From positions 992,001-1,056,000 of the forward strand of contig OZ025787.1 in NCBI GenBank assembly GCA_964019425.1: 64,000 nucleotides of DNA, written 5' to 3'. Below the pieces are notes generated by a model that ran no database searches, was not told the DNA's origin, and saw only the letters and a program-made list of their open reading frames with translations. Position 1 is the first letter of the stretch. Each line of letters begins with the position of its first letter. This DNA comes from Flectonema sp. DT1601. Taxonomy: Eukaryota. This document shows positions 1 through 64,000 of the stretch, one piece after another. The position numbers were made by a program, and so were the translations under genes.

Positions 1-1996
1 CAGTATCGGGTGTCGCTGATGTATAAAACATAGAAACAATACACTTAGCAGCATGTTCATCATCACTTGTTGTGGTTACCACCCAATACACACCTTCTGA
101 AGGTACGGCAGTTACTAAGACATGACCAGATGTTATCCCAGGGGTGTGTTGTAATAATTCTTCTTCTGAATTTTGAAGTACAGCTGGACCATCTCCAAGC
201 CCACCAGATAAAATCAAATCAAGGATAGTTGTCTCATAGATCGCTTGCAATCCACAAACAGAAAGAACTCTCCAAGCCATTATCCAAGCATGAGATAGAC
301 AGATACTTGCCGCGGATATCGGTGTCGAAGTTTTATTAGAAAACGGATGAGGTAATATTAAATATCGGTGAGGTCTTTTTTCTCCAATAAAAGCACTCAC
401 AACCGCGGCTACTGCTAAACCAGCAGCAAATGCAAAATCACAACCGACCACACCCTCTGAGGATGGTAAAACACCTCCTAAAGGAGGACTTCTGATTAGC
501 GCAGCTTGCAGTGTCGCAGGATTTATTTTTAAGACAATACGAATTTCATGCAATGGCATCTCCACATGAATTATTCCATTATGAATAAAACAATGAGGAA
601 TACACAAATCAGACTTAACTCCCTTCGTAGGCAACAAATTCAGTACAACACTAAAAGTGCATTGCACGGCATGCTCAATAACAACAGCAGAGTTGCCTAT
701 TGTGGTCAAGGGACCAAGAGGACCACCATTAGGCAGAAGATAATTTACCGTGATTGGTGTTCCTGTATCATTTATATAAATACTTACAGGTGCTACAAAA
801 CAACCGTGAGAGACATTTGCCTTGAGTGTGTTATCTCGTAACTCTGAAGGAATGCCCAGATAGGTTAAGTTATTGTGAATTTCTAGAAGCCGAAATTGCT
901 TTGCTTCTCGACAACAATCTATAACAAAATCATTTATATTGATAGGTTCTGGTAGACATTTATTAACTGTTGATCGGTCTGTATCGTTTCTCAGTATTAA
1001 AACGTTTCCAGGGATTTGACCTGCGTGTAAGTCAACAGTAAAAACACCCCATATGACTATACGAACAATACCAGTACTGGAATCAACACTGGCAGTACAC
1101 CATTGGTGTAGTCGTGCAATTGCTAAGGCAACACCGTGAAACTCTTCGAGAAACATTCCAACACATACTTTCTCTAACATCACTAGTGATTCTTGTAGTT
1201 CACCACGTAGAAGTTTCGTCGCACATATTTCTTTAATTTTAGTATCAGTTGCTTCATCCAGTTTGTAATGGAGTGAATCACTTCCCGGATCTTTTTTAAA
1301 TAAAAAAATGCAATCCCAGGACAACAAAGACCATGTGGGAATAGAATTCGCCTCTGACAAGTGAAACATATTCGCGGGAGAGCCAAGAATTATTGTTGCT
1401 GAGAGAACGTCGCTTTTAAAGATTAGTTTTGGAGTACCTATACCGCTTATTGAAAATAGCTTTCCAGATATACTACGAATCTCTTCACATTGTTTAAGAT
1501 GAACCATTGTTCTGAGGGAGAGAAATTCACGAGCAGTTGTTGTGTCAGATCTTAATTTTATTTTTCTAATTTTTGATCGTTCTTCAATTGTATTACACTT
1601 CTCCACAGCATTGATTATCGTTATTGGTGTTCTCGGAGGTCCGAATGAGTTCGATACAAGCTTTACATGACGAGCATACATCTCATCTGCCACAACCCTA
1701 AAAGCGCTATCATGAACTTGTTTCTTTTGAAGCTCTTCTACTGCTGTGTTAAAGTCACTTCCATTTTCTCTTATTCCTTTAAGAAGTTTTGCGATCCGTT
1801 GCATTCTTCCTTTTATTCGAACAGCGTATTCGACGATAATACGTCTGCCTTCATTCTTCTTGTCTACAATATTCATTGATATAAGCATCTTTGATACGTC
1901 TTGTAGTTCTTTGTGACTCGTTTCTAATACACTCCAAAGAAGTTTACTAACAGAGACTATAAGAACATCACCTTGCTGGGATACTACGTGGTCCAT
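1..1996 (-). CDS. Partial CDS (665 codons, runs off the window start); N-terminus weakly resembles Mediator subunit MED14
   Basis: Hand translation gives an uninterrupted frame from ATG 1996 (MDHVVSQQGDVLIVSVSKLLWSVLETSHKELQDVSKML...) to position 2. It is preceded by a pyrimidine tract and AG (ctgttctctctgtgcag). It is absent from the ORF track, presumably because the stop lies outside the window. The MED14 resemblance is by eye only. Confidence 0.85.
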   Translation of the reverse strand, partial: MDHVVSQQGDVLIVSVSKLLWSVLETSHKELQDVSKMLISMNIVDKKNEGRRIIVEYAVRIKGRMQRIAKLLKGIRENGSDFNTAVEELQKKQVHDSAFRVVADEMYARHVKLVSNSFGPPRTPITIINAVEKCNTIEERSKIRKIKLRSDTTTAREFLSLRTMVHLKQCEEIRSISGKLFSISGIGTPKLIFKSDVLSATIILGSPANMFHLSEANSIPTWSLLSWDCIFLFKKDPGSDSLHYKLDEATDTKIKEICATKLLRGELQESLVMLEKVCVGMFLEEFHGVALAIARLHQWCTASVDSSTGIVRIVIWGVFTVDLHAGQIPGNVLILRNDTDRSTVNKCLPEPININDFVIDCCREAKQFRLLEIHNNLTYLGIPSELRDNTLKANVSHGCFVAPVSIYINDTGTPITVNYLLPNGGPLGPLTTIGNSAVVIEHAVQCTFSVVLNLLPTKGVKSDLCIPHCFIHNGIIHVEMPLHEIRIVLKINPATLQAALIRSPPLGGVLPSSEGVVGCDFAFAAGLAVAAVVSAFIGEKRPHRYLILPHPFSNKTSTPISAASICLSHAWIMAWRVLSVCGLQAIYETTILDLILSGGLGDGPAVLQNSEEELLQHTPGITSGHVLVTAVPSEGVYWVVTTTSDDEHAAKCIVSMFYTSATPDT

Positions 1997-2711
1997 ATTG
2001 TTATTTGGTATCCTGCACAGAGAGAACAGAACAGTAGTGACAGTTGTTTGGTTACTTTACTCTTCCGTATGTCAAACTGGTACGAACAAAGATTTGTGGA
2101 TAAACAATCCAAAACGGATTGTCCACTCACATTGTCCCCGGTTTCCTTTGTTTTCGTTCTTTTTTTCTCTTGTTCCACAGAGCCTCAGATTACTTCGAAA
2201 TTTCAGATGCAAAACAGTTTGTCTCCTAACGACCTCAGAGAAGTTTAGGTTCTTGCAATCCTCACAGCAACATTGTTATTCAGGTTAAAAAAAGGGGGTG
2301 TGCAAAATCTTTTTGCACCCTCATTTTACTAACTTTCTGTTGTTCGGATGCTAGAAAAAAGTCTTTCCATCCTATCTGAAGAATCTCTGTGGACTACACT
2401 TTTTCTTTTTTTTTTTTCTTTTTCCCTTCATTTTCTATTGTTGTTCAAAATTCTCTCTTCGTTTCTTTTTGCAATTGACATTGCAGCAGTTCCGTTGATC
2501 GAAGCATTGATTCTTGAGTTTGACAAGTGTTCTTTGAGGGGACAGGGCAGCTGATACAGACAACGCGAATAATCGTCAAAGTTTGAGTGAGAAGAACAAT
2601 TAATGTACGAAAACCAGGCAACAGGCTGACGGGGACAAATAAGCGAAGGCTGCAGTAAGTCTTGGGATAATCTCTTCTTTTTTTTTTTTTTCTTTTTTTT
2701 TTGATATGTTG

Positions 2712-4085
2712 CTACGCTTGCATCTCGTCAGGCGAGCGTCTTGGAGTAAGCTTTCCATCCTCCTTCAAACTATCATACATTTCCATAGCGTTAAGAATCG
2801 CCTGATCCATGTTGAAGTATTTATAAGAAGCAAGTCTACCAACAAATGCAACACCAGCTTCCTTCTCAGCAAGAGCTCTGTACTTTTCATACAACTCTCT
2901 GTTTGCTGGATTTGGAACTGGGTAGTATGGATCTCCAGTAGCTGAAGAGAATTCTTTGTAAATGATTGATCCCTTTACGGATCCGTTTTTAACTTCTTCA
3001 GGCTGGTTAGGAGTATGCTTGTACTCAACAATACGAGTCCAGGCAGGAGTTGATCCAGGGTAGTTGCATGCAAGTGGTTCCTGTGTGAATCCACCCTCAG
3101 GGTTTTCTTTGTACTCAGTCTCAAAAACAACAGTACGGTATTCCAACCTTGGTAAACCTTGATCAGCATAGTACGAATCAATTGGACCAGTGTAGACAAT
3201 GAGGTCATGTTCTGGTAGCTGATCTCTGACCTTGAAAAAGTCGCAGTTAAGTCTGATGCTTACTTTGTCTTTACAGGCACCAGTCAGTAAAATATTTTCA
3301 AAGATTCTCGTGTATCCTCTAAGAGGAAGAGCCTGGTACTTGTCACTGAAGTATCTGTCATCCTTTGAAGTCCGACATGGTAGACGAATCAACACTGACG
3401 CGTCTAACTCTTCAGGATACTTGTCCCATTGTTTCTTGGTGTAATGACGAAAGATCTTTTCATAAAGATCGCGACCAACTCTTGACAGAGCTGCTTCTTT
3501 ACCATTCTGAGCCTCGCCACTTTCTGGCTTTACTCGTTGGGTTTCATACCACGCAAGCATTTCTTCATCGTTCTTGATATCGGTTTTAAAAAGGAGGTTT
3601 ACGGTATCAATGGTTGGTGGGATAGGAACTAGTTGCTCATCTCCGTTGATGTCTTTTACAAGACCTCGTCCTCTGTACTCAAATGGAACCCATTCACTAA
3701 ATTGAGAAAGGTACTCCCAGACACGCTCGTGAACGGTGTGGAAAAAGTGAGGTCCGTATTGAGAGACACGAATTCCAGACTCATGAAGTTTGTCGTAACA
3801 GTTTCCACCAATATGATCTCTCTTATCAACGATTAGTGAAGTAAGCCCGAGTTCTTTGGCGCATCGTTCAGCCAATACGCATCCAGAAAGCCCAGCTCCG
3901 ACAATAATCAAATTCACCTTTCCGACTTTTGACACATCTCCACTCATAACATCAGCGCCCAGGTCAAGTGGTGCTTCTGTCTTCTCTCCAGATGCGTAGA
4001 TCTCATCTTTTCCAACCTTTTCTGTTATAGCATTTTGCTTTGCCCATTCTGGGGCTGCTCTTGCAGGCGCTGGTCCTGTTGGCAT
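2712..4085 (-). CDS. glf: UDP-galactopyranose mutase, prokaryotic (Glf) type, with ~55-aa N-terminal extension
   Basis: Motifs IVGAGLSG (FAD binding), DKRDHIGGNCYD, YGPHFFHT, YTGPID, TRIVEYKH, DPYYPVP and GRLASYKYFNMDQAI are typical of bacterial Glf. Confidence 0.95.
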   Translation of the reverse strand: MPTGPAPARAAPEWAKQNAITEKVGKDEIYASGEKTEAPLDLGADVMSGDVSKVGKVNLIIVGAGLSGCVLAERCAKELGLTSLIVDKRDHIGGNCYDKLHESGIRVSQYGPHFFHTVHERVWEYLSQFSEWVPFEYRGRGLVKDINGDEQLVPIPPTIDTVNLLFKTDIKNDEEMLAWYETQRVKPESGEAQNGKEAALSRVGRDLYEKIFRHYTKKQWDKYPEELDASVLIRLPCRTSKDDRYFSDKYQALPLRGYTRIFENILLTGACKDKVSIRLNCDFFKVRDQLPEHDLIVYTGPIDSYYADQGLPRLEYRTVVFETEYKENPEGGFTQEPLACNYPGSTPAWTRIVEYKHTPNQPEEVKNGSVKGSIIYKEFSSATGDPYYPVPNPANRELYEKYRALAEKEAGVAFVGRLASYKYFNMDQAILNAMEMYDSLKEDGKLTPRRSPDEMQA

Positions 4086-4651
4086 GTTTTACTTAGTTTT
4101 GTAGTGAGGTACTGGATTTAGAATAATTACATTCAACATAATCCACACAACGTAACCAGTCACGTTCACAGCATATCATAAATCTTTAAGGTAGTGTGTG
4201 TCAGGAAACTAATTAATAGAACGCAATTCAACTCGTCAATTGCTCCCAACTGCTACAATGTTTGAAAGAAGAATATGTCATTAATAGTAACAAACAACAA
4301 ACACAATACTTCGCTACAGTATCTAAAAGTTTCCACAAAAACATATCTATAGTGTACACGGGAGGGGTACTTTTTGTTGTAATAAGTTTATAACTGCATT
4401 CGGTTCGGTGGGCGGGGGTGAAACTTTGACAATGTAAAAACAGTAACAACTTTAGATATTAATACAAATTAATATCAAGTACTTGACTGAAAAGAAACAT
4501 CTGTAGTTGTTAATCAAAGAAAAGGTACGTTTAGAAAACAGAAATAACGGGTGGGAGCGTAGTAACAGTTAGGAAATCAACACATCAAAGAAGGGAATAG
4601 GAAATACTACGCCAAACAAACGGTAGGGAGGGTAATAACAGTACGCACAAA

Positions 4652-4924
4652 TTATCGAGAGCTAGCAGATCGGAGAAATAAATTCTGATCTTCAATTATT
4701 GTTTTTGCATTGTGCATATCGGCAACTAGTCTCTCAAGAATAACACTGAGGAGCTGATGGGACACTTCGAAATCATCCGTATCCGCAGTTGGCTCCGCAG
4801 CCAAAGCTGCTTCTGCATTTCTACTAGCACTCTTTCCAAGGACCCCAACATAACCTGCTACTGTATCACGTAATCGTTGCCCGTAGGCGGAGGCGGACTG
4901 TTTTTTTTTGTTTTTTTTTTTCAT
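4652..4924 (-). CDS. Small helical protein (90 aa), weak MED22-like pattern
   Basis: ATG at 4924 (MKKKNKKKQSASAYGQRLRDTV...DDFEV...LERLVADMHNAKTIIED), with coding-like composition. The ORF-track extension to 5014 runs into the repeat array. Confidence 0.55.
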   Translation of the reverse strand: MKKKNKKKQSASAYGQRLRDTVAGYVGVLGKSASRNAEAALAAEPTADTDDFEVSHQLLSVILERLVADMHNAKTIIEDQNLFLRSASSR

Positions 4925-4987
4925 AATCAGTTCTACAATTAGTCGACCACTACATAAAGTGAAAATAAAACTGAGAAAAGACAAAAA

Positions 4988-5056
4988 AGTCTCGCAATTC
5001 CTATGACCGCACACGGGGATTTACTACCCCGTGAGGGAGATACCGAAAGCTTTACA
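4988..5056 (-). ncRNA. H/ACA-like single-hairpin (AGA box) snoRNA, copy 1
   Basis: Minus-strand hairpin with upper stem CACGGGG/CCCCGUG and pocket CGGUAUCU + UCAU, complementary to SSU rRNA AUGA-U-N-AGAUACCG. AGA box lies 14 nt from the upper-stem base. Confidence 0.75.
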
Positions 5057-5133
5057 GAGGAGCACTAACACGAAAGAACAAAACAAGCAGCAATGAGTCC
5101 AAATGCGACTTCTCACCGAGAGGAGGCAAACAA

Positions 5134-5202
5134 AGTCTCGCAATTCCTATGACCACACACGGGGATTTACTACCCTGTGAGGGAGATACCGAAAGCTTTA
5201 CA
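5134..5202 (-). ncRNA. H/ACA-like snoRNA, copy 2 (two substitutions)
   Basis: Same core with variants gaccacac and ccctgtg; pocket and AGA box unchanged. Confidence 0.7.
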
Positions 5203-5311
5203 AACACGAAGAACAAAACAAACAACAATGAGTCCAAATGCGAAGGCCTACTAACACGGAACAAGCAACAATATTCTCACCGAAGGGAACGACGAGTTCG
5301 GAGGCAAACAG

Positions 5312-5380
5312 AGTCTCGCAATTCCTATGACCGCACACGGGGATTTACTACCCCGTGAGGGAGATACCGAAAGCTTTACA
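5312..5380 (-). ncRNA. H/ACA-like snoRNA, copy 3
   Basis: Core identical to copy 1. Confidence 0.75.
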
Positions 5381-5489
5381 AACACGAAGAACAAAACAAA
5401 CAACAATGAGTCCAAATGCGAAGGCCTACTAACACGGACCAAGCAACAATATTCTCACCGAAGGGAACGACGAGTTCGGAGGCAAACAG

Positions 5490-5558
5490 AGTCTCGCAAT
5501 TCCTATGACCGCACACGGGGATTTACTACCCCGTGAGGGAGATACCGAAAGCTTTACA
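5490..5558 (-). ncRNA. H/ACA-like snoRNA, copy 4
   Basis: Core identical to copy 1. Confidence 0.75.
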
Positions 5559-5667
5559 AACACGAAGAACAAAACAAACAACAATGAGTCCAAATGCGAA
5601 GGCCTACTAACACGGAACAAGCAACAATATTCCCACCGAAGGGAACGACGAGTTCGGAGGCAAACAG

Positions 5668-5736
5668 AGTCTCGCAATTCCTATGACCGCACACGGGGAT
5701 TTACTACCCCGTGAGGGAGATACCGAAAGCTTTACA
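5668..5736 (-). ncRNA. H/ACA-like snoRNA, copy 5
   Basis: Core identical to copy 1. Confidence 0.75.
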
Positions 5737-5845
5737 AACACGAAGAACAAAACAAACAACAATGAGTCCAAATGCGAAGGCCTACTAACACGGAACAAGC
5801 AACAATATTCTCACCGAAGGGAACGACGAGTTCGGAGGCAAACAG

Positions 5846-5914
5846 AGTCTCGCAATTCCTATGACCGCACACGGGGATTTACTACCCCGTGAGGGAGATA
5901 CCGAAAGCTTTACA
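5846..5914 (-). ncRNA. H/ACA-like snoRNA, copy 6
   Basis: Core identical to copy 1. Confidence 0.75.
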
Positions 5915-6144
5915 AACACGAAGAACAAAACAAACAACAATGAGTCCAAATGCGAAGGCCTACTAACACGGACCAAGCAACAATATTCTCACGAAGGGAA
6001 CGACGAGTTCCCAAGACTTTGAAAACACCGAGGCAAAAACGGTGCAACAATCCAAAAATAACAGACATACAATTAGCGAACCTCAAGAAGAGACGCCCAG
6101 GGTGGGATGGGTGGGAAATACTTTTAGAGGTGAGAGGCAAACAA

Positions 6145-6213
6145 AGTCTCGCAATTCCTATGACCGCACACGGGGATTTACTACCCCGTGAGGGAGATAC
6201 CGAAAGCTTTACA
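6145..6213 (-). ncRNA. H/ACA-like snoRNA, copy 7
   Basis: Core identical to copy 1. Confidence 0.75.
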
Positions 6214-6443
6214 AACACGAAGAACAAAACAAACAACAATGAGTCCAAATGCGAAGGCCTACTAACACGGACCAAGCAACAATATTCTCACGAAGGGAAC
6301 GACGAGTTCCCAAGACTTTGAAAACACCGAGGCAAAAACGGTGCAACAATCCAAAAATAACAGACATACAATTAGCGAACCTCAAGAAGAGACGCCCAGG
6401 GTGGGATGGGTGGGAAATACTTTTAGAGGTGAGAGGCAAACAA

Positions 6444-6512
6444 AGTCTCGCAATTCCTATGACCGCACACGGGGATTTACTACCCCGTGAGGGAGATACC
6501 GAAAGCTTTACA
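6444..6512 (-). ncRNA. H/ACA-like snoRNA, copy 8
   Basis: Core identical to copy 1. Confidence 0.75.
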
Positions 6513-6621
6513 AACACGAAGAACAAAACAAACAACAATGAGTCCAAATGCGAAGGCCTACTAACACGGACCAAGCAACAATATTCTCACCGAAGGGAAC
6601 GACGAGTTCGGAGGCAAACAG

Positions 6622-6690
6622 AGTCTCGCAATTCCTATGACCGCACACGGGGATTTACTACCCTGTGAGGGAGATACCGAAAGCTTTACA
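6622..6690 (-). ncRNA. H/ACA-like snoRNA, copy 9
   Basis: Core with the ccctgtg variant. Confidence 0.7.
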
Positions 6691-6767
6691 GAGGAGCACT
6701 AACACGAAAGAACAAAACAAGCAGCAATGAGTCCAAATGCGACTTCTCACCGAGGGGAGGCAAACAA

Positions 6768-6836
6768 AGTCTCGCAATTCCTATGACCGCACACGGGGAT
6801 TTACTACCCCGTGAGGGAGATACCGAAAGCTATAAC
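6768..6836 (-). ncRNA. H/ACA-like snoRNA, copy 10
   Basis: Core conserved except at the minus-strand 5' end (gaaagctataac). Confidence 0.7.
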
Positions 6837-7014
6837 GAACAACAAGCATACCCTCAGTTTCGCGGTTATAGTTTCCACCATGAGTGTGAGTTCACCGTCC
6901 TGTGGTGGATCGCCAGGGGATACATGAGGAAGAGCCTGTTTGTGTGGATTAGAAAAACTATTTTCTTAAACGTCGTTACCAACGCAACTCTTAACTAAAC
7001 TAAAAAAGTAATAA

Positions 7015-8439
7015 TTAACATGCCAGTGGAGATAATTGCGACCAAATAGAATCAAGCAATGCGACCACCTGACCAAGTTGAGCGTTGGCTGCTTGGGTTT
7101 CCATTGCGTCTTCAAGTTGGCGAACAGGTTGACTAGAGAGAAGGATTTCTAACTCTTGTCTTCGTGATCTTTCGAGTTCGACTTTTGTATGCATTCGTTG
7201 AACTCCAGATGCTAGTTCTTCACACTCAGCTCTTCTTTCAATCAGTTCTTGGCGGATAGCTTGAAGTTCGACTCCGTCTTCCTTTCGAACTGTTTCCAAT
7301 TCCTCAAGTTGAGCATTCGACCGCCTGAGATCAATATTCTGATCTGCTTGAGTTGTAGCAACTCTTTCAGTATCCGTTAACGATACTTCTAATTGTCTAA
7401 TTGTTTCCTTCGCTGTTGACAACTCCACCTCGAGTGTTGTAGCTGTTGTTTCTGCAGTACTACACCTGGTGTGCAATGATTCATACTTTGACAATGTAAT
7501 AGTTAATTCATTACGCATCTGTTCCACACTATTACTACTAGCGAGGGCTAAAGCGAGGGCTTCTTCAGATTTTAAAAGTTCTACGACGGTTCCGCTTTTT
7601 GCTTCTAAGGCGTCGGCTGCTTGGCGTTGACTTTCTGATAGCTGAATCTTAAGATGTGCCATGTCCTGAACTTCTCTTCGTAGATCAGCGATGATGCCTT
7701 CAGAACGAGCTAGTTTATCATTGAGTTCTTCTGAAGATCGATTGGCTCTTTCCAAAAGAGTTTCTAATTCTAATCTTTGATGATGATCCTCTGAAGATCT
7801 TCTATCAAGTAAACCATGTTGATGAGACAAGTCATTAAATTCAATTTGTAATTGATCGAGTTGTCTTGTTGTAGTCTCTGCTTTTGTATGAGCCGCATCA
7901 TAATTAGCATCAGAAGTAATAAGACGCCTGCGAAGGTCAGCGAGTTCTGTCTCACCGATACAAAGTTTTTGTCTAGCTGTTGAAAGTTCCTGATGAAGGG
8001 ATTCGAGGCGCATGGTTGCATCTTTTAAATGAGAGTCTTTCTGACGAAGTTGTTCTTCTAATTCAGCGTTTTGAGTAAGAGCTCGACGTCTGGCATCTTC
8101 TGCTGCTCGTACGATGTCATCGGTTGAAGCACTTTTAGAAGTCAGGTGATCAATATCAGATCTCAAGAGATTGTTCTCTTGTTGTAAAGCTCTTACTTCA
8201 TCTTCCTTTCCCCTCAACTGTTGTTTGTAAAGTGTTAATGCATTTGCGTGTCCCATAATCGCATCTTGAAGAGTTGAAACATTGTCTTCCAATCCTTCAA
8301 TCTCACCTCTGCTTTCATCTGCTGCCCTTCTCAGTAATACCGACTTGTCCTTAGCATTATTCCAATATTTTCGTGCTGTTGGGCTTTGCAACCTTGACGG
8401 TTTCAGCGAAGCCCCACCCGGGGTTGAGGCTTCCATCAT
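7015..8439 (-). CDS. Long coiled-coil protein (474 aa)
   Basis: Intact ORF with heptad-like L/E/Q/R-rich composition over most of its length. Confidence 0.9.
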   Translation of the reverse strand: MMEASTPGGASLKPSRLQSPTARKYWNNAKDKSVLLRRAADESRGEIEGLEDNVSTLQDAIMGHANALTLYKQQLRGKEDEVRALQQENNLLRSDIDHLTSKSASTDDIVRAAEDARRRALTQNAELEEQLRQKDSHLKDATMRLESLHQELSTARQKLCIGETELADLRRRLITSDANYDAAHTKAETTTRQLDQLQIEFNDLSHQHGLLDRRSSEDHHQRLELETLLERANRSSEELNDKLARSEGIIADLRREVQDMAHLKIQLSESQRQAADALEAKSGTVVELLKSEEALALALASSNSVEQMRNELTITLSKYESLHTRCSTAETTATTLEVELSTAKETIRQLEVSLTDTERVATTQADQNIDLRRSNAQLEELETVRKEDGVELQAIRQELIERRAECEELASGVQRMHTKVELERSRRQELEILLSSQPVRQLEDAMETQAANAQLGQVVALLDSIWSQLSPLAC

Positions 8440-8630
8440 AACAGCATCTGCAAGAGAAGTAATTTAAACAAATACAACACCAACACACACACACATATAA
8501 AAATACCACCCGTACTCTTTATTTCTCATCACGTACAATCACCTTGATAATCTGATTGGAGAAATGTTAGTACAAAAATATTATTTATAACTAGTAAGTC
8601 AACCTGTGCATAGTACGACGGGTTTAAGTC

Positions 8631-9446
8631 CTAAGTCGCTAGTCCCTTATTGTAAGTATCAATTAAAATGGTACAGGCTTCACTACAATGTGAAATATCA
8701 CTCAAGGAAGCATTAATAAGGCTTATTGTATCAGGTAGTAGTAAAGGTGGTGAGTCTCCCCACTCAGAAACAATAGCTCTGATTAATGATGAAAATAAGT
8801 CTTTGTCGTTTTTCATGACTGCATAGGCAAAGAGAGAATGTAATGCTAATAGGGTAGCAGGATAACCCTGAGAGATTCTCTTATAATAAAATTGAATGGA
8901 ATTTAGATGAAGGCGTGAAAGAGGGTTAGATTTCTCTTCGTACCATATATGAGGTGGAAATGATATCCATGAAAACGGGTTTTGATGAAAACTTCTTGAC
9001 TCTCTAACCACCTGAACAGCGCCTTTCGCATCCCCAGAGAAAATAGCCAACCCGCATAACGACGATGATATTAGTGAACTTCTCTGTTCAAATCTTCCAA
9101 CTAAGTCAGCAATTCTTCTTTTACAAGTCGCATAGTGATATGGAGCATTATGACACCTGATTGATAAATATCGAATAGCAGTTTCCCATTGCTGTTCTGT
9201 TAGCATCCCATGAGCTTCTAATATATGTTCTATAACTATTTCAGGTGATGGTGAAGCGTAACCATCATATTCAAGTAAGGAAGTCCAATCCATTCGTTGT
9301 TCTCGTACTGAGTCTAAGCAGTCTCCATAATCCATTGCTGGTGTTAACCGAACTGGAGATATCAATTGTCGATGTCGTACTCGACGTTTTCGCTGTCGAG
9401 TTGCTACTCTGGCAACTTTCTTGACAATCGATTGAAAGTCTTTCAT
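8631..9446 (-). CDS. Hypothetical protein (271 aa; 5' end uncertain)
   Basis: Intact ORF on the gene-cluster strand; no family recognised. An in-frame TAA immediately precedes the ATG. Confidence 0.75.
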   Translation of the reverse strand: MKDFQSIVKKVARVATRQRKRRVRHRQLISPVRLTPAMDYGDCLDSVREQRMDWTSLLEYDGYASPSPEIVIEHILEAHGMLTEQQWETAIRYLSIRCHNAPYHYATCKRRIADLVGRFEQRSSLISSSLCGLAIFSGDAKGAVQVVRESRSFHQNPFSWISFPPHIWYEEKSNPLSRLHLNSIQFYYKRISQGYPATLLALHSLFAYAVMKNDKDLFSSLIRAIVSEWGDSPPLLLPDTISLINASLSDISHCSEACTILIDTYNKGLAT

Positions 9447-10386
9447 TTATACCTTCCTCTGATTCCTGTTGCAAGAATAATAAGGATTTTCTGAGATCAT
9501 TATTACTGTCAGTAGTAGTGAACAAAAAAACCTTCCCTCCATTAGCATGCTGTGTAATAAATTAATTTGAAGTAACACATTTTTATTTATTTCATTGTTG
9601 TTGTCATGAACAGAGTGAACAAAAAGAAACCACACGAGGGGAAGGTGATATTTGGGTCAAGAGAATAAAACCATTACCTATTTAGAATTACCTATTTGGG
9701 TATTTGCCTTAAATCGTGTTTGAGGGAGAGTCGGTCTTTTTTTGTTGACAATTTTTTTTTTTTTTTAATTGTCATTACTACTTGTTCTTTCGTTCTTTTT
9801 TTTTTTTTTTCCCCCGTTTTCGAGTCTCGGATTACCGTAAGGGATGCACGTTGCTAGCCACTGCAAACAAGCGTTAGGAAACAAGGTCTGTACATTTGGC
9901 TCGATGCAAAGGACGGACGTTGGTAGTACAAAAAGGGAAACATCAATGAATTTAAAGTAATTACTGAACATGCTCCAGAGGAATAATGCAACCCAACCAA
10001 AAGGAAAGAAAAATATATAAACACAATCCGAAAACTTTTAAAAAAAAAAAAGGGAATGTAAGAAAAAGAAATATTATTTCTTTTTCTTTTTAACCCATCT
10101 TGCCTAGCACTTGAGATTCATTAACAAGGCTTACTTGAAAAAAAAAAGGGAATCTCAAAACGTATGTTTCAAAACGCTAGTTTTAAAATAAAAAACTTAC
10201 ACCAGAGCTTGTAACACGACCCACGTCCTCTTCGCCTTTTAGCACAACAACGCTAGCAACATAAGTAGAGACCTTAATTGAAAAATGACAAACCGATACC
10301 ACAACACTGAAGTTTGTGTGGTAATTCAGGATTGCTGTGGACAGGTAGATAGACCTGTACACGAAAAAGGGGGGGAAATAGAAGAG

Positions 10387-10424
<38 letters not shown>

Positions 10425-12124
10425 TCAAGAAAGAATCAACAAAAAAATATGTATGACTGGGTCATACAAGTCGATTTCATTTTTTTTTTTTTTTTTTCAA
10501 ATTAAAAAAATTAGCATTTGCCTCCAAACGTCAATTTTCACAGTAGGCAGCGTATCACAGCAAGTTGCTTGCTTGCTCCGTGATTCTGGCTACGATCGGA
10601 AAACCATTGCAAGTTGAAAAAGCAAAAGTGGAAAGGGGAAAAAAAGGGTGCACCAACAAAAACTAGTAGCTCCAAAAAGAAAAAAGGAAAAAAACGATGC
10701 CAAAGTAATTATATTTTCACAAACATCGATCTTATACTCGACCCGATGATATCAACCTAAAAAAGAGAACGGAATTATGAACCATAAGAGGAGACCGTCT
10801 AGGGAAGCGATACACACATCGTCTCGTTTTTTGCTGTAAACAAAGTACTCAATCCGACTAGCTATAATGTCTTCATGTGATGACGAGTTCGAGAATTCAA
10901 AAAAAAAAAATATTTAAAAAAAGACTGTCTCCAGTAAAAGAAAGTGTTCAACCTATCGATGCAACTGAAGGTGCAAAAAAGAGCAAAAGTATTCACACGA
11001 CAGAGAACAAGGAGCATAGCTAGGAGACAGACAGGGGGGGATCTTAACTGACAGTACAAGTAACATCGGACTACGTAGTACTAAAAGCTGAAAGAAACGA
11101 AAATACCTTCACGCAGACAGCAGAACCAGAATAGAAGAAAAAGTGCACGAGAGGGAGAAAGGAAGGACCAAAAAAAACAAAAACAAAGAAAGCCATCAAA
11201 AGTATTAGATAGAGTTCCTGAGGTCATGTAAGTGAAATAACTTTTCACAGGAAAGCGGGACGGCAAAAAAGCAAATCATTGGGTGACCAGCACTCATTTT
11301 CCCACCGAAAAAAATCCTGCTACAAGTCAAGGAAGGCTAACACACCACAAAAAGCAATCAACACACACAAAATCCTGTTGAGATTACCAACAGAGAATAT
11401 GACGTAAAAACACATCAATTTCCCCCTTTTTTTTTTTTTTTAAACGAAATCAATTTATTTCTTGTCTACAACAAGTATTATACGAGTTAAAAGAATGTCG
11501 ACAAACACACCAAAATTGATATTCGTGTGCATACTTTCTTTATATTATTCCTGTTTAGTGCTGTTCATATTAATAGGTGAATCCGTGTAAGACAAGCGGG
11601 AAAAAAAAAGGATTCGTACACTGCTAAACAGAAAATAAAAACACGACAATACTACAACAGCAGCAGAAAATAAAATTGCGTACTAATTTTTTTTAAACAG
11701 AGTGACTAAGAAGAGGGGGTAAAAACTACAACTATTCTTTTTTTTTTTTTTTTTTTGTTTGTTTGTTTGTTAGTTAGTTAGTTAGTTATTTAATCCAACG
11801 TTACTGTATATTATGAGTGCTAGGTAACTCACAGTAACAGAGGACCCAATCCGTAGCCATATCCGAAGATTTCGCATGGATTGTTGAAGTAGCATCGACT
11901 GAAAGATTAATAAATACCAATCTCCAGCTTTCCGCCTCGCCTAGCTTATTAAACTATCGAACTAAAAAAAAAATAAAAAAATAAAAAAAATATAAAATAA
12001 AATAAAATAAAATAAACAAAAAAAAAATTAATAATAAATAAATAAAAATCATCAAAATTAAAACGGGATAGAACAATTACACTGATAATATACTAAAGCA
12101 CTCGTAGAGCATTAACAATTAACG

Positions 12125-15100
12125 CTAGGTTGGCAGCAGCCATTTATTTGAATCGAACCACACTGGATCGATCCGAGTAAATTTAGAAGACCTTATCTTC
12201 TCCAGGAATGAGTTAAAATGTTGGTTTTTGTTTTTATCCGAATTCAAGAAACAGTATAACTCCAAGTCCCACAAATGGTCGTAGACTTTTTCGATTTCAT
12301 TTGCGTTATAAACTTCTGAGATCAGTTTTCTGACTTCCTCCTTACACTTCGAATCAAGTGTGGTAACAGTGGAATGAACGGACAAATATTTGACAAGACG
12401 TTGTCGAGGGACCGCTCGACGTAACGGGAAGCTGTCGTGTAGGCTCCTGAGGTCATTCAAGAGCGATATGAGAGCCAATTGGTTTTCAGTAGCAAAAAAC
12501 TTGTGTAGATGTTGACCCACATCCTCATCTTGATCATTAAATACCATCTGTGGGAAGTGAATTTGAACAAACATCTTAGTCTCCGGACATTTCGATAGTA
12601 AATGGTGAGTATCTGTATCTCTTTTATTACAGAAGAGACAGTTTGATAATCCCTTTCTTGGTTGCTTCACAAGCGGATGGTGTCCAGTCCTGAGGCGGGC
12701 GATTTGCATTTCTCCCTCACGGTTAAGATCCGGGTGGAAGCGTTGAGCACCTCTGCCCATTGTCGATAAAGAGTGCACATGTGATGTACTGCGCTGCTCG
12801 TACCAGTTTCTTCGGATTTTATTATTCACTGAACATTGGGTCATCCTGTAGTCAAACTTGACCACTGTTAAGGGAATAGCAGAAGCCGCTGCTTTGTTGG
12901 CGAGAGAATCGGCCATTTCATTTCCGATGATCCCACAGTGTGAGGGGACAAATTGTAGGGTGATCGGACGCTGGAGCAGCGATATTCTCCTAAATAATTC
13001 GGCATTAGTCGCTGAATGTTGCTTCAGATGTCCACGCTCAAGACTTCGAAGTGCTGACTGACTATCCGTGATTATATTAATCCTCCCACTTGGCAGGCAA
13101 GACGAATACTTTTCAATCAAATTCACTGCTGATAACAGAGCCTGTTGCTCGGCATTATAAATCATCAGAGATGGGTCGTAACGATGTATTTCTTTGATGC
13201 ATCTCTTTCCAAAGATTAAAACTGCTGCATTACCACAATGGTAGTTACTTTCTTTATCTTGGAAGTAGGATGCATCTGTATACAGCGAGGCCACTGACTT
13301 TGGGAGGGTCTTAATTTTTCCAAGTGCAGCTAACAAATTCTTGCATGGGTCCATGGACTTACGGAAATCTGCCCAGGAATTGATAATAACATCCGGGGGT
13401 GGTCCCCAAGGAGTCTGGTGATGCGGTAGGCAGAGCATTGATCTTTCATTAGGGGTCACATAAGTCTTGGCATGGGGTTCTGCGTAGAGTTTCCACGAGC
13501 TAGACTTTTCAGGGTGAACCAACGACCGAGTCGGGCAATCGTCTGGGAGCCTCAGGAAACGTTCGTAGGATAAAGCCAGGACTTTAGCCACGTGTAGTTT
13601 GAACGGGGGAATACTAGATTCTACCGATAATGCAGTTGAGGAGGTCGATTTTGAGCATCCCGTCAGTCTTAGTTGAAGTGAACGAAGTGTATTCTCAATA
13701 AGTTTCAAAGAATTCTGCTTGATATAGGGTGCATAAGAAGCTAGTCCGTAATAGGCCCTAGAGAGGATCAGCCCATAGATTGTTTGTCGGAGAACTTCCG
13801 TTTTGATTTTAAAAGATGAAACTATCGAAATCAAGCCGATTCCCCGCTTTAGGGTATTTGATAGGTGAGCTAACTGCGATGTAAAAGATAAATCATCGTC
13901 GATAATTATGCCTAGATACCGCGACTGCGACACACGCCTTAGAGGGATTGCAGCCTTTAGAACGAAAGAACCCTTTGGCGTCCTTTGTGAAAGTTGAGAG
14001 CGGGTCTCAAGGTAGTTACCATTAATTGCAAGTGGGTATACCGGTCCTGTTTTGAAATTGAGCAGAGCTGCGGCACCATCATCCTGATGTATCCTGATGA
14101 AGTCGGCAGAGCCACGGGGAAGGTCGATATCGTCCACCGTAGAGGGAAAATAAAGTCTTGGAAGTCTACAAATACTTCTGTCTGAGAAACGTCCTCCGAA
14201 TGCCAAAAATTCAGTCTTGTTCAGAGAGAGGGACATTGCTGAATCAGCGAGCCAGTTCTCCACTTGTCCTATGGCATTGTTCGCCTTGGATTCCAAATCA
14301 CTAACCGAAGAGCCACTAACAAACACTGTCAAGTCATCCGCGTATAACAGCTTTAAATCGGCTGTGATGGCATCCGGTAGGGAGTTCACGTACACACGGA
14401 ATAAGAGCGGTCCTAGAATACTGCCTTGTGGGACCCCCTTTTTGCAAGAAATCGGGCCTGTACGGTTATGGCCGTGGAGAAGATGCGCTACTCGGTCCGA
14501 GAGGAAATTACCAATCCACCTTACATAAGGGACTGGGATGAGTGTTGTAAGCCTACTCATTAGAATATGGTGATCCACATTATCAAACGCACCCGAGATA
14601 TCGAAGAAAATCATCGTTGCACATTTCTCATAATTGTTTTTAACTTCAGCTGCAGCTTCGATCATAACGGCTATATTTTCCTCCGCTGACCTACCAGGAA
14701 CAAACCCAGATTGTTTAGGGTCTAGTTTAGAAATCAGCAGATGTTCTAATCTAAAATGGACAAGGGATTCAATGAATTTAGCAACTACTGAGGTCAATGA
14801 GATAGGACGATAGGAGGCGGCATCAGTCGGGTCCTTTTTGCTACCTTTTAGAATAGGGAGAACATGTGCTACTTTCAAACATTTCGGGAAGGTTCCTCTC
14901 TGGAAAGACCAGTTTGCAATACGTAGGAGAACTTCCTTAGCCATATCTCCAAAATGATAAATCATGTTGTTACTTATAGAATCCGGACCGGAGCCGTCAG
15001 ACTTTTTCAAAGAATTAAAAACTGCTTGGGCCTCTGCCATTGTAAAAGGAGAGCAACTGGGTTCTGAAAAATCCACCTTTGAAGTATGCGGAATAAGCAA

Positions 15101-16249
15101 GGGACGATTGTCAGAAGAATCAGGGAAAAAGCGACGTTTGAGCGCTCCGACGTTCACCTGCGGGGTCTCAATAACCGTTGACTCTCCTTTCAGTTCTCGT
15201 AATTTCTTATAAGTCCAGCTAAAGCCCTTCTTACAACCGTCGATTAGAATAAGTTCAGGGTCCAAATGGCGATGTTTGCGTTTAACCCGGAAAGATTCTT
15301 TGTGCCACTTATTTGGAAGAGTATCAATCGCAACAGATTCTATTGTTCGAACAAAACTGTCACAGAGTTTATTTAAAGATCGTATCCTTTTAAGTCTAAA
15401 ACAATGGGAGTCAAGTTGTGCGGAGAAGGAGGACCAATGAGATTCCGTAAAACTGTTTTTGAACCATATACGATGAGCCGGAATAGCTACCGGTACAGTG
15501 AGGGGAGTCACATTAAAATCTGCAACAATTGGGGTATGATCGGAATTAACTTGCCCAGCATCAATCTGCAGCGAACGCAGACACTTGAACTGCGGCGAGT
15601 GCAATAATAAATCGGGCGTTGTACCATGAGCAGGAATAGAAGGAGCCAGAGGTTCAATAGCTAATCCATTATTTATAATCCATTCATTTACTATCCTTCC
15701 TGAAGAGACGCACCCCTTAGGAATTCGACGCGACCAAGATTCATGATGTGCATTGAAATCACCTACTGCTAGATCCCCCAAAAACATAGAAGAGGGCAGC
15801 TGGCACACCTTCGGTGGGATGTAAATATTAAAAGTTCTAAATATGCCCATGGAAGTCGAGAAACTGCAATGGATAACCTCAACAGCGGATGGATGCTTAC
15901 CTACTTCTAATTGGACCGTACCAAGAGACTTTTTGAAATAAGAAAGAAGTCCACCGCCTCCCATTTTAGAAGAGTCGCACCTATCACGGCGGAATAATGA
16001 ATATCCTGTAATACCAAGTTGATCATCGGTTACGTCTGCTTTCAACCAAGTTTCCTGGAGGTGGATAATATCAGGGTCGTGAGCTTCGATAATAGCATCG
16101 AGATGTGAACGCGATGTTTTATAAGCTCTCATATTCCATGAGAGTACCCTAAGAGGCCCAGGATTAGGGTGGATCCCTGAGCGTAAGAGGTTAATACGGG
16201 CTGTTACTGTTTCATGAAATATGTTGTCAGGAATGGGAGCGATTGATTG
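12125..16249 (-). CDS. Retrotransposon ORF2: apurinic endonuclease, reverse transcriptase, RNase H, C-terminal zinc knuckle
   Basis: APE: LRVLSWN, LQETW, GDFNAHH, SDH. RT: YRPISLTS, QSGF, DISGAFD, GVPQGSILGPLLF, YADD, YLG. RNase H: YTDAS, AEQQA, TDSQS, VPSHCGIIGNEMADSLA. Knuckle: CLFC..HLLSKC. The frame is open for 39 codons upstream of the first ATG (16132), right to the ORF1 stop. Confidence 0.96.
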   Translation of the reverse strand, partial: QSIAPIPDNIFHETVTARINLLRSGIHPNPGPLRVLSWNMRAYKTSRSHLDAIIEAHDPDIIHLQETWLKADVTDDQLGITGYSLFRRDRCDSSKMGGGGLLSYFKKSLGTVQLEVGKHPSAVEVIHCSFSTSMGIFRTFNIYIPPKVCQLPSSMFLGDLAVGDFNAHHESWSRRIPKGCVSSGRIVNEWIINNGLAIEPLAPSIPAHGTTPDLLLHSPQFKCLRSLQIDAGQVNSDHTPIVADFNVTPLTVPVAIPAHRIWFKNSFTESHWSSFSAQLDSHCFRLKRIRSLNKLCDSFVRTIESVAIDTLPNKWHKESFRVKRKHRHLDPELILIDGCKKGFSWTYKKLRELKGESTVIETPQVNVGALKRRFFPDSSDNRPLLIPHTSKVDFSEPSCSPFTMAEAQAVFNSLKKSDGSGPDSISNNMIYHFGDMAKEVLLRIANWSFQRGTFPKCLKVAHVLPILKGSKKDPTDAASYRPISLTSVVAKFIESLVHFRLEHLLISKLDPKQSGFVPGRSAEENIAVMIEAAAEVKNNYEKCATMIFFDISGAFDNVDHHILMSRLTTLIPVPYVRWIGNFLSDRVAHLLHGHNRTGPISCKKGVPQGSILGPLLFRVYVNSLPDAITADLKLLYADDLTVFVSGSSVSDLESKANNAIGQVENWLADSAMSLSLNKTEFLAFGGRFSDRSICRLPRLYFPSTVDDIDLPRGSADFIRIHQDDGAAALLNFKTGPVYPLAINGNYLETRSQLSQRTPKGSFVLKAAIPLRRVSQSRYLGIIIDDDLSFTSQLAHLSNTLKRGIGLISIVSSFKIKTEVLRQTIYGLILSRAYYGLASYAPYIKQNSLKLIENTLRSLQLRLTGCSKSTSSTALSVESSIPPFKLHVAKVLALSYERFLRLPDDCPTRSLVHPEKSSSWKLYAEPHAKTYVTPNERSMLCLPHHQTPWGPPPDVIINSWADFRKSMDPCKNLLAALGKIKTLPKSVASLYTDASYFQDKESNYHCGNAAVLIFGKRCIKEIHRYDPSLMIYNAEQQALLSAVNLIEKYSSCLPSGRINIITDSQSALRSLERGHLKQHSATNAELFRRISLLQRPITLQFVPSHCGIIGNEMADSLANKAAASAIPLTVVKFDYRMTQCSVNNKIRRNWYEQRSTSHVHSLSTMGRGAQRFHPDLNREGEMQIARLRTGHHPLVKQPRKGLSNCLFCNKRDTDTHHLLSKCPETKMFVQIHFPQMVFNDQDEDVGQHLHKFFATENQLALISLLNDLRSLHDSFPLRRAVPRQRLVKYLSVHSTVTTLDSKCKEEVRKLISEVYNANEIEKVYDHLWDLELYCFLNSDKNKNQHFNSFLEKIRSSKFTRIDPVWFDSNKWLLPT
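16154..16189 (-). other. 2A-like (StopGo) peptide motif LLRSGIHPNPG|P
   Basis: In-frame translation reads ...TARINLLRSGIHPNPGPLRVLSWNM. It lies immediately before the APE domain, where 2A-like motifs occur in L1Tc/ingi-type elements. It deviates from canonical D[V/I]ExNPGP. Confidence 0.75.
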
Positions 16250-16252
16250 CTA
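16244..16252 (-). promoter_or_regulatory. Stop-codon readthrough signal UAG-CAA-UCA (UAG-CAR-YYA type)
   Basis: The ORF1 stop TAG (16252-16250) is followed by CAA TCA, in frame with ORF2. This matches the tobamovirus-type leaky-stop consensus. Confidence 0.75.
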
Positions 16253-17959
16253 CTGGGCTGACTGGTTGTGCTTCAGTTGAGCCGCCATATCAGCGTGAGA
16301 GTTGGCCCGAGGGCGCTGGTCGGTGGAATCTCTACCGCTGCGGCGTTCGCGATCTTTGTTGGATTTACCCAGTTTATCTCTAAGTTTCTGATTTGCTTCT
16401 TTCTCCGCGGCCAGTTCCCTTCGTAATCCATCTATGGTAAGGTTGAGCGTCTGCAGTTGCTGCATGATCTCAGCATTGGAAGGCTCAGAGGGCTGACTAG
16501 GGAGTTGTAAAGGGGTTCCAATCGGCGTGTCAATAGGTGTTTTGTAACACTGGCTGTTATTATCCATTGCCACATCCCCATCCGACTTTCCCAAGGCCGG
16601 GAAATCTTTCTGCGTTGGAAGTGTTGAAGACACAGCATTCACTGTGATGAAGAAGTCATCAGCCCACAGGACCGAGCTGGGAGGCGACGTCCGTGCCACT
16701 ACTATACAATGACTAGACCTCATGTTCGTCTTCGAATTTTTCCTGCTGAAGTGGGTACAGGTCGAAATTTCCCAACCATGGCTATTACAGATTTGCCATA
16801 GTTGGCTCCGAGAAAGGCGGCCCACATGATCACCAGAGATTCTGTATTTATCTCCTACCGGTGGAGCAGGACATGCAAGCTCTCCAAGCGATGAACGTGT
16901 TTGGTCAGTCATTGATGCCGAACAGATTATTCCTAGTTTGTTTGTACCACGTAAGAAAGTCACCGGAGAGTTGAGGGACTTCCCGATGTTTTTCGCCTGC
17001 TGAAGATCGTTTGTCTGTAGCATGATGATGCTTAATTTTGCATCTATACTGTCCTGGGTAAATTTCGGCAATGTGACAAAATACCCGTCTGGGCCGTTGA
17101 CTGTGACCTCCAACGACAGCTTGTGAACGCGCGTACACGGAATTCGCATGTTCACCGTTCTAATTTTATTAGAGGTTTCCCTCTGTTTTGATGGCCACAC
17201 CAGGTGACTGTCGATCTCTTCGCCGAACGCACTGAGGTATGCTGCTCGTGCGCGTGTCATCAGAAAGTCCGGAGTGACTTCCACCTTCTCAGCAAAATAA
17301 GATTTATGCGCGTGAAATAACACTACGCAATTTTTAACGTTTCTCTCAGACTTCTGTTGGGTTCTGAGAGGGGCTTTCGTGCTGCCGTAGGACGAGATCC
17401 AACCAGTACGCGACGACGTTTTTCCGTTGATGATTATTGGAAAAGTCAGCCGAGTGCTACCTTCCAACTGTTTGTGAGTGATGACTGAAAAGTCACCTTG
17501 TTTGCGAGACGCCAGGACTGCGTCTGCTGGGTTACAAATAAAAATACCAGAGGTATTGCTAATACTTGAGAAGGCTGTCGTAGCAGTGACAACCGGTAAA
17601 ACCCAGTCTTCTGGTCGTAAAGTGATGTTCTGCCATGAAGGTGGCAGAGTTTTTAACGGAGGTGTCTTAATCAGCGGGGTCTTAATCTGCTGGGTCGACT
17701 TCGTATCAGGCTTCTTCGCCATATTCAGTAAGGCGCCATAGTATCCGTCCTTCTTACCCGGAGCAATGGCTGATCTCTTCGCTGAGCTTTCTATTTTTTG
17801 CGGACCTCTAACTTTTTGCCACTTGGCTTCTGTTTTTTCCGCCTCTCCCTTCTTCTTCTTCGTTCTCTTCTTCTCAACACTCAGTTCCTCACTCAGGAAT
17901 TTCCTGAAGAGGGACAACAATCGGGCCTCATCAAGAGACCCGACCGGCTGTACTTTCAT
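16250..17959 (-). CDS. Retrotransposon ORF1 (569 aa; basic N-terminus, C-terminal coiled coil)
   Basis: Intact ORF directly upstream of and in frame with ORF2. Coiled coil IMQQLQTLNLTIDGLRRELAAEKEANQKLRDKL. No CCHC knuckle seen. Confidence 0.9.
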   Translation of the reverse strand: MKVQPVGSLDEARLLSLFRKFLSEELSVEKKRTKKKKGEAEKTEAKWQKVRGPQKIESSAKRSAIAPGKKDGYYGALLNMAKKPDTKSTQQIKTPLIKTPPLKTLPPSWQNITLRPEDWVLPVVTATTAFSSISNTSGIFICNPADAVLASRKQGDFSVITHKQLEGSTRLTFPIIINGKTSSRTGWISSYGSTKAPLRTQQKSERNVKNCVVLFHAHKSYFAEKVEVTPDFLMTRARAAYLSAFGEEIDSHLVWPSKQRETSNKIRTVNMRIPCTRVHKLSLEVTVNGPDGYFVTLPKFTQDSIDAKLSIIMLQTNDLQQAKNIGKSLNSPVTFLRGTNKLGIICSASMTDQTRSSLGELACPAPPVGDKYRISGDHVGRLSRSQLWQICNSHGWEISTCTHFSRKNSKTNMRSSHCIVVARTSPPSSVLWADDFFITVNAVSSTLPTQKDFPALGKSDGDVAMDNNSQCYKTPIDTPIGTPLQLPSQPSEPSNAEIMQQLQTLNLTIDGLRRELAAEKEANQKLRDKLGKSNKDRERRSGRDSTDQRPRANSHADMAAQLKHNQSAQ

Positions 17960-20900
17960 TTTAGGGGTTGTGTTGGGAAATCAATAGTTTGATCGTTAAC
18001 GAAAACGAGAAGCCAATAATATAATTCAACACTTTTCACCTCATAATTAGTTTTGCAATATGAAGTTACAAAATAAATACGATCACTGCCTACTAAGTGA
18101 TCACGCAATTTCTCTGTCGTGAGCAACTGTGAAACTCTCACAGACGATAAGAGACAATAAAAAAAAACAAATACTCCTTTTATGTAAAATAAAAGGAAAG
18201 AGAGACGATCATTAATAATCCGAATCCAGGAAAAATACCACGAGATAGCAGTAATCACGAGATAGCAGTAATTTGGTACAGTAATTTTCATTGGGCTTTG
18301 AATCGGAGATAGGTTGCTGAATTGTTAGTTGGGAATGTATTAAATGAAATAAACAAAACTCAAAGATAAGATGAGAGTTATGCAAATGGGGAGGAAAAAG
18401 GGAAATAAAAGTCGTGTTGGTGTTCATCTCACCCAAACAGAATTTCTGCTACTCACCAAGACAACTCCTTAATAAGGCTTAGCCTGTGCAGACAATTCTT
18501 CCAACCAAACAACAGATTGGCAGGTAAAAATCATTTAAAAAAGAAAATTAAGTTTTTCGACTCGTTCTTCGGACACGTAAAGGTACGGAATGAGTAAGCT
18601 CTACCAATGGACTTTGCAAGTTGTCAAAATTATGTACAAATAGTACTTAGCATAGGCAAGAAAAGGAAGAACGAAGCGCTAAACAGATATACCTTTACCA
18701 GTCAAAAATAGCCGGGCAGATTTTTTTTTAAACACTTTTCCAGCAATTTGTAAATACAACAAATGTTAAAAGGGATCTTTTTTTTTTTTTTTTTTGAATG
18801 GATACCAACAAAAGAAGAGAGAGAAAAAAAACAAAAGAAAAGGGAAACGAAATCAAATTAGTTTGAGAAAAGTCTCAAGAAAAACTCTACTGCAATATAA
18901 TTTCCTTTACAGGAACGGAACCAGATGCGTTCTCAGTTTGAGAGAAACACAGATTTGAACAAGCCTTTGTTTTTGATGCCATCAGGATCAATATCGTTAT
19001 CTTGAACGGGAAAGTTGTAGCAATAGATTACCTCTCGAGGCATCTCATAAGGATAATTGAGTGCGAGCATCGCTTTGCTGCGACTCATAATGAAAATCAA
19101 AAAGAGTGGCGCGAGATGATCACATCTTTCGAGACTGTGAACTCACCAAGAGATATCTTGGAATACCAATATTGTAAAAAAAGGAACGAAATAAACCAAC
19201 GTACGACTGACTAAAAGAATGTGTCAGTTGTCACCCAAACAGTACTACAATACAATAATGATATTCTGATCTAAGTTGTCACCTTGATAAGGCGGATCGC
19301 TAAGAACCTTTTCTCGGACCCTCTGTGACTATTAGTTTACATAATTTCCATAACAATAATTAAAAAAAACTACATATTCGGGAGAAAATTAAGGAAAGCA
19401 GTCATTTGCTAGGCCAGTAAGAAATTTTCTTGGACCTGTGCGGGATTAAAAGATTAAAATGTAAAAAGAAAAAAATAGTGTTCTTTAAAATGGTATAATG
19501 ACGGTTGCTTATTGGTTCCTTCTTTTTCTTTTTTTTTTTTCTAATAAAGAGAAGGAAGCATTAGCAGTAAGATAATATGTGTTGAAGAAAAATCATCAGC
19601 AGAATTTATTTAGCGGGGAGGGAGAAAGTTTTTTTTTTTCTTTTTTTTTATATTGTAATTCTCTAACAAAGAAACTTAAAAATGAAAAGTTCTTGAGAAA
19701 GAGAGATAAAAAAACGCGAAAACAAGTATAACTAAACCAACGGCGAAAGAATATTTGCACAGGCTAGAAAAATGCAAAACTGATTACGAGGATTTTTGAT
19801 ATTACATACAACTAAAAAAGCATCAGAAACAAACATGCCAAAGGTAAATTAGCTTATCGCCCTAAGGTGTATCCAAGAGAACTTCACACGCTAAGCTGTG
19901 TTAAGATCAATCGCTAATCCAGTAAACAATTATAGATTACAGAAAACCTTAAAGGCTGCTGTCGACAGCATGATGTCCTTAACGCAGTTGTAAGTACATA
20001 ACAACACATAATCTATATCAAGCTATCTTCTCCGGTGTGTGGCGAAACAAAAAGGAGTGAACGCACTTTATACAAAAAGTATATAAAGTAAAATTCGAAC
20101 AAAACTTTTGTTTTTGAAAAGCACACATGGAAGGAGAGGATCCGCAAATGTAATAATAAAAATGAACAAGCACCCGAGAGTTTCTTGATTCAGGTTTTGT
20201 ATACAAGCACGTTGGAGGCTGCGTGTTGACACAAAATGTTTGATCATACACACAAGAAGTTAGTACTAGTAAGCCCAGAACTGATGCCTGCAGGGGTCTA
20301 GGTAACCCGCACCAGTAGCCAGATCGCAGAAATCGTGTTTTTATAGCTTCGGTCGGAAGGATCGACTCCCAGCTTTCCGCCTTGTCCTGAACTAACAAGC
20401 TGAAAACAAAAAAAAACAGAAAATGATGGGGAAGGAGGAGAGTTGAGAGTAATAAATAAAATATCTTTGAATTAACCACATGCGCACCACGAAAATAAGA
20501 AAACCGAAACAGGACCGAACCGGGTACACCCCTAATTGCCCCAAGCATTAATGTTGCAAGGGTTACCCTAAAAGAAGTACCTCAAAAATTGGACACGAAT
20601 AATTATACCAGTCCAGTAAGAATACGAATTTATTATAAGATAGTGCACTAAATCAAAATATTAAAAAGAAAAGTTATAAAAAAAACACCTTGTGCTGCTG
20701 TCTCATAAAACACTGTGGCCTTAATCTTATTTCCTAGGCCTTCAGTAAGTTCTGGGGATTACTTCTTTTCAGCTTTTTGATAAATCAGATTTATCAATAT
20801 CTATTTCAAAGCACAGCAAGAAATAAAACAAAAAAAAAGTTCAGATGAGACGGTCAGTTTAAGGTCTGCACTAACTAACTAAACTGAAGAATAGCAAACA

Positions 20901-22060
20901 TAAGGAAAACAACGAAGAGGAGAACAATGCCGCCTGAGTATTTTAAAAAATATTTAAAAAAAAAAATAATAGCAATCTTGTTCAATCACACAATCCGTAC
21001 CTTCCGAGCAATCTCGCCAACTCCATAGGATTATAACGCGCTCTACAGGACAGACAAAATGACGAAAAGTGTTCTACTTGAATTATAAAAAGAATTTTAT
21101 TTTTAATGGGTATCTTTTTTTTTTTTTTTTTTGGCTTATTTTTTTGTAATTAATTAACCACCACAGGACAAGACACAAGCCATTTTTAAACCCGAATGTC
21201 TTATAATAATCAATTGCGGAGAAACAAAAAACAAAGAGAAAAAGAAAAATCATTCATCGCTGCCAAAAGGAATACAATGACTATGTCATAGATGGGAATG
21301 AGAAATGTTTTTTTTTTTTTTTTAAATTCTTGTTTTTTTTTTTTGTTGTCTGCAGGATATTTTCACTTACCTCCGTGGTACAGTGATAAAGGCTATTGTT
21401 TAGTGCGAGCTAAATAACAATCGCAAAAATACAAAAGCACATTGCAACTGAAAATGCTATGCAGCTTTTCAAGATACACAAAACAAACGACTCTCACGTA
21501 TCAGATGAGCAAATGATACTTTTAATGAGGCCATTCATAAATCATTAACACAACAGTTATGACACATCCAGTGCTTCGAGACTACTCTCGGAACTTATTG
21601 AAAAAAAAAAGAGAAAAAAAAAGAAGAAAGAAAAACTATGCACAAATTATGTTAGGGTCTGAGACAAGATGCTAATGACCTTCCATGTTACACTACGGAA
21701 GGGTTAACAACTCAACTGATGAGACAACAACGATCATATTATACAAGCTAACTCCTTTAGCTTTGTTTACACAAGCAATTAAGTGTTTCTTTTTTTTTGT
21801 TTTTTTTCCCCTTTGTACTTGGTATCGTTTGCTTTTGCGCGATACAAGCTCACTCAAATCGTGTGGTAAATTTTACTTTGCTTCGCATATTTGGGGAAGA
21901 AAATCAGAGATATAGAATTGAGGTTTTTTTTTTTTTTTTTTTTTTTCTTTTTTGCTTGCAACGAGCATGTTGTTGCCTCAGGCCAAAGTTAATACGAGAC
22001 TATAAATAATAATGCATCCAGAGACCTTCTACAAAAAGAAACCATTTAGATCAGCTTTAT

Positions 22061-22170
22061 ATTTCGTTGAACGCAGACAGAATCCTGTCGCACGGGGAAA
22101 TAAATCATGACCATAAGAAATAACAGCCTTCAATCTGAATAGTCTCTTCTCCGACTACGCCGGTACAAAA
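22061..22170. repeat. Dispersed ~110-bp repeat, copy A
   Basis: Shares colinear blocks gttga.cgcagacag, cgcac...gaaata, aatctgaatagt.tcttctccgact.cg.cgg with 26522-26634. Confidence 0.85.
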
Positions 22171-22732
22171 AAGAAATATTTTGACTTGAATTGCACCACT
22201 GCAAAGTGCAATATTTTCTTCTGATTAACCAGACAGCAGGGTTAGAAGGAATTAAAATAAAAAAAATAAATAAATAAAAAAAAATTTAAAAATAACGCAA
22301 ATTGGAAGAAAGGCTGAAACAGCCCTACAATTGAGAATAACGAAGTGACAACAATCGGCAAAATTTAGAATACGGAGGGGTTTTTTTTTTTTTTTTTGTG
22401 TCTAAGGATCTGAGAAAACTAAGTACTATTTTAATTTGTAACATGAGAATAAAATAAAGGAGGCGTACCGCAAAAACGAGCAACCTGATTCAATTTCTTA
22501 TTCCCTGTTTTTTTTTTTTTTTGGCACATTTAAGAAATATTTTATCGCGCTGAGTCGAAGCCAGTACTCAAGTTCTTAACGAACGAAGTTTCGTGAAGCA
22601 GCTCACTTGAAAACCAGAGGAAACTCCTGGGGTATTCTCTCGTATGTACAAAAGATGTTTTTCTGAAATTACAAGCAAAGTGTTACTGAGACGAGCTAAC
22701 TTAACTGCGCGCGGTGCATTTTTTTGTTTATT

Positions 22733-22765
<33 letters not shown>

Positions 22766-24080
22766 CTACATAGATCCAAGTTCAGTGAAAACTTTTTCAA
22801 AAGTTCACTCATTTGAGAAGAGAAAAAAACACAACTCCTTCTGCTGACGTGCAACCCTCGACGTGGATTGAAATGGGTAAAAACGGAGGTTGTGTACATT
22901 GGCCGACTACAGTAAAACGAGAATTGTGTGGAACAAGGAACAAAAAAAAGGAAGGCATTACTTTCCAGCAGATCGCAATGAAGAAACTAAAGAGTACAAC
23001 GAAAGTTGCGACTCAAAGTTGAATTCGCACTTCAAGCACCCCGCAGCATGCTGTGATTAATATCAATTTTTTTTTTTTTTTTTAAATGTCTAACTCGACT
23101 TGCCACATCACTTAGGCATTTGTTCCTCACACAAGAGGAGAACTTTCAGAACTTTCTTTTTTTTTCCACTTCGAGAAGTATTCTCTCACTTCACGAAATT
23201 CCTTCAGAGGTCAGAAGCGAATTTTCCCACACCAAGAGACAAACGTACATGTGACCTCGAACCTCTGGGGGGTTGATTTACTTGACCATTTCTTTTTTTT
23301 TTTGTTCTTTTTTTTTTTTTTTTTCTTTCTGATATCCGAGCTTCAGTTTTTCTACTTTTTTATTTTGATTGTTTATTTTTTACGTTTTTTTTTCTTTTTT
23401 TTTCTTCTTCTTTTTTTTCCCTCCTCTTATCTTTTATTTCAAAAAAAAAAAAAAGAGAAAAAAAAAAGGGAAAAAGGGGCAAATTGATGCTTTTTCTTGA
23501 GGTCTTATACGAAAAGGTTAAATTGATACACAAAAACAAGGAGTATAAAACTGTGAGTGTTTGCTCCTCAGACGTAGTTAGTAAAATATGCATTAAAAAT
23601 AACAAGCCATAAGTGTATTTTTCTTTGTCGGTTCCCTTCTTCATTGGTTACTTTATACGCAACTTAAAGAGTGCCACAGACAAATCGGTACAGGTTTGTG
23701 GGTACGACTCACACCTATCTAAAAAGAAAAAGATAGGCGGACCTAATGGCTATGACCATCACGTTGACCAAAAGAATGAAAGACGGAAAGGGGTCTAAGA
23801 AAAAAATGCGTGTTCTTCGCGTAGCATTATGATTTCTTTTTTTTTTTTAATATTATTATTGTACATTTTTTTTCTCTGAAGAACGCCACAGATATTCTTG
23901 ATAGAAGAAAAAAGGCTATCAAGCAGCCTTTAAAAAAAACAATAGGTTAATATTTATTATTTTATTAAAAAATAAAGATCCAAGTTAGTCTTCCCACAAC
24001 AGGGATAATGTCGCAGGTGTTGTACGGAATAAGTACTGCATTGTTGAGCGACAACTTATTGTTATACTCTCGCAAAGTTT

Positions 24081-24111
<31 letters not shown>

Positions 24112-25040
24112 AGAACCTTCAACCTCATAAAAAGGGACAAAATCACTAATGATTTCGATGCAGCTTATTCTTTAGGTTTAAATGATCATGCGACATAAAA
24201 TCCTAACCACGCAAGTTTTTCTTTTTTTTTTTGTTTCACGTATCTCATTGCCATAAAGTGTGAACAACCTTTTCCTGCAGTACAGAAAGGGAGATTCAAT
24301 TACTTTAGTATGTCAGTACCAATGCAGCTGCGTTTAGAATGGTTTAACGCGCTATTTGTTAAAAAAAAAAAACAAATTCATAACAAGAACGTAACACAAT
24401 ATATGGAAGAAAGAAAAAAAAAAATGGACGAAGAAGAAAACAGTTTATTCCTATGAATAATGAATTATAAATTTTAATTATTTATTTTATTTTATTATTC
24501 CATTTTTTTTTTTTTTTTTTTTCAATTTTTCATTCATATACTCGTTTGCTACATATTTTGATTGCGAATGTAATCACCTTACCAAGATTAGTTTGATACA
24601 AGCTTAATAAGAAGTTACAAAAGAAGGGTAGCTTACGACAACAAAAAACAAAAAAAAAACAAAGCGGTATCTTCTCCTCTATAAACCATCACTTTGTCGC
24701 AAATGCTAACTCGTTATCATCTACACGGGGGGTTACTAGCTTCGCAGGTCTTCTGTAAACATGAGAACGCATGAGGGATCGTAACTTATTCTCGACAAGA
24801 CGAGGGCTGCTAAAATAATTTAATATGTGTGGGATAAACAGCGATATGCCCTTTTACAGAGCGACCACAGATGTGTATTGAATACCTAAATCCGTTGTCG
24901 CTTTCCTGGTCATTTGGAGAATATTAAAGGTATTAATTCCCAACAGTTCAACACATAAAAAAACTAAATAAATAAAATGACTAAAAATGTTTACGTAATC
25001 CACCCGTGGCTGGAAGCAAGGAGTGAATTAGTAAAAAAGA

Positions 25041-25073
25041 AATGAATGAATGAATGAATGAATGAATGAATGA
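25041..25073. repeat. (ATGA)n microsatellite
   Basis: About 8 tandem units visible. Confidence 0.9.
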
Positions 25074-26521
25074 AGGGCAAAAAACAATGATACTTATAAT
25101 GAAGGAAAAAATGTTTTTTTTTTTTTTTGTTTTTTTTTTGATTGAACCCCGACAATAGGATAGTTTTAATTCTGTAAAAGATCGCAGAATATGACAATTA
25201 TGTCGGATGGGATGGGAATGTGATGACGACCATTTTCTTTCAATCAGAAAGAAGTGCCCGAATTCACAAAAGGGAATGATGACTAAATCCAATAATAAGG
25301 AACACACACAACACTGTGGTTATTTTCTTTTTTGAAATTACATCACACGGACGAGTGCCACGTACTTACGCCGCTTAGTAATTATTCCAGCTCTTCCTTA
25401 AACTTTATACCCTGCTGGATATGAAAAAGAAAGTGAACAGTCGGTACATTGGTACAGACCTACTGAAATTCTAACACCGTTGTATTGCTTGTTGAGGTGA
25501 TGCCTGCCAATTTAGATGGCAAGACAAGGAAATAAAGGAACTACACTCCCGGGAGAGAAAGAAAAAAAAGAAATGGTGTTTTTAAAAAACAAAAACAAAA
25601 AACGGACAAAACAAAAGATTTAGCTAACGATTAGACATCAGTCTCTCTCTTTTTTTTTTTTTTTTTTTTTCTTTTTCCCCCCCCTCTTCTCGTGCGTGTT
25701 GACTAGAAGAAGAAAAAAAAGGGGGAAAAGCAAAATCTGCAAAGCAGTATATTGTTCATAAGATAAGCTTTATTGAGCGACAATAACATTTTGAATAACT
25801 ACAACTAAAATAATGCACATCTAAACAGTAACTAAAAATATTATCATTTTTCTAAGTTATGTGTTATTGTCCCAAGACAGCTTACAAAGAAAAAAGAACA
25901 TATGCAATAATAACAAAGCAATATTTCAAAAAAATAATAAATAAATAAATAAATTGTTTTTTTCCTAAACGAAAACAAGTTAGCACAAAACATTTTCTAA
26001 AGTCCTAAACACAAAAAACAAGTGAATGTCACACCCTCAATAAGCAGGGATTAACAAACAAGAACAGCTCGTGCTACTTTTGCAAAGGTTTTAATAGAAA
26101 AAACCAATTTTGAAAATCCGTACTAACTAACAATCAATCAAATAGTTCTTTTACGTGCTGTGAGGAGTTATAAAATGAGCCGACAGTGTAAAGTTTTTTT
26201 TTTTTTTTTAAAATGGACCTCATTATCTCACTAGATAGTATAAAATCAAGTGGCTCAGAAAAAAAAAAGGGGGTAATTGGCTGACTCTTGTTTTCTGCCA
26301 ATACAATATTTCTTTTTTTCTGTCAATGCCACAGTTGGAAGGGGTAAAAAAATAAAAAGAGTAAATGTAAAAAAGAATACACTCCCGTGCAAATATAGAG
26401 CGTGCAATCTTTTTTGTCAAGAATGTTGTCACACATTCTGAGTACAAGAATCAGTAGGCTACAAAACCTCTTCAACATATAAAAAATAAAATAAAAACCA
26501 ATTCAGGTAAGCCTTATATAT

Positions 26522-26634
26522 ATTTTGTTGATCGCAGACAGTATTACTGGCGCACAAGGAAATAGATAACACAACACAATAAATAGACGGCTCTTAATCT
26601 GAATAGTTTCTTCTCCGACTTCGTCGGAGCAAAA
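26522..26634. repeat. Dispersed ~110-bp repeat, copy B
   Basis: Diverged direct copy of 22061-22170. Confidence 0.85.
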
Positions 26635-28201
26635 AAAAAAAAAAAAGGCCGGAGGGGGGCTGAAATAATATAAGTAAGGAAAGTAAATGTCAGTAGTAGT
26701 ACCTATTAAGGAATTAAATCAAAAAAAGAGGAAAAAAAAGCGAAGAGTACACCTTTTTTACTTCTCTTTCCGTTTTTTGCTCTTTGCAGACCCACACTAT
26801 TTGCATTATCATCCCAATGCACTCCAGAGAACACTCAGAAGATGCATTGGATCATCACGTTTCTTAGATAAATGCAGAAAAAGAGGGAGGGGGGAAAATT
26901 ATAAATAGAAATACCTTCTCCTTTTTAAGCAAATTTCGAGAAGTAAACGAAGAAAAGAAAGAAACGATACAGAAGCAAGAAAAGACTCTGCCTTAAATTC
27001 TCAAGGGTCAGGGCTTTTAACTAGGGCTTTGTACAGACGTGTGAACCAGAAAGGGTCATTCCAAAAAGAAGTTAACGACCAGTTTTTTTTTTTTTTTTTT
27101 GATTGCAAAGTGACACACAATACAGTAACCCCCGATGCATCTCAGCAGTCATTCCGTGAAAGGGGAGGGTAATATAAAATTGTTGATTGTTGTACAATGT
27201 AGAAAAAGGAATCGACACCTTCATTAAATAATTCCGACACTCATTTAAACAGATTCCTAAGAGAATGATATCACAATAATGGTTGCGAATGAGAGTGCTT
27301 TTTTTAGAATCAAAGATTCCGTACTCGACTAGCCTGTTTCTGTACAACAGTAGACGGTTTTGTGATAAATGATTCAACCCCAACGTACCCGCTGACGGAT
27401 ATCAAAAAACACAGTACCCCAAGATTGCCCTTTTTCAGAAAGCAAAGGAAAGCTTGCTTCTGCAGAGCCTTATAGATAGGTAGTGGATATTATTATTGCA
27501 TTCCGCGAAAGTAAACAGTTTTAGTTTAGAAACATGTTTCCTATGAAACCTCGGCAGGCAAATTTAGATTTCGATTTTTTTTTTTTTTTTCATCTGTTTG
27601 CACATCTCAGAGACCGACGTTATTACAGACCCAAGACTAAAAAACTGTGTGCAAAGTCAATCACGTTTCTTAGAACGGATCGCCTGTACAATATCATTGA
27701 GAGGCGTGATCAATGCGTTTTGTCAGTTTTTTTTCCTCTCATTATTTATTTTTTTTGGATTTATAAAAATAGAATAAAAAAGAATGTTTAAACCTTACTA
27801 AATTCATGATTTAGTGCACGTCGTGAATCATAACACGAACGACACCATTCGTATAATTATTATTAATGGTTATCAGTCAAAAGAAGGGGAGAGGGTGGGA
27901 AAATTCAATCGAATGCAAAAGTTCGTAGGACAACAAACAAATAATAATGGTTGGTTTCGGGCTAAGATTCAACTATCTTTCTTCGGACCATTCCCTTACC
28001 CAGCCCTCTTCAGCGAAGAAAGTAAGGGGGACACTGCGGTATATTTGTATAGTTATATAACTTCTTTGTTTTTTTTTTTTTCCTCCCCGAAGAAGCAAAA
28101 AAAAAGGAACACACAGAAAGAAAAAAAAACATGACAAAAAAAATGAGGTAAATTTGCACCTTTCGTAGAAAAAAAGAACGAAAGGTGAAGAGATTTTTAA
28201 G

Positions 28202-28234
<33 letters not shown>

Positions 28235-31200
28235 TTCGAAAATAAGAATAACGGAGAAAAAAAAGAGAATTATGTCTGACAGATCTTCTAAGACAATACC
28301 TATTCAGCGGATTGATTGTCTGTGTACAATTAGAATCAAGCCTATAATGAAAGGTGCTAACGTTATAAAAACGAAATAATAATAAAAGCATTCACTTGGA
28401 AAAATCGGTTCACGGCAGGAACATCCGCCTCTTTAAATTTTGATTTCAGAAAAATGGGTGGTTTTTTTTACTTGCTGCCTTATTAATATTCCGCTGACCG
28501 CCTACGACCTATTGATTTATCATTACAGGAAAAAATAAATAAATTTTACGTGTTTCTCTATTGTTTTGACAGACACACAAAGCAAAAAACTAAAATAAAA
28601 AAATAAAAATTAGGAGTGGCTTTTGGAAGGGGGTAGGTCGGTGACGAATATATGTCACACGATCTGCATAATTAATTCGGTTAAAAAATACTTGTATTGC
28701 ACTGTAACTTAATGATATTTGCTACAACAAAAGAGTTAGGGATCAGGGTTCCTTCTTAGTATATAAGAGTAATTTGGAATGAATTCAAGAAGTGTAAAGG
28801 CGACTACTGTTCCGAAGTACAACCGAATGCAAGAGGTATTGCATGGTACTTGATTAGAACATTTTAAGGGGGGGGGTTGATTGATAAAAACGACATAGCA
28901 TTCTTTCTTTCTTTCTTTTTTAAAGTTATAAATACCTAGCTAGCGGTTCTTACCCAGCAAAAAATAAAATAAAATAAAATAAAAAAACTTTTTTTTTTTT
29001 CTAAGATAAAATCGATATTCTCCTTTTAAACAGAAAATGGTGACAAGTATTTTGGTTTGGAGTTGGGACTTAGATTTTTTTTTTTTTTTCTCTAGTCTTT
29101 TTCAAGTTACAGTTCTTCTATGAATGTAGTACAAGCACAGTATGTGATAAGCACCTGTTGTCTGGAAAAAAAATCTGAAATGCAATTCAGGTACTCCAGA
29201 CTAGAAAAAGCTCTCACAGGTTGATATAGAATTCCGTGGCAAACGTCGCAAATGCGATTGCCCACCGAATAAGATCTTTACGAAGCTGCTGTAATGATAA
29301 CCAGAAATCTGTGGAAAGAAACGAAACTGTTGATGGCATAAATAATTATTGTATCGAAGCATCTTATGATACAGTGACTAAAGGTTGTGTTAGAAGGTAA
29401 AACACTCTGCAAAATGTTGTAAAAGATTCCACATTATAATCAATGTTTCTAACTGAAAAGGGGTAGTCTGACAATGTAAAAAGAATAACTGAAAATAATA
29501 AAAAAGAAAAAAAATATATAATAAAAATCTAAAATCCAACATCATGATTAAAATCCTTGCTAGAAATTAGGAACCAACAAGAAGTTTTTCCTTGGTTTGT
29601 TAAAAGAAGGTAGTCTGGGATAATTTTTTCATGGAAATGACGAAAAAACACAAAATAATAAAAAATATCCGAACTGCGTAAGGGTAAATCACAATCATTC
29701 AATGACATGAAAACTATCCTTAGAGGGAGAGTCATAGTGCGGACAAATAAGTTGAAAACTGTCACTTCTTATCCCAGATTGGTAAACTAACCTATATTCG
29801 AAGTTTTTTTCCATAAAACCGTCAAAATAATTTTGAATTTAAAAAAAAATTAAAAAAATTAAAAAAAAAACCAAAAGCTTTGTTTACAAAGGAAAAAACC
29901 TGCACTGGCATTGTTCTCTTTTTTTTTTTGTTCTAAATCCACAACGGATTATTATTTTTATCTGGATTGCAATATTTTAGTTATTCTTGATAAGCTGAGA
30001 GAGTTTGCATGTTGACTAAGCCGGTACTCTCCTCTTAGAAAAATTGCATAATATTCTTCTCATATTTGTCGAGAGATACACAACAAGACTAAAACAAAAA
30101 GTAACAGGAAGAACCTTATATTTAAATTAAATTTATACTATTATTGTTTTCTATAAGTACAATAGAGCTCCAGAAGTAATTTTTTTTTTTTTTTTTTGTG
30201 TTTAGATAAAAAGAATTTTAAAAAAAAGAACAGGTACAAATAAAGAGGCAACTTAACCAATAGTGTTGACTGATACCGACAATAGATGTAAAATATTACA
30301 CCCTGTATAAGGTAATCGCATTCAGGTCGCCTCTGTGATACGACACCTTACGCTACCGTGGTATTTAATCTCGCAAAAACATGTACCGATTAAAGAAAAG
30401 TTAGATAAGGGTTCCCATGAGAAAAGAATTATTCTGAATAATCAGGTTATCACCTTCATGTAAAATAGTAGTAGTTTAGCAAAAATTAGATATGACTGTG
30501 GTAGTTGGAAAGATTACTTTCACCCGTAGCGAAAAAGTCCAACACACAGAAGAAAGAAAGAAAAAAGGCGCTTTAGTCGCTCACTGTCACCTGCGAAGTA
30601 CAATATTACAACGAATATAGATGGGACTACCCAACGCGTACAAAAGCCCTTCAAGACAATTAATCTAATACATTCCGAAAGTTTGGTACTAAGCTGCAGC
30701 TCGCATGTTAGTAATCATGTCCACGTTTTCTTTTTTTTTAAAAAGAAAATAAAAGATTCGCAAGCACAGAAATAACTACATGTAGGAAATAACTTCACTG
30801 AAATAAACGATGAGTAGGTAAATCCCGATGTCTTTTTTCCATTCCAAATTGGAGCTTAAACAAAGCAGTAAGACAAAACAGAATAAACTCGATCTAAGAA
30901 TGGCAGGGCAACTGTCCACCCTCCACCTATTAAGTCAGAAGTTATTGATACTGTGAAAAAAGGTATTCGCAGTTCACGTACATGTAGTTTGTTTTTTTTT
31001 TTAACAAATAAAAAATTAAATAAAAATGAACAAAAGAAACAAAACAAGGACATATCAAAAATACGAGAGTAGAAAGAATAAGAAAATGGATTCTTTTACC
31101 AGAGGTTGGAACAAGAACAACTATAAGCAGATAATTATATGCCAATGAAATCTTGCGGTCATAAAAAATTCTGGGAGAAGCAAGAAAAATTACTTCAAGA

Positions 31201-34200
31201 TAGTACGTGTGGCAGGAAAACAACTATAGGACTGTACGTCATCTGCAGGCAGACACACTGCAGATTGGGAGAGCGAGTCCGGAGGGAAAGCCAACGTTAA
31301 ATGTGAAGAAATCCAAAAATCTCTGTTGCTAAAGATGTGCGTTCTTACAGCAGGTGTTAGAGAACGCGTAAGGAAACGAGTCGTACAGAATAAAAATAAA
31401 TAAATGAATAATAAAACTACGTTTCAATGTGAACCTGTATTGGTATAATTTGATACAAAGAATAACTAATAAAACAAAAGAAAATCAAAAAAAAGGGGGA
31501 AAAAGTGGATTTACACAACAAAGATACCAGAAAGTTGATTTCTTTAATATTTTTTTTTTTCAAAACTTTCATTATTATTCTTTTTCCCCCACCGATTGCC
31601 AACTTGATTAAAAAAAAAAAAAAAAAAAAGAAAAAGAAAAAAAAATACACAAAGTGATTCAACAAACTCAGATAACAAACGCAACCTGTAAACGCAGTAC
31701 AAGCAAGCTACAACGTACGCGTGTGTGTCCACAGCTACTTCTTTTATCATAGAGAAAGGATCGATCATTCTTATTTTAAAAGGTTATAGATACCACTCTT
31801 TATTATTACTCAACCCGATTGGTAGCATTATTTTTTAATAAGAGACCTGCACATATATGAGAAACACAACAGTTTAATGTGCTCAATAAGTGGGAAAGCT
31901 GCGCCTCTTGTTTTTTGAAGAATGACTACCCCGATGTCACTATTTATTTCGCAAGGGAAAAATACATTTTGATTTAAAAAAATATTTAAGTGTTTTTTGT
32001 CTTCATCGTTTAAAAGGGAATCATAACAGAGTGTTCGATAATTGGAATCATTTTTTTTTTTTTTTTCGCAAAAGAGAACAAAAAAAAAAAAAAAAAAAAA
32101 GGAAAAAGGAAAAAGGAAAAAGGAAAGGAAAGTAGCTATAATTTAAGCGTAATTACCACGTTGAAACTACAGAACCCAATTGCCATGCGTTGCCGAAGTT
32201 GCCTTTGCAACTCGGATACAAAGGTAAATTTTTTACCCAAATTTCTACACCATGTCAGCGAAAAATAATAATTGGAAACGCCTCCCTGGATATAAATAAA
32301 GCTCTCTCTCACAGCTCTAACCAAGACGGTAACAAGAACACACGAGATTCTTGGACAAAGAGGCGCATTATTTTTTTTATTGCAATACTGGCGAACGCAC
32401 CCACTAGATTTACTTCTAGCCAGTTTTTTTTTTTTTTTTTTTTAAATTCCGAAGAGAGATAAATAGTAACAGAAAAAAGAAAAATAGGGGGGTGAAAAAT
32501 AGCAAAAGCTGACGAATAATAACGTCACAACTAAGATTAAATTTTTAAAACCTATCAAAGGGGGAATTATATATGAGTAGGGAGGGGTTAATATAAAAAA
32601 TAAAAATGATCAAAAAAAACACATCGTCAAGAATGCAGCACAAGCCTCGATCAGATCGCTTTGTTACTAACCCCAGACAGAGCCTAAGTTCGCAGCAAAA
32701 TACAGAAAGAGCCTATGTTCAAACCCTCATGACAAGAAGGGAAAGAGGAAGACAAAAAGTAAGTCACATAAAAGAAATAACAGTGTAAGAAGGGGTCAAA
32801 ATAAATAATAAGAACTTATCCGTGGAAAAAGAAGTTAAGTTCTTTGGACAGAAAAGATACCCCTCCGCCATAATAATTATAAAAAGCTATTTTTTTTTAT
32901 TTTTTTTATTTTTTAGCAATTGATAACGTGTAGCTACAAGGATTTTAAAAAAAAAAAAAAAAAAATACTATTCTGAATATAAATAATGATTAATGTACAC
33001 AAGAAATACAATACTAAATAATTGACGGGATCGGCACAACGACACCTGTCCACTCTGTTTGTGATTTAAGTAAAAAAAATAACAGAAGACCAACCGGTCG
33101 CAGCTGTCCGCCTGTGCCAAAGGGAAACACAAATATTCAAATGTAAACAACCTGACAAATTAAAAAAAAAAAAAAAAAAAAAAAGCGACCCAAGAATTCT
33201 TCTGCAAGACTTTGCTTCATACAGGACGAAATAACTTTCAGACCAATCCACGTAATCACAAAACAGTTGTGATATTTTAAACTAAAATGAAAGCACAAAG
33301 CAGATAAGAAAACAAGAATCGTTAACCATTGACAGGTTAAGTGAGTGATAGTTTGACAATGTAGAAAACAGTAATACTCGAAGATAAGTAAGCAGGTTAA
33401 ACTTTGAAGTATAACGGGGTTAGGGATTTTTGAGAGGACTAAAATTTTTTTAGGTAAAACCTCCTCACGTAATCTTTTTTATTTTCGCTTATACACCACG
33501 GTTACTTACTACTATCAATGCTGCTGCATATACTTTCCTTCAGTTCACCGTCCGTTTTTTTTTTTTTTTTTTAAGAGGAATTTAGGTGGGGAGAAAGAAT
33601 GGGAAAAAAAGAAGGAAAAAGGAAAAAAAAAAAAAGGGGGAAAAAAAACTGGGTTTCAATCAATCACCATTTCACTATCACTAATTTTTATAAGAATCGC
33701 TAGCTAGGTTTTTTATTTAAAAAAAAGAAGTAAGAGCAAACTATTTTTTTTCTACTGATGTGGTTATATTTCTATTTGCAGTTAGTATGTTACTATGTTT
33801 GTTTGTTTGTTTTTTTTTCTTCCATTCTGAAAGTGTTTTTTTTTAATGCTATTTTTGTCGCTATGGGCGGGGTTTTGTGTGTTTTTTTCTCTCATTACCT
33901 TCAATGTGTATAAATTATGTTTGTTTTCCAGCTGAGAGGCTCATTTTTATGTTTCCTCATCGAATGGAAAACAGCGCGCTTTTTATGTGTGAGTGTTGTT
34001 ATTCATTTTTTTCTTTTTTTAAGGAGTTCTTTTCTTTAACTGAAGCTCGGATATCGTTTTTTTTTTTTTTTTTTTTTCTTTCCGTTCGTTTCTCTTTTTT
34101 GTTTTGTTTTTTTTGATTGGTTCTAATTCAAAAAAAAAGAGAAAAGGGGACAAACATATTCCAAGTTGGAATGAGATAAGTAAATGACCAATAAAAGTAG

Positions 34201-34690
34201 TGTATTTCGTGTGAAAAAGTTTTGGTTCTCTTCTTTCAAAAGGGTAATAGAAAAATTACACTACGATTCGAGGACCACCCAGCGAAGTCTCGCGTTGTAT
34301 CCAACAGCAGTGGAACACCTCTCATCACCTCCAGGCGAACAATAAATACTTTTTTTTTTTTTTTTTAAATAAAATGTTGTTTTTTTTTTTTGCTTTTTTA
34401 CACAAAAAAAATTCGTTCATGCATATTATAATATTATTTCTTCTGCTTTTTTTTTTGTTAATTTTTTTTTTTTTTTTTTTTTTTTTCATTGTCAAAAATG
34501 GTTTTGCTCACCCAAATCTAATCACTTATCGTCCCTCGAGCATGTCTTTTCAATACTTCAAAGTAAAGCATAAGCGTCTTTGAAATTTGATCAAAGAACA
34601 AGAATTGCTGCCGCGCTACATTCCCGTATTAGGAACTGGTCAGAACCTGAACCTGTCGTTGTAATAACCGGTTTCGTATTGTTGTTATTA

Positions 34691-35107
34691 TCAAAGCATA
34701 AATTTAACTCTGCAATTCTTTGTGGTGTTGTTCATGACGCAGTGATCACATGTAATTGGTAATTGCCATTTTTGGTTTGCCTTCAATAAACGTTCCCTTT
34801 TTAGAGCAATCTTGTTTGTCGGTGGGATTGTCATCATGGTGACGACCATGTGTTGGTGCAGCTGCTGAAAGGTGCTGCAAGAATCCGCAAGGGTTCCGAA
34901 GTACGCAACACCCTCTCTCGAGATTTGATTTATGTAACTGTGAACCATAGCATCGTTGTAGGTCTTTGCTGTACCTCCCATGTTTGCTCTTACTAATGGA
35001 GTTCCTGGCAGATCACTGATCCACTTTAGTACTGCGCGGGTCAACGGTGACGAGTTGCTGACGAATCTTCCCTCCTTTGGGAGACTGTCGACAGTGAGGC
35101 ATCTCAT
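34691..35107 (-). CDS. Hypothetical protein (138 aa)
   Basis: ATG follows a pyrimidine tract and AG. The ORF is GC-richer than its flanks and lacks long homopolymers; no family recognised. Confidence 0.55.
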   Translation of the reverse strand: MRCLTVDSLPKEGRFVSNSSPLTRAVLKWISDLPGTPLVRANMGGTAKTYNDAMVHSYINQISREGVAYFGTLADSCSTFQQLHQHMVVTMMTIPPTNKIALKRERLLKANQKWQLPITCDHCVMNNTTKNCRVKFML

Positions 35108-35845
35108 TTTCTTGAAAAAAAGGGGCGGGAAATGGGACTGAAAAGAGGGGGAAATGATGTGATTAAACTGAAACTACTTCTATCCTCACACTTCAATTGC
35201 GACGAAGAATCCTGGTTCCAAGTGAGCCACTTCTGGTAAGCAGGACTGGCGACGCAGGATGAACCGAGAGCTGACTTAAGGTGTCTGAGTGGTCGCTCAT
35301 CAGATCCCACAAAGGGTGTCGGTTCATCTAGACAACAGGACGGTGGCCATGGAAGTCGGCATCCGATAATGAGTGTGTAACAACTCACCTGCCGAATGAA
35401 CCGGTCCCGAAAATAGAAGGAATTGGTGAGAGCCTTTCTGGAGCTTGAGACTGAATAAAGAAAATAATTTAATTAAATAATAAAATAATTCACCGGGCGC
35501 CTCTGCAGTTGCTGATATGGCTAAGTACACGTAATATTACAACAGCCTCCGCAAATAAAAAACAGAAAAGAAAAAAACGAAAGAAAACGACTAGATTTTT
35601 TTTTTTTTTCGAACAATGCTGCCGTCCGTTTGATTATTTTGGCCTTTGCCCGAAAAAAAAAAAACGCCAAAAAAAAAAAGAAGAAGAAGAACAACAATTG
35701 CTTGAAGAGAGTGTTACAATAAAAAAAATTAAAAAAAACGTCTGATATCAACAAAAGAAGAATATACCGATTGTGAGTAGTATACAAGAAACGTGCTGAC
35801 TTGGAAGGAAGCAGAAAGACTGGTGTGTGTAACTAATGATTTAAA

Positions 35846-37699
35846 CTATGAGTTTGGTATCATTTGAATAGGAGAAGCACCAGGTGAAGGGAAATCTATT
35901 TCAGTCCTGTTGTCATCATTGCTGTGTAAAGACATGTCATCCCGCAATGGCTTTATAGGCGACGGGGTGTATTTTCGAGCACGTGAAAATGCTCTCCCCG
36001 GAGATGACGTGGCCGACACACAACTACGAGGTGATTGTGAGTGAGATCGAGAATGAGACTTTCTGTAATTGACAGAGTTCACTCTCATTTCTACAGCACC
36101 AAGTCGGAGATCCAACATAGAAAGTCCTTCTCGAAGTAGTTCAGCAGTTACAACTTGAGCAGTCGCAATTTCCTCAAATAATACAGGGCTGGTACTTTTT
36201 TTAAATTGTGGAACACCCGTCCGTCGTATTGACGGGGTCATCGGCACACTTTTACTTCTCACACTCACACTAGACACGTGTGATTCCCTATTGAAACTAC
36301 TAACGTGATTCCCTTGCAGTATCATAGGATGGAACGTACAATTTCTATCATTGTCGACATCCCTTGCAGACGGTTCCTGAGACACGTGAGTTTTCTTTAG
36401 TTTGTATAAGCGAACCCAGGGATCGTTTTCAACGTAGCTCGGTCCTCGTAAACTCGCTTCTTGCTCGACTATTTTTCTTACAAATCCTTGTTTATGACAT
36501 ATATGATCTTGACCTCTTTCATAAACGTCGGGTTCTCCAGTTGGTTTCCATATCTTTTTAGGCGGCGGTTGAAATTGTTCCTTTTCTTTTAAACGCGAAA
36601 GACGATCTTTCCTCTGAGACGCATCACAATACAATTCATTTATTCTACTCATCTCCGCTTGTTTTGTTTTCTTGGGAGTTGGTTTAGCTGGTTGCCGACG
36701 GGTTTTTATTTTTTCGGCGCCCTTAGAGCACCATTCTTCTATATGCCGTTGACGGGTTCTGGGTGTTGTTGGGGATTTATCATTTATGCAAGGAGAGAAT
36801 GTATAAGGAGAATAAGTTGACTGATAATTCTCACCACTTGAATACTGTGGATTTACTGGTGGAGGAGAGTTACTTTCTGACGGTACAGATTTCGATCTCG
36901 GAGAGGAGTCGCTGACAGCTTCTCTGTGCCTGCGAAGAGACTGCTCCCGTAGGGCTTGTTGCCATGAGTACTTGGATCCCCTTACTTTTCCAACACAAAA
37001 TTTAAAAGTTCTAACAGCCATATTCTCTGGTAATGAAAGTGGTAACCATTCCGTGGCCATACTTCTCGCTAAGTCAATAGTACTTAAAGCTTTTTGACTG
37101 TGACACTTTATCCAATCATCTTCACCAGGATTCTGAACTTCAGACGTATAACAATCCCACAAGACTGGATCCTTTGATGGGTCACAGAAAGCAGTTGACA
37201 GTAAGAAGGCAGAAATATGAACTGGAGCTTCAAAGCAGATTATCAGAGGAGCACATGCCGCATCACACCATCTTGTGTATGGTGAATTGTCTATTATGTT
37301 TGAAGGACATTCGTCTGGTGCGCAATCACCCCCCGGGTTTGTTATAATAGTTAGTTTTTGAGAAAGGTTTAGAACTCTATTGTTAGCTCCTTTAAATTGA
37401 ATTGATCCCAAGTGAACTGCTGGTAATCCGAAGGGTTCCCAATCGAATCCGTCAAGACGCTGTCTTTCTCCAAATTTTAGAATCTTTATAGTCTTTTTTG
37501 GTGGTTTCTTTTTAAACCGTCTCGTAGACTTTACCGTAGACGTTGTTTGACGAGCTCGTCGAGGTTGTAGTTCGTCGCTAGAAGTCAACGTTGAGAAAGA
37601 TGAACTGCTCGTTGTTATGGTACTTTCAGAATCCCAAACATCATCATATCGATAACACGAAGTAGACTGGCGGGTTGACAACCCCCATCGGGATTTCAT
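35846..37699 (-). CDS. Protein with galactose-binding-like (F5/8 type C/discoidin-like) domain and long disordered Ser/Pro/Arg-rich C-terminus
   Basis: NPGG..DECPSNIIDNSPYTRW..AFLLSTAFCDPSKDPVLW..S..W follows the E-x-P-x-N-x-x-D..T(K/R)W..TA.D...(R/K)DP..W pattern of that fold. Confidence 0.8.
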   Translation of the reverse strand: MKSRWGLSTRQSTSCYRYDDVWDSESTITTSSSSFSTLTSSDELQPRRARQTTSTVKSTRRFKKKPPKKTIKILKFGERQRLDGFDWEPFGLPAVHLGSIQFKGANNRVLNLSQKLTIITNPGGDCAPDECPSNIIDNSPYTRWCDAACAPLIICFEAPVHISAFLLSTAFCDPSKDPVLWDCYTSEVQNPGEDDWIKCHSQKALSTIDLARSMATEWLPLSLPENMAVRTFKFCVGKVRGSKYSWQQALREQSLRRHREAVSDSSPRSKSVPSESNSPPPVNPQYSSGENYQSTYSPYTFSPCINDKSPTTPRTRQRHIEEWCSKGAEKIKTRRQPAKPTPKKTKQAEMSRINELYCDASQRKDRLSRLKEKEQFQPPPKKIWKPTGEPDVYERGQDHICHKQGFVRKIVEQEASLRGPSYVENDPWVRLYKLKKTHVSQEPSARDVDNDRNCTFHPMILQGNHVSSFNRESHVSSVSVRSKSVPMTPSIRRTGVPQFKKSTSPVLFEEIATAQVVTAELLREGLSMLDLRLGAVEMRVNSVNYRKSHSRSHSQSPRSCVSATSSPGRAFSRARKYTPSPIKPLRDDMSLHSNDDNRTEIDFPSPGASPIQMIPNS

Positions 37700-38071
37700 G
37701 AAGGTCTGTCAACAATGAATTTAAACACGAATTAAACACGACCAGATATTTACATAACTTCCTTAAAAACTTGACCAGTCATCATGTGATCTTCTCAGCT
37801 GTTAAAAGAATAAATTGTAAACTACCCCAGGTGGTGGTAAAAGTACTCACTTTTTCAATATTTTTTGATATTCTGATCGTAAATATATTTTCCTTTTTAC
37901 AAAAAACAGTAGTCTCAAATGACCACTCACAATGTAATAAAAAGATAACCACAATAAAAATGGTTTCCTAACTGACTTACGACTGCCAGTAGCAGTACTT
38001 GGAAAGGTTCATCTTCCACTTTCAACGTTAACAAACTCCGTAACAAATTCACTTACTGAACAACGATAGCT

Positions 38072-38329
38072 CTATACAGGTTTTGTGTCTGCGAGACCAA
38101 ACGGCACTGCAGGCACAGCACTTTTCTCATTTCCTTTTCTACTCTTCTGCTTCAGTCCTGATGCTCTTAAGATTCTGCCTCCAAACATGTGTTCCTTCAG
38201 CCAAGCAGCTTCCTCAACCCTATCACTTTGGATTAATAAAGCTGTTTTTTCATTTTTCTTATTCAAGGCGACAACTTCTAAGTTGTGTGGTTGCGGCGCC
38301 TTTGTTTTTAGAGGATTCGATTTTCCCAT
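38072..38329 (-). CDS. Small basic hypothetical protein (85 aa)
   Basis: ATG-initiated, on the cluster strand, protein-like composition within non-coding flanks. Confidence 0.65.
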   Translation of the reverse strand: MGKSNPLKTKAPQPHNLEVVALNKKNEKTALLIQSDRVEEAAWLKEHMFGGRILRASGLKQKSRKGNEKSAVPAVPFGLADTKPV

Positions 38330-40107
38330 TTTTTTTTTTTTTTTTTTGCTGAATTAATTTATTTGCTGAGTTGTGAATAAGGAATACTGACGAAGTTAAA
38401 TTAACATACATACACAGCTGGTCTACTTTTTTTTTTTTTTTTCTATTTGGCTTTTCGTTTCTCTTTTTTTTTTTTTTTTTTTTTCCTCAGCATAGCTAAG
38501 GGTGGAGCTGGCGCAGAACTTATGAATCAGATGTTGAATTATTGAGCTTACAGTTTTGTGATGCAATGCAACGCTAGCGCTCAAACATGCAACGCCGTTA
38601 GTGTAGTTGTTAGACGTTGAAAAACAAAATAATTTTTTTTTTTTTTTTTTTTTTTTTTCCCCATCTCGAAACACATGTTTTGCGAGCGAAAGAGAATTGC
38701 GGCACCTTTGCTTTATTGGTTTGTTTCCAGTTGGGCACAAACAAAAACAAAGTGTGAGAATTATTCAGTGAGGTGCCGATTTTTTTTTTTTTTTTCTCAG
38801 ATCGGTTTACTCATGGCTGCTATCGCTTTATAAATCTTCCTTTGGAATAGGGGGTTTTAATATTAAGGCCGCGATCGAAAAAAAAGAAAAACCAGAAGTC
38901 GATTAAGGTTGCTTCCGACATTTTCAGATGACAGTCAAACGCGATGTAAGTAAATATGTATCACGCAACCATGAACCGACGTTAGTAGCACACGTAAAGC
39001 AGGTTTATGTGCGCTACTAACGTTCTCTTTACCTCAATAAGGTTTTCAATTGTAAATAAGAAATAAATAATATTATAAAAATTAAAAGGATTTTCCACGT
39101 ACTTTATTTTATTTTATTTTATTTTTTATATTTCATAATTTTACTAAATGACAGGAGTCAGCTCTTCAATTTAAATCGAAAAAGTTAACTATTAGTAATT
39201 TACGAGACAGTAGAGAGGTAATGTTAGTATGGGTAAACACACTGCAAAACGTCAAAGGGGGAAAAAAAAAAAAAAGTCGATTTATACATTCGTTCGTAAA
39301 GTCTGGATAAGAGACACGAGAGAGGGAGAGTTCGTAAAAAATTAAGTAATTTCTTAATCAAATCGTAAACAGGCGCAACTACAAATGTCTTTTCAACGGT
39401 TTTCCTATTTCTTTTAATTTCCGAGCTCACAGAAAAAAGAAAAACTATTTTAAAAAAAAAGAGAGAAATACAGATGGATATGCCAAATCTTATCATCAGC
39501 GCGATGCCGCAGAGGGAATCGAACTTGGCATCCGATTGGAATGCGGCGTGCATGCACGCTTTAAACCAACCGATTCTAAGTTATAATAGTGAAAGTGTAC
39601 AGCAAAAGAAAGTTAGCAACTCTCAGGTTAATTACGTCACATGGTCCGTCATGACACGCCACACAAAAGTTTTATACTCGTATAATTGTATTATTTTATT
39701 TATTTATTTTTATCACTGTCTTCCGTTGTTCTTGTTCACATTATGAGGGAAATAAAACTATCGACAAACATGTAGGAACGTTTACTGCAGAAAAGTGTAC
39801 GCCCTCAACTAAAGTACTTTAAAAAGGAATACTGCAAGTTGCCTGCGTTTGATCAGCTGCGAAGGAAACAAGGCGAAGCGTGAATTTTAATTTATTTTTA
39901 TTTTTATCTGCAAACATTTGCGAACGATAATTTAATTGAAGAACTAATATAAAGAATCGTTTAAAAAAAAAAAAAAGGGAAAGGGAAAGGGAAAGGAAAG
40001 GAAAGAAATAAGTTGGATACTTCTCTCAGTTTCACAACTGATGTCCTCTACGAATGATGAAGTTCGAGAAGGTTAGAAAACCATAAACAGAACAACAACT
40101 AGACTCC

Positions 40108-41715
40108 TTACTTGGTATCTCTTAATAGTCTGCGAAGGATCTTCCCACTGGCTGACTTTGGGATGGCATCAATGAAAGTAACCTTCGCGATTCTTTTATA
40201 TTCGGTTACCTTACCATCGAGGTAGTGTTTAATGTCTTCACCCGTCGCCTCAGTATCTTTCTTCAATACAATGTATGCGTGAGGAAGTTCTGTCGCACGC
40301 TCATCCTTCATTGAGACAACTGCGCAATCAGCCACAGCTGGGTGGGTTAGGAGGATGCCCTCAAGTTCAGCAGGAGCTACTTGAAATCCTTTTACTTTTA
40401 TTAGTTCTTTGATTCTGTCTACGACGAAATAGTTTTCATTGGCGTCGTATTCGAAGATGTCACCAGTCTTTAACCATTCACCATCCATTGTTGAATCAGT
40501 CGCTTCTTTGTTATTAAAGTATCCCTTCATTACTTGAGGTCCTCGGACGTATAATTCTCCTGGTGAGTTGGGACCACATTCCTTTCCAGTATCGATGTCG
40601 ACTAGTTTTAGGTCTGTGGCTGGTAGGGCTTTTCCACATGATCCGAAAACAATATCTTCTTTTGACCCCTCGACCATCTTCTTAGAAGGCTGGACTGTTG
40701 CCGCAGGTGATAATTCAGTCATTCCGTAAGCCTGCAATACGTCGATGCCCAAGTCATTTGTTACATTACATTGGAGTTCTGCATCACAAGGTGCCGCAGC
40801 TGTGTAAAGAGTTTTCAATGAAGACAAATCATAATTCTTAACAACAGGTGATTTAGATAAGAAAATCATAATTGGAGGTACGACAGGACAACAAGTAATC
40901 TTCTCGTCTTGAATTGTCGATAAGAAGAGTTCGGGTTCGAACTTTGGAATGGTTACGACCTTAGACCCCAATGCTAAAGGACAAAACCCATTGACAACCA
41001 TTGCATAAATATGAAAGAGAGGAAGAACACACAACACGTTTGTATCCTCAAACATGTTTAAGCGGACATCTTTATCAGGGCAATCAATTAACTGAACTAC
41101 ATTCGCTACTAAATTATAATGTGTAAGCATCACTCCTTTAGGAAGACCTGTTGTTCCACTACTGTAAGGAAGTACAGCAACATCATCATCACTGTTTATT
41201 GGGAATTCTGGTTCTATTATTCCCGTTGATGAATTAATACCAAATGGTTCAGTACCGGCTTCACCCAATACTTTTACTCGGCTTGCTGAAATATTGCAAC
41301 GAGCAGCTGCTTCTAAGGCTGTTTCTTTCAGTGCAGGAATAGTTAAAATAGTATCCGCCTGAGAGTTTTTAACCTGATGAGTTAACTCATCAGCAGTGTA
41401 AGTTGGGTTTGCAGTAGAGACGACGATTCCCTTTGACATCGCACCTAACATCGATATAATAAACTCCGGACAGTTAGGTACTAATAATAGAAGAGTCTTG
41501 CATTCATCCATCTCAAGGGCTTTACCTGCTTCTGATAGACTCGGTCTCAATCTGTCATATGTAACTTCACGGCCTGTTAATCCATCTTTAATAGCTATCT
41601 CTCCAACTCTTGTTTCCCACTTGCCACGTTCTTCTAAAAATGAAGGCAGGCTCATCTTTGGAATGGAAATATCAGCTCCTCTGGTAATACATCTGCGAGA
41701 GACGTTTCTTAACAT
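40108..41715 (-). CDS. 4-coumarate-CoA ligase-like / luciferase-like acyl-CoA synthetase (ANL superfamily)
   Basis: AMP-binding motif LPYSSGTTGLPKGVMLTH, plus LPLFHIY, QAYGMTE, GELYVRGPQVMKGY, WLKTGD, VDRIKELIKVKGFQVAPAELE and IPKSASGKILRR. Confidence 0.95.
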   Translation of the reverse strand: MLRNVSRRCITRGADISIPKMSLPSFLEERGKWETRVGEIAIKDGLTGREVTYDRLRPSLSEAGKALEMDECKTLLLLVPNCPEFIISMLGAMSKGIVVSTANPTYTADELTHQVKNSQADTILTIPALKETALEAAARCNISASRVKVLGEAGTEPFGINSSTGIIEPEFPINSDDDVAVLPYSSGTTGLPKGVMLTHYNLVANVVQLIDCPDKDVRLNMFEDTNVLCVLPLFHIYAMVVNGFCPLALGSKVVTIPKFEPELFLSTIQDEKITCCPVVPPIMIFLSKSPVVKNYDLSSLKTLYTAAAPCDAELQCNVTNDLGIDVLQAYGMTELSPAATVQPSKKMVEGSKEDIVFGSCGKALPATDLKLVDIDTGKECGPNSPGELYVRGPQVMKGYFNNKEATDSTMDGEWLKTGDIFEYDANENYFVVDRIKELIKVKGFQVAPAELEGILLTHPAVADCAVVSMKDERATELPHAYIVLKKDTEATGEDIKHYLDGKVTEYKRIAKVTFIDAIPKSASGKILRRLLRDTK

Positions 41716-42098
41716 TTGAAAGGAGGGGGAGGGTTGTCGCAGTGTAAAGCAATCTCCTAGAGATGTGAATTATTATTATGATTGACAATGAATAAGTAAA
41801 AATAAAAATAAATAAGCTGAAGATCCCCATCAATCTACACAACTCTCATCTACTTCCAATAGCAGTGTTTGAGTGTGAGTTTGTGTGTTCATTAATAGTT
41901 TGCTGATAGAAGATTTATTACTAAAAAACTTGTTGTAATACAAAGCGCAACAAAAAAACATGCTGAGCTGGGTATACCTGCTCCCAGTTGATTTAATCCG
42001 AGACGACTAATGTGTGCCTCCAAGTCGGAGACATTTATTTTCAAATGCATCACTGCAGGAATCTGTGAATGTACAACTTACCAAGGTGATAATAAGAT

Positions 42099-42401
42099 TT
42101 ATCTCAGTCCTCCCAAATCATTATTTAATAACCATTCACCTTTTTCAAACATACAACGTTGCATGTCTAGTCTATCTTCTGCTAATCTTGACGTCACAGT
42201 AAATTCAAAGCGGAGAGATCTACGAAACCAGTCCTTGTCAGTCCAGACTAGTTGTTGCTCAGCTTTCTTTAATAGTTTTCGATACAATAGAATAGCATCT
42301 GCTTCTCCTGGGGGTGGACGCCTACTTAAATCAAGTCGAGGCTTAAGAAACTGAGCTGTGTCATAGTCGTGGATAAGACGGAGGACTGAAGATGGTCTCA
42401 T
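42099..42401 (-). CDS. LYR-motif protein, L0R8F8/AltMiD51 (MIEF1 microprotein)-like mitoribosome assembly factor
   Basis: LLYRKLLK..QLVWTDKDWFRRSLRFEF..FEKGEWLLNNDLGGL parallels the recalled human L0R8F8 pattern LYRALLR..QLRYTDRDFY..IRREF..LEKG..FLNGKLG. Confidence 0.8.
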   Translation of the reverse strand: MRPSSVLRLIHDYDTAQFLKPRLDLSRRPPPGEADAILLYRKLLKKAEQQLVWTDKDWFRRSLRFEFTVTSRLAEDRLDMQRCMFEKGEWLLNNDLGGLR

Positions 42402-42658
42402 TTTTTTCCTGTTTTATTTATTTTTTTTTTTGTCATGCCTACCAACGATTGATAGTAAGCAGTACACAATTCATACTTTGGAGATTGATGTTCGTATATC
42501 TCAGCTCTTCCGGCAGGGTTAATTTTTCTACCTATTCCGTCACCACCAGCTCTATTTACACGTCCACCCTTTCCCTGAGCATAATAACTCGGTGAAGAAC
42601 CCATCGTACTTGAACTACTACTATGAACTCGACATGCGTAAGTTGTTCTACGAATCAT
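42398..42658 (-). CDS. Short ORF (86 aa) with mitochondrial-presequence-like start; possibly the 5' part of the LYR gene
   Basis: Begins MIRRTTYACRVHSSSS. Its TGA overlaps the LYR ATG (ATGA) at an A7 run. Confidence 0.55.
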   Translation of the reverse strand: MIRRTTYACRVHSSSSSTMGSSPSYYAQGKGGRVNRAGGDGIGRKINPAGRAEIYEHQSPKYELCTAYYQSLVGMTKKKINKTGKK

Positions 42659-43962
42659 ATTTAGTCTTTATTCTGATTTTAATAAATAAACACCACTAAT
42701 GAAATGCTCCACTAAGACGTTATCACTCACATCGTAATATGTGATATTTATATAGTCTGTGCGGGTGATGACAAACGACATAAAGAAAAGTAAAACTGCT
42801 CGAGAGCTTCTTTCTTCAGTCTCTATTTCTCATATTTGAGTGTTGCTGAAGGAAACAGAAATTAAATTAAGAATGTCTTTACCAATTTATGTCAAATACG
42901 TCAGTAACGTGGAAGAGAAAAGTAAACGCAAGGATACAAAATTGGATGAGAGCAAGAAAAAGGGAACGGCACTAAAACGCCCCATCCCAGAATTTTACAA
43001 AACCCAAAATCTGTAATTTATTTATTCAATAAGAAATTATTTTTTATTTTTTTTTCCTTTTTCTGTTATATATAGGCAACGGCGATAAGGTCATCCGTCG
43101 CTCCTCACTCAGATACCAACTACTGTAAAAACAACTTGATATGCCTGCTTCAGTTCAGTCTCCTCCTTCTTTCCCAAAGCTGAATTAGCATAACAAGAGC
43201 TTCTTCAGAAAATGGATACACAACTACTACTGGCCATTGAACGTACAACACACCGCGCTGTTATTGCGGTAATATTTAGCGCAATGTTGTGAAGCCATAA
43301 ATTGTCATACAGAAACAGCTTCAACAGCAACAGAGAAGTTCCCAGTGCCACAAGGCAGTGGTGGGTTCGAATGATTTCGATTTTTTTTATTTGCAATCTC
43401 AGGCAGTCAGAATACTCCCGTTTGGGAACTATTTGGGAGGGAGGAGCAGGTCAGGCCGCAAGCTGCCGAATTTCAATACGGAAACAAGAAAAAAAAAAGA
43501 AAATCGCAATACTCGGCCCCAAGCAGTGAACAAAACTCCCAACGTAGTAGTATTGCGCTAACCAGAACATAAAGTACTAAACTAACAGGAAAGGACAGAC
43601 AGATGTTTTTTTTTTTTTTTTTTTCCCCTCCTTTTCTCTTACGATTGCCCCAATGCCTCCCATAAAAAAAAAGAAAGAAAAGAATTATCTTCACTAGAAA
43701 ACACAAATCTTTTTTTTTTTTTTTTTGTATTTGAAAGAACAGCAAAGTCCACATCAACAAGAATGGATTGCGTTGTTATTTCGGTATTTGAAAAAAAAAA
43801 AAAAAAAAAAAAAGATTCATTTAATAACAGTTGCTACTATGGGACAGATCAAGGAGTCTCCAACAGCTTATGATTGTTGCCAATTATGTTCGACCATCTT
43901 CAAACATAAAATGTATAAGACAATACGGTGTATACTTTTAATTGGTTTGTACGAATAATAAT

Positions 43963-46900
43963 TTATTCAATAGTTTTGATATTCATGAGGTGCCGTTCTT
44001 CTACCATACGAGCTTCTTCAGAGTTTGGTAAAGTCGACTCGTCGTCGTCAGAATCTGACGCCATAGATGACTTTTCCGAAGTCAAATCGATATCTGTTCT
44101 GTATTTTATAATGTGCTGAGCAAACGCCATTCCCATTATTGTAGTAGCTGCTATGACACAAAATAATATCGCGTACCATGTTCGATTCTCTAAGTTACTT
44201 CTACGAACACCTGGAACATCAGTAGCATATGGAGCTAGGGTGTCAGCATTCGTTCTGACGCTGTAGGTGAATAATCTGAAATTGCTGCTGACTTTGAATG
44301 AGTTAATCGAACCTGTTGATTCTATTGTCGATTCGAGAGCTTGTAAGAAACTTGTCGTAACTGAAAACTTCGAATCCTCACCAGTCAAGGGTAAGTTTAC
44401 TAACATAAAATGAATATAAACACTAGTCATGTTGATGTGTGCTGGTAAATGGTCAAACCAAGCAACATTTACATTACCAAGTTGACGACAGTTTTGAGCG
44501 TCATCTCCTGGAGGAAATGGGATTGTGTCATTACGTGGAAGTTTTAATTGATTAAATGTAGAGCAGATCTTTAATACTTTGATATTGTTGACGCTACCTA
44601 ACCCTCGTTGATCATTCAAGACTTGTGCTAAACTGACACGTAACATACTAACGTCTACTGTCTCAGGAATGTATAGTTCTGTACGAAGAACAACAACAGT
44701 ATTGATATATCTATCGTCATACTGTGATCCCAGTGTTATATTCGATTCTGGTCTTGGTGTTTGCTGATAAGTTGGAGGTGATCTCGTCGGACCCACAACA
44801 GTAATAGGAATCGGCGTATCAGCAGTAGCAGTCCAAACTGGAGCGTTTGCTGCATCATCTCTCTCTATTCTAGCTTCTAATGTAAATGGGTTAGTCACCG
44901 GTAGTACTGGAGGGTAATCTAGTCTCGGATGGTTCCATTCAAGGACATCTATTTCATAGAAGGTGATCTCTGTTTATTTATTTTATTTATGTTTGTGTTG
45001 TTTTGTCTATTATCAATAATAAATATAACACATACGATCTCTTTGAACTACGTTACTCCTTCCTGTTACGATCATCATATCGAGGGACATCTCTGCCGTG
45101 GCGAGGGCGATATCAATCTTGAAAAAGTACTCGTACACGGATCTAGTTTCTGTATTGAAGTGTGTTGTGTGTTGTGTTTTTAAAATCCTTCATCGAATTA
45201 AAGCATTACCCCCCCGATTTCCCCTTCCCCAAAAAAACTTTTTCTCAATTTTTTTTTTTGTATACCGGAAGACATTAGTGGGTTTCACAAAACATAATTC
45301 CCACACACCCCAAGCCTTTTGAAATAAACATAATGAAAGAAGACCGATGAACAACACAAGTTAATATAACGTGTTTAGACTACATTTAATAAAAATAAAT
45401 ATGTTTACAGTATCAGAGTTAACTAAAATAAACGTTAGTTATAATACAGCTGACTAGAGGGGGTGAATATGAGGATTTAAAAACCAAATTCGCAACTGAA
45501 TTAATAAGTTTTCTGGCTGTATGTTTAAACGGAAAATGACATCTCCGAACAAAGAACTGTGAGAGGAAGGGAGAAAGAAAAAAAAAAAAACAAGCGAACC
45601 TCACTGGAGAAGGCTCGGGTATATAAGGTAGGGTACTTCCAGCTTAGTATAGCTGGATAACTTTAAAAGAATTTTTCTTCCTTTGAATGAACTAATTATA
45701 AAATACAGTATCCTCCACACGCCACGGGCATACTACCGAGACAGATGTGGTAACGCCCTGACAAGGGAGGTTCCTTGACATTTACTTTAAAAACGTTTGG
45801 AAATTACTTTTTTTTTTTTTAATGTCCACTCAATTGTCATCTTTTTCTTTTTCTTTTTTTTTTTTTTTTCTTCTTTTACAGTTCATTCATTGTATTTCTC
45901 ATACTCAACCTAAGCAGAGAAAATGTACCACCGCAGCGAATTCTTAGTAGGAGTCCAGCCGCAAAGTTGCACATCCGAGGAAAACAAAGTGAACCGAACG
46001 CAAAATACAAAAACAACAAATAGAAGCGCACTCTTCAATATTTTTCTTTTTTTTTTTTTTTTTTTTTTTTTTCCTCTTTAAGAAACAGTATGATGTGAAG
46101 TTGGATACAAATTTTAGATTTTACCAATTTTCTGAAGTGCTGCTCGAGCTCCTTCAAAACTCTCTTTAAATGCTGGTATCTGGTGCATCCTGTAAATGTA
46201 AGCAACAAGATTCGGATGGTGTTCACTAGACAGAACATTTCCAGGCATGAAAAGAAGCTGATCAACTTCAGGAACGACAAGAAAGTCTCCAATACTCATT
46301 TGATAACCAGCAATGTATGGGTACTTTTTAAGTCGGGTCTCAAGGGAGTTTAGTGTCTTTGTGAGGACTTCCTTCCCAGAATCCTGCATTCCGGGTCCAC
46401 CAAAGATGAATTTTAAAAAGTAATCAGTACTAAGTTTTCTAACACCAGATAAATGAAATCCACAGTACTCATCAAGAAGAGCTGCTTCCTTGGGATTTTT
46501 TGGTACAAATCCAGTGTTGCGCTCGCTGTCCAGATATTTTAATATTGCCAGCGACTCAGACAGTGATTCAGGTTGATCAGCCATAACTAAAGCAGGTACC
46601 TGTCCTGACGGATTAATTCTCATTAACTCTGGACTCTTGTGCTCTTTGTTAAAGAGATCGACAGGTTGTAATTGAATTCCGCTGAGACGTTTCATTTTGA
46701 TGTAAGTTTCAATGGAACGACAAGGCTGAGATACTGGATGTGTTAGTAATCTATGTTCAGTAAATCGTCTTGGAGAACCATTACTAGAAGGAGATGAATA
46801 AATTCCATTATACGATGTTTGTACTGGTGGAGGTACCGCAACATTTACAGTACTCAAAGATGGTCCCATTCTATAACTTCTGTATGGGGACCTCTCTTGA

Positions 46901-49107
46901 GAAGGCGGAGTTCTCGGACCAGATGAGTAAACAGGTGATGTGTACGATGGTTGATAATATCTTTCAGGTGAAGCAGCTCTCATAGGTGATCCCTGATTGG
47001 TTCTGTAGTTGTTGTATGCATCGTATCCTCTAGGACTACCTCCATATTGATAATTCATATCTCTATTCCCATATCCTGAAGGTCTAGTTCTTGTAGGGCT
47101 GTACGATCTCTCTCTGTAGTGTGACATGTTGGAGTGCGCTGTTTACTGGGGAGGAAATAACTGATAAAGGGTGTGGACTGCTCTCCTGCCGCGCGCATTT
47201 TTTTTTTTTGTTGTTGTTGTTGGTTGTTTTGTGAAATCCATAGTATACCGTATACAAAATCAACAAAATCCCTCCCCTGCTGTGTCGTGGTCGGTCTAAG
47301 ACCGCTATTCGCAGCAACTTTTGTCTCATCCAGAGCGCTAATAATTCGTGGACCCCGCCCTCCAATATGTTAGTTATCAACAAAAAGAATAAAAGACAAA
47401 CCTGAAAGCCGAATAGTTTGAATTCCTCCATGGACCATATCAGTATTCGTGTCGACGTCGATAAGACGAACAAAGATGTACTTCGGAGTCGACGGATTGC
47501 CAGCGCCAATCGTAACCTTTGTCGCTATAGATACTTTGTATGTAAATTGATTCTTTGCTACGACACCTCTGTAAGAGAGTGTTTGGTCTGAACCAGTAGC
47601 ACCAGCATTAGCTGTTACTACTGTTTCTGTTTGCGATATGACCCTCCAAGTCCACGAGTTAGTAGTTGGAGATATCCTCCACGGAAAGTTTAACGTAAAT
47701 CTACTTTGTAAGATTTGTGTTCCAGAGAACGCAATTGAAGGAGTAGTTTGTTTCTTAACCCTAAAGGTATATAAGAAATCTAAATCGATATCGTACAAGT
47801 GGTACAGCTGAGAGGTATGGGTTCCTAAATTTACCCATATGGCGTATTCTTGATTAACTGTCGGCAAGGAATAGCAAACATTGAATAACTGCCATCCACT
47901 AGTTGAAAATAACATTTCATTTGCTGCTGAGAACAGTGGTGTTGTAACTGTTGTGTCTCTAGATCCAACAGACACACTCATAGTTCTATTGTATCCAGTT
48001 CGAATCCTTCCGATTGAACATAATATAATATCAGCCTCCGCAAGATTCTCGTTCCTAAGTACTCTAATTGCTGTGTCAGTTGTCCCTGTGCTGGCTACTT
48101 GAAGCTTTAACAAACCTGCTTCTTCAGTAGGTCTGTAAGAAGCAGTCAGATCTCCATCGAGACTGGCATGTACCTTCCAAACATTTCCCGTACTCCCTCC
48201 CTGAGATAAGTCAGGATTCGCTTGGTATGTTTGTGCATTCGCATCGTAGACGGCGTAGCCAACAGTTATACCCAGGAGCTGTTTATTTTTGATAAGAATA
48301 AAATGAAAATATTAATAATAATAAACAATCACATACATTACTAGAAGGATTAACAACTGTGTTGGCAGGCAGCATTGTTGAGTAATCAAACATCGGAGCA
48401 CTTCTTTCAGATGTGGAGCTAACAGCCCAGGTACTAGGAAGCGCGGTTCCCCAGTTTGCCATCACTAAAGCATTACAAGGCGCTCCAGTAGTCTCACAAA
48501 AAGTTACACCATTGTGAGGGTGGAACGCAACAGCTCCAAAACTTGCTGTTTTTGGAAGGCAAACACCAGTTGGTGCTAGACCTGGAACCGAATACAATAT
48601 AACGTTATGCCTCTGGGAATACATAGCCTCTGTAAACCCAGAGGTAATTTGTAAATTGACATTCGCTCCAAACCTTCCTGGTAACCCTGTTCTTATTGGG
48701 TTTCCATCGGCGTTGAATGTCAGACTGTTACTGAGCCATATGATTGCGAGTTGGAATCCAGTTTCAGTATTAACGTTGGCGTAACCAGAAACAGAGTAAG
48801 AGGTTTGAATTTCATTATTGATTGTACGTTTCATTGTTGCATTAAATACACCTTCCTCACTAGTATGAAACAGAGTGATATCATGTACTGTTGTTGTTGG
48901 TATCACACCGACAACGGTTTGTGTTGTTGTTCGCAGACCAATTCCGGTTCTTACACCACCGCATTTTCCAACGCCTGAAACCTGTACTAGAAGTCTTCCG
49001 TATGCGAATGAAGCATCAGACATAACTCCTCCTCCAGTGTACCCTGGATAGAACGCGTTTTCTAAACCTGCAAGACTGCTCAGAGTGAGCAGCAAGGAGA
49101 GAATCAT
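43963..49107 (-). CDS. Predicted 4-exon type I membrane protein (~922 aa): exons 49107-48337, 48278-47402, 45149-45036, 44969-43963
   Basis: Signal peptide MILSLLLTLSSLAG. Introns are 48336-48279 (GTATGT..CAG, phase 0), 47401-45150 (GTTTGT..CAG, phase 1) and 45035-44970 (GTATGT..CAG, phase 1); all preserve frame. TM segment WYAILFCVIAATTIMGMAFA is followed by an acidic tail. The long intron is the least certain join. Confidence 0.7.
46114..47127 (-). CDS. Glutathione S-transferase (theta-like) with ~120-aa Ser/Pro/Arg/Tyr-rich N-terminal extension
   Basis: SQPCRS motif, INPSGQVPAL, LSESLAILKYL and C-terminal YIAGYQMSIGDF. Confidence 0.92.
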   Translation of the reverse strand: MSHYRERSYSPTRTRPSGYGNRDMNYQYGGSPRGYDAYNNYRTNQGSPMRAASPERYYQPSYTSPVYSSGPRTPPSQERSPYRSYRMGPSLSTVNVAVPPPVQTSYNGIYSSPSSNGSPRRFTEHRLLTHPVSQPCRSIETYIKMKRLSGIQLQPVDLFNKEHKSPELMRINPSGQVPALVMADQPESLSESLAILKYLDSERNTGFVPKNPKEAALLDEYCGFHLSGVRKLSTDYFLKFIFGGPGMQDSGKEVLTKTLNSLETRLKKYPYIAGYQMSIGDFLVVPEVDQLLFMPGNVLSSEHHPNLVAYIYRMHQIPAFKESFEGARAALQKIGKI

Positions 49108-50790
49108 TTTATCTGCTTACTGAAGGAAATGATGTAAATCGCTGACATTCTTGATCTTTAAAAAATGGTCTTCCGATATATTTGATTTCGGTCAGCTTTT
49201 TGCTAAATAAATAAATTGACATCAGCCTTTCAATAAAATACTAACATTGTGGAATATCCATGCCGCAAAAAAAAAAAAAACACGACAGACAGTGCGAATG
49301 CATTGCCCGTAGACTGAACATAACAAAACTAAATAAGAATAGAAAGGGAAATAGGAAACTCTTCCCCTCGTTCGAAGAATGGCACCAACCAGGATTAAGG
49401 TCGACCTTGTTCGCAACAGAAAATGTCGGACATGTGATGGGTGCTAACACTTGAAGAGAATAGGTTTCACAGTGAGCTAGATTTCTCTTGGCTTTCTGTC
49501 CACAATGCTCATCAGGGGTAAGAATCCCACACAGTGCCAAGCAATTACTAACGACACACAAGTCATTAAACAAAAAATATTGTTTTTGAATAACAAAATA
49601 GTTCGTATGAACGCATTTCAGGCGGTGATAGGTCTCAAGGTCAGGTATCTTTTTGTTCTCTTTGTTATTTTTTTCTTCTTGCTTTCTTTATTTTCAGTCA
49701 ATACGACGTCTAGTGACCGAACAAGAACACAATTCAGCAGCAGATGATATTTATTCACTCTTTTTTGCTCCCTTTTTTCTTTTTTTTGTTAAACTTAATT
49801 AACAGTTTCATTAATAAAAATCAACAACAACATTAGAAAACGATAGTGAACACCACAGGATTATTCTTGTGAGGAAAAAATCAAGAATTACTGCAAAGTT
49901 TATTGACAGTTTGATAAAGACGTCCATAATATTACATTACTTATTATGCATCGCTGATACACAGCAAACGGAGCATCGGTACGGCAACTTTCCGCCTACC
50001 AACTTTGATGTTGCTATGATTCAAACCAACAAGAAGATCAACACACTCCGCAGACAGCGTCAAAAAACAGGGGGGGAAATGTTTTTTCAAATGTTTTTTT
50101 TTTTTTTCACTCTTCGTAGTTATCTGATCTCACAAACCGCATGAAACAGTAGATGAGAAAAAGACAAGGAAAGCATCTCCGCTACGCTTCACAGGAGGGA
50201 TGGGCTGGGGAGTTAATATTTCAAAATAGTAACTTATGAGGCAGTTGACTAAAAGTTATGTCAGTTTTGGTAAACACTCGTGTGAATGTCGTAAAAGAGT
50301 ATCTTAAAAATTATTAAATTCAACTTAAAAAAAAATGAAAACAAGCGAATCACGAAAAAAGAAAAATTAAACAAACAAAAAACAAACAAACAAAAAAAAA
50401 AAAAAATAGTAGCGACAACATAGTGATGAAATGCTTTCAAATTACAAATTTGTCGCATGTGAGAACGGTTGTTTTATTTTTATAAAGGATACAGGTTGTA
50501 GTATTAATAACGAAACGCTAATGTAACATCTTGTTAAGGATACAGCAACCTATTGTGAAACTCTAACCTTCTATCTCTCATCACAAGAGTTGATTATATT
50601 TGCTTTTTTTAAATTAATAAAAAAAAAAGAAATCATTAAAAAAATGCCGACAAGCCTTACGCAGAATTCACATATACAACCACCTAACAAGTAATTGTTG
50701 TGAGTAGATAAAATGAGTTAAGATTTGTTAATTAGCTGTTTACAGAATGAACGATGCGATACAGCTGTGAAATTTGTTTTTGCATGATAC

Positions 50791-50827
<37 letters not shown>

Positions 50828-51979
50828 TGGAAGAAGATAAACGCTACTACAGCGTTTCAAGTATTAAAAGATTAATTCAAAATCACATTAATGAATATTC
50901 CAACAAGAGAAAGCATGACCAATCAAATCAAGTCATATAACTCTAGAGTACGGAAAAGCATTCAGAAGGGAACGGAGCTACACCATCTGAGAAAGATCAA
51001 GTACAGCCTACTATACTAATCAGGCTAAGCTTTTATCACAAAACGAGTGTTTTTTTTTTTTTTCCTTTCGATGAAGGCGATCATTGCATTAAAAAACCTT
51101 TCCTCTACAAAGAAACACATCGCATGTTATTATTAACGGAGAGGGAAAAGGAAAAAGGCCCCGATTTTTTTTTTTTTTTTATTATCAAATTAACTTCATA
51201 ATACAAAAAAAAAAAAAAAGGTTGGTTTAGTATAAATTAAACAAGCTGGCAACTAACGCTTTGGCTCCATCTCAATTTTTCTTTTAGCAATAATAATTAA
51301 AAAAAAGGTTTTTTAAAGAAATACATTATCACCCCCTCTAAAAGAAATGATTCTTGCATTGCCACGAAGAAAAACCGCACAATCAAAAACAGTGGTTTCC
51401 AAACTAATTCGCCTAATCGTAATCTGGTCAAACTTAGAGTTAATCAGAAATACGGATTACGTGTTGCTAACATGTTGTTACTCTACAAAATGGCGATCTG
51501 GGGACGTAGTTTCCGTCAATGTTCAAACTAAGATTCCGTCAAGGATTGTTTTCGTATCAAATACTCTGAACCAATAAAGAAAACAACAACAACAACAACA
51601 ACAACAACAAAGCTACCAGTTTCAGTCCCCTGGGGTTCCCCTCGCACGGTAAAACTTCTTCGCAGGAATGCTCAACAATAAAAAAAACAAAAAAAAAGGG
51701 AGAGTGGATCAAAAGACACATTGTCTTTTCAAAGTAAACAATAAGTAAAAAAATCCAGAATGGAAACGACGTGTTTTTAAAAGCCACGATCATCCCCTAA
51801 AGCTGATCATTGAATGATAATAAAAAAAACGTAAATTATTATTTAAAAAAAAAAAAAAGAAGTAATTCACTCTTTAACATTAAAAAAGTATGATGTGGTG
51901 AACGAATAATTTGCCGTAGCGCAAAAAACAAACCAAGTAAATTAAAGGACCACGTAAGGACAAGCAACGAACAGTAAGT

Positions 51980-54900
51980 TCACTCTGCGATGATGAGATC
52001 TGGTTCGTCTTTCGATTCCATCTCTAAAAGGGACAGCTCTGTTGGCTGCTTATCAGACTTTTTACGAGTTTTTAGCAAGTAAATACCAACGACACATAAA
52101 ACTAAACAACAAAGACTGGAGCTTACTATTAATGCGAGACTCCAGAATTTATCCTTCTTTGATGGAGACGGAGTCTGTGACTCAGGCTCAGGAGATTCTG
52201 TTACTGGCGGCAAATTCTGTGGCGAATTTGTATTTTGCAGAGCGGTATCCAACTTGAGAAGAGTCGCCCCTTGAACGCGAAGCAAATCATTTCTGTTTAA
52301 CTCAACAGCTGCAGCAGTCATCAACAATGAATTCTTAACAGGGAGAACAAACCTTTCTGATATTGTTAAGTCGATGTATATCTTAGTTTGATTATTTATC
52401 TTCTCTGGTTTTGGATTTGTTATTTCTTCATCTTCAGTGACTGAACCAAACGGAATCTTTACCGCTCCTTTATGATCAGATAAATTTAATTTATTATACT
52501 CGCTCATCTCTTCATAGGCTTCTGTTACCCATGTTGCTGGGATCTTTACTCCGTATTCTAACCTTATATTTTCTGACGCATTGTACGGAGCAAAGGTAAC
52601 TGGGGATAACGACTGCAATAACCGACTGTGTTCGGGAATCGAACTTGAGAGTAAAAGCAGTAATTTTCTTAAAAACCTTTTTGGCTCAGTTCGAATGTCT
52701 TCTATAAAACCGTTTATGATTAATCGATAATTTGGTTGAGGAATTATTGAAGAAATAAACGTTTTTTCTGAACAGTAAACTCCCCTAGAGGAACAACACT
52801 GACTTCTTTGGGTTGACGTCAAACTGGCTAAGTCAGCGTTACAGTCAACTGAACAACCAACATTCTCATGCAAACAACAATACTTCATCTTTAAAGGTGA
52901 CCAGCTATTGATTTCGTCAGATCCTACATAGCAAGCCATGTTTAGGCTTGGCATATTCTTGTTGATTTTTAATGCTGAGTTTCGTTGTTTCAGAGATTGC
53001 TGAGATGCGCAGACTTTTCCTTGCCAACCATTCTCGTGAATCGTGTACCTGTTGCAATTTATAAAATCACAACCAATTCCCTTTAGGCTACAGCAGGACT
53101 GTTTCTTAGCAGGTGACCACGACTTTGTTGATTCTACGTATCTTGAAGAAGTGAGAGTGAAATTAGTTTCTATCGATGACACCTGACAATCATATTTTGG
53201 AATTGGACACGCCATTTGGAAAGTATTACAGCAATGAACCTGTTGACTGTATGGCATGTGTTCAATTGGTATCTTACAAGTTGAAGTACTATTAGTTGAT
53301 GAGTAAGAATGACAGAACACTTTATGGTATGTGCAACAATAAGAACGAGCAGCGTCTGTTTTTGGTGGATTCCTGAAATCTAAACATTTCTCTGTGTATG
53401 GTGATGGTGAACACTCACCTATCTCACACTCAAGACCTTGTTGTGATGGACACTGACCACTCGCTGAACAAAACGGTAGTCGTGGATCTTCAACTACAAC
53501 AACATTCGTAACTTTTAATTGACATATTCCATCAACACAAGTTGTCTTAACTGGACATGATTTCTCTCTTCCTACACAGTTGTCTCCTATAAATAAAAAT
53601 GCTTGCAAACACGTTTTGGTTTCCGCAGAGCAGAAGAGTTCGTCTCCAGGATTACTCATACACATCTTATAAAAACATGGAAGGTCTCCTTGAGTTTCAC
53701 ACTTTTCATTCAAGCGGGACCGAGGGATACAAGTCTTCGTTGAGGAGCACATCTTAACTCCAGTATACTGCAGTACTTGTGGTGTACATGTCTCTGTTGA
53801 GGAACAGTCAGCATCGCTCATGCAGTATTTTTCAGTTACTGGTAGCGGGTTAACTACAACAACTGGTTCCTCACAACCGTACAGACCTGTTGTTGTTATT
53901 GTTTTTATGATTTGAGCACACAGACACAGTACAAAACTAATAGTAACTACAAACCTTGAGCAATCATTTTACATTCAGTACCTCTGGGGCAGTCAGAAGA
54001 GCGATCAAACAGTTGTTTATCACGGCGGCAGATATCGTGGATTTTTAAAACTTGTAAGCATTTCAAAGGGGTGAGAGCAACGATGCCACCCCCAGTGTTA
54101 GAACTGCATTGTAAAGATGATTCGCACGGTCTATCTCCACAGGTGAGTCCAGTACAGAATTCACCGAATGATGCAAAAGGTAAACAACTTTCATCTTTGG
54201 AACACGTGCCAGTGGCCAACAGCGAGGATCCACAATAATGTTCAGCAGAGCAGTTTGCGTCACTAGAACATTCAGATTGTAGAACTAACGGAGAGGGGGA
54301 GTGTGTAGTTTGTTTTTGACAAATACTATCAACACAATGTAGTCCTGGTAAACAATCATTTGATCTGTCTATCATGGTACGTTTTAAAGCAGTTCCATAA
54401 CGACATGATTCTCCTTCGTGTAAAAACTCATTTTGACAGGTCCCTCTAACGAGTGGGTTGAGAGGTGCTGAAATACATTTTAAACCTGACTTGCATGAAC
54501 CGAATCGACAGAGTTCATTCCCGACTGCTCCACAGGATTCGTTGACGCCAAGTCGTGGAGAGCAGACTTTGTCGTTACTTGCACCACACAGTAAGTCATT
54601 AGTAATTGAATCAATCTTTTGTGATAATTTACAAAATTGATCTTCCGGACAATCGGAGAGAGTTGAGGTACAACTAGTGCATACCAGAGCGGTACACCTC
54701 CACCATCCAAATCGACAAACACAAGTGTTACAATCTAGATCCACAAGATCTCCATCAGAGCACTTTACCAAAATTGGTGTAGTACAGATATCATTAATAC
54801 ACGACAGACCTTCTTGACAAAATAATCCATCACAAAACGAAAGTTGTGTAGGAGCTTTACCACAAGATCTACTGGTAGTAGGTCCCAGACATGCTAAAGA

Positions 54901-57216
54901 AGAAGCACACACGCTTCTGATGTCACAATGCTGGTCAAGAAGTTGTTTTTGATAACTGCAGTAGCCCCATCGACAGACATTATTTTTTTCATCGCAATCT
55001 GAATCAGTATCGCATTCAGTGTAATTATAACTTGATCGTATTTTACAGATATGTAACTCGGTATCACAATATTGCTTTGACTGGTACTCACAGTACCCAT
55101 CAGTAGAACATAGTTGTTCCATGCAGAATCCTTGTTTAGGTGCGTCATCCATTGGCATACATTTCAAGTGTTCCTCACAGCCAGAACGTACAGCAACAGG
55201 GTTGCATGGTTGTAAGACAGATTTTCTTGGGACACAATCACCAAGTACCACATCGCATCGTAAAGCCTGAGGACAATCACCAGTCGAGTAGCATCGAGGA
55301 GGAGAGCAGCGATGTTCGGTTGAGTTGTAGCCGTCGTCAAATCCTATTGCAGATTGAAGACATTTATAACCATCAGAACACTGGGAATCGGTAGTGCAGA
55401 GATCACCTAAATTCAATGCAAGTTTACAATAACCAACATCACCTTTTGCAGTTTGTTCACATATTGCTGGTGATTCGCAACTTTTAAATCCTACCTCACA
55501 TGATTTCCCCAAAGGAGACTTATTTCTATAAACACACACATGATGTACGGAACCTTCATGGAGTTTGCACTCAAATTGTTCGTCGCAAACAGTACCCAGC
55601 GGATGACAATTACCTCCTTCGATTTGTAAACCGCAAATAAAAATATTAGCACTCGGCCTACAAACGAATGGTATCTCACATGGCTGTCCACCAGTTTTAC
55701 ACTGAGATCCTCTCGGTAAGAACATCACGTCTAACGGACTGCGAATGTTTGAGCAAACGTAACCAACACCAGAAGCAAGAGCACATGTGTATGGTACTTC
55801 ACAAGGTGTTGATCCAAGCTGACATGGAGCACCTAATTCAATCGGTGGTTTATCTTTGACAGTACAGGTATAGCTGTTAGCCGAGTCTTGCTGACACACT
55901 AATGGAAACACACAATGTCTTCCATTAGGATCACATCCCTCATCTTCAGCAACATAAAGTTCAGAACAACTGTAATCCGATTCAGAGAACTGTTGACAAA
56001 CATAAGGTGGCCTGCAAGGGATACTATTTATTTTACAAATATCATTCTTTTCTACAAACGATGGAAGTCGACAATTGTGACTATCAGTTCCGTTAGAAAG
56101 ACACTCAATAGGATCCTTACAAGGTATCCCACCTACAGAACAGACATCACCCTCGATAATATAATCATTACAGCGATACGTGTTGTTAGTGTATCTTAGA
56201 CAAGAATGAGGATAGGCACATTTTATATGTGAATTCGGATCACAAACTTCATGTAATAAAATAGGAGTCACCTGACATCTATAACCATATTTCTCAACCT
56301 GAACACACTCATAGGCACTATGGCAGTGATTGTTTTTAATATCACAGGCTACTCCCAAAGGTAATGCAACAGGTGCATAAGTGCGCAAATGCTCACATCT
56401 GGATTCGTTTTGTTTCTTAGAAGCGCACGTTAAGGTTGAAAGGCACGGTGGGGACGCGTGAACACCCCAGCAATCGTCACCAAGTGTTAATCTCCTCTTT
56501 AAACAAAAGTTATCAAGACACACTGTATTCGGGTAGGTGTCGTAGCCAGTACAGTCAGAGTTTACCTTACATGAGTCTTGTGCTACTCTTTGTGTTATAC
56601 ACTTCTTATTAGTGCATTTTAAATATCTAAAACCCCTGCAATCGCCGTTGCTATCGCATGGTATTTCATGGCAACGAAACCCAGCAGACGACGTATTCAC
56701 ACAATGAGTTTCTTCAGAACAATTATCGATATCTGGATCACACGATTCACCAGGTAAAGCTGAAGCAACACAAGTATTGTTAGTATCAGAACAATAACCA
56801 TTTATGGGACAGTCGTTTGGACCAATGCAAGGGACGGGTTTGCAAGCTTTACTTTTTCTATCTTGCAAGGTAGTACATATTAAATTATGACTACAACCAT
56901 CAGGATAGTCAAAACAAGAATCATCTTCTTGTAGTGAATTATAACAGATTCCAGAGAAACAACGTTCTGAGTGACTACATGAAGAAGACTCGCTGCACTG
57001 TTGCTCTCTGCATGTTGCGATTTCACTTCCAGGGGGTGCACTGCAGATAAATGGTAATTGGCATCCGGTCTCTCTTAAGTCGCACTCTTCCCCTAAAGAT
57101 AGTCGATTACGACATCTGTTTTTCTGATTACAGAATTTTGAGGAATAACAATTCCTGTCATCTCTACATTTGCCAGACAGAGAGACTGCGAGTATTAATG
57201 TTAACATCGCCATCAC
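51980..57216 (-). CDS. Large Cys-rich type I membrane protein (~1722 aa; exons 57216-53955 and 53886-51980)
   Basis: Signal peptide MMAMLTLILAVSLSG and dozens of 4-6-Cys modules. A 68-nt intron 53954-53887 (GTTTGT..CAG, phase 1) joins the two track ORFs in frame (AQG-LYGCEEP). TM segment FWSLALIVSSSLCCLVLCVVGIYLL is followed by basic residues. Confidence 0.9.
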
Positions 57217-59526
57217 TGTTTGTGTCCTGGGGAAATGAATTTAAAGTAGGCGGAATAAAAAAAAAATAAAATAAACAGCAAATATCATTGTAATTGCTAT
57301 GAGAAAAACTATAAAACAATTACTACTTTTTAATGACAACTACTTAACGATAATTTCTCAATACGAAGGGGTAACCCTGTTAGTTAGCCGGGGTTGAAAT
57401 AAGTTCTGTTTTTTAGATTGGGAAAACTGGACAGTCGGTTTGTCATTTTTTTTTCTTTTTTTTCTTTCTAATTAATTCCAGTTATTTCTTTAAAGCATTC
57501 TTACTTCTTAAGGGGACGCGAGGAGGGATTCCATTATTGGTAATTATTATTATTATTATTTATTACTTTTTTTTTTTTTTTTTTTAAATTCTCCGAAAAA
57601 AAGGTGGTGTTTGTTTTTTTTTTTTTTTGTTGTTTTTTTTTTTTTATTATACAATAGCACAAAAAAAAGTGGGATCGGGGGAGCAGCCTCAAAAAAATCA
57701 ACATCGCCGCACTGAAAATGTTAATACTTTCGGAATCGACTTTTTTATGTCCATCAGAGGCGTCCGAAAAAATAAGCCGTTTTATCGAATCTCGTGGTGG
57801 CTGCTAAGTTCAGTCTACATAAAAAAGAATAAATTCGAGACCCCTTTCCAGCAAGAAAAGAGACATCAATTAATGACCAAAATCTTTTTTTTTTTTTTTC
57901 GGACTTAGAAACACCAACAGGGATTGCAGCATTTATAAGCAAGATTGAGCGAAGCAGGCAGCAGCAACAACAACAGTATTATATAAAATAAAATTAAAAA
58001 AAAGGGTAAAATTACCAACTAGTTATATGCGTAACACAGAGTACTCACTATAAGCTTCGTTGATAGGGTGTACCTCAAATAGTAAAGAGCTATTAAATTT
58101 CTTATTCGCATGAAAAAAAAAGCAGAACAAACAACAACCGGGAAGAAAAAAAAATATAAAGTTGTTAATCCACCGTAAGGGATTCACTTGAGACAAAAAT
58201 GGGGGATTCTCTTTTCCAAAAAAAAAAAAGAAAGAAAAAAATTAATCAAGAGACACTTTCCTTTTTAATTCATTACCTTAAATCAACGTAATTATCAGTG
58301 TGAAACAGCCCTTGTTGTCTACCTTTTTTTTGTTTGTTTTTTTAATAATTTTCCAAAAAACTTTCTCTGGAATACAGAATAGCAGATGACGCACGTAACT
58401 AAGACTTTGCTCCTGACAACTTCAACCCGTTTAAAAAAAAAAAAAAAAAAAAAAACCCGAAGGAAAAAAAATGTAAAAAGTAGACACATCCTGTAAGGCA
58501 CTATTTAGTTACTGCATTGGTTCTTGCAACTTATTAAAATCCTAAATTCAAAATTTAAAATGACAAAAAAAAAAAAAAAAAAAAGGGGGGAAAAAAAGAG
58601 AAAAATCTCGGGGACAAAACCACTTGGTTAGGGCAGTAGTCGGAGGTTGACAATAATTTCTGTTTTGCACACGAACCATAATCCAGTAAAGAAAAACAAC
58701 AGACTATTATGCGCTTTTTTTTTTTTTTTTTTTTTTTTTTTTCCTCACCTCCCGCTTAAAAAAAAAAAGATTAGAAAGAAAAGGACGGAGAGGAAAATGA
58801 ACCGGAAGAAAAAATAAATAAAAAAAAATAGTGGTCAGTACTCCCAGTGGGGTTATTTCTTGGTAATTTTAGTTGCTGCGTTGAAACAAGACAGCAATTT
58901 TTCGAATAGCGACATGGACAAGAACAAACAATTCTTTTTTTTTTTTTTTTGTGTGAGGAGATGCATAGAACCGACGGTAATCAATAAAACGGTGTATGGG
59001 AGCACTACAAAGACAAATCCAATTCAAGGGGAAAAGGAAAAAACGGAGGCTAGTGAGAATGAGCAAAACATCGATACAAATAAACAATAAAATAAATCAC
59101 TCCCGACTGAAGGGGCAGCAGTTAGAATGCCTTACTTGAAGAAGCGAAACAGAGAACATAGAACTTGCCTTCTACATCACTTACAAAAAGGAGAGTCCGC
59201 GCACTACGAAACAATATGACTTTGTTGATCAATACCACATGCGGGTTACTATGAAAAACAAAGCCGATAACTTCATAGGAGGAGGCTAGCAATCATAGAA
59301 CAGACTACACTTTTTCTTTAACAAGTTCTTTGGTAAATTATTTTATTATTGTCCTTTTAATTCGTAATTATTACAATCTCAGAGGGGGGAAAATGGGAAA
59401 GGAAGAAAAGAAAAGAAACCCCAAATTATTGTTACTCCCCCAACATGTCTATAGCCTTAATCCAAGCTAGCCTGCCTTATATGCGCGATGTCGACCAGCT
59501 GTCACCATAAATTTACCAAGTATCGA

Positions 59527-61501
59527 CTATTGCTGGTCAAGCTCCAAGAAGTCCATCAGAGCTGCGCGTAGCTCCATCGGACGGTGTTCTACCTTTGCCT
59601 GTGTGGTTGTTGTTTTCAATTAGGACTCGTTGATTAAAAGACAACTGATAAAAACAATATTCATCAATCGTTCAATAAAATATTTTGATACACACCTTCT
59701 CTACAAGATCACTGAGCCACATGTTTAGTTGAGTTCGGCGAAGTTCGATTGCCTGCTGACCAGTTTTTTTGAACATACTCTTTGGAGGGAAGTTGGAACC
59801 AGGGTAACCACCAGCTGTGAATTTCTGATGGAGGGTATCAAAGACGCTGTAACGCTTTTGAAGCTTACGGGAGGTACCATTCGTCATTGTAACCTGTACT
59901 ATGTAATAAGTCACACTGTCAAGAGTTTGTGTGTCACACACAGACACTGATTGAAATCGAACACCTTCTCCATCTCCTCCTTGTGAAGCCTGAGAGCCGT
60001 AGCTGGGGGCTCCTCCTTGACGTTGCTCGCGTTGACTGGATTTTCTATTTTCCTGGTCCTGCATTTCTTGTGCTAGCGCCATATCTCTCTGTTCTTGTTC
60101 TAATCTTGATACACCACCAACGCCTTCATAAGATGTACCACTACTGTTAGAGTTGTAAGTATTCCCACCTCCATAAGAAGGTGATGGGCTACTGTATGAT
60201 TGAGGTTGGTTTCCGTAAGAAGGAGCTTGACTACTACTGTACCCTCCTGCTGGTCGGGTAGGTACAGCAGGGGCTGCTCTGGTTTTATTTTCCTGATTTT
60301 GCATTTCTTGCGCTAATGCGAGGTCACGCTGTTCTTGCTCGAGTTGAGTGACACCACCAACACCCTCGTACTGAGTAGTTGAAGAGCGGGGTGGTTGAGC
60401 ACCTTCCATGGCTTGTAATTGTCTTGCCAGATTCTCATCATCGCGCTCTTGCGTTCTCGTATGCTCGTTCTGAATAACTGGCTGAGCCGCTGCTACTGCT
60501 GCCGCTTGTGTGTGAGCCTGCTGGGCAGCTGTATCTCTCGCGCGTCTCTCCATGCTAGCTGTTTCTGTTTGTCCCTTTAGAGCCATAATCTCATCCTTAA
60601 TCTTTTGAATTGTTTTCATTGAGTCTCTCTGTTTTCTTTCAACCTCTGATATTTCATCATGTCCTCCTGCTGCTGCTCCAAGACTCATTAAAGATGGGTC
60701 AAGACCTGTCGGCATTCCAACACCTACCCCGAGACCAGGAGTGAGTCCGACAGTGCCGAGGGCTGGGGTTGGTTGCAATCCAGGAGTGAGTCCACCGACT
60801 GATAGTCCTAACATTCCAGCGCTTAAATCACCTGTTGGTTGGAGACTTGTTGCAGTTCCAAAGTGTCCTCCAGGTAAAGTAGTTGCTGCTCCAATACCTG
60901 GCTGGGGTACCATTCCCATTCCTACTCCAGCTGGTGCCAGTCCAGTTGGTGCAGGAAGACCTCCGAGTGGTGAAGGAGTTGGAAGACCCGCAACTGGTGC
61001 AGAGATTGGAGCAGGTTGGGGTACTTGTGGAAGCATTCCTGGTGTCGGAGCAGCAGGAGGAGCAGACATATTAAAACCTGGTTGCGCAACAGGCTGTTGA
61101 ATACCCAAACCTGGTTGTGGTTGGAGTGCTTGTGGTGGAACACCAAATCCTGGAGTCTGCTGAAAGGGAGCAGGAGCAGCCAGTGGTAGCTGCCCAGCAA
61201 CGTCAGTCGGCTGAAAACCGGCTGTCGGAAGTGGAGCTGCGGGTGCCGCAGCTGGTACGGTAGGAGCGAGACCAAATATCTCATCCAAATCGTTGCTAAT
61301 CTTCGATTGAGTTGTCGCAGGAGCAGCAGGCGCTGGTACAGGTGCTACTGGCGGCGCAACGTACTGTTGCTGAGGAGGCAACATCCCTGGAGCCATCCCC
61401 GGCTGTGGTGGAAACTGTCCAACCTGACCAACCCCGGCTTGCGGTAACCCACCAAGTGGAGCCCCAACATTCGGGTACGTAATCGGCTGCTGAGATAACA
61501 T
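59527..61501 (-). CDS. Pro/Gly-rich protein with UIM-like repeats and C-terminal PX domain (exons 61501-59696 and 59598-59527; 5' end may be incomplete)
   Basis: PX motifs TYYIVQV..KRYSVFDTLHQK..FPPK..IELRRTQLNMWL. A 97-nt intron (GTGTGT..CAG, phase 0) adds AKVEHRPMELRAALMDFLELDQQ*. Repeats: DDENLARQLQ, RDLALAQEMQ, RDMALAQEMQ. Confidence 0.88.
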
Positions 61502-61836
61502 CTTTGAAGTAAAGTACAAAGGGTTACTACCCTACTGTGAAGAAGGAAATGATTTTTATTCAAAAACAAAAATCACAAAGTACGTGCGTACTGTCTAATG
61601 AAATATAGACAGCCATCATTATTTATGTCTGAGAAAGAAATGAATAACTTCATTAAAATACCAATCACAACCATTACACTTAGCGTGATAAGTCGAAGGG
61701 TTTAAAAAGGGGAAAGCACATCCAGCAGTGTACTCCGCAATACAAACGATAAGAAATAATACAAGAAAGAGTATGGCAACGATTAAAATAATACGAAAGT
61801 GTAAATGAAAATAAAAACGAATCAGAACAATGCAAA

Positions 61837-63801
61837 TTATTTTTTGACTTTAGAGTGAATTCGGACACTACCTTGAGGTAGTTGCTTTGACTTTTCCCTA
61901 CTCTGTGTAGCAGGAATGGTGATCTCTTCTTTTGATACCTTGATAGTTTCGAAGGAAAAATTGGGAGCAAAAATAAAATTGTGACCAGCCCAGAGATTAG
62001 ACGCAAGCTCCTCTCCCATTTGCTTATTGACTTCTCTGTAACTTCGCATTGAATTGAGAGCATCTGTTTCAGACTGATGAGAACACAGACTGGCTGACAG
62101 GTCTTGTCGAGACTGTAACTCTCTCGCTTTTAATAATAAATCTGGGAAGTCATCCGTCGGTAGTGACAGTGTAAAGAACTCTTTCTTTGGTGCAGGACCA
62201 TGTCTGCTATAAAAGGCCTCCGCCAGAACAGCATCACACTCACGGAGATACTCTCCAACTTCTTTGCCTTTATTCCAAACAGAAAAATCTGCCTCATATC
62301 TTTGATGTGCCTCTTGCTTTGCTCGTTGATATTTTGCAGTTGCCGACACGATTACGTTATGTCTTACTAAGGAAGAAACTTTTTCAATACCGTAATGTTT
62401 CTTTTTACGCTCTTGTGAGAACAACTTCTGTTCACAGGCCAGGAACTTAAGATGGTTAAAAAGTAATCTTATACGATACAACCTGGTTCTTTTTTTATAG
62501 AATCGCTGCACCTTTTGCACACTAAATATGTAGGTGGCAATAGCCTTCTTGAAGTAAGCAGCATTTGTAAGTATTCGTAAGGCTTTTAGAATTAATACAA
62601 CGCTGCTATGTTTGTTTCGGATTCTTATATAAAGTCTGCATGCCATAGATGTTGTCGTTGCTGCTTGTTTGAACATCTCTAGACGGTTGTCAGTCTTTTG
62701 TAAAGGAGTCCGAAAACTATTAAAATCACGTCGACTCGGAGATCCCAATGATTTGAACGATTGCTGAGATTCTCCTTCTAATTCAAAGTGGGGCTGTACA
62801 TTTGTTTTTATCATTCTTTCGAAAAGTGTCGCAATTTGAACATGAATGACGATAATATTCAGTCCAGCAACTCTCCTTTCTCGGATGCTGCGAGTTTCTG
62901 GATCCCGTTTCTGACTTTTTTTGTGAATCCTTTTCATATTTAAAACATGCTTCTTATCGATACCTTCTTTATTACGACGGACATTATCAGCGTGAAGCTG
63001 TCGCTCTCTGGGACTACGATATGTTCTGAGGGATGTAGTGACAGGAGGTACTGGTAAGATCCCCTTTTGCAATTCAACTATTCGATTCCTCTCAGACTTT
63101 GTTAATTGAAACTGCTTCCATTCATTATTAACCTGAAACGTATTATCAATTACGGAGGTGTCATTCAGTGTTGGTCCTAATTCAGTTTCTGATTGAGAAT
63201 CTGTAGACATATTCATATGAATTACATCTGAAGACCACTGCGACACAACTCTATTAGAAAGACTCTGACGTTGAATTCGATTGCGCGAACCGTCAGTGAC
63301 AATTAAAGTATTGAACTCGTCGGATGTTTCTGAAGAGTCTCTCACTTCGATTCCAATAATATTCGCATGTTGTGTTAAAGGTGACATACAACGTGTCTGA
63401 ATTCTATTGTGAGATAACGAATCTAGTTCCTTATTAAATACCTCAACACGATAATTTATTGCCGTCGATGTACAAAACTCATCTCCAGCAGCTTTCTGCG
63501 TCGCGACAGACAACAGATCATAACCATGTGCTGTATTAATATTTATCGGCTCAGCCAGTGAAACTGATTGACAGCTATTAAGCAAAGCCCCCAACCAGGA
63601 ACTTTGTTGAGGTAGATTTCTTGTTTCAGTAGTGTCTTTTTTAATTAAGGGTGCTTTGGTTTTTTTAATTTCCGACATTTTCTTGAATCCGAATCCCAAA
63701 CACAACTTATCCGCAACAGACGTCAGTCTTACCCCGGGTGGCCTACGACGCTTACTTACTTTACGTTTGCATGGAGGTGATGGTATAATAATACTTTCCA
63801 T
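61837..63801 (-). CDS. Hypothetical protein (~654 aa) with a possible IQ-like motif
   Basis: Long intact ORF with first ATG at 63801 (MESIIIP). SVQKVQRFYKKR is IQ-like. Confidence 0.85.
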   Translation of the reverse strand: MESIIIPSPPCKRKVSKRRRPPGVRLTSVADKLCLGFGFKKMSEIKKTKAPLIKKDTTETRNLPQQSSWLGALLNSCQSVSLAEPININTAHGYDLLSVATQKAAGDEFCTSTAINYRVEVFNKELDSLSHNRIQTRCMSPLTQHANIIGIEVRDSSETSDEFNTLIVTDGSRNRIQRQSLSNRVVSQWSSDVIHMNMSTDSQSETELGPTLNDTSVIDNTFQVNNEWKQFQLTKSERNRIVELQKGILPVPPVTTSLRTYRSPRERQLHADNVRRNKEGIDKKHVLNMKRIHKKSQKRDPETRSIRERRVAGLNIIVIHVQIATLFERMIKTNVQPHFELEGESQQSFKSLGSPSRRDFNSFRTPLQKTDNRLEMFKQAATTTSMACRLYIRIRNKHSSVVLILKALRILTNAAYFKKAIATYIFSVQKVQRFYKKRTRLYRIRLLFNHLKFLACEQKLFSQERKKKHYGIEKVSSLVRHNVIVSATAKYQRAKQEAHQRYEADFSVWNKGKEVGEYLRECDAVLAEAFYSRHGPAPKKEFFTLSLPTDDFPDLLLKARELQSRQDLSASLCSHQSETDALNSMRSYREVNKQMGEELASNLWAGHNFIFAPNFSFETIKVSKEEITIPATQSREKSKQLPQGSVRIHSKVKK

Positions 63802-64000
63802 AACTAAGTGGGTTCCGTTCCTTACCAACTATCATCCCAACGCATACAGTAATAAGCTGCTGGAGGAATATGTGTATAATAATAACACGACAATTAGTTG
63901 AAAGGGGGGCCAGACACCCAACGGAACGACACGCAATGTCCATAACAAACCGACAAAAAAAAATTTTAAAAAAAAAATAAAAATAATAAGCGGAGAAGAC

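What the first reader, a model, noticed from the sequence alone, without database searches (positions are those of the whole stretch)
16133..16252. Stacked recoding cassette in a LINE: leaky UAG-CAA-UCA stop followed by a 2A-like StopGo peptide
Seen: ORF1 ends ...QSAQ-TAG and the same frame continues for 39 sense codons with no ATG (QSIAPIPDNIFHETVTARINLLRSGIHPNPGPLRVLSWN) into ORF2. The conserved first APE strand (LRVLSWN) lies upstream of the first ATG, so initiation there would truncate the endonuclease. Known: UAG-CAR-YYA is the tobamovirus-type readthrough signal, and 2A-like NPG|P motifs precede APE in L1Tc/ingi-type elements. Inference: readthrough sets a low ORF2p:ORF1p ratio, and StopGo then releases free ORF2p starting at Pro plus an ORF1p extended by ~32 aa. 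I do not know of this two-step combination being described for a non-LTR element. Caveat: the motif has G-I-H-P rather than D-[VI]-E-x, so skipping activity is unproven.
Basis: partly seen in the sequence, partly recalled or inferred. Interest (0 to 1): 0.92.

Follow-up and report, generated by a model that had tools for sequence, protein, structure and literature searches.

The report
Leaky stop then 2A in LINE
A young jumping gene of a marine protist has no start codon for its enzyme gene; ribosomes likely reach it by occasionally reading through the previous gene's stop codon, and a conserved 'skip' peptide would then release the enzyme, an untested route we did not find described for this class of elements.

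Summary
On the minus strand, ORF1 (569 aa) ends CAG-TAG-CAA-TCA. The frame runs 39 AUG-free codons through GIHPNPG|P and the first endonuclease strand into a 1374-codon APE-RT-RNase H ORF2. The host is a diplonemid that reads TAG as stop. The stop is not private: full ORF1 proteins from 7 contigs all end ...NQSAQ, and full ORF2 from 7 contigs are all called from Met40. The 2A-like block is 21/22 identical in a sister family that is only 58% identical overall, so the pre-AUG stretch is very likely translated. G and H are both known working StopGo variants, but E->H was nearly inactive in one LINE 2A. Readthrough rests on one motif (0.25-0.5% by chance) plus zero-spacer in-frame geometry. I could not see DNA of other copies or families. 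Against it: the sister family has a Met exactly where this copy has AUC, two codons after the stop, which fits non-AUG reinitiation. Verdict: a real, fixed junction; readthrough then StopGo is the best reading (~45%) but unproven.

The parts
16250..17959 (-). ORF1, 569 aa plus TAG; predicted RRM-like folds (about 207-306 and 365-454) and a long helix, likely coiled coil (495-542)
   Evidence: no Pfam hit; AF2 mean pLDDT 60; RRM matches Z up to 8.3, rmsd 2.9, 78 aligned; homologues
16244..16255 (-). CAG-TAG-CAA-TCA: ORF1 stop in type I (CAR-YYA) readthrough context
   Evidence: chance 0.24-0.5%; consensus in PMC3542737
16217..16249 (-). variable 11-codon linker; near-cognate ATC (16243-16241) aligns to the sister family's Met; also ATT codon 6 and ATA codon 10
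   Evidence: 2 of 11 residues identical to sister P0136
16154..16216 (-). 2A-like peptide HETVTARINLLRSGIHPNPG|P; predicted skip between G31 (16159-16157) and P32 (16156-16154)
   Evidence: residues 12-33 are 21 of 22 identical to P0136, above all 1314 downstream 22-residue windows
16133..16153 (-). first APE strand LRVLSWN, upstream of the first ATG (16132)
   Evidence: residues 34-39 are 6 of 6 identical in P0136
12125..16249 (-). ORF2 frame, 1374 codons: APE (36-238), RT (471-683), RNase H (988-1121), C-terminal CX2CX8HX4C read from the sequence
16130..16223 (-). predicted 12-bp stem (arms 16223-16212 and 16141-16130) enclosing the 2A coding region; not established
   Evidence: 4 of 200 dinucleotide shuffles as stable, in 1 of 5 windows I chose; 49 of 500 synonymous recodings as stable
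11735..12124 (-). 3' UTR ending in (TAAC)n(AAAC)n and a poly(A) run; probable 3' end; no target-site duplication found, 5' end unmapped

Best explanation
This is a young two-ORF LINE of a diplonemid whose ORF1 stop is followed in frame by an AUG-less ORF2; a small share of ribosomes likely read through the UAG-CAA-UCA stop, and the 2A-like peptide 31 codons later would then likely release ORF1p plus 32 residues and start a free 1343-aa APE-RT-RNase H protein at Pro. Shown: the geometry, the fixed stop position, the missing AUG in this copy, and strong conservation of the 2A-like block and first APE strand. Inferred: that this stretch is translated (strong), that entry is by readthrough (about 55%), and that skipping is efficient (about 70%). 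The result would be many ORF1p molecules per ORF2p from one mRNA, the enzyme not tied to the RNA-binding protein.
For: (1) Stop fixed: 4 of 6 ORF1 cluster members are full length, stand for 7 contigs, and all end HNQSAQ. 4 of 15 ORF2 cluster members are full length, stand for 7 contigs, and all start at Met40; none is an ORF1-ORF2 fusion. The ORF2 copies differ by 1-12 aa of 1335, so the family spread recently with this junction. (2) CARYYA by chance 0.24-0.5%, zero spacer, same frame. (3) Residues 12-33 are 21/22 identical to family 2 against 58% overall and 70% in RT. (4) Met40 initiation loses the SWN strand aligned to AP endonuclease strand 1. (5) Family 3 also has an ORF1 (P0200 cluster; shared contig lengths 1013941, 285601, 25824), and 5 of its 15 listed ORF2 members are called only from about residue 80, inside APE, which suggests AUG-less entry recurs. 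(6) PMC12846837 (sections 9, 10, 14 read): p12=G is as common as D, p14=H gave >95% activity in a native context, and G at p12 goes with P at p15; GIHPNPGP occurs 10 times and GVHPNPGP 5 times in its supplementary dataset. bioRxiv 2026.09.24.754024 (passages): E14H is the only tolerated change at D12/E14/N16, in P2A only.
Against: Family 2 has Met at the position of this copy's ATC, two codons past the stop, as reinitiation would predict. CAR-YYA was seen in this one copy only; the stop identity and context elsewhere are unknown because only proteins were reachable. The two 5' adenines that favour readthrough are not both present (CAG). A metagenome scan for TAG-CAR-YYA...2A core gave 5 matches, 0 of 5 in frame, and 0 in viral contigs, so there is no independent case. 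E->H was nearly inactive in Crack-15_BF (PMC3708506 section 7). Only 43 of 580 retroelement 2A contigs and 139 of 1969 one-off variants scored highly active. The conserved block could be an RNA constraint or a recombination patch. Start calls come from an automatic caller that also uses GTG/TTG and may skip starts.
Confidence: 0.45

Rival explanations
1. Termination-reinitiation: ribosomes stop at UAG and restart at the near-cognate AUC two codons on (or AUU/AUA), making a short leader that the 2A-like peptide cuts off, as in L1Tc/ingi. CAR-YYA is then coincidence.
For: The sister family's Met aligns without gaps to Ile3 (ATC) with P5 and P7 shared; in P0003 that Met is internal, so a true ATG. 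Reinitiation is the known LINE route: SART1 UAAUG, and L1 ORF2 initiation described as independent of its AUG (PMC5972666 and PMC5009743 passages). Near-cognate reinitiation works at up to ~45% in TURBS systems (PMC10275272 passage). A predicted stem begins 17 nt after the AUC.
Against: It needs a 0.25-0.5% coincidence for CARYYA plus 1-in-3 for frame. Met/Ile is also an ordinary substitution in a read-through linker. Family 3 shows no called start in this region. The stem is not significant against synonymous recoding. Whether family 2 has an ORF1 is unknown.
Confidence: 0.25
2. Readthrough is real but the G-I-H-P motif skips poorly or not at all, so the working enzyme is mostly an ORF1p-ORF2p fusion of about 1944 aa, like retroviral Gag-Pol.
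For: Two departures from D-V/I-E at once; E->H nearly inactive in a LINE 2A; most retroelement 2A-like peptides are not highly active; motif 5 was not among those assayed in PMC12846837.
Against: The block is more conserved than any 22-residue window of RT and starts about 20 residues before G|P, the span a 2A needs; canonical 2A cores sit at the same site in related families.
Confidence: 0.15
3. RNA processing supplies ORF2: the AG of TAG (or of the preceding CAG) is a splice acceptor for a cis intron from ORF1 or for spliced-leader addition.
For: Diplonemids cis- and trans-splice (PMC10161547, PMC12621601 passages). An acceptor at the TAG would leave ORF2 in phase 0.
Against: No pyrimidine tract before the stop: T fraction 0.13-0.15, longest pyrimidine run 5, against a run of 15 upstream of ORF1. 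Leader addition alone supplies no AUG before Met40 (leader content recalled, not tested).
Confidence: 0.08
4. ORF2 starts at Met40 or is not functionally expressed, and the family is moved in trans by a sister family.
For: Every automatic call starts at Met40; intact sister families are present to help in trans.
Against: ORF2 is intact over 1374 codons and 42% diverged from its sister with the catalytic regions kept; the pre-Met40 block is the best conserved part; Met40 loses APE strand 1.
Confidence: 0.07

Closest known systems
L1Tc / ingi clade non-LTR elements with a 2A before APE (PMC3708506, PMC3894237)
   Same: 2A-like peptide directly upstream of APE; APE-RT-RNase H order; euglenozoan host
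   Different: Those have a single ORF with no ORF1 and a canonical D-V/I-E core. This one has a 569-aa ORF1, no AUG before the 2A, and a G-I-H-P core. Clade membership was not tested with reference sequences.
CR1-26_BF, CR1-53_BF, CR1-1_LG (ORF1 plus 2A in ORF2; PMC3894237, PMC3708506)
   Same: Both an ORF1 and an ORF2 N-terminal 2A in one LINE
   Different: The passages read give no readthrough; how ORF2 starts is left open there; different clade and hosts.
Type I readthrough, UAG-CAR-YYA (tobamovirus, pomovirus, benyvirus, Providence virus; PMC3542737)
   Same: Exact consensus, downstream in-frame polymerase-type ORF
   Different: Viral cases give a fused product. Providence virus has both readthrough and 2A sites but in different ORFs (PMC6548363 figure legend). 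Activity is untested here.
Cardiovirus StopGo followed by frameshift (PMC5009743)
   Same: Two recoding events in close sequence to set enzyme levels
   Different: Opposite order and a frameshift rather than readthrough; virus, not a LINE.
SART1 UAAUG and L1 unconventional reinitiation (PMC5972666, PMC10275272)
   Same: Bicistronic LINE needing low ORF2 output
   Different: No AUG near this stop; those elements have no 2A in the passages read.

Membership tests
StopGo/2A | core (D/G/C/N)(V/I)ExNPGP, strict | tested here: not met
   GIHPNPGP has H at p14
StopGo/2A | core within the reported rare variants (p12=G with p14=H) | tested here: met
   PMC12846837 section 9; exact octamer 10 times in its dataset; the assayed p14=H sequence was not visible
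StopGo/2A | suitable upstream tract (L-rich, ending A/G/S-G, P at p15: motif 5 as described in text) | tested here: inconclusive
   NLLRSG..P fits the text; the logo is a figure and was not seen; tract conserved 21/22
StopGo/2A | measured peptide-bond skipping | not testable with these tools
   needs a reporter assay
Type I stop-codon readthrough | UAG-CAR-YYA with an open in-frame downstream ORF | tested here: met
Type I stop-codon readthrough | context conserved across diverged relatives | not testable with these tools
   no genome held; only proteins of relatives reachable; searches gave no junction DNA
Type I stop-codon readthrough | measured readthrough product | not testable with these tools
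   no RNA holder listed; needs reporter, ribosome profiling or proteomics
Ingi/L1Tc clade | APE-RT-RNase H with a 2A-like motif directly before APE | tested here: met
Ingi/L1Tc clade | single ORF, no ORF1 | tested here: not met
   569-aa ORF1 with homologues in other families and in a Flectonema transcript
Ingi/L1Tc clade | 5' HDV-like ribozyme / Pr77 hallmark | tested here: inconclusive
   no credible Rfam hit in 11500-21000; 5' end unmapped
Ingi/L1Tc clade | RT phylogeny with named clade references | not tested
   tree of 31 search hits had no named ingi references; deep nodes open
Two-ORF APE-type LINE | RNA-binding ORF1, APE-RT ORF2, A-rich tail, multiple copies | tested here: met
   ORF1 fold is a prediction, no TSD found
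SART1-type coupled reinitiation | overlapping stop-start with AUG and a downstream structure | tested here: not met
   no AUG within 39 codons in frame; structure not significant

The most novel reading that the evidence does not exclude
A clade of diplonemid LINEs makes its enzyme by two recoding steps in series, virus-type UAG-CAR-YYA readthrough and then a non-canonical G(I/V)HPNPGP StopGo. This turns a two-gene message into a tunable polyprotein and would be the missing intermediate between two-ORF LINEs and single-ORF 2A elements such as ingi/L1Tc; the sister family that has a Met there may be a step further along.
Probability: 0.4. Interest if true: 0.85.

Novelty: new variant of a known kind. 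Interest (0 to 1): 0.63.

Why it matters
How ORF2 of a bicistronic LINE is translated is a long-open question (PMC3894237 says so). This junction offers a 120-nt cassette in which readthrough, non-AUG reinitiation and StopGo can each be switched off by point changes. If readthrough holds, it adds a mechanism I did not find described for non-LTR elements and gives the element's 2A a clear job: freeing the enzyme from ORF1p. Either way it extends retroelement 2A peptides to diplonemids and supplies a natural, strongly conserved G/H double variant of the 2A core.

Tried and rejected
Genetic-code artefact (TAG as sense): rejected, host gene ends at TAG where its orthologue ends. Private nonsense mutation: rejected at protein level. 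No whole genome held. Sequencing runs: 1 listed, share 0.05, no RNA holder listed; laying it gave depth in 5 of 30 bins and none at the junction. The search for related loci with P0003 in metagenomes: 100 pattern matches, none confirmed. Cassette pattern: 5 metagenome matches, 0 in frame, no tblastn hit to 4 query proteins; 0 in viral contigs; no control pattern was run. Search for short proteins with the junction: 2 weak unrelated hits among 109 candidates. Word-based ORF1 search found only this family and missed the 39% homologue, so the lack of a family-2 ORF1 is no evidence. RNA structure after the stop: no stem about 8 nt downstream (72 of 200 shuffles as stable); the longer stem fails the synonymous test and 17% of 239 element windows score as well. 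No TSD, no second copy in the window. Foldseek gave no ORF1 match at E<=0.001. Earlier-findings look-ups returned nothing. Literature: searches listed no paper describing readthrough plus 2A in a non-LTR element; the library lacks most subscription papers, and Alisch 2006 was not held.

Full report
Observation. On the minus strand ORF1 runs 17959-16253 (569 aa) and ends CAG-TAG; CAA-TCA-ATC follows and the frame stays open for 1374 codons. The first in-frame ATG is codon 40. The only NPGP in the window's six frames lies at codons 29-32. Pfam places APE at 36-238, RT at 471-683 and RNase H at 988-1121. Solved AP endonucleases align from residue 34, so the SWN strand lies before Met40 (E about 1e-3). 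CARYYA after a stop is expected at 0.24-0.5%, and none of the other 15 long ORF ends in the window has it.

Host and code. A neighbouring mutase is 93% identical to a Flectonema neradi protein and ends at TAG at the same residue. The host is therefore a diplonemid that reads TAG as stop.

Copies. No genome or useful reads were available, so copies were read as proteins. Four of 6 ORF1 cluster members are full length, stand for 7 contigs and all end HNQSAQ; the other two are fragments. Four of 15 ORF2 members are full length, stand for 7 contigs, all start at Met40 and differ by 1-12 residues. At least five different contig lengths are involved. No fused protein appeared although lengths to 2405 aa were searched. 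The stop position is thus a property of a recently active family. Its codon and context in other copies were not seen.

Relatives. Family 2 (58% identical) begins M(M)PPPPKKQYHETVTAR(I/V)NLLRSGVHPNPGPLRVLSWNM. Residues 12-33 match 21 of 22, better than all 1314 downstream windows, while the 11-codon linker matches 2 of 11. This is the best evidence that the pre-AUG stretch is translated and that the 2A-like peptide matters, though an RNA constraint or recombination patch cannot be excluded without DNA. The same alignment puts family 2's Met on this copy's ATC, the main point against readthrough. Family 3 (53%) has its own ORF1 and its ORF2 is called only from inside APE in 5 of 15 listed members (18 in all). 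Families 1-3 form a 100/100 clade (31 chosen hits, no named references). Families 4 and 5 carry canonical GDVERNPGP. The caller writes GTG/TTG starts as Met (P0124, P0128) and may skip starts, so these calls are hints. ORF1 has a 39% homologue in a Flectonema transcript assembly that also ends ...AQ, and its model shows RRM-like folds and a long helix (mean pLDDT 60).

Is the 2A active? For: p12=G is common, p14=H was >95% active in a native context, and the exact octamers occur 15 times in a viral dataset (PMC12846837 sections 9, 10, 14 and supplement search). E14H was the one tolerated core change in P2A (bioRxiv 2026.09.24.754024, passages and sections 28, 31). Against: E->H was nearly inactive in Crack-15_BF (PMC3708506 passages and section 7), and most one-off or retroelement 2As are not highly active. 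Figures and bioRxiv supplements could not be seen and may hold a closer assayed sequence. I put activity at about 70%.

How is ORF2 entered? My weighing is inference. CARYYA is roughly 50-fold likelier under readthrough (4 type I rows of about 16 in the PMC3542737 table, against 0.25-0.5% chance) and the frame adds about 3-fold. The sister Met takes back 2-3-fold, and the prior for an undescribed mechanism, picked from a large scan, is low. That leaves readthrough near 55-60%, reinitiation at AUC near 25%, splicing under 10% (no pyrimidine tract). A predicted stem around the 2A codons looked good against dinucleotide shuffles (4 of 200) but not against synonymous recoding (49 of 500). A search for independent copies of the cassette found none in frame.

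Comparison. 2A before APE is known from L1Tc/ingi and other LINEs, mostly without ORF1; three CR1 elements have both and were proposed as intermediates (PMC3894237 parts 1-2 of 3 read). It works like an ingi element in its 2A but fails the no-ORF1 feature. Type I readthrough is known from viruses; Providence virus has both signals in separate ORFs, and cardioviruses stack StopGo with a frameshift. Other papers seen as passages only: PMC5972666, PMC10275272, PMC8310308, PMC12338488, PMC10161547, PMC12621601; abstract only: bioRxiv 2026.06.17.732966. Nine searches listed no report of readthrough followed by 2A in a non-LTR element, within an open-access library.

Verdict. Real and fixed junction, new variant of known parts. 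Readthrough then StopGo is the best single reading (0.45), with non-AUG reinitiation the main rival (0.25). One look at the sister-family junction DNA would move these odds sharply. Interest 0.63; 0.85 if the stacked mechanism is shown.

Noticed in passing
window 4944-6834: Tandem array of 178- and 299-nt units, 98-99% alike, between host genes; no Rfam match.
   Followed up: partly
window 11812-11945 and 20265-20410 (- strand): The element's 3' UTR shares short blocks with a segment 2 kb upstream of ORF1 (86 of 204 columns identical); blastn did not report it. Possibly a small repeated element.
   Followed up: partly
proteins P0005, P0173 and cluster members: Two larger LINE families (37 and 101 members) with shared contig lengths carry canonical LLLxAGDVERNPGP before APE; in the second, some copies are called from a Met upstream of the 2A and others only from after the first APE strand.
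   Followed up: partly
ORF1 ends of P0187, P0198, P0200, P0202: Last residues are Q, Q, Q and K, all codons with A in the middle, as in the TMV CAA-UAG context; weak, and the sequences are related.
   Followed up: no
window 16215 and 16139 (- strand): Two tiny out-of-frame ATG ORFs (3 and 6 codons) inside the linker and first APE strand.
   Followed up: no
window 17047-17959 (- strand): The 12 most structured of 239 windows against synonymous recoding all lie in ORF1 (best z -4.5 at 17047; 25 shuffles each).
   Followed up: no
L004 1496-1595: An unrelated metagenome contig has a class B 2A (WIKDLTEEGIEPNPGP); the pattern's TAG is out of frame with it.
   Followed up: no
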